Shown here piece by piece: positions 1 to 64,000 of a stretch of 64,000 bases of DNA; within the stretch, counting starts at the first letter, position 1, and the number at the start of each line of letters is the position of its first letter. The translations under genes were made by a program, and so were the position numbers. Under the pieces are notes generated by a model, which saw only the letters and a list, made by a program, of their open reading frames with translations, ran no database searches and was not told where the DNA came from. The stretch lies in the sequence record PZ445526.1. One strand, given 5' to 3'. This stretch comes from a phage.

Positions 1-83
1 TTATATTTCTGGGCAAAATAAGGAAGGCCTGATTGCCAGCTTAAACATACTCCATCAATATCAGTCAAAATAGTAGGCTTCAT
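1..83 (-). CDS. Partial CDS (N-terminal 27 codons; rest lies beyond window start); HAD-like hydrolase candidate
   Basis: ATG at 83..81 overlaps upstream stop (ATGA); translation MKPTILTDIDGVCLSWQ... has a DxDG-type HAD motif I; runs off the window. Confidence 0.4.
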   Translation of the reverse strand, partial: MKPTILTDIDGVCLSWQSGLPYFAQKY

Positions 84-538
84 AGAGAGTCTCTTAATAG
101 GTTTAACACATCAATAAATTCAGCTTCGGTTAGTATTGTATCATCTTTTGTTAGACCACTAGCCATGCTGTGCTTCAAAACTTTTCCTTTCGAGGCTTGT
201 AATGCATCACGAAAGCCCTTGTTTTGGATCGCTGCTTCAAAATATGCATTTGTGTATAATTCTTTCCACGCTGGGGAGTATCTTGAAAACGGAACTCCAA
301 GCCAGAAGAGGGTCCCACGGTCCTGAGCTCTAGCATAAGACCTTCCAGCTTGTTGGGCGGCAAGCCCTGATAACCCAAATATACGACGTTGTTGTTCAAC
401 ATTTTTCACCTTACACCCTTGGAGGAATCCTTCGAGACCTCCAAATTGAATACCATCCATAACGAAAGGCCAATGGGCGAAATTACTTAATGCACATGAT
501 GGCCATCTAAAATTGCTTCTAATCTCTAACTCAGACAT
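80..538 (-). CDS. NADAR/YbiA-like (DUF1768) domain protein, 152 aa from the ATG
   Basis: Track ORF starts on TTG at 544; in-frame ATG at 538. Motif LSNFAHWPFVMDG resembles E. coli YbiA FSNFAAWPIKVDG. Confidence 0.55.
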   Translation of the reverse strand: MSELEIRSNFRWPSCALSNFAHWPFVMDGIQFGGLEGFLQGCKVKNVEQQRRIFGLSGLAAQQAGRSYARAQDRGTLFWLGVPFSRYSPAWKELYTNAYFEAAIQNKGFRDALQASKGKVLKHSMASGLTKDDTILTEAEFIDVLNLLRDSL

Positions 539-737
539 TTTCAATGCTTATAATTTCAACATCAGCCCAATGACCATAGCAAGGAAGACGAAATTCAACT
601 GGCCAGTTAGGGTCCTTTTCTAATATAATAGACTCAACTTGTGGTTCTTCATGTTCATCAGTATATGGATTTTTATCTGTTACTTTATATGTGACCTTAA
701 TGTACTGAATTCCAAAAATCTTATTAATTATATTCAT
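531..737 (-). CDS. Hypothetical protein, 68 aa
   Basis: ATG-initiated ORF in a tightly packed minus-strand array; overlaps neighbours by a few nt. Confidence 0.5.
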   Translation of the reverse strand: MNIINKIFGIQYIKVTYKVTDKNPYTDEHEEPQVESIILEKDPNWPVEFRLPCYGHWADVEIISIENV

Positions 738-931
738 ACTAATTCCTTTAATCCGTAAATAGGAGATAATTCATCACCCATACGAAGGTCTTCATTTCCA
801 TCTACCCAGGAAACAATATAAGCCTCTTTTATTTGAATACCACTCCATTTAAATGGAGGTAGAACCTTAGAAATTAATCCAGGTATACCAACTCCCTTTA
901 ATTCAACGGTTTGACCTAAAAAGAATTTCAT
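734..931 (-). CDS. Hypothetical protein, 65 aa
   Basis: ATG-initiated ORF, 4-nt overlap with downstream gene. Confidence 0.5.
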   Translation of the reverse strand: MKFFLGQTVELKGVGIPGLISKVLPPFKWSGIQIKEAYIVSWVDGNEDLRMGDELSPIYGLKELV

Positions 932-1218
932 TAAAACCTCATCTGAAAACCGTGCGATTTAACGTTACCGCCGCCAATATCAGAAATGTTAATTTCGCGC
1001 GCAATTGAAGGGTCAATGTCAATTTCACGATTGAGTTTAGTGATAGCTAAAGTATCGCGCCCATTTACAGTACGGAACTCTAAAGGACAAACCACATCAA
1101 CGTAGTTTTTAATCGATTCACTGGTAGGCTGCAAATGAGCAGGAAGGTCTTTAGGCGCCTTTGAGAAAACCACTTCACAGAAATTTTTGCGGGTATCAAA
1201 ATAAGTAGTCATAAACAT
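931..1218 (-). CDS. Hypothetical protein, about 95 aa
   Basis: Track start 1251 has no SD and sits against a GC hairpin; ATG at 1218 is preceded by GAGGAAAAT. Confidence 0.5.
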   Translation of the reverse strand: MFMTTYFDTRKNFCEVVFSKAPKDLPAHLQPTSESIKNYVDVVCPLEFRTVNGRDTLAITKLNREIDIDPSIAREINISDIGGGNVKSHGFQMRF

Positions 1219-1235
1219 AATATTTTCCTCAGTAA

Positions 1236-1249
1236 GGGGCCGAAGCCCC
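1236..1249 (-). other. Intercistronic GC-rich stem-loop (GGGGC-UUCG-GCCCC on the transcript)
   Basis: Plus-strand ggggccgaagcccc is a perfect inverted repeat with a 4-nt loop, between a stop at 1258 and the SD/ATG at 1218. Confidence 0.5.
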
Positions 1250-1257
1250 ATTTTATT

Positions 1258-1623
1258 TTAAATATCAAATTCATTAAGAACTACATCAAAGATTGCTTCA
1301 AGATGCTCAGGTTTAGCTCTGTTACTCAGAATATGACGAATCCAAGTTTTAACCAAAAGCTTGCGATTAACGCCATTCCAGCAAGGATGAGTCCCTAAAT
1401 CGCGTTGACGGAAATCATCATCCAGAGCGATTTTGAAGTTGGAACCTTCCATTGTGATTGAAACCGTGATACCGTTTTCAAATCGCATATAAACGTAGTT
1501 AGGAGTCATATACTGTTCAATTTCGCATACTGATCCATTTTGATGTTTCCAAAGGCAAATAGTATCAATAGAACCTGCAATACCATTAGAAACATATTTA
1601 CGTTCAAAGTTGATGTAGTTCAT
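1258..1623 (-). CDS. Hypothetical protein, 121 aa
   Basis: ATG-initiated ORF with coding-like composition. Confidence 0.6.
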   Translation of the reverse strand: MNYINFERKYVSNGIAGSIDTICLWKHQNGSVCEIEQYMTPNYVYMRFENGITVSITMEGSNFKIALDDDFRQRDLGTHPCWNGVNRKLLVKTWIRHILSNRAKPEHLEAIFDVVLNEFDI

Positions 1624-1691
1624 TTTTATTCTCCGAGATGTTTAATTGCGGTACAGGTATATAATATCATATCCTGTACCAAAGTAAACAA

Positions 1692-2024
1692 TTATTTTAC
1701 TACTTTCCAATGCTGCATGTCAAGTTTACCAACTTTTTTCATCTTCTCAATTAAGCGTTCTGCACGTTGGCGAGCTGTAACATAATGCCATTCGCCTAAT
1801 TCATTTTGTTCAATTTTTCCAACGATTACTGTATTCAATTCATAAATCCAACCAGTAAAGAAATTATGAACTTGAATTGTAAAGGTGAAATCTGTTCCCA
1901 TACCTTCTGTTGTTTCTACTTCAATAATATCACCTTCAACTGCCATTAAGAACCACATAGTTTCATTATATTTACCATTGAAGCATTTAGTTTTAACTGC
2001 AGCGTTCAGATTAATCGTTTTCAT
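1692..2024 (-). CDS. Hypothetical protein, 110 aa
   Basis: ATG at 2024 preceded by AAAGGAGAA; early-promoter-like motif upstream. Confidence 0.6.
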   Translation of the reverse strand: MKTINLNAAVKTKCFNGKYNETMWFLMAVEGDIIEVETTEGMGTDFTFTIQVHNFFTGWIYELNTVIVGKIEQNELGEWHYVTARQRAERLIEKMKKVGKLDMQHWKVVK

Positions 2025-2045
2025 TTTATTCTCCTTTGTTTGTGT

Positions 2046-2083
2046 AAGATAATACTATCACAAAGGAACCATACTGTAAACAA
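2046..2083 (-). promoter_or_regulatory. Candidate sigma70-type early promoter (GTTTACA -35, TAGTATTAT -10 on minus strand)
   Basis: Plus-strand tgtaaac at 2075..2081 and gataatacta at 2048..2057, about 17 nt apart, upstream of the ATG at 2024. Confidence 0.4.
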
Positions 2084-2100
2084 CTTTATGCAATCTTTGG

Positions 2101-2130
2101 AAAATAAAAAAGGACTCCCGAAGGAGTCCT
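2101..2130 (-). terminator. Rho-independent terminator
   Basis: aggactcc-cgaa-ggagtcct hairpin followed on the minus strand by a U-run (plus aaaataaaaa), just after the stop at 2135. Confidence 0.7.
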
Positions 2131-2134
2131 CAAC

Positions 2135-2311
2135 TTATGCTTTCTGCTTACCAAAACGAGAAGCATCATCTCGAAGAACCGCACGTGCTCGACACATGAT
2201 CTTCTCAACAGTTTGATTGATACGAGAGTTCGACCCACGCTTGTAGCCAGCGCGTTTAGAATCACCAACTTTCTTTTCAACTGCTTTCTTTGCTTTAGCT
2301 TGTTTTGCCAT
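2135..2311 (-). CDS. Small basic protein, 58 aa (MAKQAKAKKAVEKK...)
   Basis: Track ORF extends to 2353 without SD; ATG at 2311 has an AAGAGA SD; terminator immediately downstream. Confidence 0.5.
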   Translation of the reverse strand: MAKQAKAKKAVEKKVGDSKRAGYKRGSNSRINQTVEKIMCRARAVLRDDASRFGKQKA

Positions 2312-2599
2312 TATAAATTCTCTTTTAAATGAAAATGCAGGACTTATTGACATTGCCTGCGCAAGCCCTCAAGGGGAACATAGGTTTTGAATATTTACCG
2401 ACAGGATAACCATAAACCTCGTCATCATACCACCAAGACTTACACAGATAACACTTTTCTGACGCATGATAGTAACATTCAAGAGGTACACCATAAAACT
2501 GCCGGGGTCTTAAAACTATAATGATTCGCAAATCATTAATCAGACAGTTCGATGGCTCCTCGATTTTAGCTCACACTAAGGCAGTGAATCTCCAATAAA

Positions 2600-2848
2600 T
2601 TACTTCAGTGTTACCACAAAGTGACGAACTGCTTTTCGTGCAGCAGAAGCCAAAGGCTTAGCATATTTAAGTTCATCTTTTTCCTGAAGCTCAGCAGCTA
2701 ATGCAGTTTGAGCAGGATTCAGATGTTTGAAATAACGCAGGATTTCAAGAGCTTCGGCTTCAACATCAATAGATGCGCCATAGTTTTCGTGACCACTATT
2801 CCATGCGTTTCGTTGCAGTTCAAGAGCGTGTTGTAATTGTTTAATCAT
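2600..2848 (-). CDS. rIII: rIII lysis-inhibition accessory protein, 82 aa
   Basis: 82-aa product MIKQLQHALELQRNAWNSGHENYG... recognised as T4 rIII; position between 31 and the 30.x ORFs matches T4. Confidence 0.85.
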   Translation of the reverse strand: MIKQLQHALELQRNAWNSGHENYGASIDVEAEALEILRYFKHLNPAQTALAAELQEKDELKYAKPLASAARKAVRHFVVTLK

Positions 2849-2987
2849 TTAAAAATTCTCGTTAGAGATTAAAACTCGGTAGTCACGTTCTTCTGAATTT
2901 CATCTTCTTTCGACAGATCTCTCAGTTGTAGACTACCACATAGAATTGTTCGGTTGACTTATTATTCCGACACCCAATTCATATTAT

Positions 2988-2995
2988 TATTTATA
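2988..2995 (-). promoter_or_regulatory. Candidate late promoter box TATAAATA
   Basis: Plus-strand tatttata is the reverse complement of TATAAATA, just downstream of the gene 31 stop; would read into rIII. Confidence 0.35.
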
Positions 2996-3331
2996 TCACT
3001 TATAAAGACACGGAATAGCTTTATAGTGACAAGTAACGAATTTTTGTTTAATTTCTTTTGGCTGCTTAAGACCCAGAGCTACAAAAGGATGCGGAACATT
3101 TCGAATTTGACCAACTGGAAGAGAAGTCAAATCACCAACTTCGCAGAAACCTTCAGGAACATCAGGACCAACAGAGTGAACTACACACAGTTCAGGAACT
3201 TCACCTTGAACACGTTTACCGATAATAAGTCCTGATTCTGTGACTTCTTCATCACCAGCTTGTGCAGGTTCAGAAACTAAAATAACATATTCACCGACAG
3301 CACGAATTGGTAGCTGTTGTACTTCAGACAT
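2996..3331 (-). CDS. 31: gp31 co-chaperonin (GroES-like), 111 aa
   Basis: 111-aa product [22 protein letters not shown]... recognised as T4 gp31. Confidence 0.9.
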
Positions 3332-3387
3332 CGTTTTTCCTTTTTGTTAACAGATGAATTAATAATAACAAATAATTCTTAAAGCAT

Positions 3388-3696
3388 TTATTTACCAATA
3401 AATTGGAGCAAATGCTCAACTTTCATACCATTAACGGAAATCAATTTGTCAATAGAAAAACCTCGCCATGCACCAAGCTCAACATCAAACACTGGAATCA
3501 TGTCAGTAGATTCTTTCCGAGTAGATTCAGTCAATTTACCAGTTTGCATGGTTGGCATAAAGTCTGCATCACGAGTACCTTTCATAGTACGAATAGTACC
3601 ATCAGACTTTTCAAAAACTACGTTTGAAACACCCATGGACAGTTTAGTTTTCAAAATTTCACGAATTGCTACTTTCTGCTCAGTTGTCAGTTTCAT
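3388..3696 (-). CDS. Hypothetical protein, 102 aa
   Basis: ATG-initiated ORF between 31 and cd. Confidence 0.6.
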   Translation of the reverse strand: MKLTTEQKVAIREILKTKLSMGVSNVVFEKSDGTIRTMKGTRDADFMPTMQTGKLTESTRKESTDMIPVFDVELGAWRGFSIDKLISVNGMKVEHLLQFIGK

Positions 3697-3933
3697 TTAT
3701 TTACCTATTACAGTTTTAATATGAGTTGTTCCACGTTCTTTAAGGGTGGAAAGTAATTTTTGGCATTTTTCTAAATCAGATTTCCAACTATATGGTCTAT
3801 CAATACTAGTCCAATCAGTTTTATAATACTGTTTCCATTTAGAGAAAAAATATTTCTTATACTCTACAGCAAATGAGATGTTCTCGTTAGAATAAGAACT
3901 AATTGCTGTGAGCTTTACCAAACGAAATTTCAT
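3697..3933 (-). CDS. Hypothetical protein, 78 aa
   Basis: ATG-initiated ORF abutting the cd stop. Confidence 0.55.
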   Translation of the reverse strand: MKFRLVKLTAISSYSNENISFAVEYKKYFFSKWKQYYKTDWTSIDRPYSWKSDLEKCQKLLSTLKERGTTHIKTVIGK

Positions 3934-4514
3934 TATTCACCACAGAATTCGTTGATATTTTCCCAGTTTAACTTATTCAAGTTTTTCTTAGGAACATTAA
4001 ACACTTCAATACCTGCATTTCGCAGAATATCATCCCAGCCAGGTTTATTTTTATCGTATGTTTCACAATAAACCAGCTTTTTAATACCAGATTGAGCTAT
4101 CGCTTTTGCACAATCTGGACAGGGAGAAAGTGTTACATACATAGTAGCACCTTCAATAGAAGAACCATTTCGTGCAGCAAACAAAATTGCATTTAGTTCA
4201 GCATGAATTTCATTTTTAGATGACCATTCCGAGTGAGCACTACGATGTTCTTTCGCCAAAACAAAACGATCAGTTGAACCAAATGATACGCATTCAGGCT
4301 TATGACCTTGAATGATAGTATGTTTAGGCTTATTCAACAACCAACCTTGCTCAGCAGCATAATCACAACAGTTCACACCCCCTGCGGGTGAACCATTATA
4401 CCCAGTAGAAATAATACGTCCATTCTTTTCAATTACTGCTCCTACCTTCCAGGAGCAACATTTTGATTCCTGCGATACTAAATATGCAATTTGAAGTACT
4501 GTACTCGCTTTCAT
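3933..4514 (-). CDS. cd: dCMP deaminase, 193 aa
   Basis: Zinc-dependent deaminase motifs HAELNA and SPCPDCAKAI; length and sequence match T4 Cd. Confidence 0.9.
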   Translation of the reverse strand: MKASTVLQIAYLVSQESKCCSWKVGAVIEKNGRIISTGYNGSPAGGVNCCDYAAEQGWLLNKPKHTIIQGHKPECVSFGSTDRFVLAKEHRSAHSEWSSKNEIHAELNAILFAARNGSSIEGATMYVTLSPCPDCAKAIAQSGIKKLVYCETYDKNKPGWDDILRNAGIEVFNVPKKNLNKLNWENINEFCGE

Positions 4515-4849
4515 TTCATAATCACCAGATAAGCAGATTTAGCAGTTTCAACACGATAAATTTCGTGACGAAGTTTAGTTATACTTTTAATAACAGAACT
4601 AATTATATTCTGCCCATCTTTAAAGCGGTTTTTCTTATCAATAAAAACTGCTCCAGTCATCTTTTTGTGAAGCTCAACCGGATACTTCGTCACAATAATA
4701 GCATCATACGCAGAAGGATGAATACTATTCACCAGAGTATCATTCATTAAAGTTATTCTAATGAACTGTGCTGTTTCAGAATCAAGCGCTCTATGATCGC
4801 CAGTATCATTTTCAAGACAATTATCAATTATATCAGTTAAATTCATCAT
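4511..4849 (-). CDS. Hypothetical protein, 112 aa
   Basis: ATG-initiated ORF, 4-nt overlap with cd. Confidence 0.55.
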   Translation of the reverse strand: MMNLTDIIDNCLENDTGDHRALDSETAQFIRITLMNDTLVNSIHPSAYDAIIVTKYPVELHKKMTGAVFIDKKNRFKDGQNIISSVIKSITKLRHEIYRVETAKSAYLVIMK

Positions 4850-5085
4850 AGTACGCCATATACCCTTTGTGCTTCAACTAATCCATCAAAATCCAGTTTA
4901 AGATGCGATATTTGATCGCCATCACCTGGATTCACAATTACTAATACTGAACGAGGAGTTTCGGTAATAACACGAACCGATGTTTCAGGAAATCGTTCAG
5001 AAACCTTATTTACTAATTCCTGTGCAAATAGTTTAACTTTTTCTTGGAATTCTTTAACAGTAATCGGTTTTTCACTTAGTAGCAT
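4846..5085 (-). CDS. Hypothetical protein, 79 aa
   Basis: ATG-initiated ORF in an overlapping array. Confidence 0.55.
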   Translation of the reverse strand: MLLSEKPITVKEFQEKVKLFAQELVNKVSERFPETSVRVITETPRSVLVIVNPGDGDQISHLKLDFDGLVEAQRVYGVL

Positions 5086-5606
5086 GTTGATCCCAGCTCC
5101 TTACTTTCAACGTTTTTAACTAATTTGACAGAAACTAATTCAGCATCTTGAGTAATCATTACCGGACCTTCTTCATACTCTTCAAGATATTCTAGAGCTT
5201 TCTTTTTAGCTTCTTCCTTCGTATCAGTTTGAGCATAGATATAAAACATACAACCAGTAATACCTACTACTTTCCACTTAATTTCTTTATCAGTTTTAAT
5301 TTCAAATTTACTGACGGAATCATCTTTTTGAACTTCTTCGAAAAAATAATATTCTGACATATAAGCAATTGAAAATAACGGGCTGTCTTTATAGCATTCA
5401 CCCATTACATCAACAGCTTTATACCAGCAATCGTCAATTTCACGTTTAATGCTAATAACATTCTTTGCAGGGTCAATTTTTACTTTAAATGAATTTTCAT
5501 CAATAAACTGGACGATTCGTTTATTAGCCCCGCAAGTTTCATTAAAAATATCTTTATATCCAGTTTTAAAGCGATAAACCTTATCTTCTTCAAACCATTT
5601 GCTCAT
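5076..5606 (-). CDS. Hypothetical protein, 176 aa
   Basis: ATG at 5606 preceded by GAGGAAA. Confidence 0.6.
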   Translation of the reverse strand: MSKWFEEDKVYRFKTGYKDIFNETCGANKRIVQFIDENSFKVKIDPAKNVISIKREIDDCWYKAVDVMGECYKDSPLFSIAYMSEYYFFEEVQKDDSVSKFEIKTDKEIKWKVVGITGCMFYIYAQTDTKEEAKKKALEYLEEYEEGPVMITQDAELVSVKLVKNVESKELGSTCY

Positions 5607-5632
5607 TTCAATTTCCTCGTTTGTTTGGTAGA

Positions 5633-5667
5633 GCTATAATATCACAACTCTACCGTAAAGTAAACCA
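5633..5667 (-). promoter_or_regulatory. Candidate early promoter
   Basis: Plus-strand gtaaac at 5660..5665 with tataat-like block at 5635..5642, upstream of the ATG at 5606. Confidence 0.35.
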
Positions 5668-5943
5668 CTAAATTGCTTTGAATTCTGCTGTCTGCGATTC
5701 AAAACGAATGTCGCCTTTGATAACTAGCTCAGCATCAAGACCGAATACAACAATGATATGCGCGGAACCTGGATACAGCGTAATGGCAATAGAATCCACC
5801 TGGTCTGGAAGCAAAGTGTTCAATACATGAGTCACTTGAGCATGAATTCGAAGCTCGGCTGCGTTATCAAGTTTTTCAAACATATTATTAGCGATAATTT
5901 GGCTAAACACTACTTCTACGATTTTAGAATAAGTTGGAAACAT
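5668..5943 (-). CDS. Hypothetical protein, 91 aa
   Basis: ATG-initiated ORF between pseT and downstream genes. Confidence 0.5.
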   Translation of the reverse strand: MFPTYSKIVEVVFSQIIANNMFEKLDNAAELRIHAQVTHVLNTLLPDQVDSIAITLYPGSAHIIVVFGLDAELVIKGDIRFESQTAEFKAI

Positions 5944-6007
5944 ATTTACCTCACATAATTTTCTTCAAGCCAATTAATAATATCCCAAGTTTTATGATGC
6001 AAAGCCA

Positions 6008-7211
<1,204 letters not shown>

Positions 7212-7215
<4 letters not shown>

Positions 7216-7442
7216 TTATTTTTCTCAACCAATGATTGAATATAATCATGCAGGTCTTTAGATGCTTTGCCCCACTTATTTTGATATTCATTTTTAAGAT
7301 TAGCACGTGATTGAGCTAATAAAACATCATTAGTTGGAGGTAAAGATTCTAACCGCTGAATCTGGCGTCCATAAATCATTGCAGCCATCTCGGATTCATA
7401 AATCAATCCTTTGAGATGTTCAAATTGATGCCATGAAATCAT
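7212..7442 (-). CDS. Hypothetical protein, 76 aa
   Basis: ATG-initiated ORF. Confidence 0.5.
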
Positions 7443-7738
7443 TTACATTTATCCTCTTTTAGCTCTTGACGATAATAACATATCATAGTTTTCTGATCAT
7501 GTACATATCGTTTTACATCATTAAGCCAAATACGAAATTCCTGAGAATCTTCAAATGGCATACCGACCCAAGCTTTACCATCGATAACTTTAACTTGCCA
7601 AGATAGTTTAGCTTCGTCATATGACTTTATTTGTACAGGCCAATTAGGATGAACTGTTTCTTTCTTTACTTCTAGAGGCTTTGTAGAACAACCAACTAGA
7701 AGACCAATAGATAATATTACTGCTGATAGTTTAATCAT
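7439..7738 (-). CDS. Outer-membrane lipoprotein, o-spanin candidate (T4 pseT.2 equivalent), 99 aa
   Basis: N-terminal signal with lipobox LLVGC; immediately downstream of, and 4-nt overlapping, a TM plus coiled-coil ORF. Confidence 0.65.
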   Translation of the reverse strand: MIKLSAVILSIGLLVGCSTKPLEVKKETVHPNWPVQIKSYDEAKLSWQVKVIDGKAWVGMPFEDSQEFRIWLNDVKRYVHDQKTMICYYRQELKEDKCK

Positions 7739-8088
7739 TTAGAAAGGTCCTGGATGTCTTCTGCGAACTTGTTGAAGGAGTTGTTGATTTGTTTTTCAAC
7801 CAATCCTGGCTTATGAGCCACCACATCCGCCTTCTTTGCATCTTTGCGCAGTTTTTCATTTTCACGCTCAATAGCAGCAATTGCCTCACGATTTTTAGTA
7901 TTCATCGCATCAATATAATTATACTGAATTCGCAAATTATTTAATGCTAAAGCGTTTTCATTGGCCGTTTTTGTAATTTCTACAACAGACGTTTCTAATC
8001 TTTCAATTTTATTTTTTAAAATTAAAGAAGTTCCGCCTAATGCAATTACAATTAATAGCAAACCTGCTGTCGTATTACTTAATTGCAT
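7735..8088 (-). CDS. Inner-membrane i-spanin candidate (T4 pseT.3 equivalent), 117 aa
   Basis: N-terminal TM segment AGLLLIVIALGGTSLIL then charged coiled-coil-like region; paired with the downstream lipoprotein. Confidence 0.65.
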   Translation of the reverse strand: MQLSNTTAGLLLIVIALGGTSLILKNKIERLETSVVEITKTANENALALNNLRIQYNYIDAMNTKNREAIAAIERENEKLRKDAKKADVVAHKPGLVEKQINNSFNKFAEDIQDLSK

Positions 8089-8585
8089 AAAGTTTTAATA
8101 ACCTCTATAATATCGTCTTGAGAAAGACCGTTAATTAAAATATGATGTTCAGCTGGAGATTTAGAAATTTTAAAGCATGCCGCAACATCTTCTGCCATAT
8201 CTGATGCACTACGATTTGGATTACTAATTCCAAGACGATGCTTTCCAGTCAAAGGATTGACGATGATATAGCATTTGCAGCTATTGATATGAACATTAGG
8301 TTGAGTCTGATTAATGAATACTTCGCACTCATACTTAGCGAGTTGATTTTCTAAAAAGACTTTCATTTCCTCAACCGCATCAGGAAGCATATCACGGGCT
8401 TGCTCAAGACGACGATTTCGATATTCTTTAATGGTCGTTTTCCGCTTGACTTGCTTAGCTAAATCTTTCTTAAGATCGGTGATATATCCAACTCGACGAT
8501 TTCCTTTAAATACAGAAATCCCATCCGTAGTATCACCGTATGCTTCAACGACCATTTCAGTAGTAATAAGCTGTAAATCCATCAT
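8079..8585 (-). CDS. alc: Alc, inhibitor of host transcription, 168 aa
   Basis: Recognised as T4 Alc by sequence and position next to rnlA. Confidence 0.85.
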   Translation of the reverse strand: MMDLQLITTEMVVEAYGDTTDGISVFKGNRRVGYITDLKKDLAKQVKRKTTIKEYRNRRLEQARDMLPDAVEEMKVFLENQLAKYECEVFINQTQPNVHINSCKCYIIVNPLTGKHRLGISNPNRSASDMAEDVAACFKISKSPAEHHILINGLSQDDIIEVIKTLCN

Positions 8586-8599
8586 AAAGTCCTCATGTT

Positions 8600-8645
8600 A
8601 TGTCAGTAAGACTACTGTAACACAACATGAGGGACTTGTAAACAG
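8600..8645 (-). promoter_or_regulatory. Candidate early promoter upstream of alc
   Basis: Plus-strand ttgtaaaca at 8637..8645 with an AT-rich -10-like block about 17 nt lower. Confidence 0.3.
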
Positions 8646-8646
8646 C

Positions 8647-10234
<1,588 letters not shown>

Positions 10235-10242
10235 AATAAAAT

Positions 10243-10256
10243 GGGCCTTGCGGCCC
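10243..10256 (-). other. Stem-loop between the SD and the ATG of denA
   Basis: gggcc-ttgc-ggccc hairpin lies between AGGAG at 10257..10261 and the ATG at 10234, an arrangement that would bring the SD near the start. Confidence 0.5.
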
Positions 10257-10261
10257 ACTCC

Positions 10262-11440
10262 TTAAAAATATTTTTTAAAACTCATCATAACTTTATCATC
10301 AACATCATTATCAATCTGTGCAACAAGGTAAGATGACAGTTCTACTTCTTGTGGCGCGGATTGAACATTATCAGAATTAAGATATTCACGAATCCAAGGA
10401 TATGGATGTTTAACCGGAGCATCGGTAATTGGGCATGGAAGACCACACTGTTTCATACGAGATACAGTTAAGTAATCAATAAAGCTCCACATGCTATTTG
10501 TATTTAATCCAGGAACATCGCCATCTTTAAATAAATGAACTGCCCAATCTTTTTCTTGGCGGTTAACTTCCATGAAAATATCAACTGCTTCTTGTTCACA
10601 CTCTTGAGCAATTTTAACCCATTCATCGCCATCAGTGCCAAGTTGAAGTTGACGAATAATATATTGGGTGCCTTTAAGGTGAAGCTGCTCATCACGTGCA
10701 ATGAACTTCATAATCTTGGCATTACCTTCCATGATTTCCATGTTCTTATGGAAGTTAAAGGTACATGCGAAAGATACATAAAAACGAATAGCTTCCAATG
10801 CGTTGATTACATGCAAACAGAGGTAAAGAGATTTCATTAGCTCATGCTTCCAATATGTCTCATGCTCAATAGCATCTTCAATAACGTCTTCGTCTGCATT
10901 AATTTCTTTTTGGTATTCGATATCAGCTTTAGCGTTTTCCCAATAACGAGTTTTAATCAGAACATCATCATAATAACGTCCAATGGATTCAGCACGTTTC
11001 ATAATAGCTTCATCTAATACAATTTCATCAAATACCTTCGATGGATCAGTATAAAGATTTCGCATGATATGAGTATATGAACGACTGTGAATAGTTTCAC
11101 TAAAAGTCCATGTAGCAACCCATGTATCAAGGCTTGGGTCTGAAATTAATGACATAAGTACAGCAGACGGCGCACGACCCTGAATGCTATCCAAAAGTGA
11201 TTGATACTTCAGATTATTAGTAAAAATATTTTGCTGATACTGAGGAAGCTTATTAAACTGTGCAGCATCCATCATCAAGTTTACTTCTTCAGGACGCCAG
11301 AAAAATGATAATTGCTTTTCGGTTAAATCTTCAAATACTCGATGCCGTTGAATATCATAACGCGCAATACCAAGACCTGAACCAAAAAACATGGGTTCTT
11401 TTAAAACATCAACTGGATTTGTATTAAAAACTGTAGACAT
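10262..11440 (-). CDS. nrdB: Ribonucleotide reductase beta subunit, uninterrupted, 392 aa
   Basis: Recognised as NrdB starting MSTVFNTNPVDVLKEPMFF; continuous ORF with no intron; ATG at 11440 overlaps the upstream stop. Confidence 0.92.
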   Translation of the reverse strand: MSTVFNTNPVDVLKEPMFFGSGLGIARYDIQRHRVFEDLTEKQLSFFWRPEEVNLMMDAAQFNKLPQYQQNIFTNNLKYQSLLDSIQGRAPSAVLMSLISDPSLDTWVATWTFSETIHSRSYTHIMRNLYTDPSKVFDEIVLDEAIMKRAESIGRYYDDVLIKTRYWENAKADIEYQKEINADEDVIEDAIEHETYWKHELMKSLYLCLHVINALEAIRFYVSFACTFNFHKNMEIMEGNAKIMKFIARDEQLHLKGTQYIIRQLQLGTDGDEWVKIAQECEQEAVDIFMEVNRQEKDWAVHLFKDGDVPGLNTNSMWSFIDYLTVSRMKQCGLPCPITDAPVKHPYPWIREYLNSDNVQSAPQEVELSSYLVAQIDNDVDDKVMMSFKKYF

Positions 11441-12171
11441 TAATTTTTCCTCTTTAAAATTCTGCCGCGTTTCCAACCTGGCGGTATAATATCATCTTTA
11501 CCTATAAGCGTGCATTCACTTCCATTATTAATCCATTTCTTACCGCGGATTCCTTTATAATCTCTTGGTTGTATTTTGTCAAACTTTGCATCAAGTTGAT
11601 ATGCCCATCTAAATCCATAGGCATATTGAAATTTACCCTCAGCACAATATTTGATATTTGACCCGTTTCCATTAACTGACCTGGACGCTGCTGCAATAGA
11701 GTGAAAGGTTTCTATGAAATCCCCATCTAATGAGAATTTATGTATTTCGATAGATGGGCATGCATACCTATTCACGTTTGATACATGTCGTTTAGTTTCG
11801 TTTTTATGATGCTTGCCTAACATTCCTCTAGGATGAGGATTATTTTTCCAATATTTCTTAAAGAAATCAGAATTAGCTTTAGCAAATAATTTTCTGTGCA
11901 AGCTATACAATCTGTTATTAATTCTATTACCAGCTTTATCTGTTGCCATTAACGTTAACGCAGAGGCAAGCCCAAAATGGCCTTCATTTATCTTACATAG
12001 TAATAGATGCGCTATAAAATGTTCTCTAGCTGTTAATTCAACTAAATTTTCTTTATCATCAGAACCTCCCATGCATTTAGGGACTATATGATGTGTCTCT
12101 TTATATTCGGATAAAGGTTCCCGAGCCTGAGCTCGGGAAATTAGGTCGTTATAGATTTTTTGATAATTCAT
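11440..12171 (-). CDS. mobE: Free-standing HNH homing endonuclease (mobE-like), 243 aa
   Basis: HNH core HHIVPKCMGGSDDKENLVELTAREHFIAH with a C-terminal DNA-binding-like tail GWKRGRILKRKN; between nrdA and nrdB as T4 mobE. Confidence 0.75.
   Translation of the reverse strand: MNYQKIYNDLISRAQAREPLSEYKETHHIVPKCMGGSDDKENLVELTAREHFIAHLLLCKINEGHFGLASALTLMATDKAGNRINNRLYSLHRKLFAKANSDFFKKYWKNNPHPRGMLGKHHKNETKRHVSNVNRYACPSIEIHKFSLDGDFIETFHSIAAASRSVNGNGSNIKYCAEGKFQYAYGFRWAYQLDAKFDKIQPRDYKGIRGKKWINNGSECTLIGKDDIIPPGWKRGRILKRKN
12119..12138 (-). other. Perfect 8-bp stem-loop inside the 5' end of the endonuclease ORF
   Basis: tcccgagc-ctga-gctcggga inverted repeat, 33-52 nt downstream of the ATG at 12171. 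Confidence 0.45.
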
Positions 12172-14435
12172 TACAATTTACACGCTGCACAATCGTCGGC
12201 TTTAGGAGTTTCGATTTCATAATCATCAGTACCAGAACCATCGCGGGTATTATGATAATAGAAATTTTTAATGCCATAATACCATCCGTATAGCATATCA
12301 TCAATCATTATTGACATTGGAACCTTGCCTTTAGGGAAGATTTGGGGGTCATAATATGTATTTGCTGAAGCTGATTGACATACCCATTTCAGCATAATAG
12401 CTACCTGCGTAAGATAAGGTTTATTACCTTTCTTAGCTAATTTCCATGTATAATCATAGAGGTCTATGTTATGCTCAATATTGGGCACGACTTGATTAAA
12501 GGAGCCCTCTTTTGATTCTTTAACAGAGACTGGTCCACGTGGAGGCTCGATACCGTTTGTACTGTTAGAAACTTGGGAAGATGACTCACATGGCATAAGT
12601 GCTGATAATGTGCTATTACGGATGCCAAAGAGCTTAAGGTCTTCCCGCAGCGACGACCAGTCACAAACGTATTTTGGAGCTGCGATTTGGTCAATCTTTT
12701 TATTGTACCAGTCGATAGGTAATTCGCCTCGAGACCAACGAGTGTCTGAATAATATTCGCAAGGTCCTTTTTCTTTGGCGAGCTTAATGGATGCTTTAAT
12801 GAGTCCATACTGTAATCTCTCAAATAGTTCATGTGTTAAATCGTTAGCATCTTCATAAGAAGCAAAGTTACTTGCCAGCCAAGCCGCATAGTTGGTAACA
12901 CCTACACCAAGGTTACGACGCTTTTTAGCTTTTTCTGCTTCAGGAACTGGATATCCTTGGTAATCCAAAAGATTATCAAGAGCACGAACTTGAACTTCTG
13001 CCAATTCATTAATTTTATCTTGGTCTTGCCAATCGAAGTTATCCAACACAAATGCAGATAACGTGCACAAGCCAATTTCAGCATCAGGACTATTCACATC
13101 ATTTGTTGGAATAGCAATTTCACAGCACAAGTTACTCTGACGAATAGGTGCCTTTTCACGAATAAACGGAGTATAGTTATTTGTATTATCAATGAACTGC
13201 ACATAAATCCTTGCTGTTCCTGAACGTTCAGTCATGAGCAATTCAAATAGTTCACGGGCTTTAATACGCTTTTTACGAATATTAGGGTCTTTTTCTGCTG
13301 CTTCGTATAATTCACGGAAACGGTTTTGGTCTTTAAAATAAGAATAATAAAGCTCGCCACCCATTTCATGCGGACTGAACAAAGTAATGTAATCGTTCTT
13401 TCCGAATCGTTCCATCATCAAATCATTCAGTTGAACACCATAATCCATATGACGAATTCGGTTTTCTTCTACGCCTTTGTTATTTTTCAAAACGAGAAGA
13501 TTTTCAACTTCCAAATGCCAAATAGGATAATAAGCAGTAGCAGCGCCGCCACGAATTCCACCCTGTGAACATGATTTAACTGCAGTCTGAAAATGTTTCC
13601 AAAAAGGAATAACACCAGTATGACGTACTTCACCCATGCCAATCTTAGAACCTTCGGCACGAATCATACCAACGTTAATACCAATTCCAGCGCGTTTAGA
13701 GATATATTCAACAATTGAAGCGGAAGCCTTGTTGATAGACTTTAATGAATCACCTGCCTCAATAACAACACATGAACTAAACTGTCTAGTCGGAGTACGA
13801 CAACCAGCCATAATAGGAGTTGGCAGTGAAATCTGTCGAGTAGATACTGCTTCATAAAAACGGATAACATGTTTTAATCTATCAACAGGTTCATCTTGAT
13901 GCAGTGCCATTCCAATAGCCATAAATGCAAACTGTGGAGTTTCATAAATTTGACCAGTGGTTTTATCTTTAACTAGATATTTTTCTTTTAATTGCATCGC
14001 CCCGGAATAAGTAAATTCCATATCCCGCTCGTGCTTAATTTTTGATTCTAAAAATGTAATTTCTTCTGCTGAATATTTTGACAATAATTCAGGGTCATAT
14101 TTACCTTCATTTACACAGTAAGAAATATGGTCAATAAATGAACGTGGTTCATACTGCCCGTAAACATGCTTACGAAGAGCAAACATTAAACAGCGTGCAG
14201 CTACATATTGATAATCAGGTTCTTCAACCGAAATAGAATTCGCAGCGGCCTTAATGACAATAGTCTGAATATCGTCAGTTGTCATTCCATCACGGAGATA
14301 AGATTTAATATTTTCATATAATTCATAAGGATCTACTGATGTTCCCTCAGCTGCCCAAGATAAAACTTTAATAATTTTTTGTGGGTCAAAGCTCTGAGAA
14401 ACACCACTACTTTTGATAACATTAATTAATTGCAT
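12171..14435 (-). CDS. nrdA: Ribonucleotide reductase alpha subunit, 754 aa
   Basis: 754-aa class I RNR large subunit with NLCCEIA active-site region; recognised as T4 NrdA. Confidence 0.95.
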   Translation of the reverse strand: MQLINVIKSSGVSQSFDPQKIIKVLSWAAEGTSVDPYELYENIKSYLRDGMTTDDIQTIVIKAAANSISVEEPDYQYVAARCLMFALRKHVYGQYEPRSFIDHISYCVNEGKYDPELLSKYSAEEITFLESKIKHERDMEFTYSGAMQLKEKYLVKDKTTGQIYETPQFAFMAIGMALHQDEPVDRLKHVIRFYEAVSTRQISLPTPIMAGCRTPTRQFSSCVVIEAGDSLKSINKASASIVEYISKRAGIGINVGMIRAEGSKIGMGEVRHTGVIPFWKHFQTAVKSCSQGGIRGGAATAYYPIWHLEVENLLVLKNNKGVEENRIRHMDYGVQLNDLMMERFGKNDYITLFSPHEMGGELYYSYFKDQNRFRELYEAAEKDPNIRKKRIKARELFELLMTERSGTARIYVQFIDNTNNYTPFIREKAPIRQSNLCCEIAIPTNDVNSPDAEIGLCTLSAFVLDNFDWQDQDKINELAEVQVRALDNLLDYQGYPVPEAEKAKKRRNLGVGVTNYAAWLASNFASYEDANDLTHELFERLQYGLIKASIKLAKEKGPCEYYSDTRWSRGELPIDWYNKKIDQIAAPKYVCDWSSLREDLKLFGIRNSTLSALMPCESSSQVSNSTNGIEPPRGPVSVKESKEGSFNQVVPNIEHNIDLYDYTWKLAKKGNKPYLTQVAIMLKWVCQSASANTYYDPQIFPKGKVPMSIMIDDMLYGWYYGIKNFYYHNTRDGSGTDDYEIETPKADDCAACKL

Positions 14436-14752
14436 AAGTCCTCAACTTGAAAATCGTCTTTAAACAATCGGTTAACTATATGAGCTATTATATCACCATG
14501 ACACGGCTTTGGTTTACATGTGCATCCTAGCCTCATTCCACGTAAAGGCTCTAAATGTGCTTTAGTTATTTCTCCGGATTTAATTCGACGTATAAAATCT
14601 TTTTTGAATAATTCAATGGCAGCCTCCCGGCTGCCAGCATCTTTACCGACGTAATTTCCCCAAAATGTACCGCGGTGAATATTAACATCAAAGTCGGATT
14701 TGTATTTATTCACTACCCGGCATAGACGGCCCGGTTGGTAATAATTCTTCAT
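14426..14752 (-). CDS. Hypothetical protein, 108 aa
   Basis: ATG-initiated ORF between td and nrdA. Confidence 0.55.
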
Positions 14753-14969
14753 ATTGTTTTTCCGTTAAAACAGTAATATCGTAGTAACAGTCAGAAGAAG
14801 TTTTAACTGTGGAAATTTTATTATCAAAATACTCACGAGTCATTTTATGAGTATAGTATTTTTTACCATAAATGGTAATAGGCTGTTCTGGTCCTGGAAC
14901 TTCTAACTCACTTGGGTTAGGAAGTGTAAAAAGAACAACGCCAGAAGTATCTTTAAATCGTAAAATCAT
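14706..14969 (-). CDS. Hypothetical protein, about 87 aa
   Basis: Track ORF starts on TTG at 14981; in-frame ATG at 14969 with GAGGA upstream. Confidence 0.45.
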
Positions 14970-14989
14970 ATATCCTCGCAATAATAAAA

Positions 14990-15850
14990 TTACACCGCCA
15001 TCTTTCCTTTAATAGGAGGGTGTGATTCATAGTTGTTAAGAACGAAATCTTTAGGCCTAAGTTTAAGAACATATTTTAATTGTTCTTTAGTAGAAAGATA
15101 TCGGAATTTATAAGGTAGACCACTTATTACCAGCTCACAAAGCTCTTTAGGTTCACGCCTCAAAATTTCTTTACATTGTTCTACGTGATTCATATAGATA
15201 TGAGTATTACCACCAGAAAATATCAAATCTCCCGGAATAAGATTACACATCTTAGCTACAATATGAACTAACGTAGCATATGATGCAATATTAAATGGAA
15301 GACCGAGGAAAACATCTACCGAACGTTGATACCACTGCAAATCCAAATAGCCATTACGCACATTAAACTGATAGAACATATGACAAGGTGGTAATGCCAT
15401 CTGCTTAAGTTCTGCCGGATTCCACGCAGAAACAATTTGACGCCTATCATTTGGCAGTTTTTTAATACGATCAATAACTTCTATAATTTGGTCTACACCA
15501 CCAAAATCACGCCACTGTTTTCCATAAATTGGACCAAGTTCACCGCTATGGTATCCTAAATCTTTTGCTTGATTTTCGTAATTTTCATCCCAAACTGTTT
15601 TGCCTTGGATTAACGAATCATGTTGAATTAATCGCAAATCATTGACATTTGTGCTTCCCGATAAAAACCATATTAGCTCAGCAATGCAAGCTTTCCAGGC
15701 GAGCTTCTTAGTTGTTACCGCAGGAAAACCTTTGGTTAAATCCCAACGCAATTTAGTACCGAACAAAGCAATTGTTCCTGTGCCTGTTCGGTCATCGGTT
15801 TCATAACCATTTTCAAGGATGTTTTTAATTAAATCTTGGTATTGTTTCAT
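14990..15850 (-). CDS. td: Thymidylate synthase, uninterrupted, 286 aa
   Basis: Contains the thymidylate synthase PCH active-site motif ([12 protein letters not shown]); one continuous 286-codon ORF with no intron; ATG at 15850 preceded by AGGTG. Confidence 0.93.
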
Positions 15851-15865
15851 TTAACACCTATATAA

Positions 15866-16213
15866 TCAATACGGTTTAGCATCAAATTTTCTTTCAATTT
15901 CAGGCGTAAAATATAATTCTTTACCACGTTTGGAAAAGCGACCAATAATATGATAATTATTCTCATCAAACGTGATATTACCAATATCCATAGCTTTCAA
16001 CCAAATATCGATATTTCTATCCAGCTTTATGTCAAAATTCCAATACGGAGAAATATTACCGAAAATACTGCAAGCGGATTCAGTGAAACAACTGCTATAA
16101 ATCTTGTCTTTAGGAACTACTAATTGATAGACACCTTTAATAAACTGAGGACCTTGCCATTTTGGCTGTTTCACGTCTTTTTCTAATAAAATAGGGTAAT
16201 AATTAAAATTCAT
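15866..16213 (-). CDS. Hypothetical protein between frd and td, 115 aa from the ATG
   Basis: ORF fills the frd-td gap; track start is GTG at 16225, first ATG at 16213; no recognisable motif. Confidence 0.5.
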   Translation of the reverse strand: MNFNYYPILLEKDVKQPKWQGPQFIKGVYQLVVPKDKIYSSCFTESACSIFGNISPYWNFDIKLDRNIDIWLKAMDIGNITFDENNYHIIGRFSKRGKELYFTPEIERKFDAKPY

Positions 16214-16233
16214 ATTTTCCGCCACGCGTTATT

Positions 16234-17060
<827 letters not shown>

Positions 17061-17070
17061 ATTATTTTCC

Positions 17071-17313
17071 TTAAACAGACTTTTTCACAATTTTCCAATC
17101 AGCTTTAAACTGTTCAACGTCAGAATGGTAAATCCAGAATCCTGCGCTTTCTCCGTCTTCATAAAGAGGACATCCATCACATTCATCTTCCCACCCCATA
17201 TCACGTAAAAGGTGTTCAGCTTTTTCAACAAGCTCAGAATCTTTACCGATGATATTAAAATACCATTTACCTCTAACTTCTGAATCTTTGATGCTTTGGC
17301 GTTGTAATCTCAT
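17071..17313 (-). CDS. Hypothetical protein, 80 aa
   Basis: ATG at 17313 preceded by GAGGAGAA. Confidence 0.6.
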   Translation of the reverse strand: MRLQRQSIKDSEVRGKWYFNIIGKDSELVEKAEHLLRDMGWEDECDGCPLYEDGESAGFWIYHSDVEQFKADWKIVKKSV

Positions 17314-17329
17314 TTTATTCTCCTCAGTT

Positions 17330-17370
17330 GATAGGGTAATAGTATCACACTACTACCCTGTTGTAAACTA
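17330..17370 (-). promoter_or_regulatory. Candidate early promoter
   Basis: Plus-strand tgtaaac at 17362..17368 with gttgatagggtaatagtat upstream block. Confidence 0.4.
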
Positions 17371-17748
17371 CTTTTTGAAAGTTTTTCGCAAAAGTTCAAT
17401 GATTTCATCTACATTGTTTTCATCTACAATGCAGTGAATTTTTGTTACGCCAGAAACCGGGTCTTTGACTTCGTCTTTTTCAGAAGTCGGTTCTTTATAC
17501 TCGCGAAAACAATGAAATTCGTCTTCGCAAATTTCTAAAAGTCTATCTTTGAGGTAAAAATGCTTTCCATTTGCGCATTCAATGTGTTTTACTGCTTTAT
17601 ATCCGTTAGCGACGGAAACTTCTTTAACTTCAAACCATCCGCCATTATCTCGAATGGCTTTAACTATTGATGAATTAGAACGTGGGCTATAATTAATAAA
17701 TGTATCAATAAGTCTTGGAACAAGTTCATACTTTTTACCGGTATACAT
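17368..17748 (-). CDS. Hypothetical protein, 126 aa
   Basis: ATG-initiated ORF. Confidence 0.6.
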   Translation of the reverse strand: MYTGKKYELVPRLIDTFINYSPRSNSSIVKAIRDNGGWFEVKEVSVANGYKAVKHIECANGKHFYLKDRLLEICEDEFHCFREYKEPTSEKDEVKDPVSGVTKIHCIVDENNVDEIIELLRKTFKK

Positions 17749-17792
17749 TACGGTTTCCTCATTTTAATAGGGGCTTGATAGCCCCTTGATAA

Positions 17793-18023
17793 TTATTGTT
17801 CAATCAGTCCCATGTAAAATTCTGCGTCTTCAGAATCCATGCCATCGCAATATTCATTAGCCATAAAGCGGGTGAGGTCTTCAAGAGGACCTTCAATGAC
17901 AATAGAAAAATTGCAATAATTGGGATCATCGTGAATACTTGTGATACTAAGTTCAGGATAACGATTACGAATAATCTCTTCAATATATTCAAAATCAACG
18001 ATGTCAATATCAACTTTAGCCAT
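17793..18023 (-). CDS. Hypothetical acidic protein, 76 aa
   Basis: Track ORF starts on TTG at 18086 inside the promoter; ATG at 18023 preceded by AAGAGGAAA. Confidence 0.55.
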
Positions 18024-18060
18024 ATTATTTTCCTCTTTAATCATCAGCAGTATTGCCGAT

Positions 18061-18098
18061 AGTTGTATAGTACCATGGAAGGACAAGGATGTAAACCG
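18061..18098 (-). promoter_or_regulatory. Candidate early promoter within a repeated module
   Basis: gtaaac at 18091..18096 and gtatagtacc at 18065..18074; same module recurs at 35196..35265. Confidence 0.45.
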
Positions 18099-18121
18099 TT
18101 TTGTGAAAAAATTTTTGAAAT

Positions 18122-18146
18122 AAAAAAGGGGACCTCTAGGGTCCCC
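18122..18146 (-). terminator. Rho-independent terminator downstream of gene 32
   Basis: ggggacc-tcta-ggtcccc hairpin followed on the minus strand by a U-run (plus aaaaaa 18122..18127); gene 32 stop at 18169. Confidence 0.75.
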
Positions 18147-18168
18147 AATTAATTAGTAATATAATCTA

Positions 18169-19077
18169 TTAAAGGTCATTCAAAAGGTCATCCAGGTCCG
18201 TGTCATCAGCACTAGATGAACTGCCAGAGCTTGAGCTCATAAAATCATCTTCAGTTTTTGTATTGAAGTCATCAACATTGAATGCATCCAAATCATCAGC
18301 AACTTTATCAGCTTTCTTAGCGGCAGTTGCTGCGGCACCGCCCATCACAGCAGTTCCCATAACTTGACTGAACTTAGTGCTCAGTTCTTCAAATGATTTG
18401 AATTTATCTTTAGAAGTCATTTCAGAAAGGTCAACCATTTGTTCGAACAGTTCTTTCTGGAAAGATTTATCGTCAATGTTTGGAATCGCAGATTGATTCA
18501 GGAATTTAGATTCGTCGTAGTTACTAAATCCAGAAACTTGTTTAACTTTCAGTACAAAGTTAGCACCTTCCCACGGACAAGTTACATCAACCGGAGTTTC
18601 ACCCATTTCAACATCAACTGCAATCATTGCATTGATTTTATCCCAGATTTTCTTACCGAAACGGTATTTAAATACTTTACCTTCATTTTCTGGAGCAGCT
18701 GGGTCTTTTACTACAAGAATGTTAGCCCAGTAAGAAGTTTTACGTTTAACAAGACTGTACTCTTTATTGTCAGTGTTGTACAGATCATTTTTACTGATGT
18801 ATTGACATACTGGACAAGAATCGTAATCACCGTGGGTAGATGAGCAATTTTCGATATACCATTTACCGTTTTTCTTGAAACCGTGATTTACAAGAATTGC
18901 AAATGGTGCCTGTTCATCATTTTTAGACGGAAGAAAACGAATTACTGCTTGACCGTTACCCGCATTATCGAGTTTCAGTTTCCACTCGCCTTTATCTTCA
19001 GAAGAAAAACCACCTTTATTTCCAGCCAGTTTAGCCATTTGTGCAGCGAGTTCAGCAGTAGATTTACGTTTAAACAT
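18169..19077 (-). CDS. 32: Single-stranded DNA-binding protein gp32, 302 aa
   Basis: Recognised as T4 gp32 including zinc ligands [14 protein letters not shown] and acidic Ser/Asp-rich C-terminus. Confidence 0.95.
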
Positions 19078-19140
19078 TTTTATTTCCTTTTTAATTTAAT
19101 TAACAGTTGGTGCTATGACGATGTATGACCTCATAGCTGG
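19078..19140 (-). promoter_or_regulatory. Gene 32 translational operator (pseudoknot plus AU-rich leader)
   Basis: Minus strand reads GCTATGAGGTCATACATCGTCATAGCAC then TTAATTAAATTAAAAAGGAAATA before the ATG, matching my recollection of the T4 gene 32 operator. Confidence 0.6.
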
Positions 19141-19160
19141 TCAGTGAGATAATTATAATC

Positions 19161-19168
19161 TATTTATA
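19161..19168 (-). promoter_or_regulatory. Late promoter box TATAAATA upstream of gene 32
   Basis: Plus-strand tatttata, reverse complement of TATAAATA, in the 59-32 intergenic region. Confidence 0.5.
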
Positions 19169-19176
19169 ATAAGCAA

Positions 19177-19830
19177 TTAATACTTGCAAGATTTCACAGT
19201 TTCAATGAAAACACTTTTAGCTTTCTGTGAATCAATATTTAAAATTTTTCTATAAGCCTTTAACTTTATAGAATAATTATTCCAGACTAAATTATCAGTC
19301 TGTTCATCATGTTTATCAATTATATTTAAAAATGAATCAAGCAAGATAAACGTCTCAAACGAAATTATGTTCGATTGCAGAAGTTTAAAAATATAACTTG
19401 ACTGAACCTTTGGATTATATTCAAAGATTTCTTTAAAAGCAGAAACTTCAACTTTTTTACTAAAATAATAAATGTTGCGAATATCTTCTTCAAACTTAAA
19501 TTTAATTTGCTTTAAGCGTCCGATATATTCACGATAAAACACAAGTGCATCAGCGTCAGAGATGTCACCAATCCAAGCATCTTGGTTAGCAACAAGATTG
19601 CTTATAAAGATTAAAGCAAGTTCCTTTAATTTATATTTTTCTGATAACTTCTGGAAAAAATACTTATCCCTTCGCTTTTGATAAGCGGCATCAGACACCC
19701 GCATGCACCAATTATACTTAATTACATCATACTTTCCATTCATATGCTGTTTTATCATTAAGTATAATTTATAAACTGATTTACCATCAATGTATCTTTC
19801 ACCACCAGCAGGCATGCGGAGTTTAATCAT
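19177..19830 (-). CDS. 59: Helicase loader gp59, 217 aa
   Basis: 217-aa product recognised as T4 gp59; position between 33 and 32. Confidence 0.9.
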   Translation of the reverse strand: MIKLRMPAGGERYIDGKSVYKLYLMIKQHMNGKYDVIKYNWCMRVSDAAYQKRRDKYFFQKLSEKYKLKELALIFISNLVANQDAWIGDISDADALVFYREYIGRLKQIKFKFEEDIRNIYYFSKKVEVSAFKEIFEYNPKVQSSYIFKLLQSNIISFETFILLDSFLNIIDKHDEQTDNLVWNNYSIKLKAYRKILNIDSQKAKSVFIETVKSCKY

Positions 19831-20165
19831 AGCAGAAAATCTAATGTATTAGTTTTTTCACAACGAACAACAGAAGGACGTAAAAGATTTTCGTCAATAG
19901 CTTCTGACTGAATTTTTTCAATTATACCCGAAGGAATAAATTTAGCAAATTGAGTTTCAGGAATAGAATTTTCTTCCAAGAATGCTGTCGTAGCTTCAAG
20001 ATAACTCATTCCAAACTCTTCTACCATTTTTTCAATAATAAATCCGTTTTCTTGACGATCAAGAAGCTTTGCTATTTCATCCTTTTCTTTCTTAATTGAA
20101 AGTTCTTTTTCTGAAAGACCGGTCTCATCGACCGGACGAATATCATTTAGAGAAAACTGTGTCAT
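19827..20165 (-). CDS. 33: Late transcription co-activator gp33, 112 aa
   Basis: Recognised as T4 gp33 starting MTQFSLNDIRPVDE; track ORF begins 3 codons earlier on TTG. Confidence 0.88.
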   Translation of the reverse strand: MTQFSLNDIRPVDETGLSEKELSIKKEKDEIAKLLDRQENGFIIEKMVEEFGMSYLEATTAFLEENSIPETQFAKFIPSGIIEKIQSEAIDENLLRPSVVRCEKTNTLDFLL

Positions 20166-20412
20166 AAAGTTCAACTACCTCTTCAGTTTCAGCTTCAAAC
20201 ACATCACGGTTATCTTTATGATACAGAGCTAATAGACGATTAAACATCTTACCATCAACGCCAAGTTCATCTTTAGCACGAATTCGAATATCTTTAATCA
20301 GTTCATTATAACCGGAAATTTTCAGTTTATGATCAGATGCTTCTTTAATAAATTTAGCCAAGTCTTCGCCATGGATAGCTTCATCAAATTCAACCATTTC
20401 TTTTTTAGCCAT
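20143..20412 (-). CDS. dsbA: DsbA double-stranded DNA-binding protein, 89 aa
   Basis: 89-aa product MAKKEMVEFDEAIHGEDLAKFIKEA... recognised; position between rnh and 33. Confidence 0.85.
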   Translation of the reverse strand: MAKKEMVEFDEAIHGEDLAKFIKEASDHKLKISGYNELIKDIRIRAKDELGVDGKMFNRLLALYHKDNRDVFEAETEEVVELYDTVFSK

Positions 20413-20420
20413 TATTCACC

Positions 20421-21338
20421 TCAAAATTCATTAATGCTATTAGTTAATTTAGAAAGACCCGCTTTTACAAAATATGAATAAATTTTGCCACGCGGTGGTA
20501 ATTTATATGAATTATAGTAATTCACAATGTTTGAAGCAATATTATCAGGAATATAATCAAAATCAATTAGAACTAAATTTTCTTTATAACGATTATATTC
20601 AGATTCTGTGAGAAGCACCTTAGCTTGCTCACGGTCATTAGCAATAGCTTCAACGATTGAAGTTTTCATTGAAGGAGTTCGTTCACCTTCAACTCTGGTA
20701 AACCAAAAGTCAGAACGTACTTTAACTGAAGCAACGTTATCCTTTTTGTCACCCTTAAGAATTTTAGTCATACAATCAATTTCAGCAGAACCGCTTTTAA
20801 TTTTAACCCATTTCTTGTGCATCGGTGACCATTGCTTAACATTTGGATATTTGTGAAGCTGAGTAAAGTCACCATCAGATGAAATGATTAAAATCTTATG
20901 CCCTTCTAAAGAGAACTTTTTAACAAGAACAGCAATGTGGTCATCTGCTTCATACTTATCAATATCCATAACAATGTATGGCATATAAGCTTTCAATTCA
21001 TCTATAACTTTATGGCTGGATTCAAAATAACCTTCCCAGTCCCAAGTAGATTCTTCTCGTGCTTTTCCACGGTTTTTCTTGTAATAATACGCGAAATCAC
21101 GACGCCAGTATCCAGATTTCGCGTTATCAATACACAGTACAATTTTAGTGTATCCAAGCGTTTTTGCTTTTTTGACATTAAACTTAATTGAGTTCAATAT
21201 CAAATGACGAACCATTGATAAATTAATTTTTTCTTTATCTGGGAAGTTTACTAAAGCAGTTGAAAGCGCGATTTGACTAAAGTCAATAAAGCAAATTCCT
21301 TCTTTGTAATCTTCATCCAGCATCATTTCTAAATCCAT
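20421..21338 (-). CDS. rnh: RNase H (5'-3' exonuclease/flap endonuclease), 305 aa
   Basis: Recognised as T4 RNase H starting MDLEMMLDEDYKEG; track ORF begins 5 codons earlier on TTG. Confidence 0.92.
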   Translation of the reverse strand: MDLEMMLDEDYKEGICFIDFSQIALSTALVNFPDKEKINLSMVRHLILNSIKFNVKKAKTLGYTKIVLCIDNAKSGYWRRDFAYYYKKNRGKAREESTWDWEGYFESSHKVIDELKAYMPYIVMDIDKYEADDHIAVLVKKFSLEGHKILIISSDGDFTQLHKYPNVKQWSPMHKKWVKIKSGSAEIDCMTKILKGDKKDNVASVKVRSDFWFTRVEGERTPSMKTSIVEAIANDREQAKVLLTESEYNRYKENLVLIDFDYIPDNIASNIVNYYNSYKLPPRGKIYSYFVKAGLSKLTNSINEF

Positions 21339-21364
21339 ATGAACCTCGTTCAATTAGTGAGATT

Positions 21365-21398
21365 TCTATTATATACCATCCAAATCTTAAAGTAAACA
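21365..21398 (-). promoter_or_regulatory. Candidate early promoter for rnh
   Basis: Minus strand GTTTAC (plus gtaaac 21392..21397) then TATATAAT about 17 nt downstream (plus attatata 21368..21375). Confidence 0.45.
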
Positions 21399-21400
21399 AG

Positions 21401-21408
21401 TATAAATA
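21401..21408 (+). promoter_or_regulatory. Late promoter box TATAAATA for gene 34
   Basis: Exact tataaata 35 nt upstream of the gene 34 ATG. Confidence 0.65.
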
Positions 21409-21442
21409 CTTATTATTGAAAACACAATAGGAGCCCGGGAGA

Positions 21443-24400
21443 ATGGCCGAGATTAAAAGAAAGTTCAGAGCAGAAGATGGTCTGGACGCAGGTGGTGATA
21501 AAATAATCAACGTAGCTTTAGCTGATCGTACCGTAGGAACTGACGGTGTTAACGTTGATTACTTAATTCAAGAAAACACAGTTCAACAATATGATCCAAC
21601 TCGTGGATATTTAAAAGATTTTGTAATCATTTATGATAACCGCTTTTGGGCTGCTATAAATGATATTCCAAAACCAGCAGGAGCTTTTAATAGCGGACGC
21701 TGGAGAGCATTACGTACGGACGCAAACTGGATTACGGTTTCATCTGGTTCATATCAATTGAAATCCGGTGAAGCAATTTCTGTTAATACTGCAGCTGGAA
21801 ATGACATCACGTTTACTTTACCGTCTTCTCCAATTGATGGTGATACTATCGTTCTCCAAGATATTGGAGGAAAACCAGGAGTTAACCAAGTTTTAATTGT
21901 AGCTTCAGTGCAAAGTATTGTAAACTTTAGAGGTGAACAGGTACGTTCAGTACTAATGACTCATCCAAAGTCACAGCTAGTTTTATTTTTTAGTAATCGT
22001 CTGTGGCAAATGTATGTTGCTGATTATAGTAGAGAAGCTATAGTTGTAACACCAGCGAATACCTATCAAGCACAATCCAACGATTTTATCGTACGTAGAT
22101 TTACTTCTGCTGCACCAATTAATGTTAAACTTCCAAGATTTGCTAATCATGGCGATATTATTAATTTCGTTGATTTAGATAAACTGAATCCACTTTATCA
22201 TACAATTGTTACTACATACGATGAAACGACTTCAGTACAAGAAGTTGGAACTCATTCCATTGAAGGACGTACATCTATTGACGGTTTCTTAATGTTTGAT
22301 GATAATGAGAAATTGTGGAGATTGTTTGACGGGGATAGTAAAGCACGTTTACGCATTATAACGACTAATTCTAATATTCGTCCAAATGAAGAAGTCATGG
22401 TATTTGGTGCAAATAACGGAACAACTCAGACAATTGAGCTTAAGCTTCCAACTAATATTTCTGTTGGTGATACTGTTAAAATTTCCATGAATTACATGAG
22501 AAAAGGACAAACAGTTAAAATCAAAGCTGCTGGTGAAGATAAAATTGCTTCTTCAGTTCAATTGCTGCAATTCCCAAAACGCTCAGAATATCCACCTGAG
22601 GCTGAATGGGTAACAGTTCAAGAATTAGTTTTTAATGGTGAAACTAATTATGTTCCAGTTTTAGAACTTGCTTATATTGAAGATTCTGATGGAAAATACT
22701 GGGTTGTACAGCAAAACGTTCCAACTGTAGAAAGAGTAGATTCTTTAAATGATTCTACTAGAGCAAGATTAGGCGTAATTGCTTTAGCTACACAAGCTCA
22801 AGCTAACGTCGATTTAGAAAATTCTCCACAAAAAGAATTAGCAATTACTCCAGAAACATTAGCTAACCGTACTGCTACAGAAACTCGTAGAGGTATCGCA
22901 AGAATAGCAACTACTGCTCAAGTGAATCAGAACACCACATTCTCTTTTGCAGATGACCTTATCATTACTCCTAAAAAGCTGAATGAAAGAACTGCTACTG
23001 AAACTCGCAGAGGTGTTGCTGAAATTGCTACGCAGCAAGAAACTAATGCAGGAACCGATGATACTACAATCATCACTCCCAAAAAGCTTCAAGCTCGTCA
23101 AGGTTCTGAATCATTATCTGGTATTGTAACTTTTGTATCTACTGCAAGTGCTACTCCAGCTTCTAGCCGTGAATTAAATGGTACGAATGTTTATAATAAA
23201 AACACTAATAATTTAGTTGTTTCACCTAAAGCTTTGGATCAGTATAAAGCTACTCCAACACAGCAAGGTGCAGTAATTTTAGCAGTTGAAAGTGAAGTAA
23301 TTGCTGGACAAAGTCAGCAAGGATGGGCAAATGCTGTTGTAACGCCAGAAACGTTACATAAAAAGACATCAACTGATGGAAGAATTGGTTTAATTGAAAT
23401 TGCTACGCAAAGTGAAGTTAATACAGGAACTGATTATACTCGTGCAGTCACTCCTAAAACTTTAAATGACCGTAGAGCAACTGAAAGTTTAAGTGGTATA
23501 GCTGAAATTGCTACACAAGTTGAATTCGACGCAGGCGTCGACGATACTCGTATCTCTACACCATTAAAAATTAAAACCAGATTTAATAGTACTGATCGTA
23601 CTTCTGTTGTTGCTCTATCTGGATTAGTTGAATCAGGAACTCTCTGGGACCATTATACCCTTAATATTCTTGAAGCAAATGAGACACAGCGTGGTACACT
23701 TCGTGTAGCTACACAGGTCGAAGCTGCTGCAGGAACATTAGATAATGTTTTAATAACTCCTAAAAAGCTTTTAGGTACTAAATCTACCGAATCGCAAGAA
23801 GGTGTTATTAAAGTTGCAACTCAGTCTGAAACTGTGACTGGAACATCAGCAAATACTGCTGTATCTCCAAAAAATTTAAAGTGGATTGCGCAGAGTGAAC
23901 CTACCTGGGCAGCTACTACTGCGATAAGAGGTTTTGTTAAAACTTCATCTGGTTCAATTACATTCGTTGGTAATGATACAGTCGGTTCTACCCAAGATTT
24001 AGAACTGTATGAGAAAAATAGCTATGCGGTATCACCATATGAATTAAACCGTGTATTAGCAAATTATCTGCCATTAAAAGCAAAAGCTGTAGATAGTAAT
24101 TTATTGGATGGTCTAGATTCATCTCAGTTCATTCGTAGGGATATTGCACAGACGGTTAATGGTTCACTAACCTTAACCCAACAAACGAATCTGAGTGCCC
24201 CTCTTGTATCATCTAGTACTGCTACGTTTGGTGGTTCAGTTTCGGCAAATAGTACATTAACTATTTCTAATACTGGAACGGCAACTCGTCTGATTTTTGA
24301 GAAAGGACCTCAGACTGGAACAAATCCTGCTCAAACGATGACTATCAGAGTTTGGGGAAATCAGTTTGGCGGCGGTTCAGATACAACACGTTCTACTGTA

Positions 24401-25312
24401 TTTGAAGTTGGTGATGAAACGTCTAATCACTTTTACTCTCAACGTAATAAAGCTGGGAATATAACGTTTAGTATCAATGGTACTGTAATGCCAATAAATG
24501 TTAATGCTTCGGGTTCTTTAAATGCGAATGGCGTTGCAACATTTGGTAGTTCAGTTACAGCCAATGGTGAATTCATTAGCAAGTCTGCAAATGCTTTCAG
24601 AGCAATTAGTGGTGATTACGGATTCCTTATTCGCAATGATGGCACTAATACCTATTTTTTGCTAACCCATCCAGGAGGCCAGACTGGTGGATTTAGTGGA
24701 TTACGTCCTTTAGCTATTAATAATGCATCTGGCCAAGTAACGATTGGTGAAGGCTTAATCATTGCCAAAGGTGCTACTATAAATTCAGGTGGTTTGACTG
24801 TTAACTCGAGAATTCGTTCTCAGGGCACTAAAACATCTGATTTATACACCCGCGCACCAACATCTGATACTGTAGGATTCTGGTCAATCGATATTAACGA
24901 TTCAGCCACTTATAACCAGTTCCCGGGTTATTTTAAAATGGTTGAAAAAACTAATGAAGTGACTGGACTTCCATACTTAGAGCGTGGTGAAGAAGTTAAA
25001 TCTCCTGGTACATTGACTCAGTTTGGTAATACACTTGATTCGCTTTACCAAGATTGGATTACTTATCCAACGACAGCAGAAGCGCGTACCACTCGCTGGA
25101 CACGCACATGGCAGAAAACTAAAAACTCTTGGTCAAGTTTTGTTCAGGTATTTGACGGAGGTAACCCTCCTCAACCGTCTGATATCGGTGCTTTACCATC
25201 TGATAATGCTACAATGGGGAATCTTACTATTCGTGACTTCTTACGAATTGGTAATGTTCGCATTGTTCCTGACCCAGTAAATAAAACGGTTAAATTTGAA
25301 TGGGTTGAATAA
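21443..25312 (+). CDS. 34: Long tail fibre proximal subunit gp34, 1289 aa
   Basis: 1289-aa ORF with GGGAGA SD, internal roughly 40-aa fibre repeats; recognised as T4-type gp34. Confidence 0.95.
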   Translation: MAEIKRKFRAEDGLDAGGDKIINVALADRTVGTDGVNVDYLIQENTVQQYDPTRGYLKDFVIIYDNRFWAAINDIPKPAGAFNSGRWRALRTDANWITVSSGSYQLKSGEAISVNTAAGNDITFTLPSSPIDGDTIVLQDIGGKPGVNQVLIVASVQSIVNFRGEQVRSVLMTHPKSQLVLFFSNRLWQMYVADYSREAIVVTPANTYQAQSNDFIVRRFTSAAPINVKLPRFANHGDIINFVDLDKLNPLYHTIVTTYDETTSVQEVGTHSIEGRTSIDGFLMFDDNEKLWRLFDGDSKARLRIITTNSNIRPNEEVMVFGANNGTTQTIELKLPTNISVGDTVKISMNYMRKGQTVKIKAAGEDKIASSVQLLQFPKRSEYPPEAEWVTVQELVFNGETNYVPVLELAYIEDSDGKYWVVQQNVPTVERVDSLNDSTRARLGVIALATQAQANVDLENSPQKELAITPETLANRTATETRRGIARIATTAQVNQNTTFSFADDLIITPKKLNERTATETRRGVAEIATQQETNAGTDDTTIITPKKLQARQGSESLSGIVTFVSTASATPASSRELNGTNVYNKNTNNLVVSPKALDQYKATPTQQGAVILAVESEVIAGQSQQGWANAVVTPETLHKKTSTDGRIGLIEIATQSEVNTGTDYTRAVTPKTLNDRRATESLSGIAEIATQVEFDAGVDDTRISTPLKIKTRFNSTDRTSVVALSGLVESGTLWDHYTLNILEANETQRGTLRVATQVEAAAGTLDNVLITPKKLLGTKSTESQEGVIKVATQSETVTGTSANTAVSPKNLKWIAQSEPTWAATTAIRGFVKTSSGSITFVGNDTVGSTQDLELYEKNSYAVSPYELNRVLANYLPLKAKAVDSNLLDGLDSSQFIRRDIAQTVNGSLTLTQQTNLSAPLVSSSTATFGGSVSANSTLTISNTGTATRLIFEKGPQTGTNPAQTMTIRVWGNQFGGGSDTTRSTVFEVGDETSNHFYSQRNKAGNITFSINGTVMPINVNASGSLNANGVATFGSSVTANGEFISKSANAFRAISGDYGFLIRNDGTNTYFLLTHPGGQTGGFSGLRPLAINNASGQVTIGEGLIIAKGATINSGGLTVNSRIRSQGTKTSDLYTRAPTSDTVGFWSIDINDSATYNQFPGYFKMVEKTNEVTGLPYLERGEEVKSPGTLTQFGNTLDSLYQDWITYPTTAEARTTRWTRTWQKTKNSWSSFVQVFDGGNPPQPSDIGALPSDNATMGNLTIRDFLRIGNVRIVPDPVNKTVKFEWVE

Positions 25313-25320
25313 GAGGTATT

Positions 25321-26439
25321 ATGGAAAAATTTATGGCAGAGTTTGGACAAGGATATGTCCAAACGCCATTTTTATCGGAAAGCAATTCAGTAAGATACAA
25401 AATAAGTATAGCGGGTTCTTGCCCGCTTTCTACTGCAGGACCACCATATGTTAAATTTCAGGATAATCCTGTAGGAAGTCAAACATTTAGCGCAGGACTT
25501 CATTTAAGAGTTTTTGACCCTTCCACCGGAGCATTAGTTGATAGTAAGTCATATGCTTTTTCGACTTCAAATGATACTACATCAGCTGCCTTTGTTAGTT
25601 TCATGAATTCTATTTCAAGCAATAGACTTGTTGCTATATTAACTAACGGAAAGGTTAATTTTCCTCCTGAAGTAGCATCTTGGTTAAGAACCGCCGGAAC
25701 GTCTGCCTTTCCGTCTGATTCTGTATTGTCAAGATTCGACGTATCATATGCTGCTTTTTACACTTCTTCTAAAAGAGCTATTGCATTAGAGCATGTTAAA
25801 CTAAGTAATAGAAAAAGCACAGATGATTATCAAACTATTTTAGATGTTGTATTTGACAGTTTAGAAGACGTTGGAGCTACAGGATTTCCTAAAAGAACAT
25901 ATGAAAGCGTTGAGCAATTCATGTCGGCAGTTGGTGGAACTAATAACGAAATTGCGCGATTGCCAACTTCAGCTGCTATAAGTAAATTATCTGATTATAA
26001 TTTAATTCCTGGCGATGTTCTTTATCTTAAAGCCCAGTTATATGCTGATGCCGATTTACTTGCTCTTGGAACTACGAATATATCCATTCGATTTTATAAT
26101 GCATCAAATGGATATATTTCCTCGACACAAGCTGAGTTCACCGGACAAGCTGGGTCTTGGGAATTAAAGGAAGATTATGTAGTTGTTCCAGAAAATGCTG
26201 TGGGATTTACGATATACGCGCAAAGAACTGCACAAGCTGGTCAAGGTGGCATGAGGAATTTAAGCTTTTCGGAAGTGTCAAGAAATGGAAGTATTTCGAA
26301 ACCTGCTGAATTTGGTATCAACGGCATTCGTGTTAATTATATCTGCGAATCCGCTTCACCTCCGGATATAATTGTACTTCCTACGCAAGCATCGTCTAAA
26401 ACTGGTAAAGTGTTTGGACAAGAATTTAGAGAAGTATAA
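25321..26439 (+). CDS. 35: Long tail fibre hinge protein gp35, 372 aa
   Basis: 372 aa, AAGAGG SD; follows gene 34 as in T4. Confidence 0.9.
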   Translation: MEKFMAEFGQGYVQTPFLSESNSVRYKISIAGSCPLSTAGPPYVKFQDNPVGSQTFSAGLHLRVFDPSTGALVDSKSYAFSTSNDTTSAAFVSFMNSISSNRLVAILTNGKVNFPPEVASWLRTAGTSAFPSDSVLSRFDVSYAAFYTSSKRAIALEHVKLSNRKSTDDYQTILDVVFDSLEDVGATGFPKRTYESVEQFMSAVGGTNNEIARLPTSAAISKLSDYNLIPGDVLYLKAQLYADADLLALGTTNISIRFYNASNGYISSTQAEFTGQAGSWELKEDYVVVPENAVGFTIYAQRTAQAGQGGMRNLSFSEVSRNGSISKPAEFGINGIRVNYICESASPPDIIVLPTQASSKTGKVFGQEFREV

Positions 26440-26444
26440 ATTGA

Positions 26445-26470
26445 GGGAGCCTTCGGGTTCCCTTTTTCTT
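26445..26470 (+). terminator. Rho-independent terminator after gene 35
   Basis: gggagcc-ttcg-ggttccc hairpin (one G-U pair) followed by tttttcttt. Confidence 0.6.
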
Positions 26471-26478
26471 TATAAATA
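26471..26478 (+). promoter_or_regulatory. Late promoter box TATAAATA for gene 36
   Basis: Exact tataaata directly after the terminator, 24 nt upstream of the gene 36 ATG. Confidence 0.65.
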
Positions 26479-26501
26479 CTATTAAAATAAAGGGGCATAC
26501 A

Positions 26502-27191
26502 ATGGCTGATTTAAAAGTAGGTTCAACAACTGGAGGCTCTGTCATTTGGCATCAAGGAAATTTTCCATTGAATCCAGCCGGTGACGATGTACTCTATAAA
26601 TCATTTAAAATATATTCAGAATATAACAAACCACAAGCTACTGACAACGATTTCGTTTCTAAAGCTAACGGTGGCACAAAGTCTCAGGGTTTCCAAAAAG
26701 AAGTAGAATTTAGAGAAGGCGTTAAGATTTCTGCAACGTTTTCTGGCGGTTCAGACCTGAACGGGTTATATTCTGGCAATGGAGATGGAGCTTCCAGAGA
26801 AAAAGCTAACATGGATTTACGTTCATGGTACGGCATTGGTATTTGGAACACATGTACGGGTGATGGGATCCAGGGACGCACAATCTGGTTTAATGCCAGG
26901 CGTGGTACAGTTGAAACAGTTGGCGATATTGTTTCAGACCGACAAGTTATTTCTAATGCTTCAGGACCGACCGGCCCAGCACACTTAACTCGTAAAGATT
27001 ATGTTGATGGAGCAATAAATACTGTTACAGCAAATGCGAACTCTAGAGTGTTGCGTTCTGGCGACACTATGACAGGTAACTTAACCGCGCCAAACTTTTT
27101 CTCGCAGAATCCCGCATCTCAACCCTCACATGTTCCACGATTTGACCAAATCGTAATTAAGGATTCTGTTCAAGATTTCGGCTATTATTAA
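26502..27191 (+). CDS. 36: Long tail fibre distal connector gp36, 229 aa
   Basis: Position between 35 and 37; SD aaagggg; size close to T4 gp36. Confidence 0.88.
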
Positions 27192-27199
27192 GAGGACTT

Positions 27200-30100
27200 A
27201 TGGCTACTTTAAAACAAATACAATTTAAAAGAAGCAAAATCGCAGGAACTCGTCCTGCTGCTTCAGTATTAGCCGAAGGTGAATTGGCTATAAACTTAAA
27301 AGATAGAACACTTTTTACTAAAGATGATTCAGGAAATATCATTGATTTAAGCATTTCCGCTGGCGGTAATATCAGTGGAAATGTAACTATTGATGGAACT
27401 TTACGCGTCAATGGACCAATAAACAATTTTGGAAATTTTTCCACAAGTGGCCAGATTACCGCTGGTAGTAGTATTTCAGCTCAAGTTTTTAGAGCATTGC
27501 AAGGTTCGTTTTATTCAAGAGCTTCAACCGGTGAAACAGCAAATGCCCATTTATGGTTTGAAAATGCCGATGGCACTGAACGTGGCGTTATATATGCTCG
27601 TCCTCAAACTACAACTGCCGGTGAAATACGCCTTAGGGTTAGACAAGGAACAGGAAGCACTACCAACAGTGAATTCTATTTCCGTTCTATAAACGGCGGT
27701 GAATTTCAAGCCAATCGTATTTTAGCATCAGATTCGTTAGTAACTAAACGCATTGCGGTTGATACTGTTATTCACGATGCCAAAGCGTTTGGACAATATG
27801 ATTCTCACTCTTTGGTTAACTATGTTTATCCTGGAACCGGTGAAACAAATGGTGTAAACTATCTTCGTAAAGTTCGCGCTAAAGCTGCCGGAACCATGTG
27901 GCATGAAATCTGTACAGCTCAGACTGGACAAGCTGATGAAATGTCATGGTGGACTGGTAATACTCCTCAGTCTAAACAATATGGTATTCGTAATGACGGA
28001 CGAATTGCTGGACGTAATAGCCTTGCATTAGGTACATTCACTACAAATTTCCCGTCTAGTGATTATGGTAATGTCGGTGTAATGGGCGATAAATATCTTG
28101 TTCTCGGTGACACTGTAACTGGCTTGTCATACAAAAAAACTGGTGTATTTGATCTAGTTGGCGGTGGATATTCTGTTGCATCTATTACTCCAGATAGTTT
28201 CCGTAGTACTCGTAAAGGTATATTTGGTCGTTCCGAGGACCAAGGCGCAACTTGGATAATGCCTGGTACAAATGCTGCTCTCTTGTCCGTTCAAACACAA
28301 GCTGATACTAACAATGCTGGAGACGGACAAACCCATATCGGGTACAATGCTGGCGGTAAAATGAACCACTATTTCCGTGGTACAGGACAGATGAATATCA
28401 ATACCCAACAAGGTATGGAAATTAACCCGGGTATTTTGAAATTGGTAACTGGCTCTAATAATGTACAGTTTTATGCTGACGGCAATATTTCTTCTATCCA
28501 ACCTGTTAAATTAGACAACGAATTATTTTTAAATAGTTCTAATAATACCGCAGGACTTAAATTTGGCGCCCCTAGCAAAGTTGATGGAACAAGAGCTATC
28601 CAATGGAACGGTGGTACTCGCGAAGGACAGAATAAAAACTATGTGATTATTAAAGCATGGGGTAACTCATTTAATGCCACTGGTGATAGATCTCGCGAAA
28701 CGGTTTTCCAAGTATCAGATAGTCAAGGATATTATTTTTATGCTCATCGTAAAGCTCCAACCGGCGACGAAACTATTGGACGTATTGAAGCTCAGTTTGC
28801 TGGAGAACTTAATGCTAAAAGTATTAATGCCGTCGAAAATTTTAAAGTTAATGGATTAAGCACTTTAGTCGGCGGAGTTACAATGAGCAATGGGCTTAAT
28901 TTAACCGGCGGTTCTTCTATTACTGGACAAGTTAAAATAGGCGGAACATATGATGCGTTAAGAATTTGGAACTCTCGTTATGGCGCCATTTTCCGTCGCT
29001 CAGAAACATCATTACATATTATCCCAACTAATGAAAATGAAGGGGAAAACGGTGCAATAAACAACCTTCGTCCGTTTAGTATTGAGTTAGGCACCGGCAC
29101 AGTTTCTATGTTACATGATGTTCATTTAGGAAATTCCGGATCTTCTACAGGATTATTACAAGTAAGTAATAGTCTTAAAACTATTAAAATGATATGTCCA
29201 GTGACTATTAATGAACGCAATGCAGCGCTTACCCTGGATTCTCCTTCATCTTCTTCTGCTAATTATTTACAGGGTTCTAAAGCTGGAACTAAATCGTGGT
29301 ATGTTGGTCTTGGTGGCGCTGGAAATGATTTATCGCTTTATAGCCAATCTTATGGACATGGTCTTGTTATAAGCGATAATTTCGTGTCAATTAGTAAACC
29401 TCTTAAAGTTGGAAATGCACAACTAGGAACTGACGGTAATATTACTGGTGGTTCTGGTAATTTTGCTAACTTGAATACCACGTTAAATCGTAAAGTTAAT
29501 TCTGGATTTATTACTTATGGAGCAACCTCTGGATGGTATAAGTTTGCAACAGTAACAATGCCACAATCCACTTCGACAGCCTTCTTTAAAATAGTTGGAG
29601 GTTCTGGATTTAATAGTGGATTATTCACCCAATGTAATATTGCTGAAATTGTTTTACGTACTGGTAATGAAAGACCTGCTGACTTAAATGCTGTATTATA
29701 CACAAGAACAATTGGAGCTGCATTTAAAAATATTGCAGTTAATAACGTCTCTGGAGATACATATGACATCTATGTTTATGCTGGAACATATTGTAATCAA
29801 TTAGCTTGTGAATGGGCATGTACTGAAAACGCTACTATTAGTGTTATTGGTATTAACTCATCTACACAATCACCTGTAGATGATCTTCCAGATACAGCAG
29901 TTAACGGTCAAGTTGCTAATGTTCTTAATAACTTGGTTGATAGCGGTAAAGGTAAGCGTTATGAAGCCGAGTCTGAAATAGCTATTAATAGCCAAACCGG
30001 TATTCGTATCAGAAGCAATGCCGATAAAACTGGTTCTGTAGCTACAATGTTACGAAATGATGGCGGTAGTTTTTATATTCTGTTTACAGATAAAAATGAC

Positions 30101-30931
30101 ACCGATGGCGCAGCAACTGTTAATGGTGAGTGGAATAGTAAACGTCCTTTCGCAATTAACTTAACAACCGGCGAAGTGATGATGAATAATGGCATAGCTG
30201 TTCGCAGCGCTGCTTTATTCTATAATAGCATAAACGTCAAAGATAATGGTTCTATTAACTTTGATAAATCAGGTGCTAACCCGAGAAATATGAGAATATT
30301 TCATGCTGGCGATGCTTCTCGCGGTAACCGTATTGAAATTGCCGATGAAACTAATTATATTGCTTACTTTGAAAAAGCTCCAGGTGGAGCTAACCGCTTT
30401 GTAGTAAATAATGCTACTGTATCTGGTGTTAATCAAATGAATTCATTTGGTGTCAATACATCAAATGCTCTCGGTGGAAACAGTATAACATTTGGTGATA
30501 CCGATACTGGTATTAAGCAAAATGGTGATGGATTATTAGACATATATGCGAACAACGCACAAGTATTCCGTTTCCAAAACGGCGATTTGTACTCATACAA
30601 AAATATAAATGCTCCAAACGTTTATATTCGTTCTGATATTCGTTTAAAATCCAACTTTAAGCCTATCGAAAATGCACTTGATAAAGTTGAAAAACTTAAC
30701 GGTGTCATTTATGATAAAGCTGAATACATCGGTGGAGAGGCAATTGAAACTGAAGCGGGTATTGTGGCTCAAACGCTACAAGACGTTTTACCAGAAGCCG
30801 TCCGTGAAACAGAAGACAGCAAGGGTAATAAAATACTCACTGTTTCTTCTCAAGCCCAGATTGCTCTTCTGGTTGAAGCTGTGAAAACGCTTTCTGCTCG
30901 TGTAAAAGAACTTGAATCTAAACTTATGTAA
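27200..30931 (+). CDS. 37: Long tail fibre distal subunit gp37 with C-terminal intramolecular chaperone-like domain, 1243 aa
   Basis: AAGAGGA SD; gene order; C-terminal SDIRLKSNF...[11 protein letters not shown] resembles self-cleaving fibre chaperone domains. Confidence 0.92.
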
Positions 30932-30932
30932 A

Positions 30933-30950
30933 AGAGGGCTTCGGCCCTCT
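30933..30950 (+). other. Stem-loop between genes 37 and 38
   Basis: agagggc-ttcg-gccctct hairpin immediately after the gp37 stop and before the gp38 SD. Confidence 0.5.
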
Positions 30951-30961
30951 AAGGATTTTTA

Positions 30962-31744
30962 ATGGCAATTGTAGGTGTTCCTGGCTGGATTGGTGAATCT
31001 GCCGTGAATGAAACTGGACAACGCTGGATGGATGCTGCGATGAGAGAAGTTCGTGTTTCAGTTCCCGGTTGGATGAGTTCAATGGCTGGGCAATCTAAAG
31101 AGATTCATTATAGCATTGGTGCTAGCAATTCTTACAATAAAGACACACTAATAAACTGGATAAAAGCCCAAGGAAGCACTCCTGTTGTTATTACTATTAC
31201 AGGAAATATTGTTTCTCAATCTACTGGTGTTCCATGCTTAGATTTTCCTAGCTCATTAACTAATGCATATGTTACGTTGATCATTAACTCAGGTGTGACT
31301 GTTTACGGACGCGGTGGCAATGGTGGTAGTAACGCTGCTGGTGCTGCTGGTGGTAACGCAATTAATAATGGCATCGGTACACGCTTGCGTATTACGAATA
31401 ATGGTGCAATCGCTGGAGGTGGCGGCGGCGGCGGCGGCGGTAACAGGGGTAAACTAATATTTGGTGGTGGCGGTGGTCGCCCATTCGGTGCTGGTGGGTC
31501 TTCCTCTCATATGAGTTCCGGTGCAACTGCTGGCACCATTTCCGCTCCGGGTAAAGGATCTGTTGGTGAGGGGTCTCTTAGCGCATATACAGGCGGCGCG
31601 GGCGGCAACGTTGGTGCTGCTGGAGGAAGATGTAATACTCAAGGTAACGGTACAGAATATAACGGCGGCGCAGCAGGTAAAGCTGTTACTGGTAATGCTC
31701 CAACTTGGACTAAAGTTGGTACAATATACGGTTCAAGAGTATAA
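30962..31744 (+). CDS. 38: Tail fibre adhesin gp38 (T2/T6 type, glycine-rich), 260 aa
   Basis: Conserved N-terminus then Gly-rich blocks including GGGGGGGGGN separated by variable segments. Confidence 0.88.
   Translation: MAIVGVPGWIGESAVNETGQRWMDAAMREVRVSVPGWMSSMAGQSKEIHYSIGASNSYNKDTLINWIKAQGSTPVVITITGNIVSQSTGVPCLDFPSSLTNAYVTLIINSGVTVYGRGGNGGSNAAGAAGGNAINNGIGTRLRITNNGAIAGGGGGGGGGNRGKLIFGGGGGRPFGAGGSSSHMSSGATAGTISAPGKGSVGEGSLSAYTGGAGGNVGAAGGRCNTQGNGTEYNGGAAGKAVTGNAPTWTKVGTIYGSRV
31415..31441 (+). repeat. GGN trinucleotide repeat, (GGC)6 flanked by GGT, encoding polyglycine in gp38
   Basis: ggaggtggcggcggcggcggcggcggt read directly. Confidence 0.85.
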
Positions 31745-31749
31745 TTTTG

Positions 31750-31757
31750 AATAAATA
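31750..31757 (+). promoter_or_regulatory. Near-consensus late promoter box AATAAATA upstream of t
   Basis: aataaata about 19 nt upstream of the holin ATG with AAGGAGG SD. Confidence 0.4.
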
Positions 31758-31775
31758 TCCTTAAAAGGAGGGTCT

Positions 31776-32432
31776 ATGGCAGCACCTAGAATATCATTTT
31801 CGCCCTCTGATATTCTATTTGGTGTTCTAGATCGCTTGTTCAAAGATAACGCTACCGGGAAAGTTCTTGCTTCCCGGGTAGCTGTCGTAATTCTTTTATT
31901 TATGATGGCGATTGTTTGGTATAGGGGAGATAGTTTCTTTGAGTACTATAAGCAATCAAAGTATGAAACATACAGTGAAATTATTGAAAAGGAAAGAAAT
32001 GCACGCTTTGAATCTGTCGCCCTGGAACAACTCCAGATAGTTCATATATCATCTGAGGCAGACTTTAGTGCGGTGTATTCTTTCCGCCCTAAAAACTTAA
32101 ACTATTTTGTTGATATTATAGCATACGAAGGAAAATTACCTTCAACAATAAGTGAAAAATCACTTGGAGGATATCCTGTTGATAAAACTATGGATGAATA
32201 TACAGTTCATTTAAATGGACGTCATTATTATTCCAACTCAAAATTTGCTTTTTTACCAACTAAAAAGCCTACTCCCGAAATAAACTACATGTACAGTTGT
32301 CCATATTTCAATTTGGATAATATCTATGCTGGAACAATAACCATGTACTGGTATAGAAATGATCATATAAGTAATGACCGCCTTGAATCAATATGTTCTC
32401 AGGCGGCCAGAATATTAGGAAGGGCTAAATAA
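31776..32432 (+). CDS. t: Holin T, 218 aa
   Basis: 218 aa, single TM segment VAVVILLFMMAIVWY, recognised as T4 holin; strong SD. Confidence 0.9.
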   Translation: MAAPRISFSPSDILFGVLDRLFKDNATGKVLASRVAVVILLFMMAIVWYRGDSFFEYYKQSKYETYSEIIEKERNARFESVALEQLQIVHISSEADFSAVYSFRPKNLNYFVDIIAYEGKLPSTISEKSLGGYPVDKTMDEYTVHLNGRHYYSNSKFAFLPTKKPTPEINYMYSCPYFNLDNIYAGTITMYWYRNDHISNDRLESICSQAARILGRAK

Positions 32433-32705
32433 TTATTTGTTCGTATACATCTCTAGATATCGATATACACCCTCAAAACCCTCGTTGAATTCATCGATGA
32501 GGGTTTTCTTATCTTCCTGAGTTAATTCAGAAACAATTTTACGGAATGAATTCTGATTTAATTTTCTACCTTCATGTGTTACTCCAATCTCATTCAGAAA
32601 TGCAATAAAATTAGCACGATTCTCAACAATATCTTCTCTGGAAAATTTAATCAAAATAGACGCAACAGTAATAATTTCACGAACTGTATCAATATTTTTA
32701 TTCAT
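32433..32705 (-). CDS. asiA: Anti-sigma70 factor AsiA, 90 aa
   Basis: 90-aa product MNKNIDTVREIITVASILIKFSRED... recognised as T4 AsiA. Confidence 0.92.
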   Translation of the reverse strand: MNKNIDTVREIITVASILIKFSREDIVENRANFIAFLNEIGVTHEGRKLNQNSFRKIVSELTQEDKKTLIDEFNEGFEGVYRYLEMYTNK

Positions 32706-32726
32706 TAACTATACCACTCAATTAGT

Positions 32727-32768
32727 TGACTTTGTTATAATATCATCAGACGCTTGATTTGTAAACTG
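32727..32768 (-). promoter_or_regulatory. Candidate early promoter for asiA
   Basis: Minus strand GTTTACA with TATTAT about 17 nt downstream. Confidence 0.4.
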
Positions 32769-32866
32769 GTCTGTGTTATTTTCTTCAAAAATTTTTTCTA
32801 CGAATTCCTTGAACGACTCACGTTCCTGAGCTACATTATGCTCGATTACCTTTTCAAGATTATGAC

Positions 32867-33145
32867 TCATTCGAAATAATCTTCAATTTCATAATCATGG
32901 ACATAAATCATTATAGTTTTTAATACATCATCAATACTTTTTCCTGGAGCTGGAATTACGTAAAAATATCCTGCTTTTGAGAGGTCTTTATAAGTTCCAA
33001 TCAAGAAATCATTATTCTCAAGATGTAGTTCTTCAACTAATTCATTAACAATTGAATGGTATAGGTTTGGTAGAAACTTATATAGCTTTTCTAGAATATC
33101 AATTTTGATTGTGTATTGAACCACGGACTGAGAATCAATAATCAT
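32867..33145 (-). CDS. arn: Arn anti-restriction (anti-McrBC) protein, 92 aa
   Basis: 92-aa acidic protein at the position of T4 arn between asiA and motA. Confidence 0.75.
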   Translation of the reverse strand: MIIDSQSVVQYTIKIDILEKLYKFLPNLYHSIVNELVEELHLENNDFLIGTYKDLSKAGYFYVIPAPGKSIDDVLKTIMIYVHDYEIEDYFE

Positions 33146-33228
33146 AGACCTTCCCCTTATGTTTCTGTTTGCGATTAGATTCTTTAAACGCTTTCTTCTT
33201 ATCTTTATGGACAGAAGCTTTATTAAAA

Positions 33229-33447
33229 TTATGTTTTGCGACTAAATTGTTCATAGTGCTGAATTACCTCTCTCAAACATTTGCATGTGAATGAAAACTT
33301 TTTAGCTACACCACATTCAAATATATGTTCTCTTAAATCGCGTGTATCGGTATATCCCATCTCAACAATAAAATGCCGTATTAGATTTTTATCTTTATCA
33401 TTGAGAGAATTAAAATAGTCAGATTTTGAATTAATTTCCCTGGCCAA
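33229..33447 (-). CDS. Hypothetical Cys-containing small protein; start uncertain
   Basis: Track ORF starts on TTG and overlaps the upstream gene; first in-frame ATG at 33360 would give 43 aa. Confidence 0.3.
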   Translation of the reverse strand: MAREINSKSDYFNSLNDKDKNLIRHFIVEMGYTDTRDLREHIFECGVAKKFSFTCKCLREVIQHYEQFSRKT

Positions 33448-33727
33448 ATTGAATCACCTTCAGTTGACGTTTTAACTCTTTTATCATTTCTTCGTTCATC
33501 GCAATATAAAGATCGCGTAAAGCAGGTTTTAGCATTCCATTTACCGGAGAACTAAATGGGCATACATAATCTTTTCCTACGAGCTTTTTAGTGAATTCCA
33601 TATTACAGAACTGAAATGCCGGTTCATTGGCATAAATTCCCCAATTAGTTGACATCATTTTATTGGCATATTCTAGTGCCTGGATTTGATTCATAATTCC
33701 ATCAATTTGAAACTTTTTAATATTCAT
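33431..33727 (-). CDS. Hypothetical protein, 98 aa
   Basis: ATG-initiated ORF. Confidence 0.55.
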   Translation of the reverse strand: MNIKKFQIDGIMNQIQALEYANKMMSTNWGIYANEPAFQFCNMEFTKKLVGKDYVCPFSSPVNGMLKPALRDLYIAMNEEMIKELKRQLKVIQFGQGN

Positions 33728-34188
33728 TAGTAAAGGTCCTCAGAGTAAAGTTCTTTTTCACTACCACCACGTTCAATACGTACTTGTCCAGCGTAAGTTG
33801 CAATAATCATTGCTTCTTCGCGAGTCCAATAATTACTATATTGGTCAATAAATCCTTGGTCATCATCACAAACTTGCTGAGTAACTAATTGAGGTTTAAC
33901 TACATCTAAAACTTCTGCCATATCTTTAGAATAATGACGAGCACCTGGAATAATAAGAGTTCGTCCATCTTTTAATTTAAAACGATTAGCTGCACAGACA
34001 ATTCGTCGTTGATACTTTTGGTTTTCATCCCAGTATGCAGGCTGCCAACAGATTTCAGGAACTTCTTTCAGAATATCTTCTTCTGCGCATTTATAACCGT
34101 GTGCTTTAAATTTTTGAACAAGACTTTCTGGAGTCTCACGAGATAAAGGAACATTCAGCATTTTTAAACGATTAATAAATGGATTCAT
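33727..34188 (-). CDS. Hypothetical protein, 153 aa
   Basis: ATG-initiated ORF. Confidence 0.6.
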
Positions 34189-34514
34189 TTAAACCATCCT
34201 TTAATACGCTGCCACAAAGTTTTCTGTTGAGCTTTGTTAACACCAATTGAACGAATAACCGGTTGAGATTCCTGGAATTCTTTATAATCGGCAAGGTAAA
34301 TTTCGTAAGCTGCATCTGTAAAGGAACTTATCGCTGCCATGAAATTATTGCGAATACCTACTGGAGCATCTTTACTTTCACGAATAATCATGTATTTACC
34401 AGTCTTAATCTTTACAATAGTTCCAAGATAAGCTCCATGGTACCAAATATCCCAACCCTCTTGAGTAGGTTCTGCACAACGACGAAGTTCATTGACAATT
34501 TCTAACTTGTTCAT
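34185..34514 (-). CDS. Hypothetical protein, 109 aa
   Basis: ATG-initiated ORF. Confidence 0.6.
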
Positions 34515-34524
34515 TATTTATTCC

Positions 34525-35160
34525 TCATAGTTCAGATGCTACAGTGATTACAGCTTCAATGTTTTCTACTGAGCGTTTAATGTCAAGATACACATTACCG
34601 TTTTTAGCGATTTTACATGACATTCCGATGTCAGTAAATTTCTGAATATGATGTTCCATCATTTTGTATCCAAAAATTCGCATATTTCCATTGTTGTTAA
34701 TTTCAAAATTACGAATTCCGTGAGTGCGTTTTTCTAAAATAGCGAGATAGTTACTGCGATAAGTTTCAACCTTTTTAAGAACAAATCCATTTTCATCTAA
34801 AAGTTTTAACATGAAGTCTTTATCTTCTTCCATATCAGAAGTAATCTCACGAGCTTTACGAGTTGCTCGTTTTTTCAGCAGTTCCGGAGCATTTTCTTGT
34901 GCGTATAAAGTTGCTGCATTTGAAATAATATCCTGAGCTTCACCAGTAATGATTAATCCATCACCAGATTTCTCCACCAGGCCTTTTTTAATCAATACCC
35001 CAATATTACTATTAACTACTGCGTTACCTAAATCTGGATGCACCTCACGAACTTCTGCAGCTGTAATGAAATCTTTCTTAGCAATGGTAATTAAAATCGC
35101 AGCAGTTTTTTCATTCAGAACATCGTTAGAAGCTTTGATGATGTAAGTTACTTTAGACAT
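34525..35160 (-). CDS. motA: Middle-transcription activator MotA, 211 aa
   Basis: 211-aa product MSKVTYIIKASNDVLNEKTAAILITIAKKDF... recognised as T4 MotA. Confidence 0.92.
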   Translation of the reverse strand: MSKVTYIIKASNDVLNEKTAAILITIAKKDFITAAEVREVHPDLGNAVVNSNIGVLIKKGLVEKSGDGLIITGEAQDIISNAATLYAQENAPELLKKRATRKAREITSDMEEDKDFMLKLLDENGFVLKKVETYRSNYLAILEKRTHGIRNFEINNNGNMRIFGYKMMEHHIQKFTDIGMSCKIAKNGNVYLDIKRSVENIEAVITVASEL

Positions 35161-35195
35161 TTTCTAATCTCCGTAATTCTGTATCAGTAGTTGAT

Positions 35196-35235
35196 AGTTG
35201 TATAGTACCATAGAATGCTTTGGTTGTAAACAGTT
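35196..35235 (-). promoter_or_regulatory. Candidate early promoter for motA within a repeated module
   Basis: tgtaaac at 35226..35232 with gtatagtacc at 35200..35209. Confidence 0.45.
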
Positions 35236-35254
35236 TTGTGAAAAAATTTTTGAA

Positions 35255-35282
35255 ATAAAAAAGGGAGAGCCGAGGCTCTCCC
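35255..35282 (-). terminator. Rho-independent terminator
   Basis: gggagagc-cgag-gctctccc hairpin followed on the minus strand by a U-run (plus aaaaaaaa). Confidence 0.7.
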
Positions 35283-35287
35283 TAAAA

Positions 35288-35437
35288 TTACTGCATGACT
35301 GTGATAACTGTCATGATAACACGTTGAATTCCGAACGCAAGAAGACCTCCTGCTACGGCTGGAACAACACCTAAACCCGCCAGTAAAATGCTACCGGATA
35401 CTAATGCAGCGCTTGTAATACCTATGAATGGACTCAT
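35288..35437 (-). CDS. Small hydrophobic peptide, 49 aa
   Basis: ATG overlaps the gene 52 stop (ATGA); product MSPFIGITSAALVSGSILLAGLGVVPAVAGGLLAF... is membrane-like; below the track size cutoff. Confidence 0.45.
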   Translation of the reverse strand: MSPFIGITSAALVSGSILLAGLGVVPAVAGGLLAFGIQRVIMTVITVMQ

Positions 35438-36762
35438 TTGATTTCCTCTAAATCTTTGGTGTATTCTGTAACTACATCAGTAGTTTTCCAATATTCGTTT
35501 TCTTCTTTTTTAGCTTTAGCTTCTTCGGCAAGTTTCTTTGCTTCATCAGAAGTCATGTGAAAAATATTCATTCCAACTAGTTTATCAACATAAGAAGAAT
35601 ACATATCGATTTTCGAAAGTTCTTCGGTCAGTTCTTTACGAGTTTTACCCTGCACAATGATTTCACCTGAAATTACTTTCTTAATGAAATGTGCCTTGGC
35701 AAAGGCTAAACGAAAAGCTGATTCAGTTTCTTTAATTTTGTTATCAATTCGTTTTTGAACATAAGTTTTACGAACTTCAACAAAGTCTTTAATTAAATCA
35801 ACTACGTTATCGTAAACTTGTAGTTTTCCTTTCTCATTAATAACCGTAATATTCTGAGAACGACGCTCAATCAACCCGAAGTCTTTCATAATTTTTGCAT
35901 GGCGTTCTTCTTCGTTATCGCTCAAAGAATATTCTTTGCGGAATTTAACTTTGAATCCAAAACCGTGCTCACCACAAGCATCATCCCATGTAATGAAGCC
36001 TTTATCTTCAAGTGGGTCTAAGATTTTACTCACATAAGTTTCACGATCATACTTATACGGAATCTCAGTGATATTCATTTGAGTTCGTGAAGTAAACTTG
36101 TACGTTCCACGAATTTCATATTGACCGTCAATCTCAACGACTTCACCACGAAATTCTGGGAATTCTACCTTCGGTTTAGTTACTTTCTTTCCTTGAAGAG
36201 CTTGCAGTACAGCTTTCTTGACAGAAGAAACACTATGAGGAAGAATGTAAGTTGCATAACCAGTTGCAATACCGGAAACGCCATTAAGAAGAACAGTAGG
36301 AATAATAGGCAAATAGAAAGCAGGCGGAATGTGTTCTTTATCTTGATGTACCGGAGCATATTCAGTATCTTTATATACGTTATAGAAATTTTTACTTACA
36401 CGAGCAAAAATATAACGACTTGCCGCTGCTTTTTGAACGGTACGAGAACCGAAGTTTCCTTGACCATCTAACAGAGGAAAGTTATTATTCCAAGTGTTAG
36501 CCATCAAAGCTCCCGCATCTTGCGCAGAGTTTTCGCCATGGTGATATCCAAGGTCCGCTACACCACCTGCGATAGAAGCTAGCTTATGAAACTTATCTTT
36601 ATTTCCTCGTGCCAAATCAAGAGCTCGAGCAATAACAAATCGTTGAACTGGCTTAAATCCATCAATCATATTTGGGATAGCACGATTTTCAACCGTGTAC
36701 ATAGCATAAGCCAATGCTTCATTATCAATGATACTTTTTAAATCGCGATTATTCAGTTGCAT
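35434..36762 (-). CDS. 52: Topoisomerase II medium subunit gp52, 442 aa
   Basis: GyrA-like breakage-reunion domain; recognised as T4 gp52. Confidence 0.93.
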   Translation of the reverse strand: MQLNNRDLKSIIDNEALAYAMYTVENRAIPNMIDGFKPVQRFVIARALDLARGNKDKFHKLASIAGGVADLGYHHGENSAQDAGALMANTWNNNFPLLDGQGNFGSRTVQKAAASRYIFARVSKNFYNVYKDTEYAPVHQDKEHIPPAFYLPIIPTVLLNGVSGIATGYATYILPHSVSSVKKAVLQALQGKKVTKPKVEFPEFRGEVVEIDGQYEIRGTYKFTSRTQMNITEIPYKYDRETYVSKILDPLEDKGFITWDDACGEHGFGFKVKFRKEYSLSDNEEERHAKIMKDFGLIERRSQNITVINEKGKLQVYDNVVDLIKDFVEVRKTYVQKRIDNKIKETESAFRLAFAKAHFIKKVISGEIIVQGKTRKELTEELSKIDMYSSYVDKLVGMNIFHMTSDEAKKLAEEAKAKKEENEYWKTTDVVTEYTKDLEEIK

Positions 36763-36766
36763 AAAT

Positions 36767-36907
36767 TTACCATACTAGTGAATGTAGTGCCATAATAACA
36801 TCAGAAATGAAAAGCACGACTTGAATTAATCCGAACATTACTCCATAATATAGTGCTACTAATAAAGTAGCAAGGGCTAATGAATAGCCCAAGATTTTCT
36901 TAATCAT
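36767..36907 (-). CDS. Small hydrophobic peptide, 46 aa
   Basis: Hand-translated MIKKILGYSLALATLLVALYYGVMFGLIQVVLFISDVIMALHSLVW; start overlaps the next gene's stop. Confidence 0.45.
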   Translation of the reverse strand: MIKKILGYSLALATLLVALYYGVMFGLIQVVLFISDVIMALHSLVW

Positions 36908-37058
36908 TAGTAGATAACAACACAAATGTTAAATATGCACACATACCCTGAGCTAAAGCTTGCGAAAACACACTGCTGGCATCAATACAGATAGTTAAAA
37001 CACATGCTACTATCCAACAAATAAATGAAATAACTCCTAATAATTTTGCAATATTCAT
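36900..37058 (-). CDS. ac: Small membrane protein, 52 aa, candidate ac (acridine sensitivity)
   Basis: Hand-translated MNIAKLLGVISFICWIVACVLTICIDASSVFSQALAQGMCAYLTFVLLSTND; GAGGAAAAT SD; adjacent to stp as in T4. Confidence 0.5.
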   Translation of the reverse strand: MNIAKLLGVISFICWIVACVLTICIDASSVFSQALAQGMCAYLTFVLLSTND

Positions 37059-37065
37059 ATTTTCC

Positions 37066-37146
37066 TCACTGGCGTCCGAAGACGCCTTTAGTTTTAAGAT
37101 TATTACGATAGAACTGCATCACGTGTTCGTTGTGGAAATTACTCAT
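37066..37146 (-). CDS. stp: Stp peptide, 26 aa
   Basis: Hand-translated [26 protein letters not shown], matching T4 Stp as I recall it; ATG overlaps the ndd stop; not in the ORF track. Confidence 0.85.
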
Positions 37147-37604
37147 TAATATGCCTGCAAAACGAATTTAAAATTATCAGCCAACATACGGTTCATTTCT
37201 TCAAGTGTTTGATACTCAGAATGATGATTACGAGTAAACGCTAAAGCTAACTGTCCTTTTCCAAATCCCGTCGTCAGAGGTTTCATCTTAGAAGCAGGCA
37301 GATAAAATACTGTGTATGGAACATTGTTATTTGCAATAGTACGTGCAAGCTGAGACCGACGTTGACGAATATGACTTAGAACTGCACTGAATCCTTGCTT
37401 AGAACGCTGATTACCTACATAAAATCGTGCTGACACACATGGATTACTAAATGGACGACCATCTAATTTACTTACTAAAAAGTAAAATCCAGGTTTAGAT
37501 AAAATATCTTTATGCGGAGTTCCCAAAAACCATTCACCGCCCTTGATTGTACCAATAACAGTTGCGCCTGCATTGTTCAGATCAGTAACAGTCATGTATT
37601 TCAT
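37146..37604 (-). CDS. ndd: Nucleoid disruption protein Ndd, 152 aa
   Basis: Recognised as T4 Ndd starting [13 protein letters not shown]; ATG at 37604 preceded by GAGGAAA (track ORF begins 18 codons earlier). Confidence 0.85.
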
Positions 37605-37636
37605 ATTAATTTCCTCTAAATTATTTTCTACTCCAA

Positions 37637-37656
37637 GGCCGCATGAATACGCGGCC
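37637..37656 (-). other. Intercistronic stem-loop upstream of ndd
   Basis: ggccgc-atgaatac-gcggcc inverted repeat between the upstream stop at 37663 and the ndd SD. Confidence 0.4.
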
Positions 37657-37662
37657 ATTAAA

Positions 37663-37878
37663 TTAATCGTCGCAGTCGACGCTCAATTCCCAAAACTCTT
37701 CTACGGTATAAGTTTCAGTATCATTTTCAATACAGAAACGTTCATTACTGTTATTTGCTAAAGTAGCATTAACTGTCGGTTTCTCGCTAGTGCTCTTAAG
37801 AGGTGAAATACGAATTAACTGATCACCGTTATCTAAACAGAAAATTTCACCAACTTTTACATCTTTAAAACTTTTCAT
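37663..37878 (-). CDS. Hypothetical protein, 71 aa
   Basis: ATG-initiated ORF. Confidence 0.55.
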
Positions 37879-37993
37879 AATTCACCTCAAGGAGTATAAA
37901 ATCCAAATGCAGTTGTTGACCATCCCATCCAATACGGAAAATTTGCACCAATGTAAAACATGAGAATATAAAACCAACCGCTCAGCAAATTCA

Positions 37994-38191
37994 TCATTTT
38001 ACACCATTCCAAATTGTTTCAATCACGGATTTTAAACCATTTTGATGAATATCAATTCCGACAACTGCCATCAAATAGATTCCAACTACAACTGAACCCA
38101 AGGCGAAAATCAGCATGAAAATGAATAAAGCCGGAAAAATATTATCGAAAAACCATTCAATAAATGTAAAAGCACTACGTTTACGCTTCAT
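37994..38191 (-). CDS. Small membrane protein, about 65 aa
   Basis: Track start is TTG at 38212; ATG at 38191 preceded by GAGGAAAAT; hydrophobic core FPALFIFMLIFALGSVVVGIYLMAVV. Confidence 0.5.
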   Translation of the reverse strand: MKRKRSAFTFIEWFFDNIFPALFIFMLIFALGSVVVGIYLMAVVGIDIHQNGLKSVIETIWNGVK

Positions 38192-38198
38192 ATTTTCC

Positions 38199-38312
38199 TC
38201 ACATAAATCCAAAATAAGCGTTTAATACATCAATCATTAAAACGATTGGGAATATACTCAAAACTATTAGTATTATAACTACATTCCATATAGCTTTAAC
38301 AATCTTTTTCAT
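38199..38312 (-). CDS. Small membrane peptide, 37 aa
   Basis: ATG at 38312 preceded by GGAGGAA; product MKKIVKAIWNVVIILIVLSIFPIVLMIDVLNAYFGFM. Confidence 0.4.
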   Translation of the reverse strand: MKKIVKAIWNVVIILIVLSIFPIVLMIDVLNAYFGFM

Positions 38313-38324
38313 TTTCTGTTCCTC

Positions 38325-38375
38325 CGTAGTTGATAGGGTAATAATACCACAGAGGAACAGTCTTGTAAACAACTT
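38325..38375 (-). promoter_or_regulatory. Candidate early promoter
   Basis: tgtaaac at 38364..38370 with gttgatagggtaataatacc block. Confidence 0.4.
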
Positions 38376-38554
38376 TTTAAAAATATTCGTAATAAATGTG
38401 AATACCAATCACCACTGCCGAAACTTGTGCAACCCACCACGCACAAGCAATAAGTACAGAATTAAAAATTTTCATAATAACCTCATCACAAAAGTAAATG
38501 TTAAACAAATTAATGGAATACTAATTAACCAAACAAAACACCACCATAATGAAC

Positions 38555-38818
38555 TCATAGCTCAATCTCAGCGATTTTCATTTCATTACTATTAATAGCC
38601 GCTTTAAGACTATCTGAAAGAATTACATTCCAGTGGTCATTCATATGACCATTAACTAAGCGTGTAATTTCTTCAGGAGTTGAAAAATAAGGCTGATCAG
38701 ACTCCCAATGCGATAATCCTAAGCGAGTATAAATCATGCCTTCATCATCGCTAGAATATTCAACTGACACAAACTCATCAGTTATTTTATGCTTAGCATA
38801 ATAAAATTTAAATTTCAT
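38555..38818 (-). CDS. Hypothetical protein, 87 aa
   Basis: ATG at 38818 preceded by GGAGAG; the longer track start lacks an SD and sits in the promoter. Confidence 0.55.
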   Translation of the reverse strand: MKFKFYYAKHKITDEFVSVEYSSDDEGMIYTRLGLSHWESDQPYFSTPEEITRLVNGHMNDHWNVILSDSLKAAINSNEMKIAEIEL

Positions 38819-38844
38819 TTTACTCTCCAAATCCATATCAGTTG

Positions 38845-38885
38845 ATAGTTGTATAGTACCACGGTCCTTGTGGTATGTAAACTGT
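38845..38885 (-). promoter_or_regulatory. Candidate early promoter
   Basis: tgtaaac at 38877..38883 with gtatagtacc at 38851..38860. Confidence 0.4.
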
Positions 38886-38897
38886 TTTGTGAAATTT

Positions 38898-39455
38898 TTA
38901 AATGGAAAGATACCATCCGTTGTAGTTGCTTTTTCTTACAACTTTACGAAGGTCTTCTCTGTCACCGATGAACTTCGGAGTGTACTGGATGACACCTGGA
39001 TGAATTTCTTTAGTGTTGAATATAATTATACAGTCAGCGACTTGATGATTTAGAATGGGCCCTAGATTTATTCCAGAACCGTATGGATACTCTCCGCTGC
39101 ATCCTGTTGTTACAGAAATCCAACGTGAGTCAGTTTGGTGTGTCTTAACTTCTACACGAAGCCCGCAGTATCTTGGATGCGCCAATACATCCCATGCGTA
39201 TGTATACGGGTCATTAACATCCTCTTGGCCTTTATTGACATATCCGCTTAGCCAATCTGCTACAAAAAATTCTGCGTACACAGCGATACGACATCTTTCG
39301 ATAACTTCTGCCTTATCCTGATTTGGGTTTTGTTTTAAAGAGTATCTTGCTGTATCAGCAATTTTGACCTTCATTTCACTAGTCAAGTCACTGTTCGATA
39401 GGGTAAATGTCGGAATCTGAAATAGTCTCTGTAAACCCGGATTCGTTTTCTGCAT
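38898..39455 (-). CDS. denB: Endonuclease IV (DenB), 185 aa
   Basis: 185-aa product recognised as T4 DenB; position downstream of rIIB. Confidence 0.88.
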   Translation of the reverse strand: MQKTNPGLQRLFQIPTFTLSNSDLTSEMKVKIADTARYSLKQNPNQDKAEVIERCRIAVYAEFFVADWLSGYVNKGQEDVNDPYTYAWDVLAHPRYCGLRVEVKTHQTDSRWISVTTGCSGEYPYGSGINLGPILNHQVADCIIIFNTKEIHPGVIQYTPKFIGDREDLRKVVRKSNYNGWYLSI

Positions 39456-39523
39456 TTAGACTTTCCTTTATGTCGGAATCACTGATATTCATATAATAAA
39501 TCATAATTTCTCTTAAAACAAAA

Positions 39524-39535
39524 GGGCCGAAGCCC
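39524..39535 (-). other. GC-rich stem-loop (GGGC-UUCG-GCCC)
   Basis: gggccgaagccc inverted repeat directly after the stop at 39540. Confidence 0.5.
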
Positions 39536-39539
39536 TTAT

Positions 39540-39734
39540 TTATTTGAATTGTGCAATTCTTTTCTCTAGACATTCAGCATAAGATTTCATTGAGATGAAC
39601 TGTGAAAGCAGCAGTTCTTGCTCAACTGCACTAACCGTTAGAAACTTTGTGCTTTCTAAAAATTTGCTCAGTGCATTAATTTTGAGCATTAATTGATCGT
39701 ATTCTTCTTTTACTCGTGCTTGATAACCTAACAT
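39540..39734 (-). CDS. Hypothetical protein, 64 aa
   Basis: ATG at 39734 preceded by TAAGGAAAA; lies between rIIB and denB. Confidence 0.5.
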   Translation of the reverse strand: MLGYQARVKEEYDQLMLKINALSKFLESTKFLTVSAVEQELLLSQFISMKSYAECLEKRIAQFK

Positions 39735-39750
39735 AATTTTCCTTAGTTAA

Positions 39751-39762
39751 GGGCCGAAGCCC
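39751..39762 (-). other. GC-rich stem-loop directly after the rIIB stop
   Basis: Same 12-mer gggccgaagccc as at 39524..39535. Confidence 0.5.
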
Positions 39763-40701
39763 TTATTTAAATTGTTCAGTAACGTCTTCAACTACTTCGT
39801 ATTGGCAGGTACGCATTTTAGCATCGTTGTAATCAATCGGAATTGATACTACATCACGCGGATGTACTTTAACTTTTACAACTCGGCTAGTTGAACTGCC
39901 AAAGTGACGAATATAAGATTTAGAACACACATGTAGACCACGAGAACAAGTTTGTGTATCATCGTCATTCACACGAGTACGCGGCATTTTAACTACTTTA
40001 CCAGGACTGTTATCAAAGGTATTTGAGTGACAGTCAAAGTAATTACTACGAACTACTTTCCAAGCATAGAAGTAACCATCTTCTGTAATTTCAATATCGT
40101 TTGCTACCAAGAAATCAAAAAGTCGAGATACCGCTTTCTGGCTTGGGTTTTCCAGCAGATTTTCCAAGAACGGAAAATAAAATTCAAAGTTTTCGCCTTT
40201 TTCCATCGAATCAAGAATACGATCAACCAAACCAGACCGCAATTCAATATTTTGATAGAATAAGCTTCCACCTTCAATTCGAACATCGCCGGAAATATAT
40301 TTTTCAACAGCGCGACGAACATTAATTTTTTGTGCCGCTTCTTCTAACTTATCTGCTACGAGCAGATTAAGAATTTCCTGGAAGTTTGAATGAGTATTAG
40401 GAGTTGCGTTATAAGTTACACCGTCAACAGTAATTGAAATGAATTTTTTAGAAGCATTCCAAATAATATCAGATTTAGCAGCTGGAGCAATAACTGCATC
40501 GCTATTAACTTTAACTGTAATATCACCGCTAATAGTAACTGTAGAGCGTTCTGCTTCTTCAGCATTTTTCAAAACACGACGGATTGTGTCAACCGATACA
40601 CCTTGCCAATCAGCCAATTCCTGCTGAGTGTAATTACCACTTGAATACAGTTTAACAATTTCAGCTTGTTCGTTTTTGGTCAGGCATTTAATATTGTACA
40701 T
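39763..40701 (-). CDS. rIIB: rIIB protein, 312 aa
   Basis: 312-aa product recognised as T4 rIIB; follows rIIA. Confidence 0.93.
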   Translation of the reverse strand: MYNIKCLTKNEQAEIVKLYSSGNYTQQELADWQGVSVDTIRRVLKNAEEAERSTVTISGDITVKVNSDAVIAPAAKSDIIWNASKKFISITVDGVTYNATPNTHSNFQEILNLLVADKLEEAAQKINVRRAVEKYISGDVRIEGGSLFYQNIELRSGLVDRILDSMEKGENFEFYFPFLENLLENPSQKAVSRLFDFLVANDIEITEDGYFYAWKVVRSNYFDCHSNTFDNSPGKVVKMPRTRVNDDDTQTCSRGLHVCSKSYIRHFGSSTSRVVKVKVHPRDVVSIPIDYNDAKMRTCQYEVVEDVTEQFK

Positions 40702-40712
40702 AATTTTCCTTA

Positions 40713-42890
40713 TTAGGCCGCAAGGGCCTTCATAGTTTTAGCGATTTGGGAAACTTCATCATCACTTAAAGAGTTGCGATAACCGATGAAGTCGGAAACA
40801 ATGCGGAATTTCTTGGTAAACTCAGCAACCATTTTATCACTGTTTTTTGAAGCATTATTTGATAATACATCAAAAAGATTAGTTACTGTCCAGATGTCAT
40901 GACCGATGGTATCTTTTCCACCATTAAAATATACACCCTGTAATGAACTAACCATATTAGCAAGTCGTGTATATTCTTCAGAAACTTCATCTACACTGAA
41001 GTACTTCATCATAAAATCTAATTCAGGATACTTGATAATTTTATCAATATATCGTTTAGCTGAACTTGAATAACCTACATACTTATCATAATCTACATCA
41101 TCAAAAGCATCTACATATAAATCACGCAAAGCTTCAAAAATACATTGGCACTGACCGAGTTCTTTTACCTTTTTCTGTAAAAGCGGACGAATAACATAAA
41201 ATTCATTAATGCCAATAAGATTAGCCATACGAATCAAAATATTCATAGATGGATTACAAAGAGATGTAGTACCATCCATAGAGAAAATATCAGAACGATG
41301 CATATACGCTACATAACCAGTAATTTCATCTGCTTCTGACGTAAGTGTAAATAGTTCCTCTTTTTCCCAGCGCCCGTCTTTAATTTCAAACTTAAATGCT
41401 GTAGCAGCTTTAGGACGAGGAGCTTTACTTTTAACTACCTTTGGAATATAGTTTTTAACTAAAGCTTCAATTTCTGACAAATAATGAATGTTAACTTCAT
41501 CACTTTCAAACATCGCCATAATATCAGGAAGCAAATCAATCTGCGATTCTACTTCTGGATTAATAAACAGAAGGCGTTCGTTGTGATGAATATTCAAAGT
41601 GTTATTAAATTCACTATCATCTAACGCACGTGCTAATCCACGGACAATATTAACACGATTTTTAATATTATCAATAACAATATTAATTTTTGTTGTATTA
41701 ATACCAAACAGACGATAACTTGATGCAACGGCTGAAGTTTCATGACTTTGCTTAATGCGCTTCAGTCGAGGGTCAAGATTTACTTCATACACAACTCCTG
41801 CATTACATAACTTACTATCAGGTTCAAACATGCTCTGCATCTTCTTATATGACAGATTTTTAGTCGTGAATTTGACTGAATTACTAATCATATAATCTCG
41901 AGCAGAATACCCCATCTTCATTAATTCGCGATATGTATGACGAGGAGATGTAGATTCTTTAAATCGTTTTACATCTTCATTAAATGCTTTCTCACTGAGT
42001 TCTTTAACTCGTTCAATAATATTTTTACGAGTACGATCATCCAATGAAAGAGCCTCACGAGATGGAGCAATATCAAGTGAACCCATTGGAAACTTAATGT
42101 AATTCACTTCATTACGGATGCTTAGCCAGTTACGGTCTCTAATAACACCATCGATAGGATAAACAATACCGCCATAGATAGCATATAATCCACCGCGATC
42201 AGGCCAGTATCTTTCTGGATTTACGCCGTAATAATCATCAAAATCCGGAAAATAGTCAATTTCACGGTCAAGGCCATTAATGATAGCCAAATCTTTGAAC
42301 GGTCGCATGATATAAGAAACTTCATAAGCAAAGTTTCTAAAGTCTTTTTCTTCAACTGGAACTACGATTTCAATACCAGTTTTATCATCTGGACCCATTT
42401 CTTTTACGAATGTAGGTTTAATCTGTGGGCCATCACCATCCATGTAAGCTACATAACCACGAATTTCACCTTTATGGTATGAAGTAATACTAAACGTATC
42501 AGTATAACTAAACGGAGATTTAGAACCTAAACCAAATCCACCAATAAAATCATTAGATTCAGCTTTAGATGAACTGAAGTATGAATTATACAGCCCAGGA
42601 GAATTATCATCACCCTGAATATCAAAATCACTCATACCCGGACCAAAATCTCGACAAACAAATCGCGGATCTAATCGTCCTGGAACTTGAATGATAAATT
42701 TTTCAGGATTTCCATTGAGAGCATGGGCATCAATCATGTTGGTAATCAATTCACGGACTACTGCGCGAATCTTGTTTGTATACAAATCAGATGACAGAAT
42801 TTTAAATACTTTAGGAGATGCTGTGATGCTAAATGCTTTTGATTTAGAACCATTACCAAGAATTGTTTCTTTTTCAGTGGTGATAATCAT
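40713..42890 (-). CDS. rIIA: rIIA protein, 725 aa
   Basis: 725-aa product recognised as T4 rIIA; GC hairpin spans its last codons. Confidence 0.95.
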
Positions 42891-42900
42891 AATTTCCTCA

Positions 42901-43104
42901 TTAATTCATATTACGCTTAATAACTTCAGCAACTTCTAGTAATTCATCTTTAGTTGCGGTGTCGGATTGAATTTTATCTCTAATATCCTTAAAGCGGTTT
43001 TTAAATTCTTCGGCTTCTCCCATATCGAAAAAGCGTTGAATGATTCTATATTCTCGATGAACTGCTTTATCAAAAAGTTCTAAATTTACTCTATATGATT
43101 TCAT
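42901..43104 (-). CDS. Hypothetical protein, 67 aa (rIIA.1-like position)
   Basis: ATG-initiated ORF between 39 and rIIA. Confidence 0.55.
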
Positions 43105-43127
43105 TTCAATATCCTCATTTGCCCAAT

Positions 43128-43160
43128 TAATTATACCACATCCTTGTGGTAAAGTAAACT
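43128..43160 (-). promoter_or_regulatory. Candidate early promoter with extended -10 (TGGTATAAT)
   Basis: Minus strand GTTTAC (plus gtaaac 43154..43159) then TGTGGTATAAT; overlaps the gene 39 stop. Confidence 0.45.
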
Positions 43161-44976
43161 ACTGGCTCATCCATTCTTTACGAAGGTCAGCATTATCTCC
43201 CATGAGCATTTCAAAAAGCTCTTTCCAGTTCTCAGGAAGTTTAACAACATCATATACTGGATTTTGAATCATTTCACGATATTCAGATTTTTCCAAAGAG
43301 CCAAGTCCTTTAATATAACGGATGCTATGTTTAGGTAGAGCATCTTTGGCACTCTCATATTCAGCGACTGTATAAAACCATTCTTGTTTTTTACCGACCT
43401 GAGCGATGATTACAGGAGTTTTGACAAAGCGAATTCGTCCTTGCTCAAACAATTCTGGCCAATTACTAAAAAACCCGAGCAGAGAAGGATAAATGCTTCC
43501 TAGACCATCATGGTCAGCATCAGTCATAATAGCAATATTGCGATAATTCAAGTTTTCAGCTTTTTCACCAAGAACTAGACCAGTGATTGCGCAAATATCA
43601 AATAGTTCTTTGTTTTTAAGCATATCGGCATATGACATACCCCAGCTATTAAGAACTTTACCACGCAATGGATAACCACCATGAAGTTCTTTATCGCGAA
43701 CATCAATAAGATATCCGATAGCAGAATCACCCTCAGTCAAGAAAAGAGTAGTATCAGCATCTTTACCACAAAGGTTCGCTTTGATATGTTTATGAACCTT
43801 AGCTTTAGAAGCCTTTTTAGCTGCTTTAGTTTCAGCTGCTTTTTCTGCTGCCAATTTACGGGCCAAGGCAGCTTCAATAATTGGCATCAAAATAGCTTCA
43901 TTATTTAGAATAGCGCGTGAAATCTTTTTAGCATCAAGCTGAATATGACTACGAATTTCGCCAAATGGAGAAGTCAAACGCTCTTTAGTTTGAGAATCAA
44001 ATCGCATGTTTTTCATATCACGAACAAACATAACGATAGTCAAACATTCTTTAACACGTGCTTTAGTCACATCAATTTTGAACTTACGTTTGATTTGTGG
44101 AATAAGGTCTTCACAAATATCATCCATAACACAATCAATGTGATGGCCACCATTCTTAGTATGAATGTTATTGACGTACGTCAACTGACGAAAACCATCC
44201 GGTGAACGACCAACCGCAATAGAACAATTTTCTTGTTCTTGAACAATAGCATGTTCATCATACTGTCGTGCATATTTCTTAAAATTGCCCTGAACCTTTT
44301 TACCATTAAAGGTAAATTGAATATCAGGATAAACAACAGCAAGTGTCTGGAGACGATCTAGTGTAATGTCAAGATAAACTTGGGACAGCTCATTAGTTTC
44401 AAATGACATAAAATCAGGAATGAAAGTAACACGGGTTCCTTTCCATTTTCCAGGAATATCTTCCCATGATTTATTTTCCATGCCATTTGAACAACGAACT
44501 ACAATATTATTTTGACCATCACCAGTTTCACCAACAAACATCACAGAAAAAATGTTTGTCAAACTAGAACCAACACCATTCATACCGCCAGTGACGCGTT
44601 CTTTATCATCGCCGAAGTTACCACCTGCTTTTGGAATAGTCCAAGCAGCAACTGGACCAGGAATTTCTTCACCGGTAGGTGTTTTAACCATAGCCTGTGG
44701 AATACCACGACCGTTATCTTCAACTGTTACTTGATTGTTTTTAATAGTAACATTAATTTTATTTGCGAATTTAAACTTAGTACGAATACCTTCATCGACT
44801 GAGTTATCGATAATTTCATCAATAAGCTTAACAAGACCAGGTACATACTGAACACTTTCCCATTTACCAAACAGAAAGCGCTCATGCATTTCATTAGCAG
44901 AAGAGCCAATATACATGCCGCTACGCTTTTTGATATGTTCAATATCGCTCAGAATTTTAATTTCATTCTTAATCAT
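43159..44976 (-). CDS. 39: Topoisomerase II large ATPase subunit, single ORF covering the T4 gene 39 and gene 60 equivalents, 605 aa
   Basis: Begins MIKNEIKILSDIEHIKKRSGMYIGSS with GAGGA SD; one continuous ORF, no interruption. Confidence 0.93.
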   Translation of the reverse strand: MIKNEIKILSDIEHIKKRSGMYIGSSANEMHERFLFGKWESVQYVPGLVKLIDEIIDNSVDEGIRTKFKFANKINVTIKNNQVTVEDNGRGIPQAMVKTPTGEEIPGPVAAWTIPKAGGNFGDDKERVTGGMNGVGSSLTNIFSVMFVGETGDGQNNIVVRCSNGMENKSWEDIPGKWKGTRVTFIPDFMSFETNELSQVYLDITLDRLQTLAVVYPDIQFTFNGKKVQGNFKKYARQYDEHAIVQEQENCSIAVGRSPDGFRQLTYVNNIHTKNGGHHIDCVMDDICEDLIPQIKRKFKIDVTKARVKECLTIVMFVRDMKNMRFDSQTKERLTSPFGEIRSHIQLDAKKISRAILNNEAILMPIIEAALARKLAAEKAAETKAAKKASKAKVHKHIKANLCGKDADTTLFLTEGDSAIGYLIDVRDKELHGGYPLRGKVLNSWGMSYADMLKNKELFDICAITGLVLGEKAENLNYRNIAIMTDADHDGLGSIYPSLLGFFSNWPELFEQGRIRFVKTPVIIAQVGKKQEWFYTVAEYESAKDALPKHSIRYIKGLGSLEKSEYREMIQNPVYDVVKLPENWKELFEMLMGDNADLRKEWMSQ

Positions 44977-45030
44977 CACTTATCCTCGTTTGGTTTCGGG
45001 AATATTATACTCCGGTAATCATAAAGCTAA

Positions 45031-45046
45031 AGGCCCGAAGGCCTTT
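45031..45046 (-). terminator. Stem-loop/terminator candidate
   Basis: aggcc-cgaa-ggcct hairpin immediately after the lipoprotein ORF stop, followed on the minus strand by a U-rich tract. Confidence 0.45.
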
Positions 45047-45306
45047 TATTTAAAACGGATAGTCGAATCCTTGAAGAATAGACCAGAACATACTGTTCCT
45101 TCTACTTTCTGCCCAGTAGGTCCAACAGCACGAAATCCAGTGTGTTGGAAATCATTTTCAGAGCAACCGAACCAGTTATATCCAGTGATTTCAATATTAG
45201 TAAAACCACTTGAAGACAAAACTTTGGTTGCATTATCAGCATCAGTACATCCTACTAAAGACACTGCTAATACTAATGCTGCGATAGAACGATTAATATA
45301 TTTCAT
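45046..45306 (-). CDS. Lipoprotein, about 86 aa
   Basis: Signal peptide with lipobox LVGC (MKYINRSIAALVLAVSLVGCTD); track start is GTG at 45315, ATG at 45306. Confidence 0.5.
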   Translation of the reverse strand: MKYINRSIAALVLAVSLVGCTDADNATKVLSSSGFTNIEITGYNWFGCSENDFQHTGFRAVGPTGQKVEGTVCSGLFFKDSTIRFK

Positions 45307-45311
45307 AATTT

Positions 45312-45683
45312 TCACTTAAATTTAATGGCTTGAAGAAGACTAATAACTCTCAAGCGACTTCTTTCATCTTTAACTGTAAAGGAAAGAGGGTCACCAGATT
45401 TCATAGTGATAGTGCATCCAAAATCAAAATTTTCGGGAACTTCTTCGAAGAAGTCAAATTCTTCAGCATAAATTAGAACATTACTCTGCATACTGTGAAG
45501 AATTTTTCCATTATTTCCAGACGCTGTACTAATCATCGTAACATTATGACCTTTCATATCTTCAACGATAAATTCGCTTGAAGATATTACAGCATTAATA
45601 GAACCATTCCTATAAATAGCAGACATTAGATATTTCTTTTCTTCGCCTTCGCGAATACGATATTTCTTACCGATTTTAAACAT
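45312..45683 (-). CDS. Hypothetical protein, about 123 aa
   Basis: ATG at 45683 preceded by AAGGGTGA (track start GTG at 45689). Confidence 0.55.
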   Translation of the reverse strand: MFKIGKKYRIREGEEKKYLMSAIYRNGSINAVISSSEFIVEDMKGHNVTMISTASGNNGKILHSMQSNVLIYAEEFDFFEEVPENFDFGCTITMKSGDPLSFTVKDERSRLRVISLLQAIKFK

Positions 45684-45685
45684 AA

Positions 45686-45862
45686 TCACCCTTTAAGTAA
45701 GTCGTAAAATCCACCATTCACATGCTTAGGAGCAGAAGGCCGACGAGTAGACAAACGATGACATTTAGGACAAACATCATTTTCTCGTTCAGAAATCTTT
45801 TTAATTTTTTCATATTCATGCCCGCAGTCTTCAGATTGGCATTTATAATCATACATTGGCAT
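45686..45862 (-). CDS. Zinc-ribbon small protein, 58 aa
   Basis: Hand-translated MPMYDYKCQSEDCGHEYEKIKKISERENDVCPKCHRL... with CxxC...CPxC spacing; not in the ORF track. Confidence 0.5.
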   Translation of the reverse strand: MPMYDYKCQSEDCGHEYEKIKKISERENDVCPKCHRLSTRRPSAPKHVNGGFYDLLKG

Positions 45863-45864
45863 AA

Positions 45865-46269
45865 TTATTCCTTAAAATGAGCTTTCAGCATCTGATACAA
45901 AGACCATGCTTGTTCATTATTTTCAATAGTAACTTTCATGACCGGGAATTCTGTGAAATCTTCTATCTGTTCTTGCTCTTCAGAAGCTTGGTATGGATTT
46001 TCCACTTCATCAAAGAACTCTGCTTCATTCGTGGAGAGCCAGATAAAGTTTTCGTCAAGGATATCAGCGCCGGCACAACGTTTGAGTACACCTGTGGATG
46101 TCACAATTTTAGTAGGACGACTTAGATGGTCAGCATCTAAAATTTTAAAAGGCTCCATACCTAAACGTCGTGCATAGATTCCGTTATCAGTATGGTCTTT
46201 AATAAAATTTTCTTGTGCTTGTTTATTTTTAAATTGATACCATTTATTAACTTCAAATTTAATAGCCAT
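45865..46269 (-). CDS. Hypothetical acidic protein, 134 aa
   Basis: ATG-initiated ORF. Confidence 0.6.
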
Positions 46270-46484
46270 TAATAAATTTCCTTCCAGTAAGTTGTGCCGT
46301 CTTCAGTAATTTCACGAAATACACCGTAAATTGGCTGTTTATCACCGACTTTCTCATACACATAAACCGAAGTCAAGTGAGTAAACTTAACGGTATGTTC
46401 CTTTTGAACCACTACCAAATCTGGATCAAATAATACATCTTCAAATTCGTCATTAGTGCAATTCTGAACAATTTTACGTTTCAT
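46269..46484 (-). CDS. Hypothetical protein, 71 aa
   Basis: ATG-initiated ORF. Confidence 0.55.
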
Positions 46485-46497
46485 TACAATTTCCTCA

Positions 46498-46770
46498 TTA
46501 ATTAAATAGTGGAGCGATACGTTTCAGAAGAGTAGCAACACCTTTAGCGAATTTTACATCATGAAAAACAGTTTCTTCTTCTGTAACAACACGAACTTTA
46601 ATATTTTCGCAATCCCAATTTTTGCGAACAATCTTCAAAAGCTGTAGTAAATCTTTACATTCAGCAATATCAATAACACATCCACGAGAATCTTCCATTA
46701 TCGCACGATAACCGTAAGCCATACCATAATCGTTGAAAGATTGTTCGATGATGATGATTAAGTTTTCCAT
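46498..46770 (-). CDS. Hypothetical protein, about 90 aa
   Basis: ATG at 46770 preceded by GGAGAA (track start TTG at 46782). Confidence 0.55.
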   Translation of the reverse strand: MENLIIIIEQSFNDYGMAYGYRAIMEDSRGCVIDIAECKDLLQLLKIVRKNWDCENIKVRVVTEEETVFHDVKFAKGVATLLKRIAPLFN

Positions 46771-46867
46771 TTTATTCTCCAAGTTGTTTTCTGTATCAGT
46801 AGTTGATATTGATATAGTACCATAATCAACTACTGATGTATATAGTTTTATGAAAAAATTTTAAACT

Positions 46868-47359
46868 TTATGCACAGCGAGCTTTGCTATAGTGTTTAAT
46901 CCAACTTTCAGGAATGACTTTGTATGTTCCTAAAAATACCACATTATACAACTTAACACCGTCTTCTACCCATTGATCGGTAATGTATGCACACATAGCG
47001 CGAGTACGATTAACAACACCTTCCTCACCTTCAGTAAATTCAAACTCATAAGGAGCAACGAACTTGATAGCTTGACCGAGTTTCCACTTAAAGTCTACGC
47101 CTACATGCGAAGTATCAATCGTTTCAATTCCTTTAGCAGGAACAGCTTTCAAAAACGCAGACTCAAGAAATTTCGCACGAACATAGCCAAACTGGGGTTT
47201 AGACTTTCCATCTTTAGGAATGATACGAACTTTTACTTCAGAATCTTCATCTTTAACACCATGCTTAAGCTGAATGCTTACAACTTCGACCAATTTTCCT
47301 GCTGCTTTAGAGCGGGATTTATCAGATACACGAGCTAATTCACCAATATTAATAATCAT
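46868..47359 (-). CDS. Hypothetical protein, 163 aa; paralog of the next ORF
   Basis: C-terminus ITDQWVEDGVKLYNVVFLGTYKVIPES aligns with VTDQWIEDGVELLNVVHAGEYSVVPRS of 47432..47866. Confidence 0.6.
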   Translation of the reverse strand: MIINIGELARVSDKSRSKAAGKLVEVVSIQLKHGVKDEDSEVKVRIIPKDGKSKPQFGYVRAKFLESAFLKAVPAKGIETIDTSHVGVDFKWKLGQAIKFVAPYEFEFTEGEEGVVNRTRAMCAYITDQWVEDGVKLYNVVFLGTYKVIPESWIKHYSKARCA

Positions 47360-47431
47360 AGTTATCTCTCACTTGTTAAAAGATTTTATACTCCACGGGA
47401 CCATTATACTCTGGTCCCAAAAGTTTGTAAA

Positions 47432-47866
47432 CTAGCTTACACGAACATTAATCACTGCGCTACGAGGAACTACAGAGTATTCTCCAGCATGAACTACGTT
47501 CAGAAGTTCAACGCCATCTTCAATCCACTGGTCAGTTACCCAACCACCAATCGGATTCGCGAATGGACGACGAATGTAAACCGCCTTACACAACAAATCA
47601 GTCGGATCTTCAGGTTTTTCAATTTCTGTCAATAGATTAAAATCTTCTTCATAGATGATGAATGATGATACCCTTCCATAATAGTTTCTAATTTCCATGT
47701 ACACTGTACCAATGAGAATTCCGCTATTAACACTAATAACAGTAAAAGGATATCCGCCAGTTGTACCAAGAAGTTCCCAAAACTTGCTATCAGTCGTATT
47801 TGACATTGTCTGGAAATCAATTTCAGATGGTTTTTTCATTTGATACGCAGTATTAATTTTAATCAT
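47432..47866 (-). CDS. Hypothetical protein, 144 aa; paralog of the previous ORF
   Basis: Shared C-terminal domain with 46868..47359. Confidence 0.6.
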   Translation of the reverse strand: MIKINTAYQMKKPSEIDFQTMSNTTDSKFWELLGTTGGYPFTVISVNSGILIGTVYMEIRNYYGRVSSFIIYEEDFNLLTEIEKPEDPTDLLCKAVYIRRPFANPIGGWVTDQWIEDGVELLNVVHAGEYSVVPRSAVINVRVS

Positions 47867-47876
47867 GATTTTCTCT

Positions 47877-48377
47877 TTAATCTAAAGTAATAAAGCCTTT
47901 TAATTCGGCATGTGATTTGCGGAACATTACTTGGTGCCCGCCAATGATAACTTGATCATCTGGAACTTCGTATACAGCGAGATAAAATCCTTTAGAAGAT
48001 AATTCTTCACGCTCTTCTCGTGTGAACCATCTCATCATATCATATTCGCTAGCGAAAGCAAAATGATAAAGAGCTATAAACCATCCTGGAATATGATATT
48101 CTACTCCAACATAATCTTTCTTGAACTTAATATTAATTGCTATATTAGCATTTTTAACTAATAATTTGTCTTCGTGCGGAAGAGGAATTCTTTTATTATC
48201 ATTACTATGATGCATAAAATTAGGTCTGTCATAACCTACGTGTAATAACCACTCTTCGCTCCATGAATCTATTATACTCCTGTATGGCGTTATTTGAACA
48301 CAAAGATTTCGACGTATTGTTATAGCATCTTCATAATTAAGAATACTAAACGATGATTCAACACGATAAATTTTCAT
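47877..48377 (-). CDS. Hypothetical protein, 166 aa
   Basis: ATG-initiated ORF upstream of the paralog pair. Confidence 0.6.
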   Translation of the reverse strand: MKIYRVESSFSILNYEDAITIRRNLCVQITPYRSIIDSWSEEWLLHVGYDRPNFMHHSNDNKRIPLPHEDKLLVKNANIAINIKFKKDYVGVEYHIPGWFIALYHFAFASEYDMMRWFTREEREELSSKGFYLAVYEVPDDQVIIGGHQVMFRKSHAELKGFITLD

Positions 48378-48440
48378 TTTATTATCCTCAGTAGCTATGG
48401 TGTTATAATACCATAACTAACCGAGGAAGTAAACAACTTT

Positions 48441-49124
48441 TTATCGTTTTGTTGGAAGAGATAGAGGATCGCAATCTTCCTCTGATGGAGCATCTTCAAG
48501 ACCCATAGCATATCGCAAAGCGTACTTCATCATCAGGATGTCTTTCGCACAGTCATGAATAGAATCATGTGCAACGAATCCATCTAAAGTTCCCTTTGGA
48601 AGAGGACATGTGGTCATATCACGAACAAGGAGAAGTGCTTCAATTCTGGTACGAATATCACGCTGATTCCAGAATTTACATGGTTCTAGCTTAAATGTGT
48701 CAAGTTCATTCTCAGAAACACCATTAAGACGTTGAATATCACGAATTAGATCGACTAAAATTGGAAAATCAAACGACATTCCACGGCACCAGCCTTGAGA
48801 TTTCCAAGGATCGATATTATGCGCATTGATGTAATCATTAAATTTTGCAATACCATCGATGGTGCTTACATCTTCATCTGATGGTGCAATATTTTTTCGA
48901 GCTTCAGGAGATTGATTCTTCCACCATTCGATAGTACTTTTAGTAAAAAGACGATGTCCTTTTTGGCTTTTTAAATCAAATTTGATTTTAATGCCGCGTG
49001 AAACTAATTCATCAAATGTTTCAACTACTTCTGGGTTAGGGTCAAAAGCAATTACAGCTAAATCAATAACAGCTGCTTTTTCACCACTTCCCATTGTTTC
49101 AAAATCTATAATAAAATCAAACAT
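48441..49124 (-). CDS. dexA: Exonuclease A (DEDD 3'-5' exonuclease), 227 aa
   Basis: N-terminal DFETMG exonuclease motif; 227 aa; recognised as T4 DexA. Confidence 0.9.
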   Translation of the reverse strand: MFDFIIDFETMGSGEKAAVIDLAVIAFDPNPEVVETFDELVSRGIKIKFDLKSQKGHRLFTKSTIEWWKNQSPEARKNIAPSDEDVSTIDGIAKFNDYINAHNIDPWKSQGWCRGMSFDFPILVDLIRDIQRLNGVSENELDTFKLEPCKFWNQRDIRTRIEALLLVRDMTTCPLPKGTLDGFVAHDSIHDCAKDILMMKYALRYAMGLEDAPSEEDCDPLSLPTKR

Positions 49125-49366
49125 TAAATTTTCCTTGCTAAATCGCGAATTTGACCTACAGTATAGTCTTGAATATAAACTTTATTAATAGGTTCATCAA
49201 TAAATTTTGCCATAGATTCAATATCTTTTTGCATCTCTTCAAGACTGTATATTATCTTTAAAGCTTTTTCGCGAATAGTAATATTTTCAGGACCAGAATT
49301 TTTCTCAATGACAGCTTTAACATTTGTCATAAGAGATTTAAACTGACACCAACTTAATTCAATCAT
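49124..49366 (-). CDS. Hypothetical small protein, about 80 aa; paralog of the next ORF
   Basis: ATG at 49366 (track start GTG at 49399); C-terminal region resembles the upstream ORF. Confidence 0.5.
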   Translation of the reverse strand: MIELSWCQFKSLMTNVKAVIEKNSGPENITIREKALKIIYSLEEMQKDIESMAKFIDEPINKVYIQDYTVGQIRDLARKI

Positions 49367-49604
49367 TAATAACCGCCTTATAAAGATGGCTAATTTCACC
49401 TAAAATGTAATCACCGATTGTAACAGTTTTTACTTCACCACAAAAGAATTCTAACGCAATTAAATCTCGTTCAATTTCTTCCAATTGAAGCATTAACTTG
49501 CCTGATTCAGTTTTCACATTTTTGCGATTTTTGCTATAAGCTATTTCATAAATTTCGCTTACTTTATCTTGAAGAAGATAAAACTGATCTTTAGTTATTT
49601 CCAC
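49359..49604 (-). CDS. Hypothetical small protein, about 81 aa; start uncertain
   Basis: Track start TTG at 49619 lacks an SD; GTG at 49604 is preceded by GAGGAAG. Confidence 0.4.
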   Translation of the reverse strand: MEITKDQFYLLQDKVSEIYEIAYSKNRKNVKTESGKLMLQLEEIERDLIALEFFCGEVKTVTIGDYILGEISHLYKAVIND

Positions 49605-49625
49605 GAATAGCTTCCTCAAATTTAA

Positions 49626-50945
49626 TCATACATAAAATACATCATAACGACCACGGGTGACACCAACATAAAGAAGTTGTTGAGCCAATTCAGCATCTGC
49701 ATAATGAATACAAGGCGTATAAATGAAAGCACGGTCTACAGACATACCCTGTGCTTTATGGAATGTTGATGCAGGAAGTGCTTTCACTTTACTAAACTGT
49801 GATTTAGCATCCCAAAAATCACTCCACGGAGCTTTTCCACCTTTATTCCAGTTTTTATAAGTTTCTGCTGTTTTACCTAAAAATAGGTTAAACTTATATA
49901 GCTCTTCATCAGATGAAATTATTTTAATCTTTTCACGATAATATTCATCATCGCCGTAAGTTTCTACTGTTAAATCCCAATGACGAATTAAGTATTCTCC
50001 AGGAACACCACGAGCTTTAACAAACGTTGATGTATACTCTGCTTCTATAATACGAACTAACTGTCCGTTATTAAAAATAATTTCTGACACAGGCTTTCCA
50101 TCAATTTTATATGTTTTAATTAATGGTTCCTGCATTACAATAATTTCACCGACAATAAAATCTTTATCAGTTTCAAAAATCTTTTTACGAATAATGCTAT
50201 TTAACTTGTCAACAGATTTATTCGTAAATGCCATTACGCGATTTTCAAACAAATCATCTAGTGATTTGACGATTGAAAAATAATTTACCATAAAATCGCG
50301 TAAAGCGGTATCACCAGTAAATCCACGTACTCCATGCCCGTCAACAACTTTATCATAAATCCACTTACCGTTGCGAACATCAGTAGCTACATCAATAATA
50401 GGAGCATTACTGCGTTTAACTTCAGTAAGTTCACACTGATAAAAATCTTTGTGTGTAAAGAATGGACTGATATAAGCAGTATTTTCTCCTGGGTCAACAG
50501 GTCTAATTTGCTTATTATCACCTATTCCAATTATAGTACACCAAGGTGGGATAGTTGAAAGCAGAATTTTAAATAGCTTTCTATCATACATTGATACTTC
50601 GTCGCAGATTAATACCCTGCATTTAGCTAAATCTGGTACTTCCTTCTGTTCAAAAAGAACATTTTCTTCATATGTTACTGGGTTAATTTTAAGAATACTA
50701 TGAATAGTACTCGCTTCTTTCCCTGATAGTTTTGAAAGAATCTTTTTAGCTGCATGAGTAGGAGCTGCTAAAATAATACCAGTTTCACCCGTAGATATTA
50801 AAGCTTCAATGATGAACTTAGTAAGAGTAGTCTTACCGGTACCGGCAGGTCCATTAATAGTTACATGGTGTTTCTTTTCTTTAATAGCCTTCATAACAAT
50901 GTTAAAAGCATTTTTCTGGCCTTCGGTCAAATCATCAAATGTCAT
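49626..50945 (-). CDS. dda: Dda DNA helicase (SF1B), 439 aa
   Basis: Walker A GPAGTGKTT; 439 aa; recognised as T4 Dda. Confidence 0.93.
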   Translation of the reverse strand: MTFDDLTEGQKNAFNIVMKAIKEKKHHVTINGPAGTGKTTLTKFIIEALISTGETGIILAAPTHAAKKILSKLSGKEASTIHSILKINPVTYEENVLFEQKEVPDLAKCRVLICDEVSMYDRKLFKILLSTIPPWCTIIGIGDNKQIRPVDPGENTAYISPFFTHKDFYQCELTEVKRSNAPIIDVATDVRNGKWIYDKVVDGHGVRGFTGDTALRDFMVNYFSIVKSLDDLFENRVMAFTNKSVDKLNSIIRKKIFETDKDFIVGEIIVMQEPLIKTYKIDGKPVSEIIFNNGQLVRIIEAEYTSTFVKARGVPGEYLIRHWDLTVETYGDDEYYREKIKIISSDEELYKFNLFLGKTAETYKNWNKGGKAPWSDFWDAKSQFSKVKALPASTFHKAQGMSVDRAFIYTPCIHYADAELAQQLLYVGVTRGRYDVFYV

Positions 50946-51253
50946 CGTAAATTCCCTGCAATTGGTATACTAACAATACGCCCAGTATCTAAAATTCGCT
51001 GATATAATCTTTGTGTGTCTACGTCAGGCTTAACATGTTTAACTTCTATTTTATTAAACCAAAACTTGCGTGGAGTCTCAACTAATCTTGGAATTCCCTT
51101 ACCTAAAGCTAGTTGATACTGCTCTTTAAGAGTGGTAAATACTTTATCAGCAATCTTCCATTCAAAAAATACAGCAGGACGATGTTCATCAAGCGGAACT
51201 GGCGCCGTAAATCCGTCTTTGTCTCGGTAAACTATCGCATATACATAAACCAT
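50942..51253 (-). CDS. Hypothetical protein, 103 aa
   Basis: ATG-initiated ORF overlapping the dda start. Confidence 0.55.
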   Translation of the reverse strand: MVYVYAIVYRDKDGFTAPVPLDEHRPAVFFEWKIADKVFTTLKEQYQLALGKGIPRLVETPRKFWFNKIEVKHVKPDVDTQRLYQRILDTGRIVSIPIAGNLR

Positions 51254-51254
51254 A

Positions 51255-52001
51255 TTATCCTCGGATAAGTTTAAAAATTGAACAATTTAGCGGATATCCT
51301 CTTTTCAGTTTAAGTTTATCAATAAAAGACAAATTTTGATACCGCTCTACACCTTGAATAATTTTATCACACATATCATATTGCATTTCTGCTTCTGACA
51401 ACTTTTTCACAATTTTCCAATCCGAACCTTTAAGAAGAACGTTCAATTTAACAACTTCAGCGCCTTCTGCTATACGAGAACCATCAATACGAGCTTTAAG
51501 TGCTATAATTCTTAGCTTAATGTCAGAGGTCTGTTTTGATTTAGAAAGCTGAGAAATGTGTTCAATTCGATTTTCACGTTTTTTCTGTATAGCTTTAATT
51601 TGATTATAAGTCTTTTTGATTTTAGCCCATTTCTTTTCATCTAAATTTAGTTTATGAACTTTTTTCGCAGATGAACGACCAATTCGCAAAGCAAATAAAT
51701 CCCGTTTTTCAATCAACTCCTCTAAAGTATAATCAGAACGAAATGTATTATACTTTTTCTTTACTGCAATAACATTCCCTTTAATGTATCCAACGTTATT
51801 ATCAAAACGTTCTAATGATAATTTCTCTCCTTCAATACGATTATCAAAAGGTTCTCCCGAGTAAGCACAAACTTTTTGATCTAAAATGTTCTTAATGTAA
51901 TTGAAGTCTAAGTTAAAATCTTTAGAACGTCTTTTTGCAGATGCCTGAGTATGCTCTAAACGACGTTTAATTTTACGAATTTGGTTATTAGACAGCTTCA
52001 T
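51255..52001 (-). CDS. srd: Lys/Arg-rich protein, 248 aa; srd-like by position
   Basis: Sits where T4 srd lies, between dda and modA; the name rests on position and size only. Confidence 0.45.
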   Translation of the reverse strand: MKLSNNQIRKIKRRLEHTQASAKRRSKDFNLDFNYIKNILDQKVCAYSGEPFDNRIEGEKLSLERFDNNVGYIKGNVIAVKKKYNTFRSDYTLEELIEKRDLFALRIGRSSAKKVHKLNLDEKKWAKIKKTYNQIKAIQKKRENRIEHISQLSKSKQTSDIKLRIIALKARIDGSRIAEGAEVVKLNVLLKGSDWKIVKKLSEAEMQYDMCDKIIQGVERYQNLSFIDKLKLKRGYPLNCSIFKLIRG

Positions 52002-52126
52002 ATTTTTCTCACATCTTACGGACGGTTAACTACTTATACTATAACATTTTTACTTTAACTTTTGTAAACAACTTTATGTAAAAATGCTTTAAAAATTTCA
52101 TGGTATAATGAATCTAAGTCCTTCCA

Positions 52127-52729
52127 TTATAGATTAAATCCTTCAAAATCAAGAGTATAGATAGTGTATGTTGAATACTTTTTGTACTCATATCTATCTG
52201 CAATTCTAAATACACTTCCAGCTGGTATCATTACTTCTTGTTCATCTGAAACTAATTCCATATTACGATAACGATGGCTATCCGGAAACTTAAAGTTTGG
52301 ATTGTATTCTTTACAGCGTAGAGCTTTTATAGCATACTCCTGGAAATTGAATACCATAGGAGCTTTGAATTCAAAGATAACTTGTGTGTTATACTCTAAA
52401 CCGGAAGCAAAATGTAGAGCTATATTTTTATCATATGAAGCTGATACGACTTTATCAAATGTAATAATATCAATTCCTTGATTTAATACTTGTTTAGTCT
52501 CAGCTGGAACACCTCTCCAAAGAGGTTTATCGTTTGGAACCAAACGAGATTTGATTATTTCATTTAACCAAGAATGATCGTCTGGTTTATTAGTAATACA
52601 ATGAATTAAAAGTTCAATTTCAGATAAATTAAACCCTTCAGAAAGTAATTCTTCACGAATAGAAGCACGCACCGATGCATCCATTGATTTTATTTTAAAA
52701 TCTTTTAGTTGCATTACTGAGTATTTCAT
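52127..52729 (-). CDS. modA: ADP-ribosyltransferase ModA, 200 aa
   Basis: 200 aa with R-S-E type ART residues (WRGV..., SASYD, EQEVMIP); position and size match T4 ModA. Confidence 0.75.
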   Translation of the reverse strand: MKYSVMQLKDFKIKSMDASVRASIREELLSEGFNLSEIELLIHCITNKPDDHSWLNEIIKSRLVPNDKPLWRGVPAETKQVLNQGIDIITFDKVVSASYDKNIALHFASGLEYNTQVIFEFKAPMVFNFQEYAIKALRCKEYNPNFKFPDSHRYRNMELVSDEQEVMIPAGSVFRIADRYEYKKYSTYTIYTLDFEGFNL

Positions 52730-53349
52730 TCAACTACCTCAATATCATAAACTTTAAATGTTCCAAATGAATCGTGTAATTTTTCTTTTGAAATAGAAGT
52801 TATTCTATACTTTCCAATTGGAATCATCCATTCTTGTTCACGCACAATCATCATTAAGTTATCAGTACGCTCTGAATCTAGCCCATCAGTATCTTCATAC
52901 GTGTACTTAAACTCAGTATTAGGAGAAGAAAGTATAATATCGCTGATATGGTCAGAATAATTAAAAGCTTTATCAGTTTTTAAGCGAAATATTATTTCAG
53001 TGAAATATTCAGCATAAGAAAAAGAACACGCTGTATGCAAACTAGTAGTAAATGAATCTACCCTGTTCGTTGAAAACACTTCTCCAACTTGTAAATCTTT
53101 AATAAGTTCTTCTGTTGATTTTGATATACCACGATATAACTGATATGGTGATTTAGTTAAATGCTTTTTAATGATTTTATTCAATTGCCGATGAAGAGCT
53201 TCATTCTTTTTGGCTTCCATACATTGCCAAAGAATTGACTGTTCAAAGTCAGTAAATTTTTCACAGACCTTTTTATACATATCATATTGAAAATCAACGC
53301 TTTCAGCTTTTATAGATAACTGTTCAACATCTGCAGGATTAATAATCAT
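52726..53349 (-). CDS. modB: ADP-ribosyltransferase ModB, 207 aa
   Basis: 207 aa, paralogous ART motifs (QLYRGIS, EQEWMIP); tandem with modA. Confidence 0.75.
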   Translation of the reverse strand: MIINPADVEQLSIKAESVDFQYDMYKKVCEKFTDFEQSILWQCMEAKKNEALHRQLNKIIKKHLTKSPYQLYRGISKSTEELIKDLQVGEVFSTNRVDSFTTSLHTACSFSYAEYFTEIIFRLKTDKAFNYSDHISDIILSSPNTEFKYTYEDTDGLDSERTDNLMMIVREQEWMIPIGKYRITSISKEKLHDSFGTFKVYDIEVVE

Positions 53350-53416
53350 GATAGCCTCCGTATACTTCAGAAGCTATCATATCATCGTTAGAAAGGAAAG
53401 TAAACAACTTTTTGAA

Positions 53417-53599
53417 TTATTTTGCCCAGGGAGCCCAAGGCGGAGGGTCAAGATGGTATGAAGCTAGTTCTTCTAGAAGAGCATCTGGGGCTTCAATTCC
53501 ATAATTCTGTAATACTATACGGTACTCTTTCTTATAATCACTAGAATCATTCTGGTTATTCGTAGAATGATTATCTTCTAACATCTCAAATAAATCCAT
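53417..53599 (-). CDS. Hypothetical acidic protein, 60 aa
   Basis: ATG-initiated ORF. Confidence 0.45.
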   Translation of the reverse strand: MDLFEMLEDNHSTNNQNDSSDYKKEYRIVLQNYGIEAPDALLEELASYHLDPPPWAPWAK

Positions 53600-53607
53600 A
53601 TTAATTC

Positions 53608-54078
53608 CTAGCGATAAAAACCAAAGTGACGATTAGCTTCAACAATCTTTCTTTCTTCTTCGGACATTCTCCAGCGTAGTCCAACATCAAAATGAGCCCA
53701 GACCATCTTAACAAATGCGTTTATATCTTTAATATCTTCAATAATGAATGTTTTACTTTTAGAAGGTTGACTCGCTAATTTAACTTTATCATCTTCAAAC
53801 AGGTCAAAAAGACCATATTCATGAGCTCTTTTATAGCCTTTAATAGTTAAAGCTTCAGAAGAAGAAAACGGTGAATCAGTATTCTGCAAAATATCTTCAG
53901 TATGCTTTATAATTAGAATAACATTTTCTGGATATTTTCTTTCTTTTATATCTTTAATTAAAAAATCCGGATTTTCTGCTAAAGGAATAATCAATGAGCA
54001 ATTTTTATCAAGCGTATTTACTGATTTACCTTCTTTAGACATAAATTCTATTGAATAGTGTTTTGCTACTTCAATCAT
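53608..54078 (-). CDS. Hypothetical protein, 156 aa
   Basis: ATG-initiated ORF. Confidence 0.55.
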
Positions 54079-54235
54079 GTGATTTCCTTTTGCCTACTAA
54101 TGGACCGTCGGGAATTTTGTTTTCCTGGATATATTTCTCGTTTTCTTCCATCATTTTACTACCAATTTTAAGAAGCAAATCCATTGCTTCATTTGCTTTA
54201 GCTTTAGCCTCTTCTAACGTCATATCTTTGTTCAT
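54071..54235 (-). CDS. Hypothetical small protein, 54 aa
   Basis: Hand-translated [37 protein letters not shown]...; ATGA overlaps on both sides; not in the ORF track. Confidence 0.4.
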
Positions 54236-54435
54236 GATTTATCGCCATAGATGTCTCTCATCAATTTAAGCGCTGAGCGTTCTAATTTCTTTTCTTTCTC
54301 AGCACTAATCATTGATTTCATCCATTCTTCTGATTCATTCTGCATTTCTTTATTTGCTTGTTCAACCCAACCATCATCAATATACATTGAGTTTGGTCTA
54401 TTGAACCATTCAAGTATTTTCTTCAGAACTTTCAT
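54232..54435 (-). CDS. Hypothetical protein, 67 aa
   Basis: ATG-initiated ORF. Confidence 0.5.
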
Positions 54436-54895
54436 TTGTTTTACCTAAAACAATAGTAGGAGCATCGTCAAATTCATGAATTTTTAGCAATTTTGGATTT
54501 AAATTATTCCATACATAATAAATAAAGTATGATAAAGCATCTTCACTCGCAATTATAAATTTATTTCCTTCATTTATTTTCCAGTCATATACTGAATCGT
54601 ACGAATAAAAAGATAAAGGATTACCATTATATTGTTCTGCGCTAACATTAATGTATTCGGATTTAGTAAATGCTTCAATTGCTCTAAACGGACTATTTGG
54701 CACAGTTTCAATAATTCCGATCTTTTTAAGTTTTATTTCAACATCTTCTGGAACTGGCATTGAAACGAAATTTTCTACGAGATACATAGGGTTACAATAA
54801 CCCTTATCAATCACTACGGCTACAGTAATTGGAACATCTTTAGCAAACGACATGCTATTACTGCTAATATACATTTCAAACAAAATTGCTTCCAT
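54410..54895 (-). CDS. Hypothetical protein, about 161 aa
   Basis: ATG at 54895 preceded by GAGGAAAA (track start TTG at 54907). Confidence 0.55.
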
Positions 54896-54903
54896 AATTT
54901 TCC

Positions 54904-55236
54904 TCAATCACAAGATGTAGATGAACAGCTAGAATCACAAGAACTTCCACATGAATCGCCCGCCCATACATGAACAGGAACATTCGTATCATATGAATCA
55001 GAACTAGACTGTGTATTAGATGATGTAGTAGGTGTTGACCAGCGCCAAGGATTTTTATAATATTCTTGGGCTTCTTCATAAGTCATAGTAACTGCTTCTA
55101 CTGTTCCATCTCCCATATAAACATATTCAACTACAGTTAAAGGAAGATAGTCATTTGAAATAGGAACTACACCTTCCCCAGGAGTCGTAGAGAAAAAATC
55201 CGTAAAGAAACTTTTAAACCAATTAAAGATAAACAT
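54904..55236 (-). CDS. Hypothetical protein with Cys/Ser-rich C-terminal tail, 110 aa
   Basis: Hydrophobic N-terminus [11 protein letters not shown] and C-terminal ...[18 protein letters not shown]. Confidence 0.55.
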
Positions 55237-55442
55237 TACAAAAAGCCTCTCTTGAATTCGACTTGCTTCTCACCATAATCGTATCGAATTTCTGCATTAA
55301 ATTCAACAGAACCATCTGCGTACATCATAAATGAATGTACAATAACTTCTGTAGACCATGGCTGTAGTTCATATTTCTTCATTACATGCCGTGAAATGAT
55401 AATATCTAAATCTTCATTCGGTTTAATCCAACGATTTAACAT
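55236..55442 (-). CDS. Hypothetical protein, 68 aa
   Basis: ATG-initiated ORF. Confidence 0.5.
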   Translation of the reverse strand: MLNRWIKPNEDLDIIISRHVMKKYELQPWSTEVIVHSFMMYADGSVEFNAEIRYDYGEKQVEFKRGFL

Positions 55443-55507
55443 AGCGCTCTCCTCTATAAGATAATTCTATTATACCATACTCATTTTGATATGTAAACCG
55501 TTTAAAT

Positions 55508-55535
55508 GAAAAAAAAGGACTCCCGAAGGAGTCCT
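55508..55535 (-). terminator. Rho-independent terminator downstream of soc
   Basis: aggactcc-cgaa-ggagtcct hairpin (identical 20-mer to 2111..2130) with a U-run on the minus strand. Confidence 0.75.
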
Positions 55536-55540
55536 TGAAT

Positions 55541-55786
55541 TTATTCACCAGTTACTTTCCACAAATCTTCATTTGCAGTAATCCATTCAGTACGTTGATT
55601 TTCTTCATATACTGTAGAATATGCTGCTTTTTCTGAAGGGAATGTCTGGTAATGAGCACCAGAAATTTTGTGAACGTCAGAATAAAGAGGGAAAGCTACG
55701 GAAATTTCCTTTCCTTCAATTTTCTTATTTCCATCTAATTTCTGCTCAAATGTTTTGATATTAACATAACCGCGAGTACTAGCCAT
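55541..55786 (-). CDS. soc: Small outer capsid protein Soc, 81 aa
   Basis: 81-aa product MASTRGYVNIKTFEQKLDGNKKIEGKEISVAFPLY... recognised as T4 Soc. Confidence 0.92.
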   Translation of the reverse strand: MASTRGYVNIKTFEQKLDGNKKIEGKEISVAFPLYSDVHKISGAHYQTFPSEKAAYSTVYEENQRTEWITANEDLWKVTGE

Positions 55787-55802
55787 GTAATTCTCCTTTT
55801 AT

Positions 55803-56012
55803 TTAAATTACATGATTATTTATAATAAATTCTCGCGGAACGTTAAAATACCCAATTTTAGTTAATATAACAACATCGCCGTTAATAATTACCGGAGAAT
55901 AATCGGCTGGAGCATTAAATTTCCAATGGGCTCTAATATTATATCCATCAGAACCAAATGCTCGACTAGCCGGTCTCCCGGCTTTTTGCCATGCATAAAA
56001 ATCAAATTTCAT
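55803..56012 (-). CDS. Hypothetical protein, 69 aa
   Basis: ATG-initiated ORF between soc and 56. Confidence 0.5.
   Translation of the reverse strand: MKFDFYAWQKAGRPASRAFGSDGYNIRAHWKFNAPADYSPVIINGDVVILTKIGYFNVPREFIINNHVI
55817..55824 (-). promoter_or_regulatory. Late promoter box TATAAATA upstream of soc
   Basis: Plus-strand tatttata about 30 nt upstream of the soc ATG. Confidence 0.55.
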
Positions 56013-56209
56013 TTTGAATGCTCTATAATTAATTTTAAAGCTTCTTCACGCACCAACTTGCCTGGTATATGCCCAGTTTTAATTGTGTAAACTTTGTGGA
56101 GCTGATTAGATAAGAGCTCACATACGAGCTCCTTGTCATAATCTTTAAATAGCTGGTCAATACGCTTCTTGTGGGCTTTCTTGAGCTGGCGTTTATTTAA
56201 ACGAGCCAT
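56009..56209 (-). CDS. Hypothetical basic protein, 66 aa
   Basis: ATG overlaps the gene 56 stop. Confidence 0.5.
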   Translation of the reverse strand: MARLNKRQLKKAHKKRIDQLFKDYDKELVCELLSNQLHKVYTIKTGHIPGKLVREEALKLIIEHSK

Positions 56210-56727
56210 TAATAGCCTCGATCTTGACGAGCGAAGTTTTCAGCATTTTTCAGATAATAAAGTTTAAAGATTTCCTCAGCTGACATTCCAAGAGCAATGA
56301 ATTTATTCATGAAAAAGTGAAATTGATCAATCAGTTCAAATTTAATTTCAAGTTGATCTTCAGGAGATAAATCTTGAATTTTCTTGGATTGCATTTCAGA
56401 ATAACGTTTTTTCCAAGGTTTCCATACAGCAGAAGCTTCTTTTTCACCATTACTCATACCACCAAGAGAAGTATATAGCTCGCGAGTTTCATCTGCGATA
56501 TAATCGTCTTGGTTTCGCAGCCAAGCAAGAACTTCTCCTGCAGTTTCAAGTGAATCAGGATGACGATTTGTTTCTGGTTTATCATTAGCCAAACGAATCT
56601 GTAAATGCCGCTGCATGTCAAGCATAACCTGTAGTGGGTCAATATTGTGCATAATATTCTCAGCATATGCACGATTTGCTTTATCAACACCTTCGATCAA
56701 ATGAGCACATTCATTAAAGTGAGCCAT
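56209..56727 (-). CDS. 56: dCTP pyrophosphatase gp56, about 172 aa
   Basis: Recognised as T4 gp56 starting MAHFNECAHLIEGVDKA; ATG at 56727 preceded by AAAGGAAAA. Confidence 0.88.
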   Translation of the reverse strand: MAHFNECAHLIEGVDKANRAYAENIMHNIDPLQVMLDMQRHLQIRLANDKPETNRHPDSLETAGEVLAWLRNQDDYIADETRELYTSLGGMSNGEKEASAVWKPWKKRYSEMQSKKIQDLSPEDQLEIKFELIDQFHFFMNKFIALGMSAEEIFKLYYLKNAENFARQDRGY

Positions 56728-56798
56728 TATTTTTCCTTTCAATTCATGGGTTAGTAGATTAATTATACAATAAATATATAAAGCAATAAGGAGGACAT

Positions 56799-56999
56799 AT
56801 GGTACAAAAATTAATGGCACTTGTTAATGCCATCAAAGGTAATAAAAAGCGTATAGCTTTTACTATTTCTGCTATGGTAGGAATTTTACTCTGGAACTTT
56901 ATTTTATCACCTGTTGCAATTGCACATGGTATTAATATTCCAGTAGTTACTCTTGATACATTCGTAGATTTAGCATTTGCTTTAGTTGGGTTAATTTAA
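56799..56999 (+). CDS. Small hydrophobic protein, 66 aa, on the opposite strand to its neighbours
   Basis: AAGGAGG 4 nt upstream of the ATG; TATAAATA-like sequence upstream; 4-nt 3' overlap with gene 61. Confidence 0.45.
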   Translation: MVQKLMALVNAIKGNKKRIAFTISAMVGILLWNFILSPVAIAHGINIPVVTLDTFVDLAFALVGLI

Positions 57000-58024
57000 A
57001 TCTTAGCATATTTAGATAGCCGCATTTTAGCCATCAACCCCTGGGCAATATTATTTTTCATATATTCCATAATTTGTTCAGGGGTTGCACCTTCCTTTTT
57101 AATCATATCATTAACATCTTTTGATTTCCAGGGAGATTTATCCCAAAACATAACCCTTTCTCCTGCATCAACTAATTTAGTCATTCGCTTAATAGTGTCA
57201 GGATGACGAGGTTCATTATCTAAAACCCACACACGTCTATCTTTAAATGGAACAACTTCTAGGTCTAATTGACCACCCGTAATAGCTATACCATTTTCAA
57301 TAAAAAGTGAATCTATAGGTCCTTCTAGAACATATACATCACCATCTTTAACTCGTTCGACTCCATAGATTTTTGTTGCCTCAGGATAAGCTTTGATGGT
57401 TATATATTTTTGAGGAGCATCTTTCTTTAATGCACGTCCTTGAAAAGACTCAGCTTTTCCATTAGCATTATAAATTGGAATAACAAGACGAGGCTCAGGT
57501 ATTTCCTTTTTATATGTTCCGGGTGCTATACTATTAACTAATTTAGGCCATTCGGTTGTAAACCAAAGATATTTCCATTTATCCTTTGGAATACAACGAG
57601 CTTTTACATATTTTATAATTGGATGGTCTTCCGCCAGTTTATCTAATCTAACACATGACGGAAGAGATTTAATTATTTTCTTCTCAGGTTGTTTAGGAAG
57701 TTCTTTAGGTTTTTCTACTGGACGACTTTTACCTTTTTCTTTTCTTATTTCAAAGATATACTCACGATATAAATCAGGTTCAAACTCCTTTAAATATATT
57801 CCGATTGGTGCATGATAGTTACAGTTATAACAATGAATATTTCCTTCATTATTATCACCATAATACCATCCACGAGCTTTATTCTGGTCGGTTTTTGAAT
57901 CTCCACAAACAGGGCATCTAAACCGCAATTTAAAAGTTGAACTATTATTTACTTGTGTGAATTTAGGTAAATGAGCTAATGCACGGTATGCAAACTCATT
58001 ATCAATCCAAGGTATTGATGACAT
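56996..58024 (-). CDS. 61: DNA primase gp61, 342 aa
   Basis: Zinc-binding motif CPVCGDS...CYNCNYH; 342 aa; recognised as T4 gp61. Confidence 0.93.
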   Translation of the reverse strand: MSSIPWIDNEFAYRALAHLPKFTQVNNSSTFKLRFRCPVCGDSKTDQNKARGWYYGDNNEGNIHCYNCNYHAPIGIYLKEFEPDLYREYIFEIRKEKGKSRPVEKPKELPKQPEKKIIKSLPSCVRLDKLAEDHPIIKYVKARCIPKDKWKYLWFTTEWPKLVNSIAPGTYKKEIPEPRLVIPIYNANGKAESFQGRALKKDAPQKYITIKAYPEATKIYGVERVKDGDVYVLEGPIDSLFIENGIAITGGQLDLEVVPFKDRRVWVLDNEPRHPDTIKRMTKLVDAGERVMFWDKSPWKSKDVNDMIKKEGATPEQIMEYMKNNIAQGLMAKMRLSKYAKI

Positions 58025-58026
58025 TT

Positions 58027-58191
58027 TTACTCTTCTTTTTCTTTAGATTCCTCTTTTTTCTTTTTAGGAATCTGTTCAGGACCTTTATTTACTACAGCGC
58101 CTGACGTTGTTCCAGTAGAGATATTTTCAGGATTACCACCTGAATCTCCAGCTACCATATCTTCTTTAATAAATTCTTTATATGTTTTCAT
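58027..58191 (-). CDS. Hypothetical small Lys/Glu-rich protein, 54 aa
   Basis: Hand-translated MKTYKEFIKEDMVAGDSGGNPENIST...; not in the ORF track. Confidence 0.4.
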   Translation of the reverse strand: MKTYKEFIKEDMVAGDSGGNPENISTGTTSGAVVNKGPEQIPKKKKEESKEKEE

Positions 58192-58192
58192 A

Positions 58193-58819
58193 TTAACCTC
58201 TATTCATAAAAGCATTAAAAATTTGGTCATCAATAGAAACATTTACTTTAGACTGTTTTTCAGATGGCAATTCATATCCACATATTACAATTTTATGATC
58301 AATATCAAAATACACAGAAGCAATATGATTAATGATATTTTCAGTGAAGTCTAAATCAACATCAATGTCTTTTTGACCAAAGCCCAAAGGATAAATAATG
58401 CGAGTAATTCGATTATCTTTAACAAAGATTCCACCGACATACTCTGTGCTGCGTTTAAAGTCTACACGCCGACGAAATGAAAAATATTCAGGCTCTTTAT
58501 GAGCTCGGCTCATAGGGCACAACGAATAACTAGAATAAGAGATGTCAAATCCTACGCCTTCAATATGAACTAAATTGTCATGATTAAACCAATTATAATC
58601 ATATGCCAAGTCCATTAGATTGTCATATGTGAAAGGCACCGGATTAACATCATTGGTCACAAGCATATAATTAGCAACTGCTATAATTTCATTATTTTTA
58701 ACGAATACAAACCGTGATTGATGCGAATGACCTGGACCTGCGTTTTCACGATTAATGATATAACACTGGGCACCTTTATATTTGTACGTGTCTTTACACT
58801 TGTGCATTTGATAAAGCAT
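58193..58819 (-). CDS. Hypothetical protein, 208 aa
   Basis: ATG-initiated ORF overlapping the sp stop. Confidence 0.6.
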   Translation of the reverse strand: MLYQMHKCKDTYKYKGAQCYIINRENAGPGHSHQSRFVFVKNNEIIAVANYMLVTNDVNPVPFTYDNLMDLAYDYNWFNHDNLVHIEGVGFDISYSSYSLCPMSRAHKEPEYFSFRRRVDFKRSTEYVGGIFVKDNRITRIIYPLGFGQKDIDVDLDFTENIINHIASVYFDIDHKIVICGYELPSEKQSKVNVSIDDQIFNAFMNRG

Positions 58820-59112
58820 TATTCACCTACCACTTCAGCGATGATATTTTTATTATTAAAGTTTTTATCGCAATACAGAACATAATTATACTGCATTACA
58901 CCACCAGACTTAAGTTGTTTTTGAACTTCAGCTTTCATTTCAGGACGATCACGCTCAACGATATTCATAATATCTGCTTCAATTTGAGTTTCAACCTCAG
59001 TCTGATCTGCAGTCATAGACCATTCACACAAATCTTTATCATAACCTGCCATAGCAGGCTGAGCAGCACAAGAAGCTAAAGCAAAAATTGTAGCAAAGAT
59101 AAATTTTTTCAT
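58819..59112 (-). CDS. sp: Spackle periplasmic protein, 97 aa
   Basis: Signal peptide MKKFIFATIFALASCAAQPAMA; size and position between 61 and 41 match T4 sp. Confidence 0.75.
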   Translation of the reverse strand: MKKFIFATIFALASCAAQPAMAGYDKDLCEWSMTADQTEVETQIEADIMNIVERDRPEMKAEVQKQLKSGGVMQYNYVLYCDKNFNNKNIIAEVVGE

Positions 59113-59173
59113 GATAATCTCCTCAGTAATTTATGTTTATATAGTATCTCAATTTCTAATAAAAAGTAAACAG

Positions 59174-59470
59174 TTATTTTAAAACTTTTGCATAATCACA
59201 TGTTACAAACTGTTTCTCTAGCTTGACGATTTTACGAAAGTATCTTTTGCATTGGCGAATCTGCCGCTTCGTAGGGCGAACAACAAACTTAATAAATTCC
59301 ACTCGACCAAATGGAGGACTTTCTTCTGCTGGAATATCTAACACCAATTCCCACGTATCTGCAATAAGTGCTTTGAATTGTGTATTTTTCCTGACGTTAT
59401 ACGGAGTAGGTTTAAATAAAACAATATGCATATTATCCTCGGCAATCCACTTCACATACTTTCTTGTCAT
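59174..59470 (-). CDS. Hypothetical basic protein, about 98 aa
   Basis: ATG at 59470 (track start TTG at 59473). Confidence 0.5.
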   Translation of the reverse strand: MTRKYVKWIAEDNMHIVLFKPTPYNVRKNTQFKALIADTWELVLDIPAEESPPFGRVEFIKFVVRPTKRQIRQCKRYFRKIVKLEKQFVTCDYAKVLK

Positions 59471-59615
59471 CAATGAAAGCTTTAACTAATGCTTTATTAA
59501 CTTCAGCATATTGAGCAGTAGCCCATTGAACGTCATCTTTCATCATTGTAGTTTCTTTAGTAAACATGCTTTCATTCTTAAACCACCCCATAAAAACTAC
59601 CTTTACCAATTCCAT
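59433..59615 (-). CDS. dmd: Dmd antitoxin, 60 aa
   Basis: 60-aa product MELVKVVFMGWFKNESMFTKE... recognised as T4 Dmd; adjacent to gene 41. Confidence 0.8.
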   Translation of the reverse strand: MELVKVVFMGWFKNESMFTKETTMMKDDVQWATAQYAEVNKALVKAFIDDKKVCEVDCRG

Positions 59616-59673
59616 AACAATCTCCTCATTTAACCAACAAGACTACTATACCATAGTCCTGTCAGCTTGTAAA

Positions 59674-61101
59674 CTAAAATTTTAATTCATTTGCCAAAGC
59701 ATCTAACTGAGCTCGAGTCGATTCATTTCTTTGATAGCGATTCTGTTCAGCCTGAATCTGTTGTGAACCTGCTACTTCACTCACTTCAGTTGGAGTAGAA
59801 TCTTGTTCAATTTCTACCCATTTCTGATTTCCTTTTTGAACACCCATCAAAAACTTATTCCATTTGTTCTTATCGCCATATCGTGATTTGATTTGCTTAA
59901 TGAGTTGTTGTTCAGCAGCTGCTAGCTCCTCGGTTTCAATGACCGCAAGCATAAAATCGGCTGTTGCTGGAAGACCGGCAGATTCTGCAATATCGCTCAT
60001 GTTAACATCGGAAGAGTCCCAAGCTTGTTTACCAACCTGTGCTGCAGTCCAAAGAACAGTTTCGGTTTCAACAGCCAGAGCACGCAATTCCTCTGCAATA
60101 GCTTTAACAGTTGTGTAACTATTTTCTGAATAAACTCTAATGCGGCAAGATTTACAAATACCTAGATAATCGACAATAATGATTGTTGGAACAAAATTCT
60201 TTTTGAGCTTCAATTCGTTTAAAAGTGATCGAAACGTATTAGCATCTGCTCCACCGGTAGGATACTGTTTAACGATTAAACGACCGAGAGTAGATTTCTC
60301 ACGCCATTTTTCCATTTTTCCTTTATACTCAGCGTAAGAAATATGCCCATCATCAATGTCATCAAGAGAAACATCAAGCATATTAGCATCAATACGCTTA
60401 GCACAGACTTCTTCTGCCATTTCCATGGAAATGTAAAGAACATTATGTCCGAGCTGTAAATAATCTGCTGCCAATGAACACAGACCTAATGACTTACCAA
60501 CGTTAACGCCAGCCATTAAAACGTTCAGTGTTCCAGTCTCAGCTCCGCCTTTAGTAATTTTGTTCAGAATTCTGAGTTTAAATGGAACCTTACGAGCTTT
60601 ATTCATATAAGATAGCCAACGTGCTTCGTAGTCATCCATCCAGTCATGACCAACGTAACTATCAAATGAAATTGATAATGCTTGGCGCATGATGTCAGGA
60701 ATAGCACCAACATCCGGCATTTTCTTATTTCGTTTTTCCGGAGGAAGCTCAGCATTAGTTTGAATTTCGATTATTTTAGACGTAGCATTAAACATCGCCC
60801 TTTGCTGAACATATTTTTCTGTTTCTTTTATTAACCAACTGTGGTCTTCCGGAGAATCAGCCAGTTTTGAAATAAGTGTTTTTACACCAGAATATTCTGT
60901 TTCAGTAAATGAACTATTTTCTAATGCAACATTTAACGCATTAATAGATGGAACGCTATGATACTCATTAACATGAGATTTAATTAATTTGAATGTATTT
61001 TTAGCTGGGCCACTTTCAAAATATTCTGAATCCATATATGGCCAAACTTTTGAAAAATAAGCTTGATCAAATATGAGATGAGAAAGAATAATTTCTACCA
61101 C
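59674..61101 (-). CDS. 41: Replicative helicase gp41 (DnaB-like), 475 aa
   Basis: Walker A GVNVGKS; 475 aa; recognised as T4 gp41; apparent GTG start with AAGGAG SD. Confidence 0.93.
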   Translation of the reverse strand: MVEIILSHLIFDQAYFSKVWPYMDSEYFESGPAKNTFKLIKSHVNEYHSVPSINALNVALENSSFTETEYSGVKTLISKLADSPEDHSWLIKETEKYVQQRAMFNATSKIIEIQTNAELPPEKRNKKMPDVGAIPDIMRQALSISFDSYVGHDWMDDYEARWLSYMNKARKVPFKLRILNKITKGGAETGTLNVLMAGVNVGKSLGLCSLAADYLQLGHNVLYISMEMAEEVCAKRIDANMLDVSLDDIDDGHISYAEYKGKMEKWREKSTLGRLIVKQYPTGGADANTFRSLLNELKLKKNFVPTIIIVDYLGICKSCRIRVYSENSYTTVKAIAEELRALAVETETVLWTAAQVGKQAWDSSDVNMSDIAESAGLPATADFMLAVIETEELAAAEQQLIKQIKSRYGDKNKWNKFLMGVQKGNQKWVEIEQDSTPTEVSEVAGSQQIQAEQNRYQRNESTRAQLDALANELKF

Positions 61102-61110
61102 ACTTACTCC

Positions 61111-61455
61111 TTAAAAGAATTTAAATTTTTTCTTTGACCTTTTATTAAATGCATCTTGCAGTTGCATTGTAATACATTTTTCTACATGAGGAGCTAACTC
61201 AGCTTTTCTTTCTTGGTCAAGAACAGCAAAGTCCATTACAACCTTTCCATCAACCCAATCCAGTTTTGTTACATACACTATATGTGTAGAACCATCTTCT
61301 AGTTTAATGACAATCTCCTGGATAACATTTTCCATGGCAGATTTAATTATCTTAAGAGACTCATTAAAAAGACGTTCTTTTCTTTCTTCTTCCCCCTCCG
61401 AAGAGGGGGATTCATCGATAATTTCTAGATCTAAATCTAAATCATCTTTATTCAT
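61111..61455 (-). CDS. 40: gp40 head-assembly accessory protein, about 114 aa
   Basis: Position between uvsX and 41; ATG at 61455 (track start GTG at 61473). Confidence 0.7.
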   Translation of the reverse strand: MNKDDLDLDLEIIDESPSSEGEEERKERLFNESLKIIKSAMENVIQEIVIKLEDGSTHIVYVTKLDWVDGKVVMDFAVLDQERKAELAPHVEKCITMQLQDAFNKRSKKKFKFF

Positions 61456-62629
61456 TAAATTCTTCCATATCACTTAACTGTTCTAGGTCAGTTTCTAAAT
61501 CAGCTGCTGATTTACTTTTACTTTCTGGAGATTTAAATTTTTCAACCTTTGAGTTAATCAATTCATCAACTTCAGCTTCAACAATTTCATTACTATCAAT
61601 AGCACCTAACTGATAAGCACGTTTAATAGCATCTCGGAATGGTTGATGCTTAAATAAAGGACCCCAGAATGTAGTACAGTTGGTATCTTTTGCACGCCAA
61701 GATTTTTCTTCGCGAATCATCTCGCCGGTTTCTTCATCAAGAAATTCACGAGCATACCAGCCATTTTTAGGTTTTACTACAAATCCTAATTCTAGAGCCA
61801 TATCTAACAATCCAGAATAAGGATCGATACCACCGTCAAATTTAACATCAATAAAGAATTTACTTTTTTCTTTAACGGTACGAGATTTTTCTACATTTAG
61901 AACAAATTGATACCCCTGAAGATCAGAACCATCTTTAATCTGACGTTTACCAATAATGAATACAGTATCAGCCGAATACATTACGCCTGTACCACCTGTC
62001 ATCACGGTTTTACTAAACATTTCAATTGTTTCAATTGTATGGTTAACCGCAACGCATGGAATGTTTTTAATGCTAAAATAAGGAGTAACAATACGGAATA
62101 ATGACTTCAGTGATTTAGCACGAGTCATATCTGCCACAGATTTTTCATTCAAGGCATCTTCAGTTTCTTTCTTAGAAGCCATATTACCGATTGAGTCGAT
62201 GAATACAATAACCTTTTCACCACGCTCAATAGCTTCAAGCTGATTCACCATATCAATTTTCAGCTGTTCAACTGACTGAATTGGCGTATGAATTACTCGT
62301 TCCGGGTCAACTCCCATGGATCGCAAATAAGCTGGAGTAATACCAAATTCGCTATCATAGAATAGACAAACCGCGTCAGGATACTTGTTCAAATATGCCG
62401 CAACCATAGTCAAAGACATATTTGATTTAAAGTGTTTAGAAGGCCCTGCGAAAATAGTTAAACCAGACTGCATACCACCATCAATCGCACCGGAAATAGC
62501 GATATTAAGCATTGGAATTTTTGTACGGATTACATCCTTTTCATTAAAGAATTTAGATGTAGTCAGTTCAGCAGTCATTTTAGAAGTGGAAGCTTTAATC
62601 AAACGGGATTTTAAATCTGCAATAGACAT
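61448..62629 (-). CDS. uvsX: UvsX RecA-like recombinase, 393 aa
   Basis: RecA-fold Walker A GPSKHFKS; recognised as T4-type UvsX. Confidence 0.95.
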   Translation of the reverse strand: MSIADLKSRLIKASTSKMTAELTTSKFFNEKDVIRTKIPMLNIAISGAIDGGMQSGLTIFAGPSKHFKSNMSLTMVAAYLNKYPDAVCLFYDSEFGITPAYLRSMGVDPERVIHTPIQSVEQLKIDMVNQLEAIERGEKVIVFIDSIGNMASKKETEDALNEKSVADMTRAKSLKSLFRIVTPYFSIKNIPCVAVNHTIETIEMFSKTVMTGGTGVMYSADTVFIIGKRQIKDGSDLQGYQFVLNVEKSRTVKEKSKFFIDVKFDGGIDPYSGLLDMALELGFVVKPKNGWYAREFLDEETGEMIREEKSWRAKDTNCTTFWGPLFKHQPFRDAIKRAYQLGAIDSNEIVEAEVDELINSKVEKFKSPESKSKSAADLETDLEQLSDMEEFNE

Positions 62630-62706
62630 TCATTTTTTCCATAGGCATCATTATATTTTCCTCACTGGTTAAAGATAGAGTAATTATAACACAATAAATT
62701 TAGGCA

Positions 62707-63549
62707 TTAATCAACTGCTATTGGATGAATAGCATTAAACTTATGAAATGCTTCTGATTTTTCTTTACGCGAAACACACATGCGAAGAACCTTTAATGGC
62801 TCATCTTCTTCACCCAACGATTTTCGTTTTTCAATATTAGAAGTTTTCCAACGAGCTTGCTCTGGAAACTCTCTATTGATTTGCTCAAGCGCTCTATTAT
62901 GTTTAGAATTACTACGAATTGAACTGCACCCGCCAGGAGCTTGTGCTTTTCCAGATACAACCAGATATTTGAACAAGGCCAAATGCGGATAACCTTGATT
63001 AATTAAATTGAGAAATGCATACATATCTTCACATAAATCAATTTTTCCATACCCAATTTGTTCTGTCGTAAGTTTTCCAAGGTCATACCATGTATTCGTG
63101 AATCCATATGAATTTTCACGATAATTACCCCAAGATGAAGTAATTTTAAAAATAGGTAGACGAGCATGGCCATGATAATACCCGCAATCCATGGCATCCT
63201 CAACATATTGAATCAATTCATAGAACTGTTCACGAGTTAATTGATTAATTTTATCTACACATCGGCGATCATCTCTTTTTCGCATTGAACTCATACGAAT
63301 AGTAGTATCATCGTCAATCATCCAGATTCGTTGACCTGCATACATGTCAGTAATTGCTTTACGAGTACCGGCAATTCCATTTACATCATCAGGAATAGTT
63401 ACAATTTTAGCTCTAGACCCATAGGCATCATAATAAGCTTTTTCTTCGTGTTCACGCACTACAATATGCGGTTCATAATCAGTCGGAAACATATCAAGGG
63501 CAAAAACTGCCCCTACACGTTGATAGCTTGGAATTACGAATTGAATCAT
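62707..63549 (-). CDS. DNA glycosyltransferase, about 280 aa; likely beta-glucosyl-HMC alpha-glucosyltransferase (T2/T6 type)
   Basis: GT-A-like DDD motif (IWMIDDDTTIRM); occupies the uvsX-42 slot where T4 has beta-gt but is about 70 aa shorter. Confidence 0.65.
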   Translation of the reverse strand: MIQFVIPSYQRVGAVFALDMFPTDYEPHIVVREHEEKAYYDAYGSRAKIVTIPDDVNGIAGTRKAITDMYAGQRIWMIDDDTTIRMSSMRKRDDRRCVDKINQLTREQFYELIQYVEDAMDCGYYHGHARLPIFKITSSWGNYRENSYGFTNTWYDLGKLTTEQIGYGKIDLCEDMYAFLNLINQGYPHLALFKYLVVSGKAQAPGGCSSIRSNSKHNRALEQINREFPEQARWKTSNIEKRKSLGEEDEPLKVLRMCVSRKEKSEAFHKFNAIHPIAVD

Positions 63550-64000
63550 TTCCACTCACCGTTATAATCTTTTTTCACAATATGAGTTTCGCCAGTATTC
63601 CACCAGTGATCAACCAAGTAAAAATGACGAGAATATACATGAAGACTTCCAACATTCCATATAATAGAACCTGCTTTATACTGACGAGTTGAATCGCCTG
63701 CATTCAAATCAGATACTAATTTATCTAATACGTATTTTTGCCATGCATAATCATTACGGAATCCGAAGACCACGTCATTTGAGCGCATGCTTACTACTGC
63801 ATTGACTTTCTTATCACGAATCAGGTACTGTACTGTATTCGTACACATGAAATCTGACATACCATCTTTATTGTAGTCAAATTGCATGGATGGACGAGTA
63901 TAAATCATGATACCACGTCGAGAATCAGGATTTTGACCAAGTTCAGCTAAACACATATCATACTGGGCATAGTTATCTTCTGACCAAATAGCCCAACCAT
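63546..64000 (-). CDS. 42: dCMP hydroxymethylase gp42, C-terminal part; N-terminus lies beyond the window end
   Basis: Reading frame is open to position 64000; stop at 63546 overlaps the upstream ATG; position matches T4 gene 42. Confidence 0.8.
   Translation of the reverse strand, partial: GWAIWSEDNYAQYDMCLAELGQNPDSRRGIMIYTRPSMQFDYNKDGMSDFMCTNTVQYLIRDKKVNAVVSMRSNDVVFGFRNDYAWQKYVLDKLVSDLNAGDSTRQYKAGSIIWNVGSLHVYSRHFYLVDHWWNTGETHIVKKDYNGEWK

Follow-up and report, generated by a model that had tools for sequence, protein, structure and literature searches.

The compact dam-less gene 56/61 junction of a probable T6-like Tequatrovirus and its conserved small gene dam.1

The arrangement of genes described here is already known, being annotated in GenBank for T6, T2, T4T, RB14, RB69 and hundreds of isolates. 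In the T4T record (HM137666) the order is 56, dam, dam.1 (plus strand) and 61, with a 4-nt overlap between the last two, and segF lies between soc and 56. In this record oriA is annotated 22 nt into gene 56, whose transcript is given as the primer. The T4 dam.1 product (T4Tp032) corresponds to RB32ORF030w and RB69ORF029w, which belong to PHROG 2024. In T2, gene 56 is followed by dam, T2_31, an ORF labelled 'similar to RB69ORF029w; RB32030w' and gene 61, whereas the T6 record (MH550421) is annotated as soc, T6ORF029, 'soc.2', 56, Dam.1 and 61.

We analysed a stretch of 64,000 nucleotides of phage DNA (record PZ445526.1, hereafter the window), in which gene 56 and gene 61 lie close together on the minus strand. 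Gene 61, the DNA primase gene, occupies 56996-58024 in the list of open reading frames and is 98% identical in DNA sequence to gene 61 as annotated in T4T; it is preceded by gene 61.1 (58027-58191, minus strand, from the same list). Gene 56 (56209-56727) codes for a dCTPase/dUTPase of the T2/T6-type allele, which matches phrog_173 (labelled nucleoside triphosphate pyrophosphohydrolase) with E=1.4e-44 and has about 70% amino acid identity to T4 gp56. The gap from the gene 56 start to the gene 61 stop (56728-56995) is 268 bp. On the plus strand, the 66-codon ORF at 56799-56999 encodes a product with 98.5% identity to T4T Dam.1 and 100% identity to ORFs in RB14 (RB32ORF030w), Shfl2, SH7 and many others, and matches phrog_2024 over residues 2-66 (E=1.4e-31). 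Its sequence, its position converging on gene 61 and its predicted transmembrane (TM) helix with the family motif (see below) all place it in the Dam.1/RB69ORF029w family. The TAA of dam.1 (56997-56999) and the stop codon of gene 61 (56998-56996) share the tetranucleotide TTAA, which gives the 4-nt overlap. Length, strand, overlap and Shine-Dalgarno sequence (SD) are all shared with T4 dam.1.

On the other side of gene 56, soc, for the small outer capsid protein, is found at 55541-55786 (minus strand; Pfam Soc, E=1e-54), with its late promoter TATAAATA at 55824-55817. The 422 bp between soc and the gene 56 stop are taken up by two small minus-strand ORFs of T2/T6 type. One, of 69 aa (55803-56012; DUF7422, E=2.6e-46; phrog_5773), is called 'soc.1' in the T2 record and T6ORF029 in T6, and occupies the place of segF, at the same position as in T6 and T2. 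The other, of 66 aa (56009-56209; phrog_5782, E=5e-38), is 'soc.2' in the T2 and T6 records. PHROGs and RefSeq call the two ORFs 'head protein' or 'virion structural protein', labels that probably stem only from the earlier names soc.1 and soc.2; nothing in this analysis supports a structural role for them.

An earlier note on this DNA had described this layout, and its observation is confirmed by the sequence of 55500-58500 and the ORFs listed there. The distances of about 270 bp and about 420 bp agree with those measured, the latter leaving no room for segF, and dam and segF are absent from these positions according to both the coordinates and the ORF list. The T4T annotation agrees with the T4 order that the note gave for dam and segF, and with its placing of oriA near gene 56. 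The 66-codon plus-strand ORF, with an AAGGAGG SD and a late-promoter-like box upstream, does converge on gene 61 by 4 nt, and hydropathy agrees that its peptide is hydrophobic.

The junction region matches 565 phage records. The best matches, slur07, R5505, T6 and RB18, align in one piece over the full 2.6 kb with 98.2-98.4% identity (98.2% for T6), and the closest complete genome over 24.5 kb is FriedrichMiescher (Bas39), with 96%. T6, RB14, RB18, slur07 and FriedrichMiescher have the identical gene order, without dam or segF, at 96-98% DNA identity, and a 71-bp intergenic stretch shows 0-2 differences among T6, FriedrichMiescher and three contigs from IMG/VR, a collection that yielded only 5 loci. 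Since the T6 record has the identical order, the layout of the window is of the T6 type. T6 differs from the window in the first dam.1 codon, which is ATT instead of ATG, and its annotated product begins five codons later, at Met6. This ATT (L003 1801-1803) either serves as a start codon, or the first five residues are dispensable. We therefore read the window as part of a T6-like Tequatrovirus with the standard dam-less 56/61 junction carrying dam.1, in which dam is an accessory cassette, and give this reading a probability of about 85%.

Two further points of variation were observed in the same region. Gene 56 exists as two alleles in Tequatrovirus, with about 70% protein identity (window 56209-56747 compared with L001 2033-2568). 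The first 40 nt and the 20-nt leader are 97-100% identical between the alleles, with 47-77% identity elsewhere, except in two conserved patches (90-97%); the conserved patch covers the point at which oriA is annotated in T4T. In addition, an extra ORF of 118 aa lies between 61.1 and 61.2 in FriedrichMiescher (L014 42971-43327) and ESh17 (L002 4621-4977), and is missing from the window (at about 58190), which makes it another small indel within the same early-gene block.

The arrangement of gene 56, a small plus-strand ORF and gene 61 was found, by annotation or ORF calling, in seven genera of Tevenvirinae. Mosigvirus (moskry, 54% identity) has a small plus-strand ORF directly upstream of gene 56 that converges on the primase gene, and so do, at the same junction, Gaprivervirus TH15 (49%) and Kanagawavirus Q7622 (38%, with a further small ORF in between). 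The same arrangement is found in Jiaodavirus (Shinkou) and Gelderlandvirus (STP4-a), and RB69ORF029w also matches a member of the Dam.1 family. No dam was found between gene 56 and the small ORF in the six Tevenvirinae genera inspected besides Tequatrovirus. At this junction dam.1 is the constant element and dam the variable one.

A tblastn search with the T4 Dam protein gave no homologue: the best E was 2.7 across the 64 kb window, and 0.97 across the complete FriedrichMiescher sequence. Long ORFs of FriedrichMiescher contain a few D/N/S-PP-Y/F/W motifs, and these are at the positions of the annotated neck protein or endonuclease II, or lie antisense to an annotated gene. The absence of dam thus refers to the window and to its nearest complete relative, T6 having been inspected at the locus only. 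T6 is not known to have the adenine methylase activity of T2 and T4. Across INPHARED, Dam.1 with at least 90% identity is present in 503 records and T4-type Dam, at the same threshold, in 182 (the Dam matches of lower identity come from other genera in the rows sampled), which indicates that about two thirds of the Tequatrovirus records have no dam. The T4/T2 dam, for a GATC N6-adenine methyltransferase, uses this slot in about one third of Tequatrovirus genomes, in contrast to the window.

The position of the cassette was located by BLAST and by manual alignment with T4T, L010, T2 and ESh17, which place the junction at 56787-56788 of the window. In the alignment with T4T, homology extends to 56767 and resumes at 56788. 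By eye, the gene 56 promoter region can be aligned as far as AAGCAAT (56781-56787), after which the dam-positive genomes enter the dam stop codon. In T4 and T2, the cassette sits precisely where the gene 56 promoter and the ribosome-binding site of dam.1 would otherwise adjoin. At least three states of this slot occur: it is empty in the window, T6, FriedrichMiescher and L007-L009, holds dam alone in T4T and L010, and holds dam together with an ORF of 181-186 aa in T2, ESh17 and L011. The cassette measures about 0.9 kb in T4, and about 1.45 kb with the extra ORF in T2 and ESh17. From tblastn against both gp56 alleles, the presence of dam is not linked to the gp56 allele.

The 181-186 aa ORF of the T2-type slot (phrog_8706) is directly upstream of dam on the minus strand, as T2_31 in T2 (L012 2199-2744) and at L002 2567-3127 in ESh17, and L011 probably also has an ORF of this type, judging by the spacing of about 660 bp from the dam start to dam.1. 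Its matches in Pfam are below threshold, to DpnII, a GATC-specific endonuclease (E=0.0046; 16.7 bits, with the cut-off at 23), and also to RE_BanI, and no match was found among PDB sequences. If the DpnII match is real, T2 holds a Dam and nuclease pair in this slot.

Several lines of evidence bear on the coding status of dam.1. Among 11 Tequatrovirus copies, 12 of the 20 variable sites are at codon position 3, and the summed pN/pS is 0.14 in the dam.1 frame, whereas four other frames give 0.56-3.3. Comparisons between genera give a dN of about 0.4 and a dS of 1-2, and dam.1 is retained as an ORF in every relative examined. The alignments show that P38 is invariant and W32-N33 nearly so, within a motif that most members keep (W-N-F/Y, x4, P, x5, G, x3, P, x3, L-D/E) at 22-55% identity. 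A profile built from 14 members retrieved 15 proteins from 1.84 billion representatives, all of 41-73 aa; the near-full-length matches share the Dam.1 architecture, and the others are fragments or near-identical relatives. The low pN/pS, the dN/dS between genera and the retention of the motif argue that dam.1 encodes a protein. Judged by its pattern of substitution, dam.1 is a genuine protein gene under purifying selection in at least seven genera of Tevenvirinae.

On the minus strand, the phase of gene 61 is free of stops for 78 codons past the gene 61 TAA (56762-56995), and this frame has a pN/pS of 0.22. This value is low because the wobble positions are shared with the dam.1 frame, and the open frame is probably a side effect of this shared phase. 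A read-through extension of gene 61 was considered and rejected, as the frame has stop codons in L010 and Q7622 and no conserved start.

Upstream of dam.1, a SD sequence AAGGAGG (56788-56794, plus strand) is located 4 nt before the ATG, and a purine-rich, SD-like GGAGG or GGAG stretch precedes the start codon in all relatives. A late-promoter box AATAAATA, an A(-13) variant of TATAAATA, lies at 56769-56776 on the plus strand. According to Geiduschek and Kassavetis (PMC2988020), A(-13) is the commonest variant of T4 late promoters, with nine occurrences against 32 perfect boxes among the 50 promoters listed. Late transcription would start near 56782, which gives a predicted leader of 17 nt; a TATAAATA-type box at -13 to -6 with a short leader is expected of a T4-type late gene, and the sequence upstream of dam.1 agrees with this.

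The ATAAATA motif is depleted in the window, with 17 copies on both strands against 36.3 ± 6.6 expected, and every shuffled sequence had more; this depletion, of about two-fold, is consistent with avoidance of stray late promoters. One of the copies lies 29 nt before the dam.1 ATG. In 15 of 16 relatives ATAAATA is found 19-29 nt before the ATG, in upstream DNA that otherwise cannot be aligned. These 15 span the dam-less Tequatrovirus, T4 and T2 types, Mosigvirus, Gaprivervirus, Kanagawavirus (with an exact TATAAATA) and Jiaodavirus, and STP4-a has a degenerate box only. The distance from the box to the ATG is 26-28 nt in T4-type relatives, compared with 29 nt in the window. For RB69, the late-promoter file of Nolan et al. 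has no coordinate match at the homologous position. Taken as a whole, there is good support for a late, gp55-dependent expression of dam.1, as predicted from these signals.

On the opposite strand, gene 56 is preceded by a MotA-type middle promoter (56762-56788), formed by TATTGCTTTA (56788-56779), an 11-nt spacer and TATAAT (56767-56762). TATTGCTTTA-N11-TATAAT is a perfect match to the middle-promoter consensus (a/t)3TGCTTtA-N11-13-TataAT (PMC1524935), and by this match the element is assigned to the MotA-dependent promoters. The pattern TGCTTYA-N11-13-TANNNT occurs nine times in the window, a four-fold enrichment over the 2.2 copies expected and a count that none of 100 shuffles attained, and six of the nine matches are on the minus strand. 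In RB69 a middle promoter, Pm:16038, is predicted at the homologous spot (Nolan et al., supplement).

In the dam-less haplotype, the 11-nt spacer of the middle promoter that serves gene 56 contains the whole of AATAAATA. This differs from T4, where dam is the upstream neighbour of dam.1 and the box, GATAAATA, has an intergenic region of its own; in T2 and Mosigvirus, as in T4, the late box is outside the middle-promoter spacer. In the window, the 268 bp between genes 56 and 61 would pack three things, a MotA-dependent promoter for gene 56 on the minus strand, a late promoter with its SD on the plus strand, and dam.1 itself. The gp55-type late promoter within the spacer, followed by the strong SD, would drive dam.1 towards gene 61.

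The predicted Dam.1 protein, of 66 residues and 7.1 kDa, has a pI of 10. Five basic and no acidic side chains are found in residues 1-18, which are followed by a hydrophobic helix at about 19-42 (Kyte-Doolittle peak of 2.0 over residues 19-41) and by a second, weaker hydrophobic stretch at 47-66, which contains two Asp. An AF2 model made with the family alignment has helices at 2-12, 16-42 and 52-63, with a mean pLDDT of 79. For RB69ORF029w, one TM segment (21-41) and no signal peptide were predicted (Nolan et al. 2006, supplement). We infer with good support that Dam.1 is a bitopic inner-membrane protein with a cytoplasmic N-terminus, an orientation assigned from the basic N-terminus by the positive-inside rule. 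The short C-terminal segment is then likely to be outside or re-entrant.

Conservation is highest in the predicted outer half of the TM helix and in a short juxtamembrane stretch (W-N-F/Y, P, G, P, then L-D/E). This pattern suggests that Dam.1 may bind another envelope or membrane protein late in infection. Searches for function by homology (Pfam, NCBIfam, PHROGs, the profile search, and AF2 with Foldseek against BFVD) retrieved only uncharacterised family members, and a literature search found no mention of the protein. As a tentative suggestion, which we consider doubtful, Dam.1 might modulate envelope, lysis or assembly events through its motif acting on another envelope protein.

The conserved 200 bp could also be explained without a gene, as the untranslated 3' end of the gene 61 transcript with its terminator, in which only RNA or promoter signals are conserved. 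A terminator-like hairpin with a U-run is indeed present on the minus strand (56836-56811, with a tail to 56801), with an 11-bp stem, an AACA loop, a TTTTTG tail and a dG of about -12 kcal/mol. It lies within codons 1-13 of dam.1, some 160 nt past the gene 61 stop, and the lack of a gene here in the reference T4 annotation and of the first ATG in T6 point in the same direction. The hairpin, however, is present in all Tequatrovirus sequences examined and absent from Mosigvirus, Gaprivervirus and Kanagawavirus, whereas the ORF, SD and start are kept in seven genera; a minus-strand terminator was rejected as the main conserved element because it is genus-specific. An untranslated tail would also not account for a pN/pS of 0.14 with substitutions mostly at codon position 3, for a protein motif that persists when synonymous sites are near saturation, or for a profile that finds only short ORFs, the near-full-length ones with the same architecture. 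We regard the non-coding explanation as very unlikely. Even less tenable, and almost certainly wrong, is that this phage is unusual in having lost dam and gained a novel small gene in its place. The earlier note pointed this way by placing the ORF there 'instead' of dam, and dam and segF are missing from their T4 positions; its test, a dam gene elsewhere in the genome, found none in the window or in FriedrichMiescher. But T4 and T2, by their annotations, carry both dam and the same ORF, so that the ORF is not a dam substitute, and this had already refuted the idea. The rarity implied by the note does not hold either, as the same compact junction, near-identical in T6, FriedrichMiescher and the three IMG/VR contigs, is also that of RB14 and of most sequenced Tequatroviruses, and the dam-less state is the majority in this genus and the rule in the other genera examined. 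The interpretation given in the note is therefore partly supported.

Two other explanations accept the ORF and concern what it is for. In one, the RNA is the main product: late antisense transcription would shut off the primase mRNA, or gp55-RNAP bound in the spacer would block the gene 56/oriA promoter, with the peptide being secondary. No terminator-like site was found on the plus strand for at least 3.5 kb after dam.1, so a late transcript that is not stopped by Rho could extend into gene 61 in the antisense direction. The stop/stop overlap, which leaves no intergenic space, and the late box entirely inside the 11-nt spacer also favour this possibility. Against it, antisense transcription or promoter occlusion would not impose purifying selection at the level of amino acids, nor keep a strong SD and an ATG, the late box is outside the spacer in T4, T2 and Mosigvirus, and Rho could end transcription past the stop codon. 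We find a primarily RNA-based function improbable, although it and a protein role for dam.1 are not mutually exclusive. The protein could instead be a holin or pinholin, being small and hydrophobic with one or two hydrophobic segments and predicted late expression. Holins, pinholins and the RI/Imm-type proteins of T4 resemble Dam.1 in size, in having a hydrophobic helix after a basic N-terminus and in predicted late timing, but no sequence or profile similarity was found, with no holin match in Pfam, NCBIfam or PHROG and Foldseek matches to named holins at E >6. Dam.1 also has no charged hydrophilic C-terminal tail (residues 43-66 have no basic and two acidic side chains, and the protein ends in LVGLI), no lysis gene adjoins dam.1, and holin t, spanins and endolysin are annotated elsewhere in FriedrichMiescher. 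The name 'Holin' given in UniRef/BFVD to one member, the OE5505 orthologue, is a UniProt label without supporting features, and was rejected. A holin function has, in our estimate, a very small chance of being correct.

Our reading of the junction as a standard T6-type locus with dam.1 has consequences for how these phages are studied. The reference T4 annotation (NC_000866) has no gene at the dam.1 position, and the T4 proteome and transcriptome supplements that we checked use this annotation, which explains why dam.1 is missing from their tables. Dam.1 is thus a well conserved small membrane protein, as predicted, that is invisible to T4 omics and screens. As a rather speculative proposal, with a low chance of being right in full, Dam.1 may be an overlooked late inner-membrane protein with a specific part in the T-even late programme, such as tuning lysis, lysis inhibition or membrane-linked assembly, and its promoter, which would fire antisense into the primase gene, may also help to switch off origin-dependent functions at late times. 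With its late box inside the spacer of what in T4 is the promoter of the oriA primer, the dam-less junction is a compact arrangement. Across Tequatrovirus records, dam is shown to be a separate accessory cassette, which sits between two divergent promoters in only about one third of them.
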